A stretch of 64,000 bases of DNA, from assembly GCA_051294905.1 (NCBI GenBank), contig CM119373.1:2170001-2234000 (forward strand). The letters run 5' to 3'. This document shows, piece by piece, positions 1 through 64,000 of this stretch. The position numbers were made by a program, and so were the translations under genes. Under the pieces are notes generated by a model that was not told the origin of the DNA, made no database searches, and saw only the letters and a program-made list of their open reading frames with translations. Within the stretch, counting starts at the first letter, position 1, and the number at the start of each line of letters is the position of its first letter. Source of the DNA: Botryllus schlosseri. Lineage: Eukaryota.

Positions 1-49
1 TCTCTGTAAGACCCGTGTAGGCTAGTCCTCAATATGCTAAGTTCATTTA

Positions 50-244
50 TTATTGTATACAAGAAGAGCGTGTTGGCATACGAATGGTAGTTATTTTAGG
101 AATGTTTGAGTTTCTGTTTGCATTACGAGTGGTATGTCTATTCTCAGTGCTGATACATGTACAGTTTGTGGTTATAGTGTTAAGTTTGTGGATTTTATAG
201 ACACTTATAATTTCACCCATGTACCCAAGAAGTATTTTTGACAA
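50..244 (-). mobile_element. Degraded LINE (CR1/L2-like) ORF2 C-terminal remnant
   Basis: Translation VYKIH...RHTTRNANRNSNIPKITT resembles the MYKI...HNTR...L.IP motif at the end of CR1/L2-group ORF2. Weak, recognised by eye only. Confidence 0.35.
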
Positions 245-282
245 CGTATCATCATTTTTACCAAATCAAGCCATCGATATAC

Positions 283-1289
283 CAGGGGTGGGCAGCCCAA
301 ATCTCGCCTTCATCGACTTCTAAAAACGCGGCGCAATCATTGGTGCATCGCATGCTTTTTAGCCCGTATCGTGGTCTCTGACACGGTGTTACTCCCTATT
401 ACATGTTGCAACACATTGGAAAATACAATAGGTCAGTTGTGAAAAAATTGGTTGAAAATCAGCTCACAATTGACAATCATCAAGTTTTGCATCCTACTTT
501 AATATAGTAAATCTCTTTGTTGTACATTCGTTCGGAGCTCATTCTGGTAGCGATTTGATGACAGGTTAATAAACTGAAACCAGTGACAACTCCCAACCTA
601 CCAACGATCCTGCAGTATCGATACATGCATACCATAAATGTTTTAGCAATGGTAATTATCGACACGAGCTTCTTGACCCAATGCACAGCAGAAGATCTGA
701 GCATTCGGAATCAATTACAAAATTTTTCGCTGCACGAATATTTCCGGAAGTCACTCAATAATGCCCGGGCTTTTTGAACCTTGTCCGACTTCATGAGGAG
801 AAATGTCCATTTTCGGAAAACAAATTCTAACTCTAAAAACTTCACCCATTTGTTCAAAAGTAGTTAATGAATTCAAATCAGAACGTAATCTAATACGCTC
901 TCGCCAAAAGTTACGAATAAATCCTGTACATTGCTCATCTTCTTATGCCATGCGAAGTACAGTATTGTAGTATTTTCAAAGGAGATCTTTTCCCATGTCA
1001 ACTTATATTTTAGTCGTGCACTTTAATAACCGCGGTAACAGTTTATTTCGCACCATTCGTAGCTGTGTGACAATAGTGAGCGAAACGGTACACCAAGTAG
1101 GCATTTACATTGCTTTAGTTTAGGACAGTAGCATGAAGGCGTCTGAATATCGCCAATGTCATTATTTCCAGGGACATGTAAAATAATTCATTTCGATCAA
1201 ATTATTTTATGCCTAAGAAATAATTTTGCCACGGAAACCAGTTTGATCAACTGGGAATGATACCTCGAATGACGTGTTGCCCACCCCTG
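283..1289. mobile_element. hAT-like non-autonomous element (about 1 kb)
   Basis: Perfect 12-bp TIR CAGGGGTGGGCA...TGCCCACCCCTG. The flanking 8-mers CGATATAC/CGTCAAAC match only 5/8, so the TSD is uncertain. Confidence 0.5.
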
Positions 1290-2004
1290 CGTCAAACTAA
1301 AGGTGATGTCAACCCCGGCTGAATGAAAAATGTCTATTTTATTGTTTAGTTGTATGCGTATATTGATTGTAGATACCCTTAACCCCGTAGTAGTTGGACT
1401 TTATTTTGTTTCATGTAGAGCTGGGTGGAATCTTTTGTTGTCACCATTGATGGATAATTGGTTATATAAATGTACAAGTGACAACTCTAGCCCCATGCCA
1501 TTACTAAAGGTAGTTTCATGAACTAATCTGGGATCGAGTTTCAATCGTAGAATGGATAATACGCTCGAAGTTAAGTAAGAGCATAAATCAAGACCTTTGC
1601 TTAGTTTGAACCAGAGAAGCGACAAAAATCACTTATTCTCGTTCTGTTGTCAAGTCCTTCAACATGCGTCACGACCCTATTGTTCCGAAAGACGCCACTA
1701 ACACTATTACTATATGTCCACGAAAGTGCGTTCGCACCAACTTTTATGACTTGACCGCAATTAATAGATTGGTTATTGTATTAGTCCTTTACGACATTGA
1801 ATTTCCCAAATTTGTTTTATAGCGATACCCAGCTCTGCAGCTTTACTAATTTGTGTGTATTGGAAAATAAAGTGATACTAATTACCTTGCGACTTTCACA
1901 TTTTGTCTTGCGTGTTTGAGAAGACTAGAATACCTAGAGATGATTAGAAATTTGGTTGCAAAAAATATCCATGGTGAATAGTTTATCAATAATCCACGCC
2001 ACTT

Positions 2005-2090
2005 TCTATTATTTGGTGTGGCGACTCTGGCCAGGCCGGGAATTAAACCCACGACCGATCAATAGGGTTGGTCTACCATTACGCCATCTC
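2005..2090 (-). mobile_element. tRNA-derived SINE head (second family)
   Basis: Minus strand has A-box TGGCGTAATGG and B-box-like GGTTTAATTCC, but no complete cloverleaf. Confidence 0.4.
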
Positions 2091-4572
2091 GTGGATATCG
2101 TAGTACAAATCTCGATTAATTATTCATATTTCATTCATCGAAAAGACACATCCTGCAATTTCGATAGCATCGCCCTCTGTGAAACTTCAAATTAACCCGA
2201 AAATAAATGTCACTCTTCTTGAATACTTTTCAAACCTTTTATTATCTACTTTCACTTGAAGGTTAAATTAGTAGAATTCTCACGAAAATCCCCCTCATAC
2301 TTGAGTAGCAACTTAGACTACTTTGATTAAATCCAAATGTTAATTCTACACTTCAGCAATCTTTTGATGTCAAATTACTAATTTTGTCTTCGTAATATTG
2401 CCAAAGGAAAAGTGGTTATGGGATGAACTTCAACAACGTGTGGGAATGTCGAGAACATTGAAGTTGAAAGTTGAATTGGTGTGATAAAATAAAATTTCCC
2501 AATTTTATCTGATTTGAGTGCTTTCGTGGGCTTGGATACCCCAGTCAAGAGTGATGAGCATGGGACGGACTCTAATAGGGTGCGGACCGGATTTTACACA
2601 GTTTTGAGATAGTCGGATCGGATTCAGTTTCTATTGGGGATTTTGTTTCGTATATTTTCGGATAGCTGTAACTTGTGCTTCGGATAGTTTTGGGTAGTTC
2701 TGACGTGACTTCTGATTTCAAGTAAAAAAAAAATAACTCGTCTGATCGACAACCGACACTAAACACGTTACGATAGGGCATGTAGCACTCTAAAGCTGTT
2801 CTGCCAACGGCCTATGCAAATACAAATCGGCTAACCCTAACCTTAGCCTTTGCAAAGACTACTCTGTTCAGATCTACATTTGAGATTTTTCGCAAAAGTA
2901 ATTTGATTCGGATTATTCGGATTCTGGACGGATAGTCCGTCCGAGACTCGAGCAGTCGGACGGATTCGGAGTCTCTAAAATCAATATCCGTTGATCACTG
3001 TCGGGCAATGAGCCTCTATTCTATTAACTTCCATCGACTACAAATTGAAGTTATGCCCACTTTCAAGCTCCTCCTTGGTTTATTCGTACCTGCTTCTGAT
3101 TAAAATCGTCGCCCGAAGAGAGATATCGGCTGCTTTTCGAAAAACTGGTCCGGGGGTTAGTACCGGTGGGTGTGGGACGAGACTATCCGACATTTCCGCT
3201 CGGTGCCGACATTTCCGCTCGGTCGAACATACTATGTGTAGGCCAACATGCGATTGTGCAAAGTTTGCTGCCAAAGATAATGTCGCGGCGATAAAACCTT
3301 TCGAGGTAATTAAGTAGAAGTATATTAGAAGCAAGTTACAGATAACTAAACACAACAGTATTCCAGGCCTGGTTTTGCCTACACAACTAAAACCACCTAA
3401 TAGAAGTAGTTTAAAATCAAAACCACTTGAGGGAGTACGTCGTTCCTGACCACCTCTGAAAACCTTGGCCGAAAATGACCGGAATCTTCGATGTCGGTGT
3501 CCAGAGACGCCGCGATGGTCAAATTCGAACTGTCATGTCTTCGCCATCTGAGCCCAGCGGTATATATTCGACCTGCAGAGAAAAATACCGCGCTCAGTGA
3601 AGAATGTAAATTTGGAGTGGCGTGTCGGATTTTAGATCGGTCGAGTACGTGTTAGCGATCACAATATTTTCCGCGAAACAACAACCTTCTTGTATAGTAA
3701 CAAAGTAATTAATAACCACGAACCCTCCAAAAGCCCACGCGTTAGAACCTCATAAATAAATAATCCCAACCGTGTGGCTCAGCTCCTCTCGCCATATGAC
3801 TCAGGATAACAAATTTCTAGCAACATTTGAAAGTACCAACTTATGTGACTAATTTCAGTCGATTCCATTTAAAATTCCGCGACTTGAGCAGCTATAAAAG
3901 AAATGCTTGCTGATTTTTATAATATATTATAATATATATACAGAAGTATTTCGTTCGCCTACAGACCTTATATACCATCTCGTTATTGAATCGTGGGATG
4001 ACGCATTTGATTCGATAGTGGCGAAAGTATTATATGAACAAAAAAAATGGCCACGGAAACATGACGGCAAATTCTATACATTAGTGAGAAGAGACTTGGA
4101 AATATTTGACAAGTAATTTCCAGGAAAGTTAATAATAAACCAACGGACGTCTAACTGCCTGTGTCTTTTAGTGCCTTAAAACGGACTAAAATTCAGCAAT
4201 ACTTGATTGCTAATGAACAGTTTTGTTTAAAATATTAAATGCTTCAAAACTATTTCATCAAAACTGTCACTGTGTCAGGGAGAGAAATATAATGAGGATA
4301 TATTGTAAGCCTGTCACATACGTTGGCCTATATATAGATTGTCCGATCAATGAATAACCCGAAAAGTCTCATATTCGAAAAAAATGCCGAAGAAGCCGCA
4401 TTCAAGTCACAGTCCAGCGGATATGAGCATGAATTGATTGGATTTGATCGTTTCGGTCGGATTTTGATAGGATTTGCGATCATATTATAGCTGGAAGTTT
4501 CTTATACTTCTGAATGTTCATAGAACGTCAGAATAAATTTCTACCATCATTTTATTTGTACGTAGGGAATGA

Positions 4573-4800
4573 TTGGAATTGAGTGGGGATTTGGAATTTA
4601 ATCTAAAAACCGAAGCAGGAAGTAGATTTAAAAAGAATAAATCTTCTGATCTCTGTTGTCCAAAGATAGCTTCAACTGACAAAGTAGTACATACGACTGA
4701 ATTTTCAAAATTAACAGATATAATTAGAACAACACTTACATTTGAAAAGTCGCTACTGCAATTAGATGTACCGACCTTTAATAATCCGGCACTGAAACTC
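4573..4800 (+). mobile_element. Possible degraded hAT transposase C-terminal (dimerisation) remnant
   Basis: TTEFSKLTDIIRTTLTFEKSLLQL loosely resembles the hAT ERSFSKLKLIK..LRST motif. Confidence 0.2.
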
Positions 4801-5218
4801 AACGAACTATAGATTCAATTACGAAGCAATTTATGAATTTGTATTATATCGGAATCTGATCGGGTTCTCTACATCAATATCACCACAAACTTGAAATGTG
4901 ATGGTCTTCCACAACCAAGATCCATGCCTAGCTACGCCATTGTTATAGATGATGACTCTGAGCTAGCAATGGCTACAGGACCATCACACATCAGAAGACT
5001 GCTATCACGATCCATACCAAACGATTGCAAGTATCCTCTATAGTTTTACTACAGAGGCACTAAACCTGTGACATGTGAGTGAAGTGGTTTTTAGTGGCTG
5101 ACGCGGGATTAATCGAAACATCCTATATTACCAAGAAATTAAAGGCCGACATAATATATCGGGAACAATCGGGTGCAATTTAGTAGCCCGGACAGGGACC
5201 AGGCTGTCTATTTACGGC

Positions 5219-5671
5219 CACAGTTGTAATGTCTCGACGCGAGTCACGATTTTCGGATGACTCGAGTCATTTCTCAAAATACAGAAAAGACTCGACTCGA
5301 GTCAATTTGTATAATACCTCGACTCATTGCGCCTGACTCGAATGATATTTCATTGTAATTTTGAAGAATAGTATAGTGACCATTGGGACTTCATCTATTG
5401 GTGCCGGTACTTGCAAATGCGACTAGAAATTGCTAAAAGCAGGGGAAATTAGTATATAATAAATGCGAACCATTCGATATGACCAATGAGGTTATAGATG
5501 TGGGTCAAACATGAATTCAACCGGAAACTGGACAGTTAACACAGTGACTTGGACTCGAGTCATAATATCATGACTCGGACTTGACTCGGTGTTGAATTGA
5601 AGATGACTCGACTTTACTCGAGAGTCAAAACTACAAAAGTGAGAGTGACGTGTGACTTGATTACAACTTTG
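5219..5671. mobile_element. hAT-type MITE, GACTCGAGTC-array family A
   Basis: Perfect 8-bp TSD TTTACGGC (5211-5218 and 5672-5679), degenerate TIRs, subterminal GACTCGAGTC/GACTTGACTC arrays; homologous to 34965, 55088 and 60713. Confidence 0.85.
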
Positions 5672-6752
5672 TTTACGGCGATCACGAAGCTCAGAAAGAC
5701 AGACATCCTGGAATGCAAAGATAAACTCGAAAAAATAGTCCGTATCCTGAAAAGACCTTCACTCAATCATGTTTTTGTTACGAGCAATATAGTTTCGTTT
5801 TTCTACAAAGATATACATCGCGTACCAACAAGATGTGCCAATAATACGATGGCAATATAGCGATGATAAGAAAACGTAGTAAATGCATTTGATTCGCTCG
5901 ACGAGCCTAATTCAGAAACCTCTTTTCGATCAAGTTATCTTTGTCAAATTATGCCGCGACAAATTGCTTCGTCTGAGCAACTAAAAAATAATATATCAAC
6001 CGCTAATTATTTAAAAATAAATTATAAGAAAATAACAGACGTGGACACAACGACTAGGTTTGGGTATAGACTAGATACCAATCGCAATTGGATATTTGAG
6101 CCGATACCGATAAAACCGACAACTAGCACCGTCAGCGAAAACCGCGATATATTGAGAAATACAAATTTCAAAAACTTGAGAGCTTATCTGAAACAGCTTT
6201 GCAGCCAGCGCTATGATTAGATATCAAATGAACTAGAAATGCACATCTGAACACATGTAAGTCACGAGAAATAGATCAATGTTACCAGTCTAGCAGATTA
6301 GAATGAACTGATTTCCTACTACCATTCTTTGATGTCACGAAAATGGCCTCCCTTTTTTACTTTTAATGGCCCACACCTGACACGATATTATTGACACAGC
6401 GCCAAGAGGAAATGTCGGCAGAGCAGGCTTGGCTCGTTTCGCATGACACAGTTCTCCTATAGCATTTCCAGGTCAATCATAAATTTGATTTGAACTAAAA
6501 TTAGAGTATAATATTATTTCAAAAATAATATTAGAATTAGATTACCTGAGTCTAGCAATATCAGTTAATTCTAGTTGTCAAAATCTGATCGCTCCATACG
6601 AAATCGCGAAAAGCTACGCACTTTACTACAGATGGCTGGTTTTCATGCCAATTATTACTGCAACTCTGATCAAAGGAGTTATTTAAAAAACGTGCTATAA
6701 ACTCAAATGATTTAATATTCTCTTTGATTTACAATTGAACAGTATATTCATA

Positions 6753-6804
6753 CTGAAATGAACCCGAATATTTTCGGCTGACACTCGTCAGGGGTAATCG
6801 TCAG
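6753..6804 (-). ncRNA. Minimal type I hammerhead ribozyme (PLE-type)
   Basis: Minus strand reads CTGA-cgatt-ACCC-CTGACGA-GTGTCAGCC-GAAA-ATAT-TC-GGGT-tcatt-TCAG. It has both core motifs, a G-C pair closing stem II, palindromic AATATT stem III and a bipartite stem I. Predicted cleavage is 3' of 6766. Confidence 0.75.
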
Positions 6805-6898
6805 AAACTAGTAGAGAATTAGAAATAGAATTGTATATCAACAATCGTAGCACAAAATATGACGTCATCAGCATGAAATTTCGTGAATGAGGGAGCGT

Positions 6899-7393
6899 TC
6901 AATGTACTATTTTTAGGTGGTACACGAACTCCTTTTGTTGACAGAGTTTTGGTTGGTGTATTTTGATAAAAGTCGACTCCAAGGCACACAAATGGAATTG
7001 TGAACGGCCTCGCCCAGCGATTCGAAGTCGGTCGTCTCGATAATTATTCGCGCACATCGGATTATCGAACAGATGTTTGCCGATGGCAGAATTAATGGCC
7101 TTTGATCGATCAGCATCAATCTTAAGCGGATGAGTTAAGGGTGAGCCTTTCACTGAGCGTGATGCACGTGTTCTGATGAATCTGAGGACATGTTGGTTTA
7201 TGCGTTCTTGCAGACGTTTTGACGTTCTTCCTACGTAGCCACAATCACAGTGACACTTATATTCGTACACTACATTACTTTGTTGAAGTGCAGGTAGAAA
7301 GTCTTTGCGTGTTGAAGGGAGCAGTTGTATTGTTGTAAAAATCACATTGGTTTTGACTGTGGGTTTGCTGCATCTCACTGTTATCTGTGACAC
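6899..7393 (-). CDS. Penelope-like GIY-YIG endonuclease domain (fragment of RT-EN ORF; RT absent)
   Basis: KDFLPALQQSNVVYEYKCHCDCGYVGRTSKRLQERINQH...SAIGKHL...LESTFIKIHQPKLCQQKEFVY is a typical PLE GIY-YIG (VY..C.C..YVG.T.R..R..H). The frame is open for 164 codons but the N-terminus is truncated. Confidence 0.85.
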   Translation of the reverse strand: MSQITVRCSKPTVKTNVIFTTIQLLPSTRKDFLPALQQSNVVYEYKCHCDCGYVGRTSKRLQERINQHVLRFIRTRASRSVKGSPLTHPLKIDADRSKAINSAIGKHLFDNPMCANNYRDDRLRIAGRGRSQFHLCALESTFIKIHQPKLCQQKEFVYHLKIVH

Positions 7394-8299
7394 AATGGCT
7401 TGTAAGCTCGAAGTTTACCTGACCCTGCCAAGCAGGACTGTGCCCGAAAAATATGGAATTAGAGCTCTTTGTTAATTCTGTCTGTTAAATTACAGACCGT
7501 TTCCCATTTCACGAACGACCAGGCAAGACCACCGCAAATTACATTTCCACTTGGTCACATTTTACAGGCTATTCATTTTGTTAAATTCGCCAAGAGTGAG
7601 TTTTCCTGTAATGCCTTGGATCAAGCACGCAGGCCTAGGGGGTTCGGCGATTGGTATTTGGCTTGTTTTAGGGGAAGGGGAGTACTGTGTGCTGTGCTAT
7701 GATGTTCAACTTTTTGGGGGAAATTATTTCAGAAATGCGTCATTTTTCTTGCTGCGTACCGGGATAAAAATGTAATTTGAGGCAGTCCCGCCAGACCGTC
7801 CGTGAAATGGGAAAGTAACAAATTTGAAATATCTGCAACAACTGTCAGCGAATTGCTGTCGGGTAGGACTCAAACCTAAAGAACATAAAACTATATGCAT
7901 GATCGTGATCGACTAAATAGCGAGAAAAGAAACGGACTATAGTTGTTATGTTCTTGATCTTGTTTGAACAATAACTCATACGACGAGGTTGCAATATGAA
8001 ATCAGTATATTGTGCAGCAGAATAACTTTAAGACAGGCGACACGATCCAGAGTTCAGTTAAACGAAAGACCAGTAAATGACAGAACACAGGGTATAAATA
8101 CAACGCAAGGCACACGAGGAAATAATGATTGGCGTTAATTACTATAGTCCTATACAAAATAGAGTGAAGCGGTACCAACGTAAATACACGAACATAACAT
8201 TAATCATGCAACCTGCAAATCTTAAACTGTTAGGTATTGCAAGGAGACCTTCCGAGTATCTCATACCCTAATAATTTACCAAAAATTATGAATGCAACT

Positions 8300-8594
8300 T
8301 TTTATTACAACTTTTGGTAAAATTGGGTGTAACTATCTTGCGATTTCAGTGAATTTTCTGTGAAGTCCTGATCAAGCCATAGCTCAGTCACAGAGTGCAA
8401 TGAAATAGGCATGACCGGAAAAATACAACGGTTATTTTATTATGATGTGGAACGAATAAATAAATCATGTTCGAACCTTCCACATCAACCGTATTGGTAT
8501 GAAGTCATATTGAGTGATACTCGAATACTCGCCTCCAAGCGTCGTTCCCGAGTCAGGATCGAATCTCTCGAGTTCTCGATTTTGACCAGCCCGA
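8300..8594. mobile_element. Partial copy of TAGGGCTGGGCA-TIR hAT MITE (family C)
   Basis: Reverse complement matches the left end and interior of 42258-42767. Confidence 0.55.
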
Positions 8595-8648
8595 CTTACA
8601 TATAGCGAATGATTAGAAAAGACTCTCGGGGGAACACAACTTAACTAC

Positions 8649-8790
8649 ACAATTGAATAGTATATTGATATTGAAATAAACCAGGATATTTTCGGATGTC
8701 ACGAGTTATTCCTAAGCAACTGCTAGAGAATTGGACGGAACATTGTATATCAAGAATTGGACGGAACATTGTATATCAAGAATGGACTGA
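8649..8790 (-). mobile_element. Decayed Penelope 3' repeat (hammerhead core lost) with 26-bp tandem duplication
   Basis: CAATTGAATAGTATATTGATATTGAAATAAACCAGGATATTTTCGG aligns to 6731-6780; GAATTGGACGGAACATTGTATATCAA occurs twice at 8728-8779. Confidence 0.65.
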
Positions 8791-10068
8791 CTTTAAATCT
8801 ACTCAGGTAAGTAAGTAATTTTGAAAGCAGTCTTAATTCGTTCGCATGGACTGTCAAAAGCTGCAAATTGAGATATGCGAAAGGTGCATAGAGCTTGATT
8901 CGTATTGATGCATCCCAGTAGGTATCTATTTTCGACAGAATAGGCATTCTTTCACATCAGGGGATTCAAATTATAGTATTGATATGAAAATGCGATACTA
9001 ACCCTTTGTATACTACAAAACCCCGATTTTGAGAATATCATGGCATGGCGCCCTAACCCATATTATAAGGCTCCAAGTTTAGGCGAAGAGCATTACGGAC
9101 AAGCTTTATCGGATACGGTTTCAACACTTTGCGCGATTAGCATACGTTAATAACAAATATTGTGGATCGTAGAAGTTATATTTACCTGTAGCTTTATTTT
9201 CGGAAAATAGAGGCATTACTACACTTGTTTTTATGTTTCGACGTGTATGCTCTACAGACAAAAAACTGAAAGTAATTAGAACTCAAAGTATGATACTCGA
9301 ACTTGAAAGTGAAATATAGATACAACTTCTAAAAAGCGGAATATATATGGTATGCCTTTTGTCCATAAAGCTTCAAAGGTGACCTGCTAAAAGATATGTA
9401 ACGGTAAAAAAGCCGGGTTGTGGTCATGCTGCTGCGGCGCTCTCACTTTTCAGAACAGTCGGCCATAAACGGCTATTTTGGAGCAGTTACATTGCCCTGA
9501 CGAGATTTTAATTTGTAATTTCGGAATTAGTGCATCAATAGCTTACGATGAAGACCAGATGCATCAAATTTGGACGCTTGGATCGCCAGCTCAAGGACTA
9601 CAAAGTTGCCTGCTTTTAGCCGGCTCTGCAGTACGTTTGTCGGTGCATTCATCCGTGACTCACATCTTGCGCATCTATCCGTGGGTTGGCAATATACAAT
9701 ACGATTTCAGATCACGATGCTGCATCGTTACTTCGTCTGGCTAACTAACCAGACCACTGGATATTATATAACGTCTTATCTGACAAAGCACGGTTTTGTT
9801 TTTACTCCTCATCCTAATTCCTACGCCCCTCGATAAAAATAATATTATTTCTTCAATTATATAATATATACGCAAATCCAACACGTGCATATATTATAAT
9901 ACTTTTTTCAACGACATACTGCACCCTATATCCTTAATCCTAACCCATAGGAAATTAGGTAAATAACATTTTACATTTCCAATTACGTGAGCCATAATTA
10001 CCGAGTATACAAAACACGCTTATATTACGTCACAATGACATCTTACATAACATACTATGTACGTACGC

Positions 10069-11241
10069 CAGGGGTGGGCAAACTTTTGAGCTCGCGGGCC
10101 GCATTCAACATTTGAATCTATTCGCAGGCCGCACTATATAAAATTGGGATTATATACCAAAACGCAATATTGGTATTTGATTATATAGTGATGACATGGA
10201 GATAATATATATGCTTAATAAAACAAAACAAACATTGTTCGACACGCGTCAGAAACAGTGACGAGATTTCATAGGCTGGTCGACCTATTAATAATCAATT
10301 TGTCAAAACTATAGAGATGAAAGTCGGTTGTTCCGATTCTTAGAACAGGATTGAAATTTAAATCTGTGAGCAGCGATCTGGTAATAGATTTACTAATTCC
10401 ACTTATTGTCCAGTTCCAGGACACACAATGCTGATAGCACCATAACCATGTTAGCTTTCAAGCACGCTGCTACTATGTGTAGATAAAATATAAATACCCA
10501 ATTCTACGCATCAGAGAACGAATCTACCTAAGACACGCGCGAATCGTTTTTTATGAGTCCATCACTGAAATGAGTAAAACTGGAGTGGCCAATCTGAAAT
10601 CACACTCGTGATCAGAATTATGTCAATCTCGTTTAGGATATCTGTGATGCTTAGCAGTTGAAACCTTTAAAACTGCGTGGGCCTTGTGATCGGGCTCCCG
10701 CGCCAGAAATTAAACATAAAAAATATTATAGGAAGTATTTACCTTAGAACAGTGATTCTCAAACTTCTTAAGATACGCCCCCCCTTCTCCCCCCCCCCCC
10801 CCTTATGATGGTGAACTATTTCGCGTACCCCTTATCGTCATATCACTAAACGGAGCCAGGATGCTAGCCAACCTAACGAGTAGTTTGATGGCATGGAAGG
10901 CTACGACTGTGGATGAAAGATTTTTAAATATGAAATTCAGACTTAAATACATAGCATATAATTATGAATGACATGTAAATTGCGCGAAGCGCGAAATATT
11001 TTTTCAGTTGAGCTCAGCTTCGAGCCCCCTCCAGATGCTTTCACGCCTCCAGTTTGAGAACCACTGCCTTAAAACATGGTGAAATATACTACGAAAAAGT
11101 TTAATCAAGTCCCTGCATTAATTCGATGTATAGTACGCGTTTTATCAATATTTTCAATAAGTTTCTTTACACGCTCGCGGGCCGCACAAAATGGTGTTGC
11201 GGGCCGCATGCGGCCCGCGGGCCGTAGTTTGCCCACCCCTG
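10069..11241. mobile_element. hAT (Buster/Charlie-like) MITE carrying a nested MITE
   Basis: 16/16 TIR CAGGGGTGGGCAAACT; TSD ACGTACGC/ATGTACGC (7/8). Confidence 0.9.
10750..11066. mobile_element. Nested hAT (Buster/Charlie-like) MITE
   Basis: TIR CAGTGATTCTCAAACT/CAGTGGTTCTCAAACT (15/16); TSD CCTTAGAA/CCTTAAAA (7/8). Confidence 0.85.
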
Positions 11242-13352
11242 ATGTACGCACATGAACGCATTTATTACTACACAATCTGAACTAGACTTGAATTGTTGTT
11301 AAATACGACGCGACGGTTGTCAAGGAGCACGATTGAATTTATGATTACAACTACTCAATTTTCAAAATCAGCAACTAGAACTAGAAATAGAACCACTCGA
11401 AAAACCGTTAGTTAGTTGACCATAAACTAACTAAATGTTTAGTTTGTACAAGACTGGTTTGGAGTCGTGTACGTCTCATTAATTAAGGCTTTTCTGGTAC
11501 GTTTCAGCGATTCCAATGTACATTTTCTCTCTACCGCCAATCCTGATGAAGGTTCAAGAAATAACAACATGCATCAAAGGGATTAATGAAAACCCGAAGA
11601 CGTATCATCATTAATTATGTGGCCACAATTAACTGTACCGACATATCTGATGACGTGGGCTGAGAAAGGATAAATATTTGTTAGTAACACGTGCAATTGT
11701 GCATTGTGCAAGTACCAATAATATCAATGAAATTCATTCATGAATTCTCGAAAATTTTCGCGCTGAGGCGACAAGACAACGAATTATCAGTAACTTTTTA
11801 TAGCATATTACTTCGATTTTGTTGCTTGTAGCAACCCTATTTTCGTGTACTGCGTTCCACCTCTACAATTAGACGCCCTCATGCGCTAGATATTTCACGA
11901 GAAAACATTGTTGGCTCAGAACACCACATAGCTGTCCGCAATTTGAAGTCCCCCAGTAGCCATTTTAACATAGCTATTTGGGGTTCAGGTGGTCCATTAC
12001 GACTGTCCGCTGGAATGCGCCAGTAAGCCATTTATGTAATCGGAATGTGGGCGCGAATAGCAAAATGTTGGGCATCCCTTGCGTTAAGTAATTTCGACAA
12101 ACTAGAATGACTAAAATATGTCAGACATGTCCTTCATATTTTGCTTCACTCAGCTCTAGATAGCGTAGCTATCCATAATTTAAGTGTAAACCTTAGACTA
12201 GATGGATGAATATGTAATTGATTAGACTTGAAAGCACCTCCAAACAAACCATTCACATATTCACGATAGCGAAGGTCAGAGAGTAGCATACCCAATCAGA
12301 GTGTCAAATCCTGTATGCGGTTGCTTTTATATCATAAAACAACCGATTCCATCAGCTTAGTGGTGATGTTGCAGATTTTGTGAATTAATTACTATGAAGT
12401 TTATACATCCAGCGTCAGTGTCAACTACAATGGCAGCAGGAACATGAGATGTAGAAGTAGGATGAAAACGTCCAAGCAATGTTACCTATCATCATTGTAT
12501 CCTTGCGTTTGGTGGTGGTCTTGCACTAGCAGGCTTCACTGCTGCAAACAAATGCAATGGATGATGGATTACCTGAATAAGTTAGCGCTTTTCTTCCTAT
12601 AAGCTTTTGGTAGGCTACTTTTCTTTGTTTATCACACGATAGCAAATGTTTTGTCTCTTTCCAAACTATCGGAATGGCAAATGAAATAAGCCTTCCTGCC
12701 GGAACCACGCAAGATAACATCGACAACTGCCACATGTTACTACTGCACTCCATCCGTTATATTTATACTCTATAAGAATGCCAGTTAGCAGGCTATAACT
12801 TGTCCACTGCTTGCGTTCTTTCCCTATCTTATTTGAAATCTTTACTCCATCACGGGCGTATACATAAACACAAAATAAATCGGCAGCATTTTGCATTGTC
12901 TACTATCAAGTGGCACTTCTATTACGGAAAAAATGTTTTCCCAATTTGGTAATGATAAGTTATCACACCAAAAAAGAAATGACTCTGGTATGATATCTTC
13001 TACTAAATGAATTGAACCCTGAACGAAAAACGAAATAGCTTAAAATCCGGTTTTGTGATAGTAGCAAATACCTGCTACTCTGATGCAGATTGCAACAACG
13101 TATGACTTAACGTCCTTCATTTCTCCAAATCCATCTATAGATGACCTGAAACCACAGCCTAACAATGGTGAGAGAATACTAATTGTGATCGTGCTATTCG
13201 TTATGTTGTGCTATGGCTACCCCTCTCCATCCCCTATCCCACAGAGCATCAATATCAATAATAGTGAAAAGCTAATGATATTTTAGGAATCAGCGCCCCA
13301 AATTTAATATGATTGTGCACAGATACTTCATCAATTCGTATTACCGTATGTT

Positions 13353-14311
13353 TAGGGATGGTGTGAACGTGAGGTTCACGTTTGCGTTCTGTGTGTGAAC
13401 CTCGGAAATTTAGAGGTTCGCGTTCACAACAGAACCTTGGTAGGTTCTGCACTGTGAACCTTTTGGTAAATTGTAATTTTCACTCCATTATAAGATCTTT
13501 GGCTCAAATTTATTGCATTTCAACTGCTGGCCACTCCATGCATGGTGCTGGCAGCATAAAAAATCAACACTAAACGAGCATGCCCCATGCACCTCGACAG
13601 CCTTAAAAGTTTTACTTGCTTTGTTGCAAAAAAACTCTCGGAATATCCAGCTTTCCGTTTGTGAATATTTAGTGACTCTCTGCTGTGAGCCTGACCCGCT
13701 ATCGATATACGTAGTCAGCGAATGATGCTTAGTCAACCAATCAATGACATTGATATCGTCTTCTGATGTAAAAAATCGAACGGTCGTACTGGGTCAATCT
13801 TGACTTCATATCTTTACTGTATCATTAAAACCAAATCCGTGCGATTAAGGTGCGTGCTACTGCTGCATAACTTGTTGTTTGTGGTATCGGTAGAGAGTAT
13901 AGAAACCCGTTGTACACTCTGCTCAATATAAATGTAGCAATACTCAGACTCCGAACACATTGTCCGGTCTGGCTAAGACCGTTAAGGCGTAAGCTTATTT
14001 CTTGGTAAGTCCTCGTCGAAATTGTTGGCAAAGCGACGGAATGTACTGATTTTATACAATTATTATATCCTTTGATTACAGCGGTTGATACATTTAGCGA
14101 CGTTTACAACGCCGATATGTACTTCAGCATTGTGGCATTATTTGGGCCGAATCTTCGCTAGGTAACGTGTACATTAATATAGAGGGCATATTAGGCTATC
14201 ACTTCATTGAAAGAAAGGGTTCGAATTAGCAATATGACGTCACGTGACGTCACGAGGTTCACGTTCGTGTTCACACAGACCTGAACCTTTCAGAGGTTCA
14301 CACCATCCCTA
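13353..14311. mobile_element. Internally deleted hAT (Ac-like TAGGGATG TIR) element with transposase dimerisation-domain relic
   Basis: 16-bp TIR TAGGGATGGTGTGAAC; near-TSD GTATGT; minus-strand relic DINVIDWLTKH. A homologous copy starts at 63347. Confidence 0.75.
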
Positions 14312-14374
14312 GTATGTATGGTAACAATGAGAGCTAAGCTCGTAAATCATCCGATTTTTAGGTCTCCAAAAATG

Positions 14375-14380
14375 TTTATT
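14375..14380 (-). promoter_or_regulatory. Candidate poly(A) signal of the zinc-finger gene (alternative at 14608-14613)
   Basis: AATAAA on the minus strand about 0.5 kb downstream of the stop codon at 14872. Confidence 0.25.
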
Positions 14381-14871
14381 ATTTTACTTCGTTATCTACG
14401 TAACGGCGAGTGATTGATCAAGTCAAGTAATTAACAGGGAAAATGAAAGTTAACTTATTAGTTTCTTGCTATGCCTGGATTATAACTTGCAATCGGATAT
14501 CGTCACGAAGAACGATGAATCGTATGTCCATACAGAACAACGCTGTTCCATCTGCGTTCTATTCAGTAAAGCACAATATATGCCGATATGTGAATTACGG
14601 CTGAATATTTATTTTGGCAAAATGATACAATGCGGTGACACGTTACTGTGAGTCTTTGACATTATTGTAGGTTCAGTTAGAATTGTCTTTGGCAACCATC
14701 AGTCTTCCCACAACCCTTCTCGGGCAGTAGAATGACACCGTCTTTCGGTGAATAATGGGAGATTGATCTACCACAAGACTGTGATTGATGGCATGAAGCA
14801 ATTAAAAATGTACTCGGGTGCGAAAACGTAACGTCGATAAAACCGGCATTGCGTGAGTTTGACATGTTCCG

Positions 14872-15579
14872 CTACGCCATAAAATCAGCCCGGGGACTTC
14901 TCAGCCTTTCCGGCGATCCGCAAGAAGAGAATCCTTCATCGGCCGAAGAATCTTCTTCCGTCGCGTCATCCTTCATCCCCGGTCCCGGCGAAGTCCGTTC
15001 CGTATCTTTACGATTTTTAATGGCGTCTGCTTCTGGGCCTGCCATGTCGTTGGGGTACGGCTGCAGAAGCGGTGGATGCCTTGTATTCACGGGGGTTGAT
15101 TTGAGAGAGTCGCAAACTCCATGAAATCTGTCAACCGTGTCGAATGGAGTTAATCTCTCGCGTGAATGCTTCGAGTAACATTCTGTCTCTTTCCTGTCTT
15201 CCTCTGGACCGACTTCGAACGGACGCCATGTTGTCGGAGCTTTTTTGCTTTTTATTTCTCTTGTCGGAGTTTCCGCGTGCTCTTTGACGGATCGAATCCA
15301 GTCAGCAACTTTCGAATTCGGCTGATTCGGCCGCCCGAACACAAACTTGTTTTTCAGCGTGTCGTTCCAGTTTCCGGGCATGTTGCTCCATGGAAATGAC
15401 AAGGGGTAGAACTGTAGCGATGGCTGGAACTCGAAAGGCGTCTGAGCGACAGAGGGTGAATTGATTCTGCCGGTGTTGGGTGGTGGCTTTTTTATGCCTC
15501 TCAGTTGATTGTCCAGGAACAAGGCGTCCTTCACCTTGTCGATGGAACACGCAATTTGCTCGCTTGTCATGTTATGAAC
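14872..15579 (-). CDS. C2H2 zinc-finger protein, exon 3 (last His of finger 3 plus 235-aa C-terminal region, stop)
   Basis: Acceptor ttacttgcag|GTTCAT. A phase-0 join completes RRHQRQ-VH; the frame is open to TAG at 14872-14874. Confidence 0.85.
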   Translation of the reverse strand, partial: VHNMTSEQIACSIDKVKDALFLDNQLRGIKKPPPNTGRINSPSVAQTPFEFQPSLQFYPLSFPWSNMPGNWNDTLKNKFVFGRPNQPNSKVADWIRSVKEHAETPTREIKSKKAPTTWRPFEVGPEEDRKETECYSKHSRERLTPFDTVDRFHGVCDSLKSTPVNTRHPPLLQPYPNDMAGPEADAIKNRKDTERTSPGPGMKDDATEEDSSADEGFSSCGSPERLRSPRADFMA

Positions 15580-15727
15580 CTGCAAGTAAAAATATAAGTC
15601 AAGTAATTTTACTAAATATGGTGTCGTGATGAATAGCCAACGATACTCCTTGGTACAAAATACCAATTGTATATCGAGACATTGGAATGTTCTTAGTAGC
15701 GATCCATTTTGAGACAAATGTTCAGTA

Positions 15728-16387
15728 AGGCTCTTCAAAAATGACTTTTTTCTCAATTCGTACTGGCTACTTGATCAAATTGTTAGGTTACCTAATTTAA
15801 GCCTACACACCAAATTGGTTCAATATCAACCAGTAGCCGCTTGCTTAAGGAGAAGAAAGTTTCTATTTATTATATAAAAATAAATAAATAACAGAAAATT
15901 TGAAAATTTTCTCTTCTCCCATGAAAGTGTAAGGTTATCAATGGAAACGATGTTCACCAAATTTGGTTCAATTCCAACCAGTGGAAGCGAAGTTATCGCC
16001 CTCGAAAAATTTGGATTATGAATAAAATAATATTTGCGGTGACCAATTCTTTAAATATTTATTATAGTGGTACCCAACGTAAATACTATTTTATTCAAAT
16101 CCAAATTTTTCGACGGCAATAACTCCGCTTCCACTGTTTCGAATTGAACCAAATTTGGTGAACATCGTTTCTATAGACAACCTATCACTTTCATTGGGTG
16201 AACAGAAAATTTTCAAATTTTTTGTTATTTATTTTTATGTAATAAATAGAAACTTTCTTCTCCTGTAGCAATGCGGCTACTGGTTGGAATAGAACTAATT
16301 TTGGTGTTTAGGCTTGAATTAGATAACCTAACAATTTTATCAGGTAGCCAGTACGAATTGAGAAAAAAAGACATTTTTGAAGAGCCC
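15728..16387. mobile_element. Foldback (almost fully palindromic) MITE with TA TSD, in zinc-finger intron 2
   Basis: About 300-bp arms are imperfect reverse complements (GGCTCTTCAAAAATG...CATTTTTGAAGAGCC), flanked by TA. A partial relative lies at 35289. Confidence 0.85.
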
Positions 16388-16924
16388 TAATGTTCAAAGG
16401 TATGCATCGTTCATTTGAAATGTCGTGACCTTCGAGTACATGAGAAAAGCATGCGGCTTACTCGCTTGGTAATTTTCATATATTCATTTTCTACTTCTAC
16501 TTGAAGTAATTCTGACAAAACTTGGAAAATTTTACTTCAACTTGTAAATGACAAATTGGCATTACTCCCACATCTACTAAAGTTAAAATCCTGGTTAGTT
16601 TGACCAGGTCTGCTGATATGTTGAATCATAACAGGGACATCTGAGTGTATGGGTGTGACAGAGCATATGGGACAACTGACCAAGAACGCAGACAAGAGAA
16701 AACGACATTCACAGCCTCCAAAATATTTAGTATTCGCACTTTTGACGCCATCTGTTTGGTTACGTAATCCTAAATTGGTGTTAAATCGTTTTATACAATT
16801 TTCGCCTCTGTCTAATTATAGTCCGGAATCCTTTCATGACTGTATCAATACCTCAAATTTACTGTTATGGGTAGGTAGGCTATCTTGAAATCATAATATA
16901 CTATACTATATTTAATAAATTTCA

Positions 16925-17167
<243 letters not shown>

Positions 17168-18493
17168 CTAGTTGGTATTAGGAATCGATGCGATAAAAAA
17201 TAGTCACTGATTTCCGGAATCGGGGTTATCACGGCCATTTTTCTAACAACAATTAAGCTATAGTAAGTTCCATGTAAGTTTTCGCGCGCCTATCAGACAG
17301 AGGTGGTCAAAGTATTTACCGTCGTTATTCAAGTAAAGAGGAAGATCTTCGTTACTAACTTTAACAACTAAATAGTTGTTAAAGTTAGCTTTTATCAACA
17401 CCGTCACACATATTTATCATATTGACTTTCAAATGCATTTTACATGAGAAGCCAGTGCCCACAGCAACTTTGGAATCACCAACAGGTGAATGAAATAGAC
17501 TGCAAGACTTACATCGCCTTTATTTCTATATATCCTTACAACAATGGGATAATTTATGCCGTTTGTATAGTCACCTGATTTGTGATACTGATTTTTGGGC
17601 TTGGCCCACCAGACTGATAAGGTGTGAAACGCCATTATTGTTTCATTTTCCACAATTAATGATGATGATGGTATTAATAATATCGATGACAATAAACCAG
17701 TTCAGTATCTTGGTGCATTGATCTAGTCCACAGATTGCGTTAGGTCGAAGCTACGTAAAACCTAACCAAATTCTGGTCAAACTATGGCTATGCTATGCTA
17801 GCAAAACAGGAGACACGGTAACCTGGTAGAGTGGGGCATAGACCGAAGCCCGAATGGATATCCAGCCGAATTTTCTGATTTTTGACCGGAGCCGGATGGT
17901 CACTTTTTTCCGATACCGCCAGAGTCGGTTCGGAGCAGGGTCATTACTTTTTCACAAAAATACGGGCAGCCTCTTCCACCCTGGCATCAATAGTTACATT
18001 GAACAGTTCATGGAAATAAACCGCCGGCCAAGTGCAAGTTAACATAAATACTTCAGGTTAGGGTTGGAATTGGTCGATTCGTTTTGAATTTCCTGTTTCT
18101 TTTGTTTCAATCACATTCAATGCCAACCTGTGTGTTTAGATAATTATTATCAGAGTTTTTTCGGACCGCATCACGATCATTTCTAGAAGCTGGCCTAAGA
18201 TTCGGACCAGAGAATTCAAAACAGGATCGGAGTCGGATCAGAGAAATTGTCGATCCGTCCGCACTACATCATGGTATAGGCAATAAATAAAAAATAAAAA
18301 AATAAACTATATTGTAATATAAATAAATATGGGGTTCGATAATAGTGATTGCAACACTACTTAACTGTCTATTTAATGCAAACCGATATTGATAGAGGCA
18401 GCCAGTCATTGTATAAAATATGATACACAGCCCTTGTCACTGCTACAGGAGGATACGAACAACTTCGTAAAAGTAGATGGCTGATATACTAAC

Positions 18494-19237
18494 CCTCTCA
18501 TGCACTTTCATGTGGCAAATATAGGAGAATTTCCTACTGCAGTAATGACATCTGAAGCATCCCTCCGTCCGTTCACAATCTTCATGCATGGCGCCGGGTT
18601 CCGTATTTTGCGTGCCCAGCGTTTCGCACTTCTTTTTGCAATCTTTCTTGCTCTTAACGTGGTTCGACTTGCACCGTTTCGTCGGGCATTTCACGCTGTA
18701 ATCTACGGGCGAAGTTACACCTGATAGGTGGCGTTTCTGGGTATGTTGGTATTTTTTAGGCGGGCTCAGTTTGTGCTTGGCTGCAATTTTGAGACCACGC
18801 GCTCCTGCTTCGGGCGCTTTAGAACGCATTAGTTCTTCCATGTCTGGGATATGACCTATTGGAGGGACGTAGATCAAGGGCGGCACCGGAGGAAATAGTC
18901 GGCTTTGAGAGTTCGCCTGAATACCGTGGTCTGCGTGCGGGTACCTTGGCTTGTTGGTAAATTTCTCATTGGTATCAAAGCGGATGCCTTGGAATACGGA
19001 CGACAGGCGTGAAAAGTTGGCGTAAAATGTACTGAAGTCTTTGCATATCAGCTTGTCCCTTTCGCTCATGGAATTGTAACAGTTTGACAGCAGGTTTTCG
19101 GCGATGTATAATGACGGATCTCTTCGTTCCATATAATTCGCCATGCTACTACCATTTCCCGAATAGTCCCCGTCTTCCCCGTTGATTGATGGTAAGTCTT
19201 CTGGTAGCTTGAGTTTCAACGCTCGGAATGAGTTCAT
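18494..19237 (-). CDS. C2H2 zinc-finger protein, exon 1 (N-terminal region plus most of finger 1)
   Basis: Open frame from ATG 19237 (MNSFRALKLK...) to FRCHYCSRKFSYICHMKVHER, then AGG|gttagt donor in phase 0. The start codon is uncertain (a later ATG or an upstream exon is possible). Total protein about 540 aa. Confidence 0.85.
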
Positions 19238-19755
19238 CCCCCTCCGCACCGACAAAGTGAATTATACGTTTAATCAAAACTATAGGCTCTAAATTTTATC
19301 TGCACAATATCATATAGTATAAGACTCTAAATCGTGTCAATATACATTGAAGTCTGGCTTTCAGATCGTGTGCATGGTAATTCCTATGATGGTAATACCT
19401 GTGCTGCTAATACCGAAACCAGTGGTTCACAATCGGTCATGTACGAAGTGATTTCAGATGGTGCACAGTAATTGCATTTCTTTTCAAGTAAAATTAGAGT
19501 TTTCACAAATCGTTAATGCGAATTTCTGTTATGCAGTAAACGACGTTATTGAATGCATACTCAACACTTTGTTTCATTCGACTTAGTTGCACCCCGCCTA
19601 GATAAGCTTGGGGAAAAGAATTTCAACCATGATAATAGTTTTACCTTTGGGTGCGTATTATTACTATTAGGCGCGGATAACATCATGGGTTGCATCAGTT
19701 TCGAAATTTCCGGGCCGACTTATTTGCTAACCCGTCCACGTTAATAGTCCTACAT

Positions 19756-20010
19756 CAAGGGTGTCAAACATACGGCCCGGTCCACTGGCCGCATCCGACC
19801 CGTCAGACGATTTCAGCCTGCCCGCAAAGCAATTGTGAGTAGATTGAAAAATATCTTTGCAATAGCAAATTTTTTAACGAATGTTGGGATATTATTGTAA
19901 GAACTACTTCCCAGAATGCAGCAAATGTCAAGATCACAGGCTACAATATAATCATCCGACAGCGGTGTTATGGTTTCTCTCTAGTCACAATCAGGACAAA
20001 TATACGCATC
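19756..20010. mobile_element. Truncated hAT MITE (left end), related to 20398-21278
   Basis: CAAGGGTGTCAAAC TIR plus GGCCCG subterminal motifs; interior aligns with 20520-20600. Confidence 0.5.
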
Positions 20011-20397
20011 TCAAAAAACACCTTCTAGATAAAATATAGTAACCACTGCAGTCATGGAAACATCAGATACATGATCGGTATATTTCGCGCAATGCGAGGC
20101 GAAAGATATGGATAGTTGATGAATTTTGTTGGAATGAATGAATGAATGAATTTTGCAATGGTATCTCAAGGATATATTTAACTATAGAACTTTGTATTCT
20201 TACAACTACTTCACCATCTGTACTGTTACGCGATTTTATTTCGGCGCCTTCATAACATCCTAATGCCTACATATCCCCCTTTGAAATCCAAACTCGCCCC
20301 AAGGGAGCGCCGGCGACATGGTTAAGGACCACTGGTATAGATGTTAAGATAATACGGTGGAATTCTGCTATTTCATGAGTATGTTCATTGTGTAGAA

Positions 20398-21278
20398 CAG
20401 GGGTGTCAAACATGCGGCCCGCGAAGCAATTCTGAAAATAGGCTGTATTATACAGCGCATTTTTCACAAATGTAGAGATCCTATTACGAAATAATACTGA
20501 CATTAAATTATCCTTAAAGACAGCAAACGTCGACTATTTTCATAAGCCACATAATAACCATCTGACAGTGGTGCTGCTGTTACACTGTAGTCACAATCAG
20601 CCACAACTCGCTGCAATTCACACCTAATTCCGAGAGTGCAAAAATGTGCACAGTGAGTTCACAATTAATGGAAAATGGACCAAAACGTATAGTTATTTGC
20701 AGAAATAAAAACGTCAGTTAGAAATCGGTATATGCAGGTTACATGGAGAATATAATGATGACACGAAAATATAATTTAAATATCTCTGGTCGCCATCCTA
20801 TTTCACTTATGACTTACCGGTTTCTCGGCCTCCAGAGAAACCCGAATCGCGATATAATAATAATGCACCAAATTTCAATGTCTGCTTCTGCGGTTAAATA
20901 GCTTGTATTCCTCACAATGCATGCACGGAACTATATTGTCAGATTACGACAAAAAACAAAGAAATCACAGCCATATGCCAACGTATGTTGTCGGCAACAC
21001 CGCTGTTTTAGCTGTTCATATATTTATTCAACCGGCCAATCGTCGTAATTATGCCAATTCCATTGTTTACTAATAAAGGTTATGATAGAATAAAACCACG
21101 TGGTTCATGATAACCATGTTATGTTATTCTGTATATAGACTTAATAATTGAGTATTCAAGTGCAAAACAAATGTATGGATTTTGAGGTAACACTTCGGAA
21201 TTATTTGATTGGCCTGGCCCGCGAGTGCCCTGAAGGTTTCAATCCGGCCCGCGACGCAATTTGAGTTTGACACCCCTG
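20398..21278. mobile_element. hAT (Charlie-like) MITE
   Basis: 14-bp TIR CAGGGGTGTCAAAC...GTTTGACACCCCTG with GGCCCGCG subterminal motifs; no matching TSD. Confidence 0.7.
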
Positions 21279-21729
21279 TAAAACGTTCCTGGATTCGTTT
21301 GCGAAGATTGAAGCATAAACCGAGCATGTACGTGAACAGAACGTTGAATTAATTCCTATGCTAATATCCTCCTTACAGCTGGAACAGACCTGGTTAGTTC
21401 TGCATCCTACATAGATACAGGACAAAGACACCGCACACCATTCATCACACCCCGCTTATTCAATACCATATTTATGTAACGAGTGAATATTTTAGTAGCA
21501 ATATATATTGGTGCGAAATTACGATGCAGTACATATTGAACTCGGGGTATGCATCCAATATAGCGTGATGTAATTTAAGCACCTTCCGCTATCAACAACC
21601 AGCTGTATATCGTCTACTATTTATAAATGCCTGGTAAACTGAGACAGTACCCCCAGAAATTAATGAGTGATCTATTTCGCACTAAATGACGTTCCAGATT
21701 ATTTGTCGTGAAATGATAAGAAATACATA

Positions 21730-21948
21730 ACAATTGAATGATATATTCATATTGAAATGAACCCGTATATATTTTAGGCTGACATTCATTGGGAGTAATC
21801 CTCAGCAACTAGCAGAGAATTGGACATCGTGTATCAACAATCGTGTCATCATGTTCTCAGTACTCTAGTAATTACTGACGTTTACCCCTGACGAGTGGCA
21901 GCCAGAAATGTTTGGTTTATTTCCTTATAAATATTTTATTCAATTGTA
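21730..21948. mobile_element. Inverted pair of Penelope 3' repeats (decayed hammerheads)
   Basis: 21730-21845 matches the PLE tail on the minus strand; about 21860-21948 matches it on the plus strand (CTGACGA at 21888, GAAA at 21905). Confidence 0.7.
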
Positions 21949-23171
21949 TATTGAAGTTATGTACGTCCAAGAAACTATTCAAAGAGACGACATCGCAAAT
22001 GTTGTACCGAGCACTCCACTGAAATTTAAGTCCATACAGAAGAATATACATTTCGTTAGTGTAACGATGTCAAATATTTTGCGATTGCGAACCAAGTATA
22101 GAACATTTCCTACACAATGCCCGATGAAACAAGTTACATGCTTAATCTCTCAAACACAAACACTTTCACCAAAACGCGGAATCTCTACGGATAAGCCGTG
22201 TCTTATTTACTACGCGTATGCATCCGTTAGCATAGTAGCCTGACTGTGCTGCGATATGATTTCCCCGCCACCTTCATCGATAACCCTCATTAGTCGTTGC
22301 CTTGACTTCCTGATAGCGATAGCACCGAAAATCATCGGATAAGGGCCTGGCGTAGGCGGATGGCGTTTTTTGAACAGCTATAAACGGATTATGCGTACGG
22401 TATGGTATGGTGGTATGTTTAGTGATCATACGTCCTACACGGACTGCTTGGGTGACAAAATCATGACTGGTCAGTTTTTAACGCAGATTCACGCGTAGAA
22501 GTATCCAGGAATACTATTTAATTATGTATAAATATATACTTGGATATAACCCTACAAAGGTACTAAGTAACAATTGATGTATGGTGTCGGCGAATCGATA
22601 TTATAACCAACCCAACGTTTTTATCTAGCTCATATTTCAATGTTCTCCCTGGGCAACGCCTATGTATCCTCGATTTCAGTTTGACAACGACACTGACCAT
22701 ATTACATCTTTGCAATTCCATTTCAAGGTTTATAGTGCATTTGATCAGATAGTTTGAAGATATCCAGATACACTCGTAATTAGTGTGTATATATGATCTC
22801 GGTTCTAGGGTTGCGTGCCATGGAGATACGTTTCGACTATTACAAATCTGAATGTGTCTCGATATGCATATTGCGTGGATCACATACGAGCTGATGTTGC
22901 CTTAATGCACGCGTTGCATAGAGCCTATCCAGGCGATCAATCGACTTTCCGAAACTAACCATACATAAGGGAAGTTAAGCGGATGTGAAAGTTACCGGTT
23001 GGCAGCAACTCGCGTTGTTCAACCAAGATGAGTTTTACAAACCTATTCTCGACAGCACAGTGTATAAACCTCTTGTCATAATATGCTTGCCGGAAAATAT
23101 TTCGACTTTGACTTAGCTCTTATAATGTGCGTGCTGTAGTTATGGGTTTGTCGCTTTCCTCAGATTTTAGG

Positions 23172-23300
23172 CTACTTCTAGCAGAGTGGTAGGCTCCCCA
23201 GTTCCAGCACCAATTGCTTTCGAATCCGGCCGAGGTCGACTCCATATTTCCTACCGAAGTGGTGGAGGTTTATTTAGGACACCTCCCCCCGTCTGTTAAG
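23172..23300 (+). mobile_element. tRNA-derived SINE (GAGGTCGACTCC family)
   Basis: A-box TAGCAGAGTGG (23179), B-box TTCGAATCC, then GGCCGAGGTCGACTCC...; aligns to copies at 54955 and 57925. Confidence 0.65.
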
Positions 23301-24845
23301 GATATCTCAAAAATCCTAGAAGTGGGCCGTGCTACAAGCCGGAAGAAATGGAATCACAGTAACGAATATCGTTCTGGTTCAAACGTAAATGGCGAATGTA
23401 GTCGAAATACTATGAATATCAACACAAGAATAAGTCGTAAGGATAGAACTATTGAAGTCGAAGTTGTGACGCTCTAATCTTAAAATTCAGTCAAAATGAC
23501 GTAGTATTCGAGTTGATGAATTGCCTTATGAAATGAAATGGTCGCAACGATGCGATCCTTATGTTACCGATATCATGACTGCGCAGAAATTATTTCAACA
23601 ACATTTGACGTAGCCCCTGAAAGGGTTTGACGTTGGTCGTTGCTATTTGAAAGGTTTCCGCAAGTCGTACCTACTGATTAGGTTGGATACGATCGTTAGG
23701 ATTGCTCCTGAAATTCACAAATCGGGGTACTTTGCAGGCACCTTATTTTGAATTTCCATGCCTAGACTATTACGACAAGAATTCTACTGTACAACTGCTA
23801 CACTAGACGAATGGCTACAGTCCACTTTCTCTGAAATAAGCAATGGTTATGGGACGATACAATAATACGGTGCTTTCATTTGCCCCGGGCCGCAGTAATG
23901 CGGCTGGCTATCATGCTTCATAAAAGACCTACCGTTACATAAATGCAGCTTGTACTGCAGTGATCTACCGTCAGTTGCCACGACAGGTGGATTACTCCTC
24001 TGGCACACAAACTATATGCAGGTAAAATTATGATGTTAAAATTCGTTTTACAGCAGGCCTACTTAGAGCAACAATTAACGATGATCAGAGCAACGTCAAG
24101 TTCGATCGTGTAGAATTCATGGAATGAAAAATACCTATATTAATTCACGACTTCGGTTAGTAAATGAATCATCCAGCCACCTAATCAGGAATTCATGTTA
24201 TCCGCAAGAGAGCACATTTCATCATCCCATTATGCACTCAATTATCACACGACCAATCACATAGACTCGAATGAAATAATTGTAATTGCAATCTGCCAAT
24301 GCACTCGTCATGTCAGAGCATCATTCTCAAAAGCAGACTGCATTGTATACTTTGTACGTTATGCGCCCGGCTAGTGCGATTACAGCGAGCATCACCATAG
24401 TCATGATGAATTGTTCGTGTCAATAATGATAAACTTGGTGCATCTGAACAATTATATAAAGCCAGCATTAAGGTCGGGCAAGACGTAACACTACACATCG
24501 CTATGATATATTTCTGAGAGAAGAAATGACCAGCACTGTCTGGCGGCTTGCGGGGGATCGGCATCTTTTATTACCTGCTTTATCGAAAAGGAAATATAAG
24601 ATTCTGAGCATTACTTGGATATGAATGAATTAGATATGGGTTAGGGGCATAAATTTTTTTGCGGAATTGTGGTAACAATTGATCATCGAATTGGTTGCTG
24701 ATATTTTGGGTACCTCATCCTTTCGCACAGCACTGTATACTATTTTGAAAAATTATATACAAATAAAAGAATGTTGAAACTTGAAACAGCGATCGTAATT
24801 ACGTCAAGTGCATATGTCATATTCAGTTTATCAAATGTTCTTGAT

Positions 24846-25412
24846 CAGAGGTGTCCAACCCGTTGCCCGCGAGAAGGTTTTAAGTGGCCTACGCTCTAAT
24901 TTTTGCAGTAAGTTACATTATCAAAATATGAATTACCCTCATAATTGATTGTGAACCTACAAGGTCAGGGAAAACTTTGAAAACATTGACCGCTAAATGT
25001 GGTATATGACTAAAAAAGCAATAGTTTCGTAGTAATACCGTATCCAGGAGCGAAGAAGGGCGCAATGCCCCCCAGATTTAAATGTTAATCAACATCACTT
25101 GGAGTATTTCACGGTCGATTGATTCAAATTGAATATATTTTTCGGGCTTCGCGCAATTTCGTGGTTCAATATACGCCTAATGTACAGAACTGAATCTAAC
25201 TTTAGTAGCTATTATGAGAGCGCGGCTGGGACATGAGAGCGCCCTGAATCTTCATGACATAATGTCTGCGATTTTCGTGCGTAGTAAGAAGTCTTGCGTT
25301 CGCCGCCACCTAATCTAGCTAATCTAACAGAGATCATCAGTGCTCAAGTGGTCCGCGCAGTGGTTTGGAAAACCACATGTGCCGTCCTGGCCGAAAAGTT
25401 TGGCCACCCGTG
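24846..25412. mobile_element. Old hAT (Charlie-like) MITE
   Basis: Degenerate TIRs CAGAGGTGTCCAA/CACGGGTGGCCAA; flanks TTCTTGAT/CTCTTGTC (5/8). Confidence 0.4.
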
Positions 25413-26403
25413 CTCTTGTCGTTGCAGTTTCGTTTTCCACATACTACTTGAAAAACTAAGTATGTGTATTGACGCCAATTATCACTTAGATGGTCACACT
25501 GACCACGCGTCAAGTTAATATTTCCGTAGGACTTTCGACTTTTCAAGAACCACGCCAAAGACTGATAAACTCTGTAAAAATATCAATATCAGGATAAATC
25601 CCGCAGCGTAGTATGATTTAATTCGCGTAAAACATCATGTCCATCGTGTTCCAATGGATAGAGATTATTCACTAAAAGAGGACATAAGATTTTTAAAAAA
25701 AGCCCAATTATCGCAACAGCATCCAAATGGTAACTTCAATACATCTGATGACTTGGTCGAACCACTCCAAGAATAGGATTTCAACCTAAAACGTACTTAG
25801 CCTATGCTTATCCTATCCAACTGCTAACAGCAACATATCAATCGTATATTCATACCATATCGTAAATTCATACCACATGCCCGCTACAAGGCCGAATACC
25901 GCGCAAATCAGGTTTCCATGAGCCGCAGTTCATTTTTATGTAACTTTCAAGGAAAGGAAATGAATCTCGGCTATTTGCAGCAAGTAGCGTTACGCGCCGC
26001 GAACAGCAATCAATTGAAAGTGCGCGGTGTAATAATTTCAGTGCTTGCTCGCAAATTTCTGTAAATTACTCTGTATTTCGGATTCATTACCTCGTGTATT
26101 TCGACACCTGATGACTCTGGTTTGCCGACATTTTGAACTTTCGTTTTGATTTACAGGGTCTTCCTTGCGATGCTGGTATTTTAAGGATTAATGATCGCAT
26201 TGTGCGCGGTGTCTTAAATTGGCTTTGCCCGTGCGTTTCGAAGTATATTACGCCATTACGTGTTACGTGACACTAAGTGAATTTGAGTGATTTGAATATT
26301 GAATTTTAAACACTTTCTGTTTTGTTGGGCGTACTCTACGTATATCGTGCATCGCAACTATCAAAATTTATGGAAGTGCGAGTCGAACATCAAAATACAT
26401 ATA

Positions 26404-27409
26404 CAGTCGACTCCTCTTAATACGGACACTGGTTAACCAGGACAACCGCTTTATTCGGCCAAAATGCTCGGGAATGGAACAAAAGATCGGTTAGTCCGGA
26501 CACGGGCTCGAAATTACTGTCGTTAGTTCATGGAACAATCGACAGTTATTTTTTTCGTTTTAACACAAGATGAGTGTTTATAGTGAACCAATGACGATCC
26601 AGGCAGTAGCAATCGACAATGAACTCATACAAGGCCGTGGAAGCTTCATATTCGCTCGCAATTGCGTGCACCTTGTAGCACATATCTACGGAAAAGTTTA
26701 ACAGAAAAAGTGAAATTGCTCACTTAAATAATCGCAGAAAAAAGTAAAGACGCTTCCTTTACAGTTCGCCAGCTAGTTGCGGTGATGGGGATATAAAAAG
26801 GGACTATTTGAAGACCATATGCGTGCTGTGTTACACAGTAATACAGTATGCAGTCTTTTTTGATACATTTTAATAATAAATACATATTTATTCCCAAAGC
26901 CTTTCGGCTGACGCTCATAAGGGGTTACCGCTTACCGTCAGCAATAATGCGAGCAATAAAATAAACTAAGTTTATCAGCAATCGGCATCGCTTATTATGA
27001 GGTCACACCGAGGAAAGTACAAAATTCAAATGCGGGAGATCCATAGCGCATAGGCACGGAGATAACAAAATAAAACAAGGCAATGTGAGATTTTTAAATG
27101 ACACACAAATTCATTCTATTGGCATTGACAAGATATTTTTTTAACGGTTTGGTATCGAATACACTGTACAATGCAACTAACCGGAGAGTATAACTAATGT
27201 TCGTTCTATGCGATCTGCGCCAATTATTGCAATATCGCGCAGCTGTAACTAATTTATTGCACAGTATTACCTTATTTGAACTGCGTTGTGTGTCTTTGCG
27301 CACGACCATGTAGCAAACAATTCCGCTTAACTCGGACAAAGCATTTTATCCGCTTAATTCAGCCAAATGTGAGCGGAATCACACTGTTCGAAATAAGCGG
27401 AGCCGACTG
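26404..27409. mobile_element. Tc1/mariner (pogo/Tigger-like) non-autonomous element
   Basis: TA-CAGTCGACTCC...GGAGCCGACTG-TA; interior homologous to 44114-44824. Confidence 0.8.
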
Positions 27410-27815
27410 TATTTAAATGAATATTTGGAAATACAAGCATGCTATATAATACCGACACATGGATCTTTTGAACATTTTGAAACTAAACATTTGGAAAAGC
27501 GTGTCTAATGTCAGTTAGCTTGAGCTAACTTCTCTGGTATAACATTTGAGAGAGGAGTTACGCGGTATACATATCGATTATAGGCAAACTTAATAATCAT
27601 AAATAGCCGAAAAAAATTTCAGCACTTATTAGAAACAAGTTGAGGAAAATACTATATGATTTAAACAAGAATCAACACCAATATGATTTCTGACATGGAT
27701 AGCAAGACTCATAGAAACTCTATTGAAAGCATATCGGTTCGACACCTTAAGACACATGAAGCTATACTTATATACACTATTGGCGATAGACTATCGCGTT
27801 AGTGATATATATGAA

Positions 27816-27996
27816 CAATGTTCCCTCTAAGCTGCGCACGTGCGCAAATGCGCAAATGCGCAGTGCTGAGACGGTCTCAGCGCACAAAAAATCCGAAATG
27901 ATGAACTTTTTCGAGTCGTTACGCACTGTTGTCCAAGGGTCTGCGCAGTGAGTGGGTGAGTGTGCGCAGACTCGTCAAAAATTAGAGAGAACAATG
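27816..27996. mobile_element. Short hAT MITE (181 bp)
   Basis: TIR CAATGTTCCCTCTAA/CATTGTTCTCTCTAA; TSD TATATGAA/CATATGAA (7/8); TGCGCA subterminal repeats. Confidence 0.8.
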
Positions 27997-28846
27997 CATA
28001 TGAAACGAATCAGTCGTCGAATGATTAAAAGCTTTCCCAGTAATATTGTATTCAAAGCATTTTCATAATTGACGAAAAGAAGAATGTATACTTGATGTAA
28101 TTCGTAATGATCTACGGACGTGCAGGTAAAAGAAGATATAGGTGTATGCTATTCATCATGAGCCATCTTTGTCAAGAATATTGCTTGGATGGGGATAAGG
28201 ATGATGCGAAACCCTAAAAGGTTCGGTTTCGTAAAAACACGAACTTTTTTGAAGGGTTATTTATTAATGCGAATGTGAATACGATTACATGACGTCATGC
28301 AATATTATATGGCCAATTCAAACAGATTCCTTGGAGTCAGACACTGTTATTAATATTTGTCTAAGCTTGATAATATCTTGAATGAGCATGCTGATATATT
28401 CCAATAGTCTGGGAAGGTTTTCGGCCCGTAAGAGGCTCATATTCGCAGCCAATATTGTTGAACTGCTCTTCACAGCCGAGAAACGATTTTGCATGACCGG
28501 ATCTCATTAGAATTTGCGGTTGAATGGGAAACGACCCGATTTATCATTTACCACCACAATAGCGAGGTCTTTCAAGCAAAGGATCGGGAATTAGTATAAT
28601 TTTAGTAATGCAAGGTTTGTGTCAGTTTTCTGTTGAATTAACTTCGTTCTGCCATTGTAAGAGAAAGTAGCAAAATTCTGGGATTTTGATTAGAAAGTTA
28701 GTAGGGCTGGGATCAATGATTCGAATCGAAATTGAGTTTTCTAGCGAAGCCGAGACGAGTAGAGAAAAGGTGATTTCCTTTGAGTACCTGAATGATACGC
28801 ATTTCGCCATACGAGTTATTTTATCGACGGCTATTTTGTTTGATAC

Positions 28847-29800
28847 CAGTGTTGGGTTGACTCGAGTCATGACTTGACTCAAGTCAGACTCGAGTCAACT
28901 TTTTCGCATCACTTGACTTGACTCGAGTCACTTTGCAAACATGACTTGACTTGATTCGACTCGGCGATTCAGAAATGTGGATTGAGTCGTGACTCGGAGC
29001 AAACTTTACGAGTAAATTTGAAGTCATCTAGTAAACGGTGTCGATTGAATCGCTGCATCTATTTGATGTTCGGATTGTTCGCGATTCGCCGTGTGACTTG
29101 TGAGAGCAATCAGTCATTCACTGATTGTACTTTTCACTGATCCTCTATTGTTACATCACAAATAAATTGAACGAAAACAAATGATCACAGCTTACGTTTA
29201 TGTACTTGCTGTTGAATAATCTAATAGTAACGTATCTCTGTTTGTTAGACGGCTCCGTGCTTACATCGCGAAGTGCCCACCTTAGCCAACCCTCTTGTAT
29301 GATTTGAATCGAATGAATATAGTTTATACGCTTATTATCTCACGGATGTGTGGATGGGTAGTGTATTGTACCATATCAATTTATTTCAACTTCTCGGCGT
29401 TTCGTATTCGATCCTCTATTATGGCTCACGTATTTTATTAGCAGCTCTAAGCGTGCGTGAGCGATACAACGCCTTTTTGCACGTGTATTTAACTTAGTAC
29501 TTGTTATTTGATTCAAAATATATCACCAATCAATCTGTCATTCACACACACAACTACCAAAATGTAATGACTTTGAATCATCCCTCATACTTCGAAAATT
29601 CAATTTGACTTGAATTGTGACTTGACTCGGGACTTGACTTGACTTGACTCGACTTGACTCGAGTCACCTCCAAAAAACGGGTGACTTGACTTGACTCGAG
29701 TCACTTTCGAAAATCGATTGACTTGACTTGACTCGAGTCAAAATGTGCAATGACTTGAGTTGACTCGTGACTCGAAGGTAGTAACTTGATCCCAACACTG
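28847..29800. mobile_element. hAT MITE, GACTTGACTCGAGTC-array family B
   Basis: 10-bp TIR CAGTGTTGGG; perfect TSD TTTGATAC; dense subterminal GACTCGAGTC arrays. A partial relative lies at about 38575-38885. Confidence 0.9.
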
Positions 29801-29836
29801 TTTGATACTCTTTTCTTTTGATGTGAGCCTATAAAT

Positions 29837-30386
29837 TATGGTTGCATTTAAAACAAATGGTTGTTTAAAATTCTCATGATTTAAACAGTGTTATAAACAA
29901 AGGCCTTTTTAAAAAAATAAAAAAAACTTGTGATTATTCAAGTTGTATGATTTTGCCATAAGAGTGTAAATACTTTCCAAAAAACATGTCGTATGAGCCT
30001 GCGGACGATTACCACCCGATACAGCCAACGTGTACGATATGAGATGGTTGGCAACCTCGAAATAGTCGGTTCAAAAGCTATAGTAAGCAGATATAGATCA
30101 TTGGTACGAAATGAATGTTCTGGTGATGATGACCTCTACCGTTTAAATACTGAATAACGATGTAGTCCCGGTTCAAAAATATTTTTGGTCCGCATATAAC
30201 AGGGGTTGGAAGCCTATCTCGTCAATATTTGCCTTATATTTTCAACTGTCAACTACAATGCCCTATGCCGTCATAATTGAATATTCGACGCGCCATGACT
30301 TGAAAAAAATAGAAACCACGTTTCAAACAAGGGCTTCTTTTAAACATGCTTGTTTTAAATTGATTTTTGTTTTAAATGCAACCCTA
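29837..30386. mobile_element. hAT MITE, TAGGGTTGCATTT family D
   Basis: TIR TA(T/G)GGTTGCATTTAAAACAA; interior homologous to 47136-47447. Confidence 0.75.
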
Positions 30387-33300
30387 CGTGTTATCAACCC
30401 CAGCACCTAGTTGGTGTAACACAAGGCTTGGCACGCTGGCGCAAGCGGCGTCTGTATGAAATAATAGTGATTGACTCGCAAAAATGTCGTTAAGGCGAAA
30501 ATATCAAAATATCTTTAATTTAGTTTACTGCACCTATACTCGATACTCGAATACTCGATTCGCCTAGAAAACTAAGGTTCGATTCGAAATCGAATCACTC
30601 AGGTATACGATTTTTCCCGACCCCTAGGTAATGTTTGTGAAAAATTATAATCTTCTTCCCAAAAGTTCACTGCGCAGAAGCCAGACTTGAGTATATCTCT
30701 TGCAAACGCGAACCTTTGAATCATCAGCACTAACACTAACTTGAATATAGATCGTCTGCACCAGTCTCAATCTGGAGGAACTCATTCCGAAAAATCCCGC
30801 TAGCGGTATTCTCGATGTACATGTAATATGAAATAATGTACGCATGTAAGTGCTGGTCGCACATGCGCGTATATATCTCAAACCAAATATTGTCCTCCGA
30901 TTGAATACCGAAATATCAAAAATTGCAGTTTGAAAACGCTCTATTTCAGCATAACAGCGCCATCAAGAATAAAGTTTCTGTTTCTTTGCTATGTATTTTG
31001 AACCTCAGCATTGCGGGTAGCTGATAGTTTTGAACTCGCTCAACTTCCATTGGTAAAGGCCATTTCAAAGAACAAGCTGTCGGAAGATATAGAATCAAAT
31101 CACGAAACTCGCTTTCTCGAAGCTAAATTAACGTGCGTGTCATTTCAGTAAGCGCGGTGACCGTAAAACCATTTACGCACCCATTCGAGTGACTAGCCGC
31201 TTGAACCTGATGAGCGATTATGTATAGCTTCTATGATAGTTCAAGATAAAAACATTTACCCACCAGCTATTAAGATCGATGTAGAGTCTACATTGTAGAC
31301 TTAAGTAACCATATCAAACCTTAGCTTATAAACTGCCTAATTTCAAAAAGGAACATATCACGAGAAGCCACAAAATGTATCCGGAGCCCTTCTCACACTA
31401 TTTGTGATTCAATCACATTAATCTGTGTAAGTTCGACTTGAAAATATTTGCCAATTTACGCATTGACACTAATTTATCTTAAGACACAAGCTAAAGCATG
31501 TACTCTACTCTTAAACGTGGACGATTGGCATGAATAATACTCCGGACCTCTATTACATATCTGGCTTTAGCAATAAATTTCCACGGCTAATGAAGTATTG
31601 ATACCGTGCTATTACATAATACGGAACGTACGCACTCGATGTATTCTTTCGCAGCTAAACAAGTTTGATGCATGCACTCATAATTACCAAACGATGTATA
31701 AGGGGCAATAGCTTCTTTTGAAATAGCCATTAATTTCAATAACGGATGTTTTCGCTAGCCCATTTACGCCGTAATTAAGCCAGTAGGTTACTAAACAATA
31801 CTAATGTTGTACGGTGCGGCATGACAGGGTATCGGAAATATCACCTAAGAAATTACGCAAGAAACGCTTCTTGCCATTGTGTCTTCGATTCATTGTGTTG
31901 GGCTTAGTCGTAACTTACGAGATTTTTTGTAATAGCACGAACTGCCGTACCTTGAATTTTCGCGCCGAACTTTTCGCTATACGATATCAACAGTTATTGT
32001 CCCGGGAGTATTATTCGACGACTTATAGCGGACATGTGAATAACCGGTCATGAAATTCAGAACACGTGCGTAACTTACCGGGAGCGGGACAACTTGCTGT
32101 GATCTGGGCGCTTCGCAGAATAATTCCAGCTATTCACCAATAAACCATTGTACGAGTCTATCGACTAAATTAACACCGAGCTGAAAGCAAGAAAGAAGGT
32201 ATCAAAGGTGACACGGATAGCCGTCCCAGGCAGAATCCCGAATTAAACTCATTAATAAGTCGCAGTTCGTTTGCGACACCCCAAAGCAATCAATCCTGCG
32301 CCTAACTCGCGAGCGTAACAATGACACTCGCGCGATACCTTTACGACATTGTAAAGAAGGGAAGGCGAATCCCACCGCGAGATATTGGGTTGCTTACAGA
32401 GAATGGTAATTGTAGTAATTAGGCGCTGAGCTCCTTAGACTCGAAACGAAGAGAAGAAATGAGGACGAAATTGGCTCTCTAACATCGCTTGTAAACTTCA
32501 ATCCACAAATAGAGTATTTTGGCGTATTATAACCTGCTACATCCTCGTATTTATCAGAACCTTCGTCGGTTGACACGACAATATTATTCGAGGCCAGTGC
32601 AGAACTTTGGCATGTCAATATACACGGAAACCACTTCCGTTCCTGTTTTAAATGCCGTTGGGGTGAGAATCAAGTCAACAGTACTTTCTGGCAGAAATTA
32701 CAGCTTTCACACCCATACCAGTTGATATAAACGAGGAATTACACTGGTATATATGATGACACATGCCAGGAGTGATGCTCATGGGTGCGGTTTACCTATG
32801 CCAATCTAAAGGATGGTGATACACACTTTCTGCACTAAAACCTTATATAGATATTATAATAGACTTGGACGTGTTTCAAGGTGTTTGGATTGCCCACATT
32901 CGTTGATATGTGTACTTACATATCATCCTCTCAGACCTCCATCGTTCCAATACTAAAATCACCAACCAAAGGATATACATTTGATTGGATGTAATGAGGA
33001 AGATGAGATGCAGTTAGACTTGGTAGTTAATCTCTGATAACGTACTGAGTTAATCACACCTAGAACCAGCGCAACACTAAGATGCATCTGTCATATCTGA
33101 GGTATTACACTGTAACTTGAACTGTAATGCTGCTGTCTATTGCGGTTTAAAGCGTCTATACTCCAGGATAAATGACATGCACACTTTCGAATGGTAATTT
33201 GTAGCAATAATTCACAATAGTTGAACGTATAATCGCATCCGTTTGAGAACAGATTAGGCTATATCCAATCCGCCGGGATGAATGGCTGCGGTACACCCGT

Positions 33301-34964
33301 AGGGTGTTAATCGCCGGTATGACAGACGTTACATCGCTGATGCTACATGGGAGGCTTATCCTCAAACGGAACTACCCAGTAGCGTCTTGTCCCGTTAATA
33401 TCCCGGATTATCGTGTTTTAAAATGCACCATCATTCAAAACATAAATCCGTTTCAAGTCGAGCAATCAACCCTCTGATATTGATAATCCGTTTCCGGACA
33501 TGGTGCACTGAAAAGGTGGTGTCGGAGTAACGCACCTAAAATCTGTATAATTCAAGTTCACCCTTCTCGTGTCTGTAATTTTTCGATTTCAAAGTTAGTT
33601 GTCTTCAAGTTATGCCAGTTTAGCTTTGACACTTGTGTGTTATATTCTCTTTTGGTCTTGTACGGCTCAGCACGGTGTTATACAGAGTTTATGGAATGGT
33701 ACATCAGGTGTAAGCACATTATATGTGACGTATAGTCGGATGATTGCTCCCTTCAAATACATTACAATATTCAAATAGGTGTGCAGTACACTGATCTTGG
33801 AACAACATCTACTCAATATCTCCCGAATCGACGCTACCAGCAATAACTCTAATATATCGGATATCGTTGGAAACTTTAGTGACCTGAAGCGCGCGGATTA
33901 GCCTTTCCCGCGGGCGAGGGCATTTGTTTATTGCCGCCGTTTCGCGTAACCCTGTGTACTTCGCGAAGCTTACTTGGAAAATTGAACGCTCCGAAGGGTG
34001 ATCCGCTGATTTATCGCTGTTTAGAAGGCTTGTTTTCGTTGAACTAATGCCGGCGCAGCGGATTCCGCAATCACGGACCCGACAAACGCATAGTTTAGAT
34101 AACATTTCGCAGCAAAGTACAAACGAGATGGGCATACGATTGCATGCGTAAACAAAAACCGTAACTGCCTATACGTTTATCTCTATTTCAATGGCTCAAT
34201 CACCTGTTCAATTGAAAAACATGTTTATACATTAATATAGTCAGAGTGATGTTAATAAAGAATGTTTTTGGAACTCTATAACATATCGTTAAGAAAACTA
34301 TTCCCGTATGAAAAAACCCTGTATATAATCGTAATCGAGATTGTCCTTGCTCGTAATTGCAAATCGCGGTGCCGCGTTTGGTGTCGTGAAGCGGCTTCAT
34401 AAATAGACCTATCATAATCACATACGCGTATACTCTGGATAGTAGGAAAACTACAGATCTGCGTATCGTATAGAAGTATTTCAGAGGGCATGTATAGCTC
34501 ACAGCATCCAGTAATTGGATAGTCGTGAAATGTTTTGCTTGATACAGGCGTCCGCGTTTCGAATGATAAACTTTATTTAAAGTCAGCACGTAAACCTACA
34601 CGTCAACGTGCAAACCTATTGGAAATGGTGAACTAGCCCGAGACTTTCCAACACCATTTCACGTTAAGGGATGTCGGAACGGCACTCAGAACATCAGTGC
34701 TGCATTTTGAGCCCCTCGCCATCAATTCTACATTTCAATGGTGAGAACGTGAGTGAGTTGATCACATTCACGCTATCGATGAAGTATTAACTGGTAAATA
34801 TATCGGTAGGAAATATACGTATGCAACGGATTTTAGCAATATCGTAGAGGGTAAATCGGGCTGTTGTCCTTTCAGGTAGGCTTCCTTTCGCACCCATTTC
34901 AAATCATCTCAAAGTCATCTAAATCAATCCTTATGTAGATATAGGCCAATCCCAGGGCGTAGTA

Positions 34965-35787
34965 CGGGGTTGTAATGATCACGATTTCCTGATGACTCGA
35001 CTTCACTCGAGTCATTTTCTCAAAATACGGAAATGACTCGAATCGACTCGAGTCAATCTGTGTATTGGCTCGACTTGGACTCGAGTCATTGCGCATGACT
35101 CAAACCAAGCCATATGACTCCAGAATCAGACGGCCAAGACCAACATTTCATTGCAATTCCGAAAAATAGTAACGTAACCCCTCTGTCGGGACTTCAGCTA
35201 TTGGTACTGGTACTTGACAATGCGACCAGAAACTGCTAAAAGTGAGGAGTATCAGTATATTATGAACAGAGTTATAAAACGAGCAGTAGGGCTGTTCAAA
35301 AATAACTTTTTTTTCCTGGATTCCAGCCATTTAGGGGTTAAATTGTCAGGGTAACCTACAAAACGCCGCACACCAAATTTGGTTCAATTCTTACAAGTAT
35401 AAGGCTCCGCAGATCCAATTAATAATTTTAATTTATTAGGGAAAATTAAAAAAAAAATTGCAATTTTTCTGTCAACTCCATGGAATTGTTGAGCTGTCTT
35501 CAAAGACGATGCAAAACAAATTAGAGTCAATTCTAATTAGTAGAAGCGGAGTTATTTGAGTTTTTTGTTGATATTTCTCGGATTATCCTTGATTGGTGGT
35601 GAGCAGTCAACACAATGACTTGGACTCGAGTCATGATACCATGACTCGGACTCGGCCCTCTTCTCGCTGACTTGGACTCGGACTTGACTCGGTGGTGAAT
35701 TGAAAATGACTCGACTTGACTCGAGTCAAAACAATGAAAGTGAGATTGACTTGTGAATCGGAGCCTTGTGACTTGGTTACAACCCTG
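34965..35787. mobile_element. Family A hAT MITE containing a truncated foldback MITE (about 35289-35580)
   Basis: TIR C(G/A)GGGTTGTAA; TSD GCGTAGTA/GCGTAGTG (7/8); the insert begins TA-GGGCTGTTCAAAAATAAC, like the 15728 element. Confidence 0.85.
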
Positions 35788-36089
35788 GCGTAGTGGGTTC
35801 TATTCGTGAGTGCCGCTTTGCCGTCCCGTCTTGGGGTGGCAAATGGCAACACAGACCATTCAAACTGGTATGTATCTTCATACGAATTTCTGAATTTGCA
35901 AGTTTTCTCCAATTGGAATGGACGTGAATACGTTATTATGTAGCGTAAAGTGCCGAATATCTAATTTGAGCCATATGCTATGTTGGAAAGCGGAAAAATA
36001 CTCACTTATGTTCAGAGTTGAATCTACTTGGAATTAGTACCGAATTGTTTCTTCAAAGTGAATACGCTGCTTCGCTCTTATAACGTTAT

Positions 36090-36330
36090 CAGGGCTGGGC
36101 ATAATGAAGTAACTGAGTAATCGAGTATTATAGACTTCGAGTCGAGTCGTTCCATTATGGAAGATGTGGAAAGTTCGAATATAAACCTGTTGCGCTATAA
36201 CAAAGAATATGAGGCCAGTCCTATATCACAGCAAAGATAAGTTGATATTATTTCGACCATGCCTATTTCATTATACTTTGCGGCGATAATGTGGGTCGAT
36301 CGCGACTTCACAGATATATTTCATCTTCAT
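36090..36330. mobile_element. Partial family C MITE
   Basis: CAGGGCTGGGCATAAT terminus and interior similar to 42258-42520. Confidence 0.5.
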
Positions 36331-39300
36331 TAATCTACGCAGCTTCGTACTACATATTTCGTATACTGTGATACTACCGATCGAGGTTAACACCCTTCCA
36401 GAGTTTCGAAGCTGTAATTTTGGTTGATAACTATATCAGTGGAATCGCGACGTACCGTGTTGATGAGAAAATTCACTTTGCGAAGAAAACAACCCAGTCA
36501 ACTTCGACACGAGTCACGTGACTAGCAGGATTCCGTGGATCCGTGATACAGTTAACACAACATCAGCGAACGCGGACAATAATGGCTGCCTGGATTTCCA
36601 GGAAAATCCAACATATATTCAGCTAATGCGGAGCCACGATTCGCGCGGATAATCACCGCTTCGGCCAGGCGCTTGCAATAACACGCAGCAATACATTGAT
36701 AGACCCGTTCCATTTGGCACCACAGGCTGTTCGCACCAGAACTAGCCATTGGGATTTCTCGGAATCGGGGAATCGAAAGTGTTCTGTTGTCGGTTTTAAT
36801 GACAGCATCTAGATAGCTTGTCATTATCTTTGATGCTCCGAGAATAGTAAAAGACGGCTTTACTTTGGTTACGCAATTTAATTAATGAACGGTTGCTATA
36901 TCTTTCTGAGATTCCAGGAATTTGTCTTTTTTACTATTGGGCGATCGTTTAACGATTGGATTCGACGTCGACCGCAAAATTCCTAGCGAAGTATTTTAGG
37001 CCTATCTATGGTGTCATTCTGATCATCCAATCTCCGTAAGCGGTGTCTTACAAAAGCCTAGAACGAAAATGAACCGTTCCTGAAGTCGGCGGAATCGTGA
37101 AAGTAACTGTCGGACTGGTGATTTGTATTTTTTGTGAGGGAAAGCATGAGACAGTTTTGTTCCGTAATTGCTAAAACTTCAGGACTCACATCATTAGAAT
37201 AGTCGTCAGACAAAAATATCCTATTGTCCAAATTATTTTTAATTGCTTGCAAAATTGCCAAAAGCCCACTGAAAATCATGATTTTTTCTTAATCTCTCCC
37301 AATGACGGGATTGAAACCTCGCAACGACATCCATGTTTCCTGTGATATACATAACCGCTATTCCAAAATAACTTTAAGGTGAGATGTTAGATAGAAATGA
37401 CCATAGGTTGGACGTTATATATTTATTCAATACTCTGTTTCTCAGTTTTGAGGATTTTCAAGGCAATAAATACAGCTGTAAAATACGTTTCGAAAGAATA
37501 AAAGTCTACCCAATTTCTACATATAGGCTAATATGATGTTATTTTCACGGAAAGTCATTTTGTCGGTGTTTCACACAAGCCTACAGTTAATAAACAAGAC
37601 AGTTGACGGTTTCTCGATAATTGGGCTAGTTTTGAACGAGAACTCGTGGGGGGTCCGCGGAGGTCCGTGAAGGTCCAAAAGGGGCCCGCAAAGACAAAAA
37701 GGTTCAAGACCACTGCTCTAAACCTTCGAACGGCGGACGGTGCCTTTCGATTCCATCCTAGATACGCCGCTGCATACGTCCTTGTTTTATGGATGCCATG
37801 AGCATTAATTTATAGAGAGATCTTCAATGCTGTAACGCTAGTAGGATCAAAACACGAATGATCTGGTTTTAAGCAAGATATTTCTGAAAATGAGGTATTT
37901 CGTTATACATCTTATTATTTACTGTCGAGGTGAAATATTTGATGATATGGCCGGTTTAAAACGACCAAATCCACTTCGATCGACATTCCATAAGGCTATT
38001 ACTAGCAATTATATTCCAACTAAAAATATATTATATTAAAATCTAACATATAGCATAAATAAATATATACCATTATAATTGTAATATCGAGATAGCATGG
38101 TGAAAGTCAGCTCAGACAATTTGAACTCCCTCATTTTATCAGACAACGCCCATCATAGAAGAAAATTCCATGTACGTACATGTTGTACAGTCCTGACATA
38201 AGTGTCCGGATTCATTCCGTGCATACGGTACTGTACTATACTCAACAACGTTCTTTTGATTTCCCCAGCTCTACTTATGTTGCAATTAGGCAATATTACA
38301 CCTGGAGAAACCGGTGCCAATTTGCGAAGAAACTTAGCCTACATATTTCAATGTGAATATCTCCATCGTCATCCAATCCCTATATTAGGTGTCTTCAAAA
38401 GCCTATAACGAAAGTGTGCCGTGCGAAAACTCAGCACCTCTGCATGATGTAAAATGACGAATGTGGACGAAATACAATGATTACTAAAACCAGAAGAACA
38501 ACGACCGTACTATCTTATGCGTGCAGTCTGACATTGCCGCACTTTGAGCGATAAAAGTGCGTGTTGTTATAAATCGGGTTTTGACTTGACTCGGTTAGAC
38601 TCGAGTCACGTTTTCCGATTGACTTCACTTGATTCGATTCACTACATGACTCAGATCTGTATGAGGTATGAGCTGAGAAATATGAATTGACGCCGTACTC
38701 TACTACTCAATCTTACAATATTAGGTGACTCGAGATCGTGAAATTTGGGATGGCCGTTATTGATTTTAGTCACCTTGAAATTTCGCGTGACTTGACTCGC
38801 AACTTGACATGAAGTTTGTCGAGATGACTCGATGTGACTCAAATGACAGTTTGCGATGACTCGGAATGACAAGCGACTCGAAGGCATAATGTAATTCACT
38901 CATTTTATCGTCTGGGAGTAAAATGTTATCTGCAAGCAGAGAAGTAGTTAGAGTTGCTACTCAAGTAGAAGTAAAGATAGCGTCATGAATTTCTACTTAA
39001 ATACAATTGGAAGTAGCTATTTACAAGAAAATCCAAATATACTTCACGGGGAAAAAGAAAATGATAATCTGGAAAGCAATCAAGAAAATAGGTTCAAAAA
39101 GCAAAAGGGTATCATGCCATTAGAGCTTTCGACTTCCGGAACTGCAAACACATCTTAGCAACTAAAGCAGAATGACTAACGACACTCTAGATACCTGTTA
39201 TTTTCTACCCTCAAAATCGGTTACAGTAACATAGGGGCTATTTACCGCCAGTTGTGGCAATTTCACACGTGAGGCAAACATAACTCAAATCATTATGTAC

Positions 39301-39946
39301 TTTACCAGTGGCGGCCAAACCGTGACCCGCGTTTTGAGTTGCCCGTGAAGTAATTCTCGAAATTAGTCATAATATCATAAAAATGTATATTTCAGGTAAT
39401 TTAATGTGAACTTGCAAGGCCAACCAATAATTTGATTAGCCCGACCTCGAAATTTGGGTTGTTGTTGATGAGTAAAACATCAGCTCCAACTCATTGGCTT
39501 AGCCAAAGGCCAGGACCATTGTTCGTAGATCTTCGGATATGACCACAAAGTAGATTATTCCGTGGCAGATTTATTTGACTTGATATTTACCGACCACTTT
39601 ATGCAATTTATTGTCGCTCAATTTCTTGTATTCAGTATTAGTGCCCATCCCTTCTGTCGGCGATCAAACGTTCGCTTAAAATGATAGACACATGTTCTCC
39701 AAAATCTTCGACATTGATATGTCCAAGCGCCTGATAATCCTGTCCTTGCCGAATGAGCAATATATGCAAGTATATATATTATTGACCGAATTCATTCATT
39801 ACCTTTCAAAATAATTCGCTCTTCGAGCGGCTAGAACGGTAATGCCAACATAGTTTTATTGCCTACATTTTTATCGATTTTGATAAGTATATAACTATTG
39901 CTTTCAACGTTACCTAATCCGAATCGCTCCTATTGTACCAATAAAC

Positions 39947-40335
39947 TAGGGTTACCATACGTCCTCTTTGTCCTCTTTTTTGACTTTTTTGAAAGCTTCC
40001 TCGGAGGACGCCCTTTGTCCTCTTTTTTGATAATCTTGGTCAAATCTACGGCCAAAATCGACTGAGATAACGTAAAACAGCACTGAAGTAACGCTGAGAC
40101 GGGTTTTTCGTGAGCTGAGCCGGAGGTGACCTTTTTTTAGTCAACCACCAAACAAGGTGAAGAGAAAAACTGTATTGTGATCGCTCAGCGGAAAGTTGAC
40201 CTTTTTATTTGTTTAGTCAATCGACCACGAAGTGTGAAAAATTTACCATTATTTCAGGATTTTCTTCCGGTTTTGCAAGTCTAAGAATTCTGAAAAGGTG
40301 TCCTCTTTTCAGATTTCCAACATATGGTAACCCTA
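39947..40335. mobile_element. hAT MITE with TAGGGTTACCATA TIR
   Basis: 13-bp perfect TIR; perfect TSD CAATAAAC; GTCCTCTTT subterminal repeats (related relic at about 50420-50600). Confidence 0.9.
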
Positions 40336-40627
40336 CAATAAACATGGTCGTGAACATTCAAGTAGCCCGCGCAGCGGTTCGTAAATCTCATGTGGCCCTT
40401 TAGCCGAAAAGGATGGCCGCCCCTTGTCTAGGCAGTAAGTAGTTTTACCTTGAACCCTGTTAAGTAGAGTTGGAAGCAGTCTAAAGCAAATCCGCTTTAT
40501 TCACTAGTACAAGTATTGGCAAAGCCATTTTGAGTACTCAGTAAAAATATTATTACCTTACTTACCACCAGATCACCTCTGTTTACGCAATAGTCTTGTA
40601 GATCTGATAAACTGTTTTGGTTTACAA

Positions 40628-41212
40628 CACTGGTTCTTAACATGTGATCCATGAAACGCTTGGGGCTCTGTGAGCTAGTCTAATGGGTTCCGTGGAGGCC
40701 AGGACACACACTCATCTCATGCGTATGATTGGTGGACACACGCCCCTCTTTTCCATCATTAGTTGTAGGCAATTAGGCCCGATCAGTAGTCAAACTGCGA
40801 CTGCTGTGGTGGTAAATCGTGTGCAGTGACGCACCCACGGGGGATTGGGGTTCGGAAGCGTAACCCCGTTCTTCTGAAATGTCAATTCCATGTTCAATTT
40901 TTATAAGCTCATGTGCAATGACGCAATGGGCATCACGCTGTCGCGTTTCCACTGAACATAATACTATAACACTTCAAAAGCCGAATGCTCGTATTTCTGA
41001 ACTGGTATCTGAAAGGTAACAGCAGAAGTGTGAAAAGTATGTATTATTGGTTTTGCTTTTTTAGAACTCTGCTGATGCACAACTTTTTTCGTCCACCAGT
41101 CATCTATAATAATGTATTGTATGTGTATCGCGGTAAAAAAAATTGAGGAGTCCACAAATGCTTCCGGTTTAGCGTAAGTGTTCCGCATGTTAGCAAGTGT
41201 TATGAGCCACTG
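40628..41212. mobile_element. hAT (Buster/Charlie-like) MITE
   Basis: TIR CACTGGTTCTTAAC/CAGTGGCTCATAAC; TSD GTTTACAA/GTTTACAT (7/8). Confidence 0.75.
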
Positions 41213-42257
41213 GTTTACATCGTACTAGCATTAATGTGCAAAAGGTCAGATATTCTTTACTTGCTACTTTGGTTATCCGATCCTCAGAGCTTTCCTATCC
41301 ATGCAGGTAATCGAGATAGGTAAGCGAAACTGTATGATTTGCGAAGGAGCGATGCGCACATTTCATTTTCCAGCGCGCGCTTACTTTTTCGAATTGCTCC
41401 TTTGCCAACAAACACGCGTAACACGATCCATTCGATGACAAATGAAACACACTTAATGTCAAGTGATTTTCAGTTAATTGGCGCATAATTTTCTAGATTC
41501 CACGCAAAATCTGAGAAATGGCGGTGCCTTTCGGGTAAATTACCTCACTTTCTCTCATTCGCGGCGTTTCGCATTCTGTCTCGAATGATTAATCTGCGCA
41601 ATATTCCCAGAAAGGATGGGACACTAGGCCGCGCCGCCAGTGCACATTTCCTTGTGGTGTTAGCCGCACTGCAAGATATCAGATTTCAGTGGCAAACATA
41701 ATAATAACTTGAGCACCAACAACGCATGTCACAGAGAAACCATCAAACGACTTTGCTAATTAGCAGAAATCTGAAAACGTTTGTCAATGCTATAAAGGAT
41801 ACGAGGAATGTTTCGGAAAAATAATTCGATACTTCAGCACCTCCAGAGGTGATGATGTGATGATGCATTCGCGAAATGATTTAACGAGACGCTGTATGTC
41901 ATTCGCCAATCCCATGACAAACTGTAATATGGAATGCTGTCAAATGCATGTCGGTCCCTAGTTTTTGTATGGATTGACTGAGTCGCGTTGGTTCAGATTG
42001 ATGGATATTGTTTTACAGGCATGATGCAACTGCCAAATGTTATCTTTAAATCCGTGAATGGTAGCGCGGATTTTGTAGTGCGTATACATGACTTCTTCTG
42101 TTTTGGTGTTGTTCCTGGGGCATAAACCTTTCTATTTCTTAGTAATACAATGGCTAATTGGAGTCAGTTAATTTCAATAGATGTGGTGTCTATAATTCGT
42201 ATCAAGTATTTGGAAATTCGAATAAATCTTTGCGGTATCGAATGATGTACTCGTAAT

Positions 42258-42767
42258 TAGGTCTGGGCAAAATCGAGCACCTGAGTGATTCGATTCGGAA
42301 TCACGTAAAATGCGTCGAGTCGAGTCGAGTAATCGAGTATCACTCATTATGACGCCATAGCAAAAAATTATTTGTCAAGTTTCAAATATGTACATTTTAA
42401 GCGACCACAAAGAATATAATGCCTGTTACCCTTCATATTAAGGATACTTTGTTATTTTTTCGACCTTACCGATTTCATTGCACTTGGTGACAATATTGTG
42501 GGATTATCATGACTTCGGAAATGTGCTATTCCCAGTAACGTTCGTAGCTTTGCTACGATACGGCCAATCAAGGTTTCAAGGCTTCAACAGTGAAATTAGC
42601 ATAAACTCGTTGATCGTTGATAAAATCCTCGTTGATAAATCAACTTTCAGTGGTGAGGAGCGTATAATTTCAGTACTCGAAAAAATCGTTATTTACTACT
42701 CGACTCGAATCCTTAAAATCAATACTCGATTCGGATTCGAGTACTCGAATCATTGTGCCCAGCCCTA
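42258..42767. mobile_element. Family C hAT MITE (510 bp, complete)
   Basis: TIR TAGG(T/G)CTGGGCA(A/C)AAT; perfect TSD CTCGTAAT; TCGAGT/TCGAAT subterminal repeats. Confidence 0.9.
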
Positions 42768-44113
42768 CTCGTAATGCATGTCTGCGGCTTATTGTCTACT
42801 TCAACGACGGCATGGAGCGCGTGCACAGCTCATCTTTACGACATGTAGCCATAATAGGCATAGTTAAGTATATTTCATAAACATCGTCGAAGTCTGGTTG
42901 GAATACAAAATGGAGCAGGTAGCAAGTAAACATTTATTTCACAATGAGATAATGGGCAGTTTTAAGCAGATGAAAGCAACCGAACAGTCCCTTCTCACGC
43001 TGTGTCGATATGCATATGAACTTTTCGAAATGTGCATTTTGCACATATACGAAAGCCATATTGCACGCACAGGCATCACTCTTACGAGTGAAATTGTGAT
43101 AACAACCAAACGAAATACTTTTTGTATCACCATCATGGAATGTATTTTTCTACATTTTTCTTTCAAAATGGTCACAGAGATAAACCCCGCAAACTTGTTT
43201 GTCGAACACTAACCCCCTAATCAAAAGGTCGCTCATATTGAATTCGATCCTCAAGGTATAGATGCACTTCCGTGTAAAACGATTACGATGTTCACTCAAA
43301 AGTACCGACGTCAGGTTATAATACTGAAGCTTGATTTTTCACGTCTAAACTTTTGAATTGTGTGCAGTAAAAGAGTAGCAAAGTTTACGGAACGAATGCA
43401 TATTCCCATATTGAAAATAGCAAGACTTCAAACGTTGCAAGTAAGCAGCACTCATACACGAGTGTTCACTACAAGAACACCTACAATTACACAAATGAAT
43501 ATGCCTTCGAGTGGTAAAGGGGGTGGAAATTTGCATTTGAACTATTACATTCTTAAGGTAATCGCACAATATCAATGAGGTAGGTATTAGTAATGACTTT
43601 CCCATCGCCACTACAGCTTATGTCAAAAGATTAAAGCAATGGGTCCACGTAGACACAATCTGGTAATGCGATTACAGTTAGTTGATTCGCGCGCTAATAA
43701 CAGCGATAGGCCATATGCTGTAATTCCACTAAGCTGTACGCCATCACGTTGCCGCTATGTTTTCTTCACAGAAGGTAGCGGAAAATGATCATGTCATCCT
43801 GCCACTACTATGTGTGCCCCGCGTAAGTACTCGTCAGCACGGTGAGGTATGTTAATTGGCATGGATTTCCCATGCACGCGGTGACATTCTTTTAGTGCTG
43901 TTCTTCTGATTGTTATCCCTGTCTTCAGTTGCCATTCTTTATATTACGAAGATGTCCTTTCATCCCGTGGTCACCCTCTTCGATGTGGATGTTTAGTGGA
44001 AACGGTGGGACGTCACATTCGCTTTTAGGGCAGAACCATTTCAGCTGAAACAGTAAAATGTAAATCGATTTTCAAGTTACTCAATGATACCATGATACAG
44101 TCGAAACCACATA

Positions 44114-44824
44114 CAGTCGACTCCGCTTACGTGAGACACCGGATAACCTGGACAAATGTTTTTTTTTTCGTCAAAAGAAAAATTTCACGTGAAGAACTCC
44201 TGTTCATACGGACACATGATTGCAATTCCTATCGATAGATGCCACAGTACTTCGTTGGTTTGAAATGAGTCATTATAGTAAAACGATGACGATTCATGTA
44301 GTAATTAAATCGACAATGAACTGATACAATGTCGTTTCAGCTTCATGGTCATATTTAATTGGGTGCGATTGCGTGCATCTTGTAGAACAGATTGGTACAA
44401 AAAGTAATGCAGAAAAACATCTATTTCTCACTAAATTGCACGAAGAAAATGTAAACACCCTTTCATTACAGTTTGGCAGTTCATTGCGTTTGCGAGGATA
44501 TCAAAATGTACTATAATTGAGCCTTATATAGGTGTGCTAAACAGGATTTGTTCAATGCTTCCGTATAGAAATACTGTGTAATACAGCTAACCTGAAGGTA
44601 TAGTCAATGTGTGTTTTATGCAATCTGTACCGATTAATGCAGTATGGCGCAACTGCCACTGATTTATTACGCAACAGCACCGTATTTTGAATGCGTTATG
44701 TGCCTTTCAAGCACGATCACGATGCGGAGAATTGATATTCAGCTTAACTCAAACAAAGCCTTCTTCGCTTAATTCAGCCAAAAGTGAGCGGAATCAGACT
44801 GTCCTAATTAGGCGGAGTCGACTG
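44114..44824. mobile_element. Tc1/mariner (pogo/Tigger-like) non-autonomous element
   Basis: TA-CAGTCGACTCCGC...GCGGAGTCGACTG-TA. Confidence 0.85.
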
Positions 44825-45582
44825 TACTGATTTGGGACATTCTGAATTCAATATGAGATTGTTTTAAGAGCAAAATGATTTGCATGGCTAACTTAATCGT
44901 ATGTGAGATGATATTCGAATCAAAAATAGCATCTTCACAGCGAGGAACACACAGAGTTTGCTTTAAGTACTTATACTGTAAAAGCCAATAGTGTGGCGTA
45001 CTCACTAGCCAGAATAGTAGCATTTGCGGTTGAGTTGTTCTCTCGTAAATCTATCAGTCAAATGTTACGCTCATTAGCTCATGCCCTACAGAGGTGCGAT
45101 CAAACGTATTTGTAAGTTAATTGAATGAATATATATCATTGGTACCGTGCATTTTTCGACTGGTCGCGTACATAGTCATGAAGATGTAAGAAAAAATAAT
45201 ACTGGCTTGATTCCTTATTTCCAAATTACCAATCTAAAGTCCAAGAGATATTGTTGCAGTAAAAGTCAAAGTTTAGGCATCGTGCACATGATTTGGGGAC
45301 TGAGCTGATTCATTAAGAGGGTGAATTCGAATCAAATACTTTTTCGAGACATAGCAGCCCAGTTATGACATGCAATTGCCCGAAATATCGGCGATGCCAT
45401 TATTTGTCGCTTATGTTCATTTATAAACTATCAACTACGTTAGGGCACTTGTAAGTCACCTATACCTGTCCACATGCCTTATTTTAAATATGATATAGTA
45501 ATTCCTTAGCATTCCAAAAATAATCGCACTGCTGAGAATCTTTGGCGGTGCAGAGTTAGGGAATTACTGATAGCCTATATAT

Positions 45583-46504
45583 CAGTGGTCGGGAACCTAT
45601 GGCTCGCGAGCCATATATGGCTCTTTTGGGTATAAGATATGGCTCTTTGCCAAATATTTATTTTTGTGTTGAATTGATCAATATTGCAACGAGTTGTTGG
45701 TAAAGTTTAATCACGGCCAAAATAATTATTCTCCTGGCAGTACAAACATGTCTTTGAGAGGTAAAGACAATGTCGTCTTCAGGTTTAGGGGCTCGGACCC
45801 CTTCTTTTCAAAATCATCAAATTTAAGTTACTGTCACGCGGGCGGCCAATATCACTCGCGAATTCTATGTACCCGACTCGAAATCTTGAATTGCGCGATA
45901 CGTTGATTAATCAAAGAGCATAGCAGACACGACGACGCCCATTTCAAAACGCAGTTTTCAAATACGCATTGTCTAACTGATCTACGTCGCGAAATGAACT
46001 GTTGTGAATGTGACAATTACAAACTCGAATTACAAACAGCGCCATAGCTATCCACGTTCTTGATCGGTAAGTATAGCTCTTATCTGTGTAGTACCATCGA
46101 TAAAATGTATACGTGTAGCGCAACGTTATGTTGCCGCCGAATACTTTGAGAAGTCGATAAGTATTTAGATTTTCGTACTCAGTGTGACAGTCACATTCGA
46201 TTAATATCACTTGTAAAAAATTCCAAGCTACATATGAATTGCGTTATCAAGGGTGAGACTTGGCCCGTCTGTTCTATACCTCTCGTTTCGACCTTTATTT
46301 ACGAACAATAAACACCAGAGTATACTGAGAAAATATGGCGCACACGAGGAATCCCATGCAGCGAGCTCGAATTAGTGCTACCATGACGTCATCATTCTTC
46401 AATTGTGACGTAACCGTTGATTGGCATGTATGGCTCTTTGGAAGTTGAGATGGAAAAAATAAGGCCAATATGGCTCTTCAGACAAAAAAGGTTCCCGGCC
46501 ACTG
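45583..46504. mobile_element. hAT (Buster/Charlie-like) MITE
   Basis: TIR CAGTGG(T/C)CGGGAACCT (15/16); perfect TSD CTATATAT; ATGGCTCT subterminal repeats. Confidence 0.9.
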
Positions 46505-46827
46505 CTATATATCCAATTTGAGCTTACGCGCGCCTCCTGGTTACGGCTATTGGCGCGATAATTTAAATACTCAAATCTGAATCTAGTTTTTAATCTACTG
46601 GTTCGAGTCGAATACCAAGAGACCATTCTCTCGAGTACTGAAAATATTCGCTCCTTAGCACTAGCAGTTAATTTATCAAAGAGAAATGTGGTTTCAATAT
46701 AGTTTTCCACTGTGGAAGTCTTAAAACTCGTTTGATCTCATTGTAACATACAAAGCATGTAGTGTGCAGTAGAAAGCTACGCACGTTAGTGCAAATTAGA
46801 TATCCATGCAGTATAGTGATCAAGCCA

Positions 46828-47173
46828 TCACAGAAACCGTCACAGATCCCAATGAAAAGAGGTAGTATGTTCGAAATAATAGAATATTATCCTTAACGTG
46901 ATGCATATATTGCTTTATATTCATAGTGATGGCATAAAATGTGCATATTTGAACCTTCAGCATAGGGATGCATTTGAAACAAACGGTGTTTTAAGACACT
47001 TCACAGAAACCGTCACAGATCCCAATGAAAAGAGGTAGTATGTTCGAAATAATAGAATATTATCCTTAACGTGATGCATATATTGCTTTATATTCATAGT
47101 GATGGCATAAAATGTGCATATTTGAACCTTCAGCATAGGGATGCATTTAAAACAAACGGTGTTTTAAAACACT
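46828..47173. repeat. 173-bp direct tandem duplication (2 copies, 2 substitutions seen)
   Basis: 46828-47000 and 47001-47173 are near-identical by eye. Confidence 0.9.
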
Positions 47174-47447
47174 TTCTTCAAAACATGTTTCAAACAGTGT
47201 TATAAACAAAGGCCTTTTTAATAGAAAACAAGATTGTGATTTTTTAAGTTGCGAAATTATGCCCTAATTGTGTGAAGACTTTCCAGAATACATGTTGTAT
47301 GAGCCTCCGGAAAATTACCACCCGATATAGCAGTTGAATATTCGCGACGTGATGGCTTAAAAAAACAATAAAAACACGTTTTAAAACAAGGGCCTTGTTT
47401 TAAACATGTTTTGTTTCAAATTGATTCTTCTCTCAAATGCAACCCTA
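47136..47447. mobile_element. Family D hAT MITE
   Basis: TIR TAGGG(A/T)TGCATTT; perfect TSD CTTCAGCA. Confidence 0.9.
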
Positions 47448-47744
47448 CTTCAGCATCAATCTTATTCTTATGACGTCATCATGAGTCACACTCGAATCGA
47501 ATCCTAATACTCGATTCTGATTCGAATCACTCAGGTACTCGATTTTCCCAAGACCTTATCTTGATTTATTATCTCATAGAAGTGATTGAAGTGCACCCGA
47601 AAGTTATTTTTTCTTGTCAAAATTAGGTACGGGAAAATTAGTAATTCTGCATACGACGTAGAAGTCCTTTACAAACAGAAGATTCCAGTGAGTAACTGGG
47701 CTTTTGAGCAGTCATAAATGTATGCTTGTTTCAACTACAGCTAC

Positions 47745-48122
47745 AGAGCTCATTGATACGACTGCTGCTCCGGCTCCAACTCCGGCTCCGTTAAATACCT
47801 GCGTGAAAGCTATTTGTTGGCTTAGCCAGTCCGTCTCCGCTGTGAACATGTGACTGTTCTGCTTTCAAAACCCCGCCAACGCAATTAGTTAGTAAAGGAG
47901 ACCCGACGATGCAACATTTACTACTTTTGTGAAAGGTTGTTGCCAAATTATGTGAATTCAGTCTATAGTACCAGAATAGCATCTTATGAAGTACATTGGA
48001 GCTGGAGCTATCCTACAAGCTTTTGAATTTCTCTTGGAGCATTGGCTCCAGCTCCAACTACGGTGAAAATGCACGGCTCAGCAGCTCCGGCTCTTTGCTC
48101 TGGCTCCACCTCCAAAGCCGTG
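47745..48122. mobile_element. MITE fragment with GGCTCC(A/G) hexamer arrays
   Basis: Repeated GCTCCGGCTCCAACTCCGGCTCC motifs ending in a degenerate hAT-like terminus. Confidence 0.4.
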
Positions 48123-49229
48123 GTAAGTATTGCAAATAGATAAAACTACTTGGTTGCGCCGGAAACGTATATGACTTCTTTATTCTTGACATCTGGTGCT
48201 TCTAGACGCGCGATAAATATATTTTGAGCTTGATAAGGGGGTGTCAAACAACTTTTTCAACTACTGATTCTGCTAATCACTCCTTATTGATTGCTAGGCT
48301 CGAAAGCCATTGTGTTCACGGTATTGCGTTGTATCTTTGACGAGTCGTAAAGAGCACACTCTGACTGTTGCCGTTGACATTGCATGTGCTTGTCGCCTTT
48401 TCTTCTCTAGATTGCTGGTTCAGAAAAATGATCCGTTCCGGTTAAACTGGTGAGCAACTTCTGCAGTCGGCGCCAGCAAACACGATAGCTGACATTTCTC
48501 GCGGGCAATGTATACAGCCAATATATCCAACTTGAAGCATGAATATCTAAATTTGAGATTGCTTCTTAGTGTCCTCTCGTATTATATTATTGCGGATCAA
48601 CAAGATACATTGCTTGTCCGACAAAGTCGCGTCGTGGGACGTATGTTGCCAAACCCTGAGTTACGCCGTTAGGAGCCTAACAGTTCCCTCTTTTCCTAAC
48701 AAAAAAATAACGGAAAAATATTGATCACTCGTATCTGAGTCGAAAATTTATCCCTGTAAACTTAGAGAACGCGTATCGTCGTTGATGTGTCACGGGGAGT
48801 TGCAAATCGGAAACAATTGGTAGTGAACACTGAACAGGGTATCGACCTTTACTCATCTAAGGAACACTCGCGCTGATCTTTAAGCGTTCGCGGAACCCCA
48901 AATGTCTGCTCAGTCATTAAAACAGACAGTCCACCACAATACACATGTAATAGGTTACTATATATTACTGATGCACACAATTACGTTTGCATCAGCAAAG
49001 TGTTGAAAGAAAAAAAACATGTTCAAATTCATATTCAATTCAAATCAGTGGGACTTCTACTGCTTCCTGTAATATATCAGCTGAGAAATGCGAGGCTGGG
49101 CAAGGGTCATCGTATTGTTCGTTCAAAACAAAACAGCATGATACAAATTGCTTAATCACATATGAGCTTATAAATACTGCATGGACAGTGGACATATAGA
49201 ATCGTCATTCCAGAAACACGGGGTTTCCA

Positions 49230-49560
49230 TTGCGAATGTCAACTTCCCCAATACGACTTGCCACCACCACAGTCGCAATTTGACTACAGATCGGCCCTAG
49301 TTACCTACAACCAATGGATGCCAAGACAGGCCTCTCATGACAAATCAATGCACCTCTAGCTAGAGAACCCTTGAGACTGTGCCCATAGAAAGGCATGGTG
49401 TCCCTGGATCGCCGATTAAAAGCGCTGGTATAGACATTGTTGTCATGAATATCACTGCCGAACATTTCAAGTGCTGTAATTCTCGAAATGCAATCAGTAA
49501 TGACAGCTAAGACTTCCAATGACTTTGAAAATGTTGATTTAACGTAAGGTGTCGCTACTA
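49230..49560 (-). mobile_element. Degraded LINE apurinic-endonuclease (APE) fragment
   Basis: EVLAVITDCISRITALEMFGSDIHDNNVYTSAFNRRSRDTMPFYGHSL resembles the APE N-terminal motif (DVIAITETWL...YNVYR.DR.RRGGGV..Y), with frameshifted LVVGN and VVLG downstream. Confidence 0.4.
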
Positions 49561-51391
49561 AATTCGGTTGCTGTACATTTCCAGCTGCCTCTTGGTCCCC
49601 ATCTGGTGAGCAGCATAGAACATCACCAAATATATGAGTAGGATTACGAGACTATGTCTTGCCATGCACTCACATCACTCAGAATGAATAGACTGATCAG
49701 TACCTCGAGAGGTCGGAATGATCTCGCAATCTGGATATCAGCGCCAGCGTGCAGAATAGTGTAATAGGTTGCAATGATTGTGCGGCCCAGACACCCACTA
49801 GGTTTATATAAAAGCGTATGCATGCGATTCATGTTCACTGTTCATGTTCACGCACGTTTTATATGTATTTATAAAAGTCCTACATTTTACATCACACAGC
49901 AGCTTGTATGCCGATATGATTCCAGGCGACTTAATATATACCATCTCCACGTATAAATTTATGACCTCCTTCAAACCGTGCGTTGCGACACGGATGATCT
50001 CGTGTCGTCCATTATTGACGTGATTGACCGAACGTAGTCAGGTCACGACAGTTGTATCCAGCTAGGCGACACGCATGTCACACAATTAGGCGTAAAACAA
50101 TTAATACACTGTTGCGAGTAGATAAGGCGCTGACACTTCGGAATTAAGTTCACTAAAATAGGATTAAGCCTTCCAGGTCACTATAGATGAATCAACGCCT
50201 GTTCGGATTCTGTGACACCGAAACTAAACCATGACTGGCGTTGTAACATGTCGGTTGTTCACTATACGCAATTATTGACCATGGCTCAATATTCTGAGAA
50301 AAGTTTTAGTTGTAGAGCAGTGGTTTTAAACTGAGGAACGAGTATCAGTGGTACGCGAAATCATTTGAGATGGTACGAATTAAATGCATGCAAAATTAGA
50401 GTTTTAACCATAGCGATACCATATGTCCTCTTTCAAAAAGATTTGTCCTCTTTCAAGAAGATTTGTCCTCTTTTTTCGATAAAATTAAAATGTCCTCTGA
50501 TGACGCTCAAATGTCCCCTTTTTGCGCATGGCGTCATCGTATATTCCAGTTTTTATGTCTGGTAGTGAAACTTGACAGGAGTGTCCCCTTTCTTGGACCG
50601 AAACCCTATTTTAAAAGATCATTAACGTATTTTTTTTCTAATTCAAGAACCGTCTTCCTCGAATGCCTAGTATAATACTTTATGCGTCATCCGCCCAGAT
50701 CCGCTTGTGGAGAAGAAACAGTCGGAACTATCAAACTGAATCGTGACTTGTTGGTGTGTGTTAAATAAGTAATCAGGGGCGGATTAGCACATTTCTTTCG
50801 AAATTTCCGGGCCCACTTATTTCCTAATCCGCCCATGCTAATAATCCTACGAATATTTGTAGTTGAGTTATTCCGTTAATCTGTTGGTACACAACAAAAT
50901 CATAAAACCTCGAGGCAGTACGAGGCGAGGAAAAGATTGCGAATAACTGTTGTAGATCATCCGAGATTTTGACTTGTGATAGGCAATTCTTATTGAAATA
51001 AATCGAACCTCATTAACCATCGGAGTATGTTACTTTACATTACCACGATGTCAATGAATGACAGATTTACATCGATCTTTTATCCGCTTCTGTGCGTAAG
51101 GACATTTGCAGATTGTACAGGTACACCCCTACATTCAACCAGAATAAATGTTTCCCATTGCTGAATATCACTTTCCAGAGATATTTTAACAATTTCAGCG
51201 AGTAGGCCCGCGTCTCGTGTTACAGTTATTGTTCCAGCGCGCATTGGCAAGAGAGCCACATTGTTGTGCTTGAAACACCACGTCCGGTTGCGAGCGTATG
51301 GTGCCCACGCCGACTGTACAGGGTTGCTGATCGGATCATACCGGTGTAGTTAGTGTCGAGTACTGGCTACAGCTGGTGGACGTGTGGCGCG

Positions 51392-51514
51392 ATGTGGCTG
51401 TGGAGTGTATTTACGCTGGTTTTGGTAGTGAGTATCGTTCGGTCGACGGATTTCGAAAGTGAAAAAGACTACGACAGCGAATTTGGTGAAGAATTCGATT
51501 ATCTTCAAGAACAG
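51392..51514 (+). CDS. M13 (neprilysin-like) peptidase, coding exon 1: signal peptide plus acidic segment
   Basis: ATG MWLWSVFTLVLVVSIVRS-TDFESEKDYDSEFGEEFDYLQEQ, donor CAG|gtaata, phase 0 compatible with the next exon. The link to the M13 exons is inferred from phase and composition. Confidence 0.7.
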
Positions 51515-53190
51515 GTAATATGAGTTAGTCGTTTAGCAAGGGCTTTTTGTCAGAAGTAGAAATAGACCTGTCTCTACAAAACTGGTTCACCGTCAACCGC
51601 GATAACGTCCGCAATCAGAGATTAATCTAGGGACAAGCTTTGAGATTGACAAGCTCTGCCTGTACTATATAATCCAATCTAAAGTAAGGTGTCCATATAT
51701 TAATTATACAGTGCACTGTACATATCCCTTCGGAACATTTACTGTCTCCTCTAAATGGAACAATTAAAATGTCCTATTTTAGGTGAAGTCCTACTATAAC
51801 TGAATAAAATAGCGTACATTAATGGTAGGTAACATCCAATGCTGGTGCGAGAAACGATTTTGAAATTATATGCCACCTTACGGATCACTAATCACGACGA
51901 CATCATAAGTTACGTTTCCTATTCTTGATACGCGATTTTAAAATGACTTCACCAACCTTGACCAAAATGAAATGTTGTACCTTTCTCGCTCAATATTCGC
52001 AGAGGTACTTGAAGTGGTCAGCATTACTATGACCCAAGTAGGTCTGGCAGATCTGAAGCAAGGGCGTGAAAAGTGCCAGAGTAAGATATTTGAAAGCATA
52101 CATTTAGTATAGTAAATAGGAAATGAGTAATCTATTTATGTAATATCGAGATGTAAGTTCTCGGCCACATCAAATGAGTGACGATTCCATTTATTGAGCA
52201 ACATTCGAAAACATATTCTTCTGCCAAGATACAGGGCCTCGTCTCGTTACGTTACGTCTCATCTCGTCTCGTCACGTTAAGGTGATAATTTGATTCGCAA
52301 AAGTGATTCGAAGCAATCCCAAAACCAATCAATACTGTACAAATGCCAAGGTGCAAAAAGAGTGGTTTTGAGTCAAAAACTATATCGATTGAGTGAATAG
52401 GAAAAGTCGGCAAAACGTACTTCTACTACATAGAAGTATTGGAACATGTAGAAAAAATGCTCTAGATAGCAACGCCATTATTATTTATTCTTTGTATCAC
52501 ATAACGTATTGAGCGTTGTCTCAAATGTCGTAATAAATGATTTCAGGGTGATTTCGTGTAACAGTTGCCTAGTAAGCTTTGTAACTTTTTTTTATTTAAT
52601 TAGTGCTTCAAACAGATATCAGACAACTCCTTTAATCGAGTATCGAATAGATCAGTAGACTGCGAATATCCAGGTCATAACCTAAACTGTAAATGTTCAG
52701 AGTAAACTATAGCAAGCGATGCTAATCCGAGAACGCACCAAGGCGCAATATTCTCATGCGCTCATATTCCTATGACGTAAATCACAAGTCCATAAACTTT
52801 GGTATTCCCGTTTCTGTCACATCTATCGAAAAGAAAATTCCGGGTGTGAATTTTGTACGTCTAGAAAATCCCACTATTTGGTTATTCGTCGCGGCAGGCC
52901 TGACCATCTCGCGGATCTACGCGGGAAGTTGTGGAAATGTTGTTTCGGCTGTTTCAATCCTTAGACGGCGTATGTCCAATTACGTTCACTACCACTTGTT
53001 TCGGATCGCGATCTCTCCATGAAACTTTACAAGAAATTTTCCGTTGACGCCATGTAGGTAGATGCGCACTAATAGCAGAAATTGCAAAATTACCGAAATA
53101 TTACCGATGCAGAACAAATTTAGTCGATGAGAAACATCAGTCAACAACTCTACATCATTGTCGATAGCTATAGTTAGGTATGACTCATGT

Positions 53191-53479
53191 CAGTGGTTCC
53201 CACCTTTTTTCTTCATTCCCCACTTCATATTCATTCCGAGCCTTAATTCCCCACTACCCAAAACTCCTATATCCACTTTAAAATAGGATTGCCATATGTT
53301 GAGATGCTGAAAATGGGAAACTTTTTTTTATAAATAACCGCCAATCGCGCATGTCTCTCCGTAAATATGTAGATTGTGATGTATACAATGTTTAACAAAT
53401 GCGTCTATTCCCCCCCCCCCCCCCCGATACCATTGAGGTCTTCACAACTGGGGAATTCTCCGCCGGTTGGGAACCACTG
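53191..53479. mobile_element. hAT (Buster/Charlie-like) MITE in intron 1
   Basis: 12-bp TIR CAGTGGTTCCCA; TSD ACTCATGT/ACTTATGC (6/8). Confidence 0.8.
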
Positions 53480-54954
53480 ACTTATGCTATTACTTCTTAT
53501 GGGGTTGTCGAGTTACCGCAAGTATAATATGGCCACGTTCGCAGTTGGACAACACCTGCAGAAATATCGCGTAATCTATCATTAATTGTAATCGGTATCT
53601 CTTACGAGAAAATTCTCGTTTTAGAAAAAATATGATGTAAAATTCACGCGTTTTTTACAGAATGGGAGAGTTCCAATTTCTGTTGAATTGCAACGTGAAG
53701 CTAGAGCTATCTCCGCCAATATCAAACTTTCGCTATAAGGTGACCTGTGTTCGTTACGCATCAATAGATCATTGACCTCACGATTCTGTTAAACTGTTAA
53801 GTGTCCCTAAATATCTGCGGCTGTCAATCATGCCAAATTTTAATTCTGGCTACGAACATGGTTGCATATTTAATGAATAAGGCTATAGTCAGATGTCTGA
53901 GTAGCGAGTACATGCGTTTTATTGTGTTTCTGTATATGCAGTCTTGTACATTGATATAGTAAAAATGGGAAACGAAGGCTCGAACTGTTTGGATACCTCT
54001 GCATTAGGGCTTCCTCATGTAATTGTATTTGTAGAGGCTGTAATTTCAATCGCCGATAATTACCAGCTAGTTAACAGCATCAAATGGGAACAGCGCAGTA
54101 GAGCTTGAACGCATTTTATAATCATCGGTTAACCATATGAAAGGAAAGATATCGATATAGCAGTGGTTCTCAAACTGGGGGATGTGACAGCATCTGAATG
54201 GAACGCGAAACTCCGTTCATCTGAAAAAAAATTCGCGCCTGGCGCGATTTATACAAATTTCATAATTGTGGCTCTATATCTACTCCGAATTTCAGATGCC
54301 ATCAAACTATCCGCTGGGGTTTGTAGCATTCTGGTTGCATTTTGCATATCATAAAGGGGGGCGTCTCTAAAATAGTTTTGCATTATAGGATTCTCCGGAA
54401 TATGGCGTAAAAGTATATAAAATCGAAACTTGGTGCGACGGATTTCTTCCCAAATAACGTCCCGTAACTTCAGTCACATTACTGCACTGATTTTGAAACT
54501 TCTGACCTTGCTTATACATTTTCTTCGTAATGGTCACATTATTGATGATTCCCGATCACGCAGTCAAGTGCTGTCCCTGTGTGCATACTGTTGCTACGCG
54601 GGCTTGTAATAAAGCCCCTCACCCATGATCATAATTTGCGACTTGGTAGAAGTAGCCGTTGACGACAGTTGAGAACAAGGAATGACATATCGCCATGCAC
54701 CATTTTTCAAACTGGACATTATGACTTAATATGATCCACTACGTCACAATGGATCCATGAAGTCACGTCATATCTTAAAATAATCGACCCCTGCCAACTG
54801 TTATCCACCCCTCTCAAATCTTTATACTATAATCTTGATGGATATCTAGGTGCAACAAATGAAACTTTTTATCACTCTGCACTATATTTGGTCATTTTTA
54901 CCAGGCCGATATTCCTTAATATATATCCGTCGCTGTCGACTTGTATCACGGCCA

Positions 54955-55656
54955 ATTTCAAGGCATTTTAAAACACCGCTTACGCCGATCAGACGGCGAG
55001 GAGAAGCCTGGATTAACCTCCGCGACTCGGGTAGTAATTCTGGAGTCGACCTCAGCCGGGCTCGAGCCCGCAGCCTATTGGTGTTGCCAGGGTTGTAACC
55101 AAGTCAAAATTAAATCTCACTTTTATAGTTTTGATTCGAGTTAAGACGTGTATCATTTTTAATTCAGTACCGATCCAAGTCCGAGTCCAAGTCGGAGAGC
55201 AGTGGGTTCGAGTCACAGTGGTTAGACTCTCGTCTGAGTCCAAGTCATTGTCTTCACTGTCTACTTTCGAGTTCAAGTCATGTTCATTGAAATCTTTTCT
55301 AAACCTTGCTTGATATTGATTGCCGTGCATTGACAATATATTAATTTACTTCACTTTTAATAGTATCTGGTCCTATTTTTTATTTACTAACACTAAGAAA
55401 CGAAATACCAATAATTTGGTAACTTTCATATTTATGGAAATCACAATGAAATTACTGTATTGGCCGTCTGAGTCCGAGTCATATGACTTTGTCAAGACAT
55501 GCGCCTTTTGACAAATTGACTCAAGTCGAGTCAATTTCCGTATTGAAGAAAATGACTCGATTCAAGTCGAGTTACCATCGAATCGAGTCATGAAGCGAGT
55601 CATTACAAGCCTGGGTGTTGCAGCTCTGGATCATACCACTACGCCATTTCATCCCC
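54955..55656 (-). mobile_element. tRNA-derived SINE interrupted by a family A MITE
   Basis: After removing 55088-55613: A-box TGGCGTAGTGG (55646-55636), B-box GGGCTCGAGCCC (55069-55058), then GGCTGAGGTCGACTCC core and CGTAAGCGGTG tail. Confidence 0.75.
55088..55613. mobile_element. Family A hAT MITE
   Basis: TIR CAGG(G/C)TTGTAA; perfect TSD GGTGTTGC. Confidence 0.9.
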
Positions 55657-55686
55657 ATAATCTGACTATATTTTGCGATATACCAG

Positions 55687-55921
55687 AACGAAGCCGATGA
55701 GCATTACTTGAAAAATCAAGATCAATGGTCCGCCGTCGCCAGCGATCTCTTTCTCGAAACGGCAGAAGATGGGGATGAGAGTGACGAGGAGGAATTTGAG
55801 AATGCGCTGTTGGAAGAGATACGAACCGATTGGGCGGAACAATCTCTCGAGACTCGCATTACCGATATGTTGCGGCAGTACGAGGCCGAGTACGGCGTTA
55901 CGAAGCTAAGCCACAAAAAAG
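55687..55921 (+). CDS. M13-like peptidase, coding exon 2: acidic region
   Basis: ataccag|AAC acceptor, G|gtgagc donor; NEADEHY...EDGDESDEEEFENALLEE...KLSHKK; phase 0-1. Confidence 0.75.
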
Positions 55922-57924
55922 GTGAGCGGTTAAATCTGTCGTAGAATAGGCGAGGTAGGTGTAGACGTCGGACAGGGAAATGTTCGTCGGGTCTAATTGC
56001 TGTCGATGGAACACAATAGTTTTGTTCGTCATGTGACAACTATAGTGGCTCTTTTTGTGGTATTGGTGGTATTTCTTGACTCCTGCGGTCTTTGTATCGA
56101 TATTCTCTACTACTATACCAGTACACCACGTCATCTCGTCACCACATGTCGGAAATCGACAGACGATAATCTATAATTTTGGCTCCGTTCGGGAAATAAA
56201 CCAGCGGGAGAAAAGTATCATTGACCTATGTTTTGCATTTGAACATTTTGACGGTATATATGGCCACTACAACAATGATGAATATGTGACGTCGCGTTAT
56301 TAATCGACAAATCATATGAATCTGAGTTGAACTCTGCAACTATAGCATTCGTCCTGCTATTAAGTTCAAATTTATCGAATTTAGAATGTTTCTTCAAGCA
56401 TTACCCGTATGAGGTGTCGTGTGGTCCGAACTAACTGCTTAATATATAGGGACGAATCGGTTTGATACCACTAAATACCCTGATCAGACTTCCCTAATGA
56501 ATATTTATAGCGAACGGGATATATATAAGTCAAATTTATCCGACGGGAAATTGCCATAGCAGCTGTATTCGTGCTACATTGCACTCTAAACAAAAACATC
56601 CATATGTCAAAAACCCTACATGCACCGTTGCGTGCATTACATGTCTACGTAAATAGGCGTAGGCCTATAGTATTGCATCATTCTCGAACAGTGAATGCGT
56701 AATTACCCAGGTTAGTAAATTTCATTCGTATATGGCCGATAAGTCGTAATCTATCGGACTACTGTTTTGATAGATAAGTAGGCCTATTTATTCGCCAATG
56801 CCGAGATTGCACGGAAATGATGTGAATATGTACGAAATCAACTTTGGGATGGAAGTATATCTTGAATGAATTGACGCTAGGACTAGCCTGTATTGAACTG
56901 ACTACATTTGCACTAACTTTGATTGACCAGTAACGTATATCTCTTGATTTGCGACAGTACATGGTTTTATTTCAGACTTGGTTGAGGTTGGAAGCATGCT
57001 ATTTGGGTTATGGATTGATAATATTGCACTGACTATGCCGTCCATCGCCATATATAATATGCCTGGGTGTCTAATGCTCACAGGCAGCTATATATAAATT
57101 ATCCATCATATTGTCTTCCTGCTTCTGTATTTATACATATATTTCTACCAACAATAGTATAAACGTCATGTAATCCTGTATCACGTTGAGAATGACGCAT
57201 TTATTTAATCAGATATGTGATTTCAATAAAGACGCAGTGGCCCTTTAAAGAAAATTGTATCATAACACGGTTTGATTTCTTAATATGACCCGATATGACG
57301 ATAGCTTTCTACTAAGGAAGCTATCCTTTATCACGTTACTGCAACCAATCTAGATCCACGACTGTAGCGCACTTTAAACGTATTGCGACAATGGTGCCAT
57401 TCGGTGCCTTTCGTATAACGTTTTCCAATATACCCACGGTTTCAGTCTCGAGTTACAGGAAGCATTTACCGAACAATGTAATACGCCGGAAAGTCTATGA
57501 ACGGTCATATTTCGAAGGCTTCTGGAAATATATTGCGTAATGTGGGATGAAGCAAAACTTTCTCATGGGGCAGATATCATATTTGTTTCGTGACGGCGGC
57601 CCATTTCTTGCCTATGCTTATGCGATGCACTGCCTTAGTAATGTATATAGCCTCTACTACGAGCTCATCAAACTCAACCACCAATCAGCGACAGAATCAG
57701 ATTGGATTTATCCTTGTTTATCTCATCAATGGCTGCAAGAACATCTCGCAACAAGACAGCGGTAACAAGATTCACGCTAAATGACAACACGTGCGTAACT
57801 AGAACAAAAACTTGACTACTCAAAAGACGGTAGTTAGTTGGCCGTCAATGAACTAGATTGGTAGTTTGTATGATCCGTTCCCGAGCTGCCTGCCAATATA
57901 CAACAAGAACCAAATTTGTACTAC

Positions 57925-58085
57925 GCGTCTGTAACACACCGCATAATCGTATGGCGACGATGATCCTAGTTTAACCCTTCCCATTTGGGTCTGAATACTG
58001 GTGTCGACCTCAGTCAGACTAGACCCGAGGACCCAGTGGAGTTGCAAGGTCGGCGGTTTTCTAAATACCTCCCTATGCGCTCATG
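57925..58085 (-). mobile_element. Degraded copy of the GAGGTCGAC SINE family
   Basis: Aligns to 54960-55087 (ACACCGC...GGCGA...TTAACC...GTCGACCTCAG...GTTGCA). Confidence 0.65.
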
Positions 58086-58162
58086 ACACTTTCTTGTTCT
58101 CCATCCGTATGAGCATTGGTTTAATACAGATCAGTTATTTAGCATCGTTTATCAATTCCCAG

Positions 58163-58381
58163 GTGGATGCAACGCTTTTCGGGGAAGATTACATTCGAAG
58201 CACAGTTGCCAGGATAAGAAAACATTCTTAGGAACAGTGAAGGTCTGTCACGTCACCTGCAAGAAAGGTTACCACCTGAAGAAAGCGATCCCGCATTACG
58301 AATTATGCGGATTGCCCACGAAGTATAGATGGACGTATGAGCTTCGCGGGTATCGCGTCGCTGGAGAAGTTTGCTTGAAAG
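58163..58381 (+). CDS. M13-like peptidase, coding exon 3: 6-Cys sushi/CCP-like module
   Basis: aattcccag|GT acceptor, G|gtgatt donor, symmetric phase 1-1; CNAFRGRLHSKHSCQDKKTFLGTVKVCHVTCKKGYHLKKAIPHYELCGLPTKYRWTYELRGYRVAGEVC shows the C..C..C-x3-C-x2-GY..C..W..C pattern. Confidence 0.8.
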
Positions 58382-59184
58382 GTGATTGAATCTATGCGGG
58401 GTATTTGCTTACCTGCGTATAGTTTTTGTTCGTAATATTCCATTAAAAGCCAAATCAGCTGTTCGTGCTGTTACAAGGAAGCTATATAGCTATCGTGCGA
58501 TATTGGTGTACGGTGCAGTACCAAAGTATTACTAAGATAGAATTCTTGTGGTAGTGTCTAATTACCGCCTACGTCTTGACGGATCAAGGATGTCACAGCC
58601 ACATCCCCGGCTTACATTAGTAAATAATAAAGTCTATATAGATGCAGATAACAGTGGCGTGTAACGCTGAATGAATGGTAATACAATGATATACATTCAC
58701 TCAATTATGATGGAGAGTACCCTATCTCTATCAGATGTTACGTCACTCCACTCAAAGTCGAGCAAATTTCGTATATAACAATTTCCAGTGGTTTTCATAA
58801 AATTCATCCGCATGCTACTTCGGAGCTCTTGTTAGGTTATTAAAATAACGGTAACGCCTTGAGTTGAAATTCGTTGCAATATTTGCATGATCCACATCAC
58901 AAGGATGTCTAGCCTACTATCTTTTGCCTTGCTCAGTCACTTACAGCATGTCATGAGGGAACCAGGTAAATGGCACTTTCTAGTACAATATATTGCATTC
59001 ACTGTTATTCCAATGGGTGTAAATTAGTCAATAAACTAATCCTTGTTGTATACTACGGTCCTGATGGGGTTCTGTACCACCCCAGGAACATGACAGAATT
59101 GTAGTATAAGTGCGAACAGTACCCACCGCACCCCTGAGAAACATCGATAAAGTTTATAGTTGATGGTTCTATTTGACTTTTCAG

Positions 59185-59241
59185 GGAAGCAGACTAAAAA
59201 AATTCCAAAATCTTGCACGGATCCATACTGCGTGGCGACAG
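59185..59241 (+). CDS. M13-like peptidase, coding exon 4
   Basis: ttttcag acceptor; GKQTKKIPKSCTDPYCVAT matches the CxxxxCV.AA start of the M13 ectodomain; phase 1-1. Confidence 0.85.
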
Positions 59242-59303
59242 GTCGGTAATTGTGCCTTACATGAGACAACATAAATGCTACAAATAGCATTCTCTCATTA
59301 CAG

Positions 59304-59468
59304 CGGCGTACTACATGAATAAGATCGACTTCAGCGTGGATCCCTGCAATAACTTCTTCGATTACAGCTGCGGCAAATGGCTTAAAGAGACGCCGTATCC
59401 TGCCACAAGCAACGGGAGACTGATGACCTACTCGATTCTAAGATACAGGGTCAAAAAAGACATGGCAA
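59304..59468 (+). CDS. M13-like peptidase, coding exon 5 (Peptidase_M13_N)
   Basis: AAYYMNKIDFSVDPCNNFFDYSCGKWLK matches the hallmark MD.SVDPCDDFY.YACG.W motif; phase 1-1. Confidence 0.95.
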
Positions 59469-60076
59469 GTCAGTATCACAACGGAACTTATGTGCCATAT
59501 GCACGCTATTGCTACGACGCATAGTTTATCGCTTCGGTTCGAAGAATTAGGTCGCGAGTCACTTTATCTGTTGGCCATTAGGCCACGATAGCCAGTTGAT
59601 AATACCGAACATCATTCGCCATTTCGGCTACTTCAGACAACTCTCATATTCTTGAACATATGAAACCAGGCCGAGTCTAGATCGTTAAAACATATCTGTA
59701 ATTTGTGAGGCTACGAAGCCGGGTGATCCATGATAAAAGTTTGCATAGTCCGCCTTCGTGCCGCTTTTGTTGCGGATTGTGGACTCTACAGATTTAACTT
59801 GACGACCTTACGCAGAGAAAAGGATTTCCATGAAGTTGTACGATCTCCCTTCTGAAGCCGCGTTTAAGCTTAATTTGACTGTTCAAATTCGTTCATTTTT
59901 ATATAGAAGGATATTTTGAATATTAAAGATAATTTAGCAGTATTTCAGTTAGTTTGGCAATATTTCACGAAATATTACGCACCCATCAGAGCCTTGCCGC
60001 AGTTGTGAACCCTGGTGATTTGGAAGAACTCGATTGCGTTTTGCTATTGTCGACTTATTGTATACCACATTTTCAG

Positions 60077-60160
60077 AGGTTCTCTCGGTGCCTATCAAAA
60101 AATCCGATATATCTGCGGTGAAGAAGACCAAGACAGTGTATCAATCGTGTATGGAAACAG
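60077..60160 (+). CDS. M13-like peptidase, coding exon 6
   Basis: ttttcag|AG...ACAG|gtatgg; SAVKKTKTVYQSCME matches the A..KAK..Y.SCM motif. Confidence 0.9.
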
Positions 60161-60408
60161 GTATGGCCACATCGATAATAAAAATTCCCGATGTCATCAT
60201 TAGGTATAGCACTGGAGCTATCTGTTTTGCTACGCCCTTACAGAAATGAGTGCGTATTCTCATCTTAATAGAGGTACACGAAAAAATAACCTACCCTTAA
60301 AATATCGTTGTATGAATCAAGCACCTCAAGTATGTGAATTGCACAGAGCACACTCTTTTGGCTTGAGTTTGTACACAAGACTTCAAAGTAATCCGTCTTT
60401 CCTTACAG

Positions 60409-60605
60409 CTCGCATCAACGCCCTTGGTTCTAAGCCGCTGCTCAAAATATTGAAGGGCGATATCGCCTGGCCTGTCCTTGATAAAACCTGGAAGGAATGC
60501 GACTTTGATTTCGCAGCGACCTACGCTACTCTGAAAGGCAAGTTCAACAACGACATCATGTTCACGGTCAGAGTTGGACAATCGTTCGGTAGCCACGTTT
60601 TGCAG
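60409..60605 (+). CDS. M13-like peptidase, coding exon 7
   Basis: ccttacag|CT...CAG|gtaaga; ARINALGSKPLLKIL...WPVLDKTW...FDF is typical of neprilysins; phase 1-0. Confidence 0.9.
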
Positions 60606-60712
60606 GTAAGACAGATACCATTTACTTTCCTACATTCTCTCTGTAAAATTCAGCACGGTTATTGAAAGATACCTTCATGAAATGCTCTGGTATAGCCTAG
60701 TAGTGTATATAG

Positions 60713-61266
60713 CAGGGTGGAAAGTTACAAGTCACAAGGTTCCGAGTCACAAGTCGATCTTACTTTTATAGTTTTGACTTGACTCAAGTCGAGTCATTTT
60801 CAATTCACCACCGAGTCAAGTCCGAGTTCAAGTCAGCTAGTAAAGGGTCGAGTCTGAGTCATTGTGTTTTGATTCGTGTCCGAGTCCAAGTCATTATGTT
60901 CACTGTTCCGTTCAACCCACTTTTATCAACTCTGCTTGAGTGATATAGAATGGCTCGCATTCATAATATCGTAATTTTCCTCAGTCTTAACAGTTTCTAG
61001 GCCTATTTTCCAAGTAACAGGACTGATATACGAAATACCAATAATGTGCTAACTTCACTAGTCTTTGAAGGTACAATGAAATGTCTGTCTTCTTGGCCGT
61101 CCTGGTCTCGAGTCATACGACACGGCTGGAGTCATGCATAATGACTCAAGTTCAGGTCGAGTCAATACAAAAATTGACTCGAGTGGAGTCATTTTACGCA
61201 TTAGAAAAAATGACTCGAGTCAAGTCGAGCAACCAAAAAATCGCGACTCGAGTCATTACAAATCTG
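60713..61266. mobile_element. Family A hAT MITE in intron 7
   Basis: Perfect TSD GTATATAG; GACTCGAGTC arrays. Confidence 0.9.
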
Positions 61267-61369
61267 GTATATAGTTACTAAACGCTTATTGTAATAAATA
61301 AAGCTGAAATGAAACTATCCTTATAAACGCTTTGAATTGTCGTCGGTCAAAGTTATTATATTATTTCAG

Positions 61370-61429
61370 ACTTGGAAAGGAAAGACGTCGCTGCCGTACC
61401 AATACTATATCTTCGACAGATATTCCTCG
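61370..61429 (+). CDS. M13-like peptidase, coding exon 8
   Basis: tatttcag|ACT...TCG|gtgagc; TWKGKTSLPYQYYIFDRYSS sits at the position of the LGLP..YY motif; phase 0-0. Confidence 0.85.
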
Positions 61430-62859
61430 GTGAGCAAAGCTATAGAGTTTAAATGCAATTTAATACATAAATACATGAAGTTTTGATCGTGCTATTCTGA
61501 TAACCCATACTTCCCCGTTATTAAAAAACGAATCGGGTCAGATATACGTTGAAGGGGGGATAAGTGAGGGGGTCGTGATACATCGTACCGACAAAGACAA
61601 CAGATAATTGAAATCTGGTATGTCAGTAGTTTAAAAATTAAATGTGGTTGAGGTGTCGCATATATTGTTTTTAGTTACTCGGAGGTTTCAAATTTCGATT
61701 TTGAAATGCAGAGTGTATCTAAATGATACGACAAATGCTTTGAGTAAAGCCAGATTGTAAAGTATCAATGAACAGATGGATTTGTTTAAAATGTGATGTA
61801 ACCAGTGCAAAAATCATCATGCTTGATCAAGCGCATATCGAGCTGGGTTGTTCTTTTCAAAATGAACCGACATGTGCGATTGTCATAAATACATTCAGTT
61901 ACCATAGTAAAGGGGCTATTTCGCACAGCTGTTATGACAATCTCACGCGTAAAGGTGATACAAACATACACCAAAACTACATGCTGCATTATAAACGATA
62001 AGCACAAGACGTTTTGATGTGAAAACTGTCAAGCAGTAATGGATGTAATCTAGAAACATTACCAAATGATATAAACAATGTTTACAAGTGGACCATTCAT
62101 TACGTGGCGCAAGTAGTCGAAGTAGAAGTTTATACAGCCATCTTTGTAAATAGTATCATATAAGTATAAATACAATCCCAGATCGTGGTTTCACTTCCAA
62201 TAAAACGGAAATTCACATGGTCTACAACAGTGTTTCCGAACCATGTCGCTAGCGCCCCCTGAGGGAATTTGGATTTTAAAGGGGCGGAAACACTGAGCGG
62301 CGATATGAGAGGCGCTATGACATCACGGGGCGCCAAAGATAACGGCGCTACGCAGTACAGATGATAGTAGGCCTATAGTTGTCATGGGGTTACAAAGTTC
62401 AACTGTTCTATTTATGCTTTGGATATCGTTGGAGATTTCATTCATTCTTTCCAAGCAAAATTCATCAATTCTCCAAAATTTCCGTCGCATCCGTACTCAA
62501 CAGATATTATAAGAACTTCGATTTGATCCCAAAAATAGTGCATACAATTATTAGATGGTCATCATGCGCGATTCCGGTGAGAAATATCTCCAATCATCAA
62601 GCCCAAGCCAAAAAATATCGACCGAACTTGGACGTCTACCCTATCATCTTTAGTACAGTATTTAAACTACGCGGGCGTCAAACCATGAAAGTATCCAAAA
62701 GAGGGCGCTGTCAGGAAAAGTTTAAGAATCACTGATCTGCAGATTCACTATTATGCAATCAAACACTTGATTCGATGATATGATGCTGATAACTGTCTAA
62801 GCATCTTCAATGTACAAAATCTGACACTAATCCATCCTCCCGTCGTTTGATATCTTCAG

Positions 62860-63045
62860 AAAAAGGACGCGTACTTCTCCCTGATGAAGGACATCGCGGT
62901 CATGCTTGGGGCTGACCGGCAAACGGCTGAGAGTGATATGCGGGCTGTGCTGGACTTTGAGAAACGGATCTCGCTGCTGAAAGCTCTTGATTTGGATTTC
63001 TATTCGCAAAGGACTCTCGCACAAATGAACATGGACATACCGGGA
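62860..63045 (+). CDS. M13-like peptidase, coding exon 9 (gene continues beyond the window; HExxH not seen)
   Basis: tcttcag|AAA...GGA|gtaagt; AYFSLMKDIAVMLGADRQTAESDMRAVLDFEKRIS is a typical M13 helix motif. The nine exons total 1326 nt, 442 codons in one frame. Confidence 0.9.
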
Positions 63046-63346
63046 GTAAGTCTACCTTACAGCGGTCGGTAGATTAACATGGCGATTAACATATCTTACA
63101 GCACACAATGAAGCGCCTTGATTCGGAACATTTATGGGGCGTGTAATGGCGCTTCGATTACGTGGGCCGTTTCGCGCAGTTGATGCGTTTTGTGTTTCGA
63201 CAAGATTGACACTGTATATCAGGGCGTGCAATTTCTGCAGTCGGCGGGCCGGACATACGAAATTGAAGTACTTGGCGGGCCGGATTCCTGAATCGATACA
63301 TTAATCGTTTATTCATCCACCTATACTATGAATAAATCGTATTTAA

Positions 63347-64000
63347 TAGGGATGGTGTGAACCTCTGAAAGGTTCAGGCTCGTGTAAACGCGAACCTGTT
63401 TGAAAGGTTCTGTGTGGACGATAATGTGAACCTCATGACGTCACGTGAAATCATATTGCTAACTCCCACCCTACATTTCACTGAAGTGATAGCCTCGCGA
63501 CGACTCAGGCCACATAATGCCACAATGCTGATGTACATATATTCACGGTTCAATCATCCCCAAATGTATCAGCCGGGGCAATCAAGTGATATAATAATCC
63601 CCTAAAATCAATATCTTTCGTCGCTTTACCAACAATTTCGACGAGGACTTGCAAGGGAATATAAACCTACGCCTTGACGGTCGAGGCCAGGCCGGACATT
63701 GTATTCGGCGTCTGAGTATAATTGCTACGTTAATATTGAGCAGAGTGCAGAACGGGTTTCTGTACATGCTACCGATATTATCCCTTTCACAAGTCACACA
63801 ACAGTAGCCAACATCCCAATCGCACTGATATGGTTTTCATGATACAATAAAAATATGAAATCAAGATTGACCCCGTACGCCTGCTAGATTTTTAACATCA
63901 GACAATGATATCAATTTCATTGATTGGTTGAATGAGCATCATTCGCTGACTACCTACATCTGGTGCATTTCGCTCTTGATGTTTTGTTATTGTGGGTCAA
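63347..64000. mobile_element. Second copy of the TAGGGATG hAT derivative (runs off the window)
   Basis: Collinear with the reverse complement of 14311 down to about 13700; relic DINFIDWLNEH..DYLHLVHFALDVLL resembles the hAT dimerisation domain. Confidence 0.75.

Follow-up and report, generated by a model that had tools for sequence, protein, structure and literature searches.

In the last part of the window, the 64,000-nucleotide stretch of Botryllus schlosseri DNA analyzed here, lies a gene of 11 exons on the + strand with a product of 876 residues. Its first exons occupy 51392-59468, and its 3' end falls beyond the window end, at G000:C3:2236477. An earlier sequence-only reading had proposed five phase-compatible exons (E1-E5) at this locus. 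All five were located, each flanked by canonical splice sites and in the phase proposed, and spliced together they encode a signal peptide, an acidic stretch, a six-cysteine module and then CTDPYCVATAAYYMNKIDFSVDPCNNFFDYSCG. Exon 1 (51392..51514, phase 0-0) opens with an ATG, where the orthologues begin alike, and ends at a GT donor at 51515. It encodes the putative signal peptide MWLWSVFTLVLVVSIVRS and the start of the acidic region with its conserved ESEKDYDSEF motif. Exon 2 (55687..55921, phase 0-1) carries the remainder of the acidic region, probably disordered, including a conserved segment (ALLEEIRTDW...LRQYEAEYG) that forms low-confidence helices in a Styela model. Exon 3 (58163..58381, 219 nt, phase 1-1) encodes the six-cysteine module, which is probably a CCP/sushi domain of the selectin type, though a divergent one.

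The peptidase follows. Exon 4 (59185..59241, phase 1-1) supplies a linker rich in lysine together with the first pair of conserved cysteines in the M13 ectodomain (CTDPYCVAT), and Peptidase_M13_N begins in exon 5 (59304..59468, phase 1-1; AAYYMNKIDFSVDPCNNFFDYSCGKW...). The ectodomain continues through exon 6 (60077..60160, phase 1-1; ..AVKKTKTVYQSCMET), exon 7 (60409..60605, phase 1-0; ARINALGSKPLLKIL...GSHVLQ), the 60-nt exon 8 (61370..61429, phase 0-0; TWKGKTSLPYQYYIFDRYSS), which was located by motif search and gapless alignment to Styela, and exon 9 (62860..63045, phase 0-0; KKDAYFSLMKDIAVMLGAD...DIPG). Past the window end lie exon 10 (G000:C3:2234519-2234646; L001:519-646) and exon 11 (G000:C3:2235301-2236477; L001:1301-2477), the latter containing NAFY, HETTH, ENIADNGG and the stop codon. 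The last three junctions are predicted from splice signals, reading frame and orthologue alignment. Intron 7 also contains a MITE-like repeat (60778..61229, no strand assigned) whose terminal inverted repeats are 23 nt long; this element lies outside the gene product, has very high word depth and occurs in internally deleted copies.

Transcript contigs from two independent studies, one of 903 nt (run X1) and one of 1151 nt (run X3), join exons 2-8 at exactly the proposed GT..AG junctions. The contigs contain 58381|59185, 59241|59304, 59468|60077, 60160|60409 and 60605|61370; 55921|58163 was found in the X1 contig only. The X1 contig spans 55684-55920 before entering exon 3 and has 34 additional letters 5' of exon 2 that are absent from the adjoining intron, and the X3 contig spans 61367-61429 (exon 8). 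Across exons 2-8, intron depth is zero in the transcript data, and the contigs differ from the genome at 21 positions, 16 of them synonymous. The acidic exon, the cysteine module and the M13 exons are therefore joined on one transcript. Exon 1 words were found in the transcript-type runs X12, X3 and X1, and the Styela orthologue alignment crosses 51514|55687 without gaps. Thus, among the three N-terminal junctions of the sequence-only reading, 55921-58163 and 58381-59185 were observed in contigs, and 51514-55687 is indirectly supported. The gene is real and expressed.

Pfam placed PF05649 (Peptidase_M13_N), positions 1-39, on exon 5 (E 1.2e-7), and the terminal exon, one 395-aa open frame, matched PF05649 263-380 (112 bits) and PF01431 1-203 (207 bits). 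The catalytic motifs NAFY (667), HETTH (709) and ENIADNGG (771) and a C-terminal CIIW are present, including the HExxH and ExxxD that had been anticipated downstream, and among solved structures neprilysin and ECE-1 come closest (E 1e-86 to 1e-91). Judged by its domains and motifs, the product is a catalytically intact M13 zinc endopeptidase. In a maximum-likelihood tree, amphioxus, vertebrate PHEX and tunicate proteins grouped together (support 100/99), apart from NEP, MMEL1 and ECE, with the tunicates sister to vertebrate PHEX (98/93) and a long branch (0.68) leading to the module-bearing tunicate clade. In the database ranking, the next best matches after tunicates were all vertebrate PHEX, and two Ciona genes had previously been placed with PHEX (Bland et al. 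2008, PMC2259306). The original assignment to the neprilysin family holds at the level of M13, and the tree narrows it: phylogenetically, the gene belongs specifically to the chordate PHEX clade.

The same N-terminus, composed of signal peptide, acidic region and six-cysteine module, is present in RefSeq models from Styela clava (P0156), Clavelina lepadiformis (P0159) and two Ciona intestinalis paralogues (P0155 and P0158), making it a trait common to four ascidian genera rather than one specific to this species. Among these orthologues the acidic region measures 63-146 residues, and they match the Botryllus protein at 49-60% identity over the M13 part and at 42-56% over the module, which aligns without gaps. 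An HMM of the module searched against 271 M13 proteins matched only the four orthologues and the Botryllus protein; amphioxus and vertebrate PHEX have a type II anchor instead of the module N-terminus. The orthologues are already in RefSeq as 'PHEX / PHEX-like' predictions, in which databases annotate only two M13 domains and leave the module unnamed. A literature search found no paper on a CCP-M13 fusion or on this module, in agreement with the sequence-only reading, which knew of no such fusion. The architecture is new and of moderate importance.

We then considered the identity of the module. CCP modules are beta-sandwiches with I-III and II-IV disulfides, usually encoded one per phase 1-1 exon. 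Exon 3 (219 nt) is likewise symmetric, of phase 1-1, and holds a single module; both of its junctions are read-confirmed. The consensus cysteines, the invariant Trp and the aromatic-x-C-x2-G-Y/F-x-L core occur in order, and the five-orthologue alignment contains 23 invariant columns. The spacing is C-x12-C-x12-C-x3-C followed by Cys-x7-Trp and Trp-x13-Cys, the C-terminal half being unusual for a CCP, with longer spacing than normal beyond the fifth cysteine. Three partly independent lines of evidence favor a CCP. Language-model features scored 0.93 to Sushi clusters, which supplied 70 of 100 matches. In profile-profile comparison the score was 25.9, whereas 70 rounds of column shuffling never exceeded 14.7 and the alignment in reverse scored 14.5. 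With 18 sushi exons from this genome as the target, hhalign returned a probability of 69-71% (P 4e-5), with a local match spanning 36 columns only, and in global mode all six cysteines and the Trp aligned with the six-cysteine sushi exons. Finally, a template-free AF2 model was all-beta, at low confidence (pLDDT 61, pTM 0.42), and in an exhaustive fold search of 48,161 PDB chains CCP modules filled nearly all of the first 39 ranks, with Z scores that are weak in absolute terms (2.9-4.8; 50-58 aligned residues). The top match was an E-selectin SCR (Z 4.8, 56 aligned residues, again weak in absolute terms), and the same E-selectin chain was the best Foldseek match, at a weak E of 0.73.

These data must be weighed against a reading in which the module has another fold, as a disulfide-rich domain specific to tunicates that converged with sushi domains on cysteine spacing and GY-x-L. 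With the E cutoff relaxed to 10, Pfam Sushi (PF00084) and Sushi_2 still failed to match any of the five orthologues' modules, a PDB sequence search with the module returned no match, and confidence in the structure model is low. The short hhalign match and its probability fit this reading as well, as do the second half, 8-9 residues longer than in a CCP, and the lack of a paralogue: this genome has just one copy of the module, beside more than 1000 candidate sushi exons. We nevertheless consider a non-CCP fold unlikely, given the three lines above, the alignment of the six cysteines and Trp with sushi exons of the same genome, the usual CCP exon arrangement, and the fact that the best matches of a template-free model among 48,161 chains, over 51-58 residues, are almost exclusively CCPs. 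Because five orthologues are Pfam-negative and the model is of low confidence, 'Sushi' is probable rather than proven, and the module is most likely a divergent six-cysteine selectin-type CCP. Of the earlier description, then, the six cysteines and phase 1-1 exon were found, Peptidase_M13_N was recognized by Pfam, and Sushi was not. The suggested origin by exon shuffling agrees with the exon phases; no donor gene for the module was found in this genome.

At the N-terminus, the only hydrophobic stretch in the full 876-residue product is formed by residues 2-16 (15 residues). Type II membrane topology was not recovered, as no 19-residue window elsewhere in the product reaches 1.6. Between exons 2 and 8, no exon encodes a transmembrane anchor. 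M13 enzymes are typically type II membrane proteins (PMC2259306), and the stretch could itself be an uncleaved signal anchor of a near-tailless type II ectoenzyme, with the acidic region and module forming an elongated stalk; the more hydrophobic N-terminus of Ciona P0158 (19-residue window 2.3) would suit such a protein. We regard this as quite improbable. The hydrophobic core is only about 15 residues long and begins at residue 2 with no positively charged tail before it, and small residues occupy -3/-1 in all five orthologues (VRS, VQA, CQA, VVA and SNA). Moreover, two module-bearing orthologues remain below 1.6 in the 19-residue window, compared with 2.9-3.3 for the true anchors of turtle and amphioxus PHEX, and in vertebrate and amphioxus PHEX the strong window lies behind a tail of 15-65 residues. 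Based on hydrophobic length and the -3/-1 residues, the signal peptide is probably cleaved before TD, and we infer a soluble, secreted enzyme.

The predicted signal peptide is followed by an acidic stretch (residues 19-118) with 33 D/E against 7 K/R in 100 residues, and the spliced E1-E2 reading agrees with the signal peptide and roughly 100 acidic residues proposed earlier. The start of the region is conserved as ESE-x-(D/E)-YDSE. A full-length model of the Styela protein reaches pLDDT above 90 in the M13 part and stays mostly below 50 over residues 1-138; the acidic region of about 100 residues is probably disordered and fast-evolving. As the N-terminal region is not docked on the enzyme in this model, there is no structural hint of its function. 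A further reading, which we consider very doubtful, makes the acidic region, alone or together with the module, a pro-region: a pseudo-substrate that would occupy or shield an acidic-P1'-preferring active site until removed or displaced. In its favor, D/E account for 27-35% of the tail in every orthologue, the first module cysteine is preceded by basic residues in five of five, and the tails of Ciona and Clavelina contain KR sites. Against it, there is no conserved proprotein-convertase site, the model leaves the tail (mostly below pLDDT 50, its two helices at about 50) off the enzyme, the tail is serine-poor unlike ASARM, and other M13 enzymes work without a pro-region.

Overall, we favor, with a probability of roughly 0.75, a single-copy expressed ascidian gene of the PHEX clade whose type II N-terminus was replaced by a signal peptide, an acidic region and a CCP. 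In place of the ancestral cytoplasmic tail and signal anchor, the sampled ascidians would have a cleavable signal peptide, a stretch of about 100 residues, roughly a third of them D/E, with a conserved start and helical segment, and one divergent six-cysteine CCP that immediately precedes the ectodomain's first conserved cysteine pair. The CCP module, as conserved as the catalytic domain, may provide localization or partner binding in lieu of the anchor, and the acidic tail may modulate binding or activity. By analogy with vertebrate PHEX, the enzyme may cleave extracellular peptides, perhaps with a preference for acidic P1' residues. Roles in immunity, matrix or hormone processing, as put forward in the sequence-only reading, are hypothetical. 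A more specific proposal, to which we give little credence, is that the CCP tethers the now secreted PHEX orthologue to an extracellular partner (e.g., tunic, blood or matrix) while the acidic tail serves as a cis pseudo-substrate or inhibitor; if true, a regulated ASARM-like interaction would be built into the enzyme, in a boneless chordate.

Among known systems, the best named non-tunicate match of the Botryllus protein is vertebrate PHEX, the phosphate-regulating endopeptidase of MEROPS family M13. The two share a clade, the M13_N and M13 domains and the catalytic motifs, and with the 395 residues of the terminal exon as query, identity to turtle PHEX is 46%. They differ at the N-terminus: vertebrate PHEX, of about 750 residues, is a type II protein whose cytoplasmic tail and anchor contrast with the predicted signal peptide, acidic tail and cysteine module of the Botryllus protein, which is longer by about 190 residues. 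Loss of PHEX causes X-linked hypophosphataemia, hence the medical importance of the enzyme, and its natural substrates and pre-bone role are poorly understood. According to Campos 2003, as cited in PMC2259306, human PHEX has a strict acidic P1' preference. As ascidians are boneless, the substrates known for the vertebrate enzyme may not apply.

Among soluble relatives, SEP is made as a type II precursor and set free by cleavage, in contrast to the directly encoded signal peptide predicted here, and soluble M13 enzymes (SEP/NL1/MMEL1 and NEP2) are not known to carry an added extracellular module. Mammalian SEP/NL1/MMEL1 and Drosophila NEP2 are soluble members of an otherwise membrane-bound family (PMC2259306) and, unlike the Botryllus protein, belong to other clades (our tree; PMC2259306). 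The module resembles the selectin SCR in its top structural match, E-selectin, and in GY-x-L, Trp and the phase 1-1 exon, and its C-x12-C-x12-C-x3-C is near the C-x12-C-x10/12-C-x3-C of six-cysteine sushi exons in the same genome. It departs from selectin-type CCPs in its longer C-x7-W and W-x13-C (about C-x5-W and W-x5/6-C in the latter), in scoring below the Pfam threshold, and in being single and fused to a peptidase rather than part of a tandem array. The closest invertebrate relatives of vertebrates retain a PHEX-clade enzyme in a changed deployment, putatively secreted with a CCP and an acidic tail, in what would be a clear case of an N-terminus replaced through module addition on a phase 1-1 exon. 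The domain is conserved in four ascidian genera yet invisible to Pfam, and Ciona offers a tractable system for the action of a PHEX-type enzyme outside the skeleton. The significance of the finding is one of architectural novelty rather than of a new kind of system.

The five exons recognised by the sequence-only reading all occur in the window, bounded by AG and GT and in the phases claimed for them: exon 1 (51392-51514, starting with the ATG, phase 0-0), exon 2 (55687-55921, phase 0-1), and exons 3 (58163-58381), 4 (59185-59241) and 5 (59304-59468), all of phase 1-1. Family searches, tblastn with relatives and splice-site inspection, together with a motif search that recovered one short exon still missing, yielded a gene of 11 exons whose product of 876 residues is read in an unbroken frame. 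Exons 6 to 9 lie at 60077-60160, 60409-60605, 61370-61429 and 62860-63045, and, the window being C3:2170001-2234000 of the assembly, exons 10 and 11 lie past its end at C3:2234519-2234646 and C3:2235301-2236477. A further candidate at about 61800-61860 (LDQAHIELG) had incompatible splice phases and was discarded; exon 8 is the one at 61370-61429. No ORF suggestive of an upstream coding exon was found in 44000-51400, and Rfam gave no match in 51000-64000.

The spliced product begins with the hydrophobic stretch MWLWSVFTLVLVVSIVRS, followed by an acidic region of about 100 residues (33 D/E vs. 7 K/R), the 72-residue, six-cysteine module encoded by exon 3, and a lysine-rich linker leading into CTDPYCVATAAYYMNKIDFSVDPCNNFFDYSCG; position 1 of the Pfam domain Peptidase_M13_N falls on this last piece. 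Whole-genome family searches of the 495-Mb assembly showed that the remainder of Peptidase_M13_N, and Peptidase_M13 in full, occupy a single open frame of 395 residues just beyond the window end. There, the HExxH and ExxxD motifs to be sought downstream were found as HETTH (709) and ENIADNGG (771), together with NAFY (667) and a C-terminal CIIW. From the linker to the C-terminus, 684 residues align with the Styela orthologue with zero gaps. Exon 11 (392 codons; L001:1301-2477 in the DNA just past the window end) alone encodes the 3' half, comprising the end of M13_N and the complete catalytic domain. The other M13 genes of the genome match piecewise, in segments of about 40-70 residues, which points to a possible loss of introns from the 3' half of this gene.

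We then compared public sequencing runs with one stretch of the gene, 55650-61500, which leaves the junction of exons 1 and 2 outside. Contigs from two transcript-type runs of different studies, X1 (903 nt) and X3 (1151 nt), leave out precisely the introns proposed, all with GT..AG ends, at 58381/59185, 59241/59304, 59468/60077, 60160/60409 and 60605/61370; the junction 55921/58163 is present in the X1 contig only. Intron depth is zero, the repeat excepted. One mRNA thus carries the acidic, Cys-module and M13 exons, and no hidden exon lies among them. Of the junctions proposed for checking in reads, 55921/58163 and 58381/59185 were thus seen directly, and 51514/55687 is supported indirectly: the X1 contig carries 34 extra letters upstream of exon 2 that are absent from the intron, exon 1 words occur in the transcript-type runs X12, X3 and X1, and the orthologue alignment is unbroken across the junction. 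Differences between contigs and genome were synonymous in 16 of 21 cases and conservative in the other five. Of two raw RNA runs, X21 placed zero reads and X24 placed reads only on the intronic repeat. Intron 7 contains a MITE-like element (60778-61229) whose terminal inverted repeats measure 23 nt and which also has GACTCGAGTC palindromes. Its word depth reaches ~10,000 in transcript-type contigs, and in many copies elsewhere an internal 405 nt is missing (joints 60800 to 61207).

The closest solved structures to the enzyme are neprilysin and ECE-1. The terminal exon, used as query in an exhaustive search, matched a 79% identical fragment (P0001) and then a Ciona savignyi protein (P0016, 61%). 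A second search retrieved RefSeq 'PHEX / PHEX-like' proteins of Ciona intestinalis (926 and 840 residues), Styela clava (884) and Clavelina lepadiformis (920), after which the next matches were about 100 vertebrate PHEX. In a maximum-likelihood tree that included named NEP, MMEL1 and ECE-like proteins as well as mollusc, arthropod and coral M13 proteins, amphioxus PHEX-like, vertebrate PHEX and the tunicate proteins formed one clade (100/99), with vertebrate PHEX as sister of the tunicates (98/93) and the Styela protein adjoining the window's protein. Two Ciona genes were already grouped with PHEX by Bland et al. 2008 (PMC2259306), whose account of them does not mention the N-terminal peculiarity. 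P0016 branches more deeply, as a third tunicate lineage within the clade, and its database model is truncated N-terminally; this genome has no separate counterpart of it, the gene described here being its best match. A contig search for usable upstream DNA of P0016 and P0001 yielded none. Other M13 (NEP/ECE-like) genes lie at C5:21.98-22.06 Mb, where they resemble a tandem cluster, C10:11.48 Mb, and C14:0.35 and 11.18 Mb of the assembly (G000); the Cys module is absent from all of them.

All four full-length ascidian proteins start with a short hydrophobic stretch with small residues at -3/-1, followed by 63-146 residues rich in D/E (27-35% acidic). This acidic region opens, immediately C-terminal to the signal peptide, with a conserved ESE-x-(D/E)-YDSE (51451-51480 in the window), whose acid-flanked tyrosine we take to resemble a tyrosine-sulfation site. 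The six-cysteine module then follows, gapless relative to the window's copy and with 23 invariant columns, and is itself followed directly by the ectodomain's first Cys pair. Identity to the window's protein is 42-56% in the module and 49-60% in the catalytic domain, a similar degree of conservation; the acidic region is less conserved (24-33%, with indels). Among 271 M13 proteins gathered, a module HMM matched the five ascidian proteins only, and no additional Pfam domain was present in ten further M13 proteins whose N-termini are long. Word-indexed protein searches gave a self match only for the Styela N-terminal region and no match for the module alignment against proteins of 40-130 residues, results from which the length and word rules preclude inferring absence; the first 260 residues of the Styela protein produced no usable match in an Atlas search. 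Judged from these sequences, the architecture is common to the four ascidian genera sampled and is not special to Botryllus schlosseri. RefSeq already contains the proteins themselves as automatic predictions, annotated with the M13 domains alone. Literature searches (PHEX with Ciona/ascidian; neprilysin with sushi domain) gave no description of a CCP-M13 fusion, in line with the novelty first proposed.

The sushi identity of the module received a divided answer. Pfam Sushi was not matched by any exon or by any of the five modules, phmmer found zero matches among PDB sequences, and an AF2 model from the five-sequence alignment was of low confidence (pLDDT 61). Language-model features grouped the module with Sushi clusters (0.93, 70/100 matches). 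Against a profile built from 18 of this genome's sushi exons, hhalign gave a probability of 69-71% (P 4e-5) on the C-x3-C-x2-GY-x-L core, and a global alignment brought the six Cys and the Trp all into register with the six-Cys subtype; the real score was 25.9, compared with at most 14.7 for 70 column shuffles and 14.5 for the reversed alignment. When the template-free model was compared exhaustively with 48,161 PDB representatives, CCP modules took nearly all of ranks 1-39, including E-selectin SCR (Z 4.8), CD46, SPICE, factor H, PAPP-A, DAF, MASP-2, IL-15R-alpha and beta2-GPI, with 50-58 residues aligned. The top Foldseek row was the same E-selectin chain, and Foldseek on the low-confidence model gave weak rows led by selectins in the PDB and Swiss-Prot libraries. 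The symmetric phase 1-1 exon also counts in favour of a CCP. We consider the module, with a probability of roughly 0.8, a divergent selectin-type CCP; its odd trait is a longer second half (C-x7-W and W-x13-C).

Searching the whole genome with the module HMM returned its own exon only, with no donor gene and no paralogue. The genome has >1000 candidate sushi exons and the module is single-copy, so that no donor is traceable; exon shuffling would fit the phases. Sushi exons are very numerous in this assembly (1067 first-look candidates, of which 150 were scored and 86 gave E <= 1e-8), with dense arrays on contig 4 (e.g. C4:23.70-23.91 Mb and C4:0.26-0.34 Mb) and a frequent six-Cys subtype.

In a full-length model of the Styela orthologue, pLDDT exceeded 90 in the M13 part, fell below 50 at residues 1-83, was ~50 in two helices at 81-118 and reached 66-74 in the central hairpin of the module. 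Given this low pLDDT, the N-terminal region is predicted to be flexible and undocked from the enzyme, and the model lends no support to the alternative that the acidic region is an auto-inhibitory pro-region. The best-supported reading is that the protein is a soluble, secreted PHEX-clade endopeptidase. The CCP module, presumed to bind a partner because it is conserved, may thereby localise the enzyme; for the acidic tail, possible roles are modulation of the active site and binding of cations or basic partners. Human PHEX has an acidic P1' preference and binds acidic ASARM peptides, according to work cited in PMC2259306.

An unseen exon supplying an anchor would have contradicted secretion; the product has no second hydrophobic segment, and no hidden exon lies between the acidic and M13 exons. 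An early ascidian or tunicate ancestor probably swapped the membrane anchor for a signal peptide, acidic tail and CCP module. Turtle PHEX and amphioxus PHEX-like carry a tail of 15-65 residues and a strong 19-residue hydrophobic window (2.9-3.3), whereas the ascidian proteins have no hydrophobic segment beyond the N-terminal stretch.
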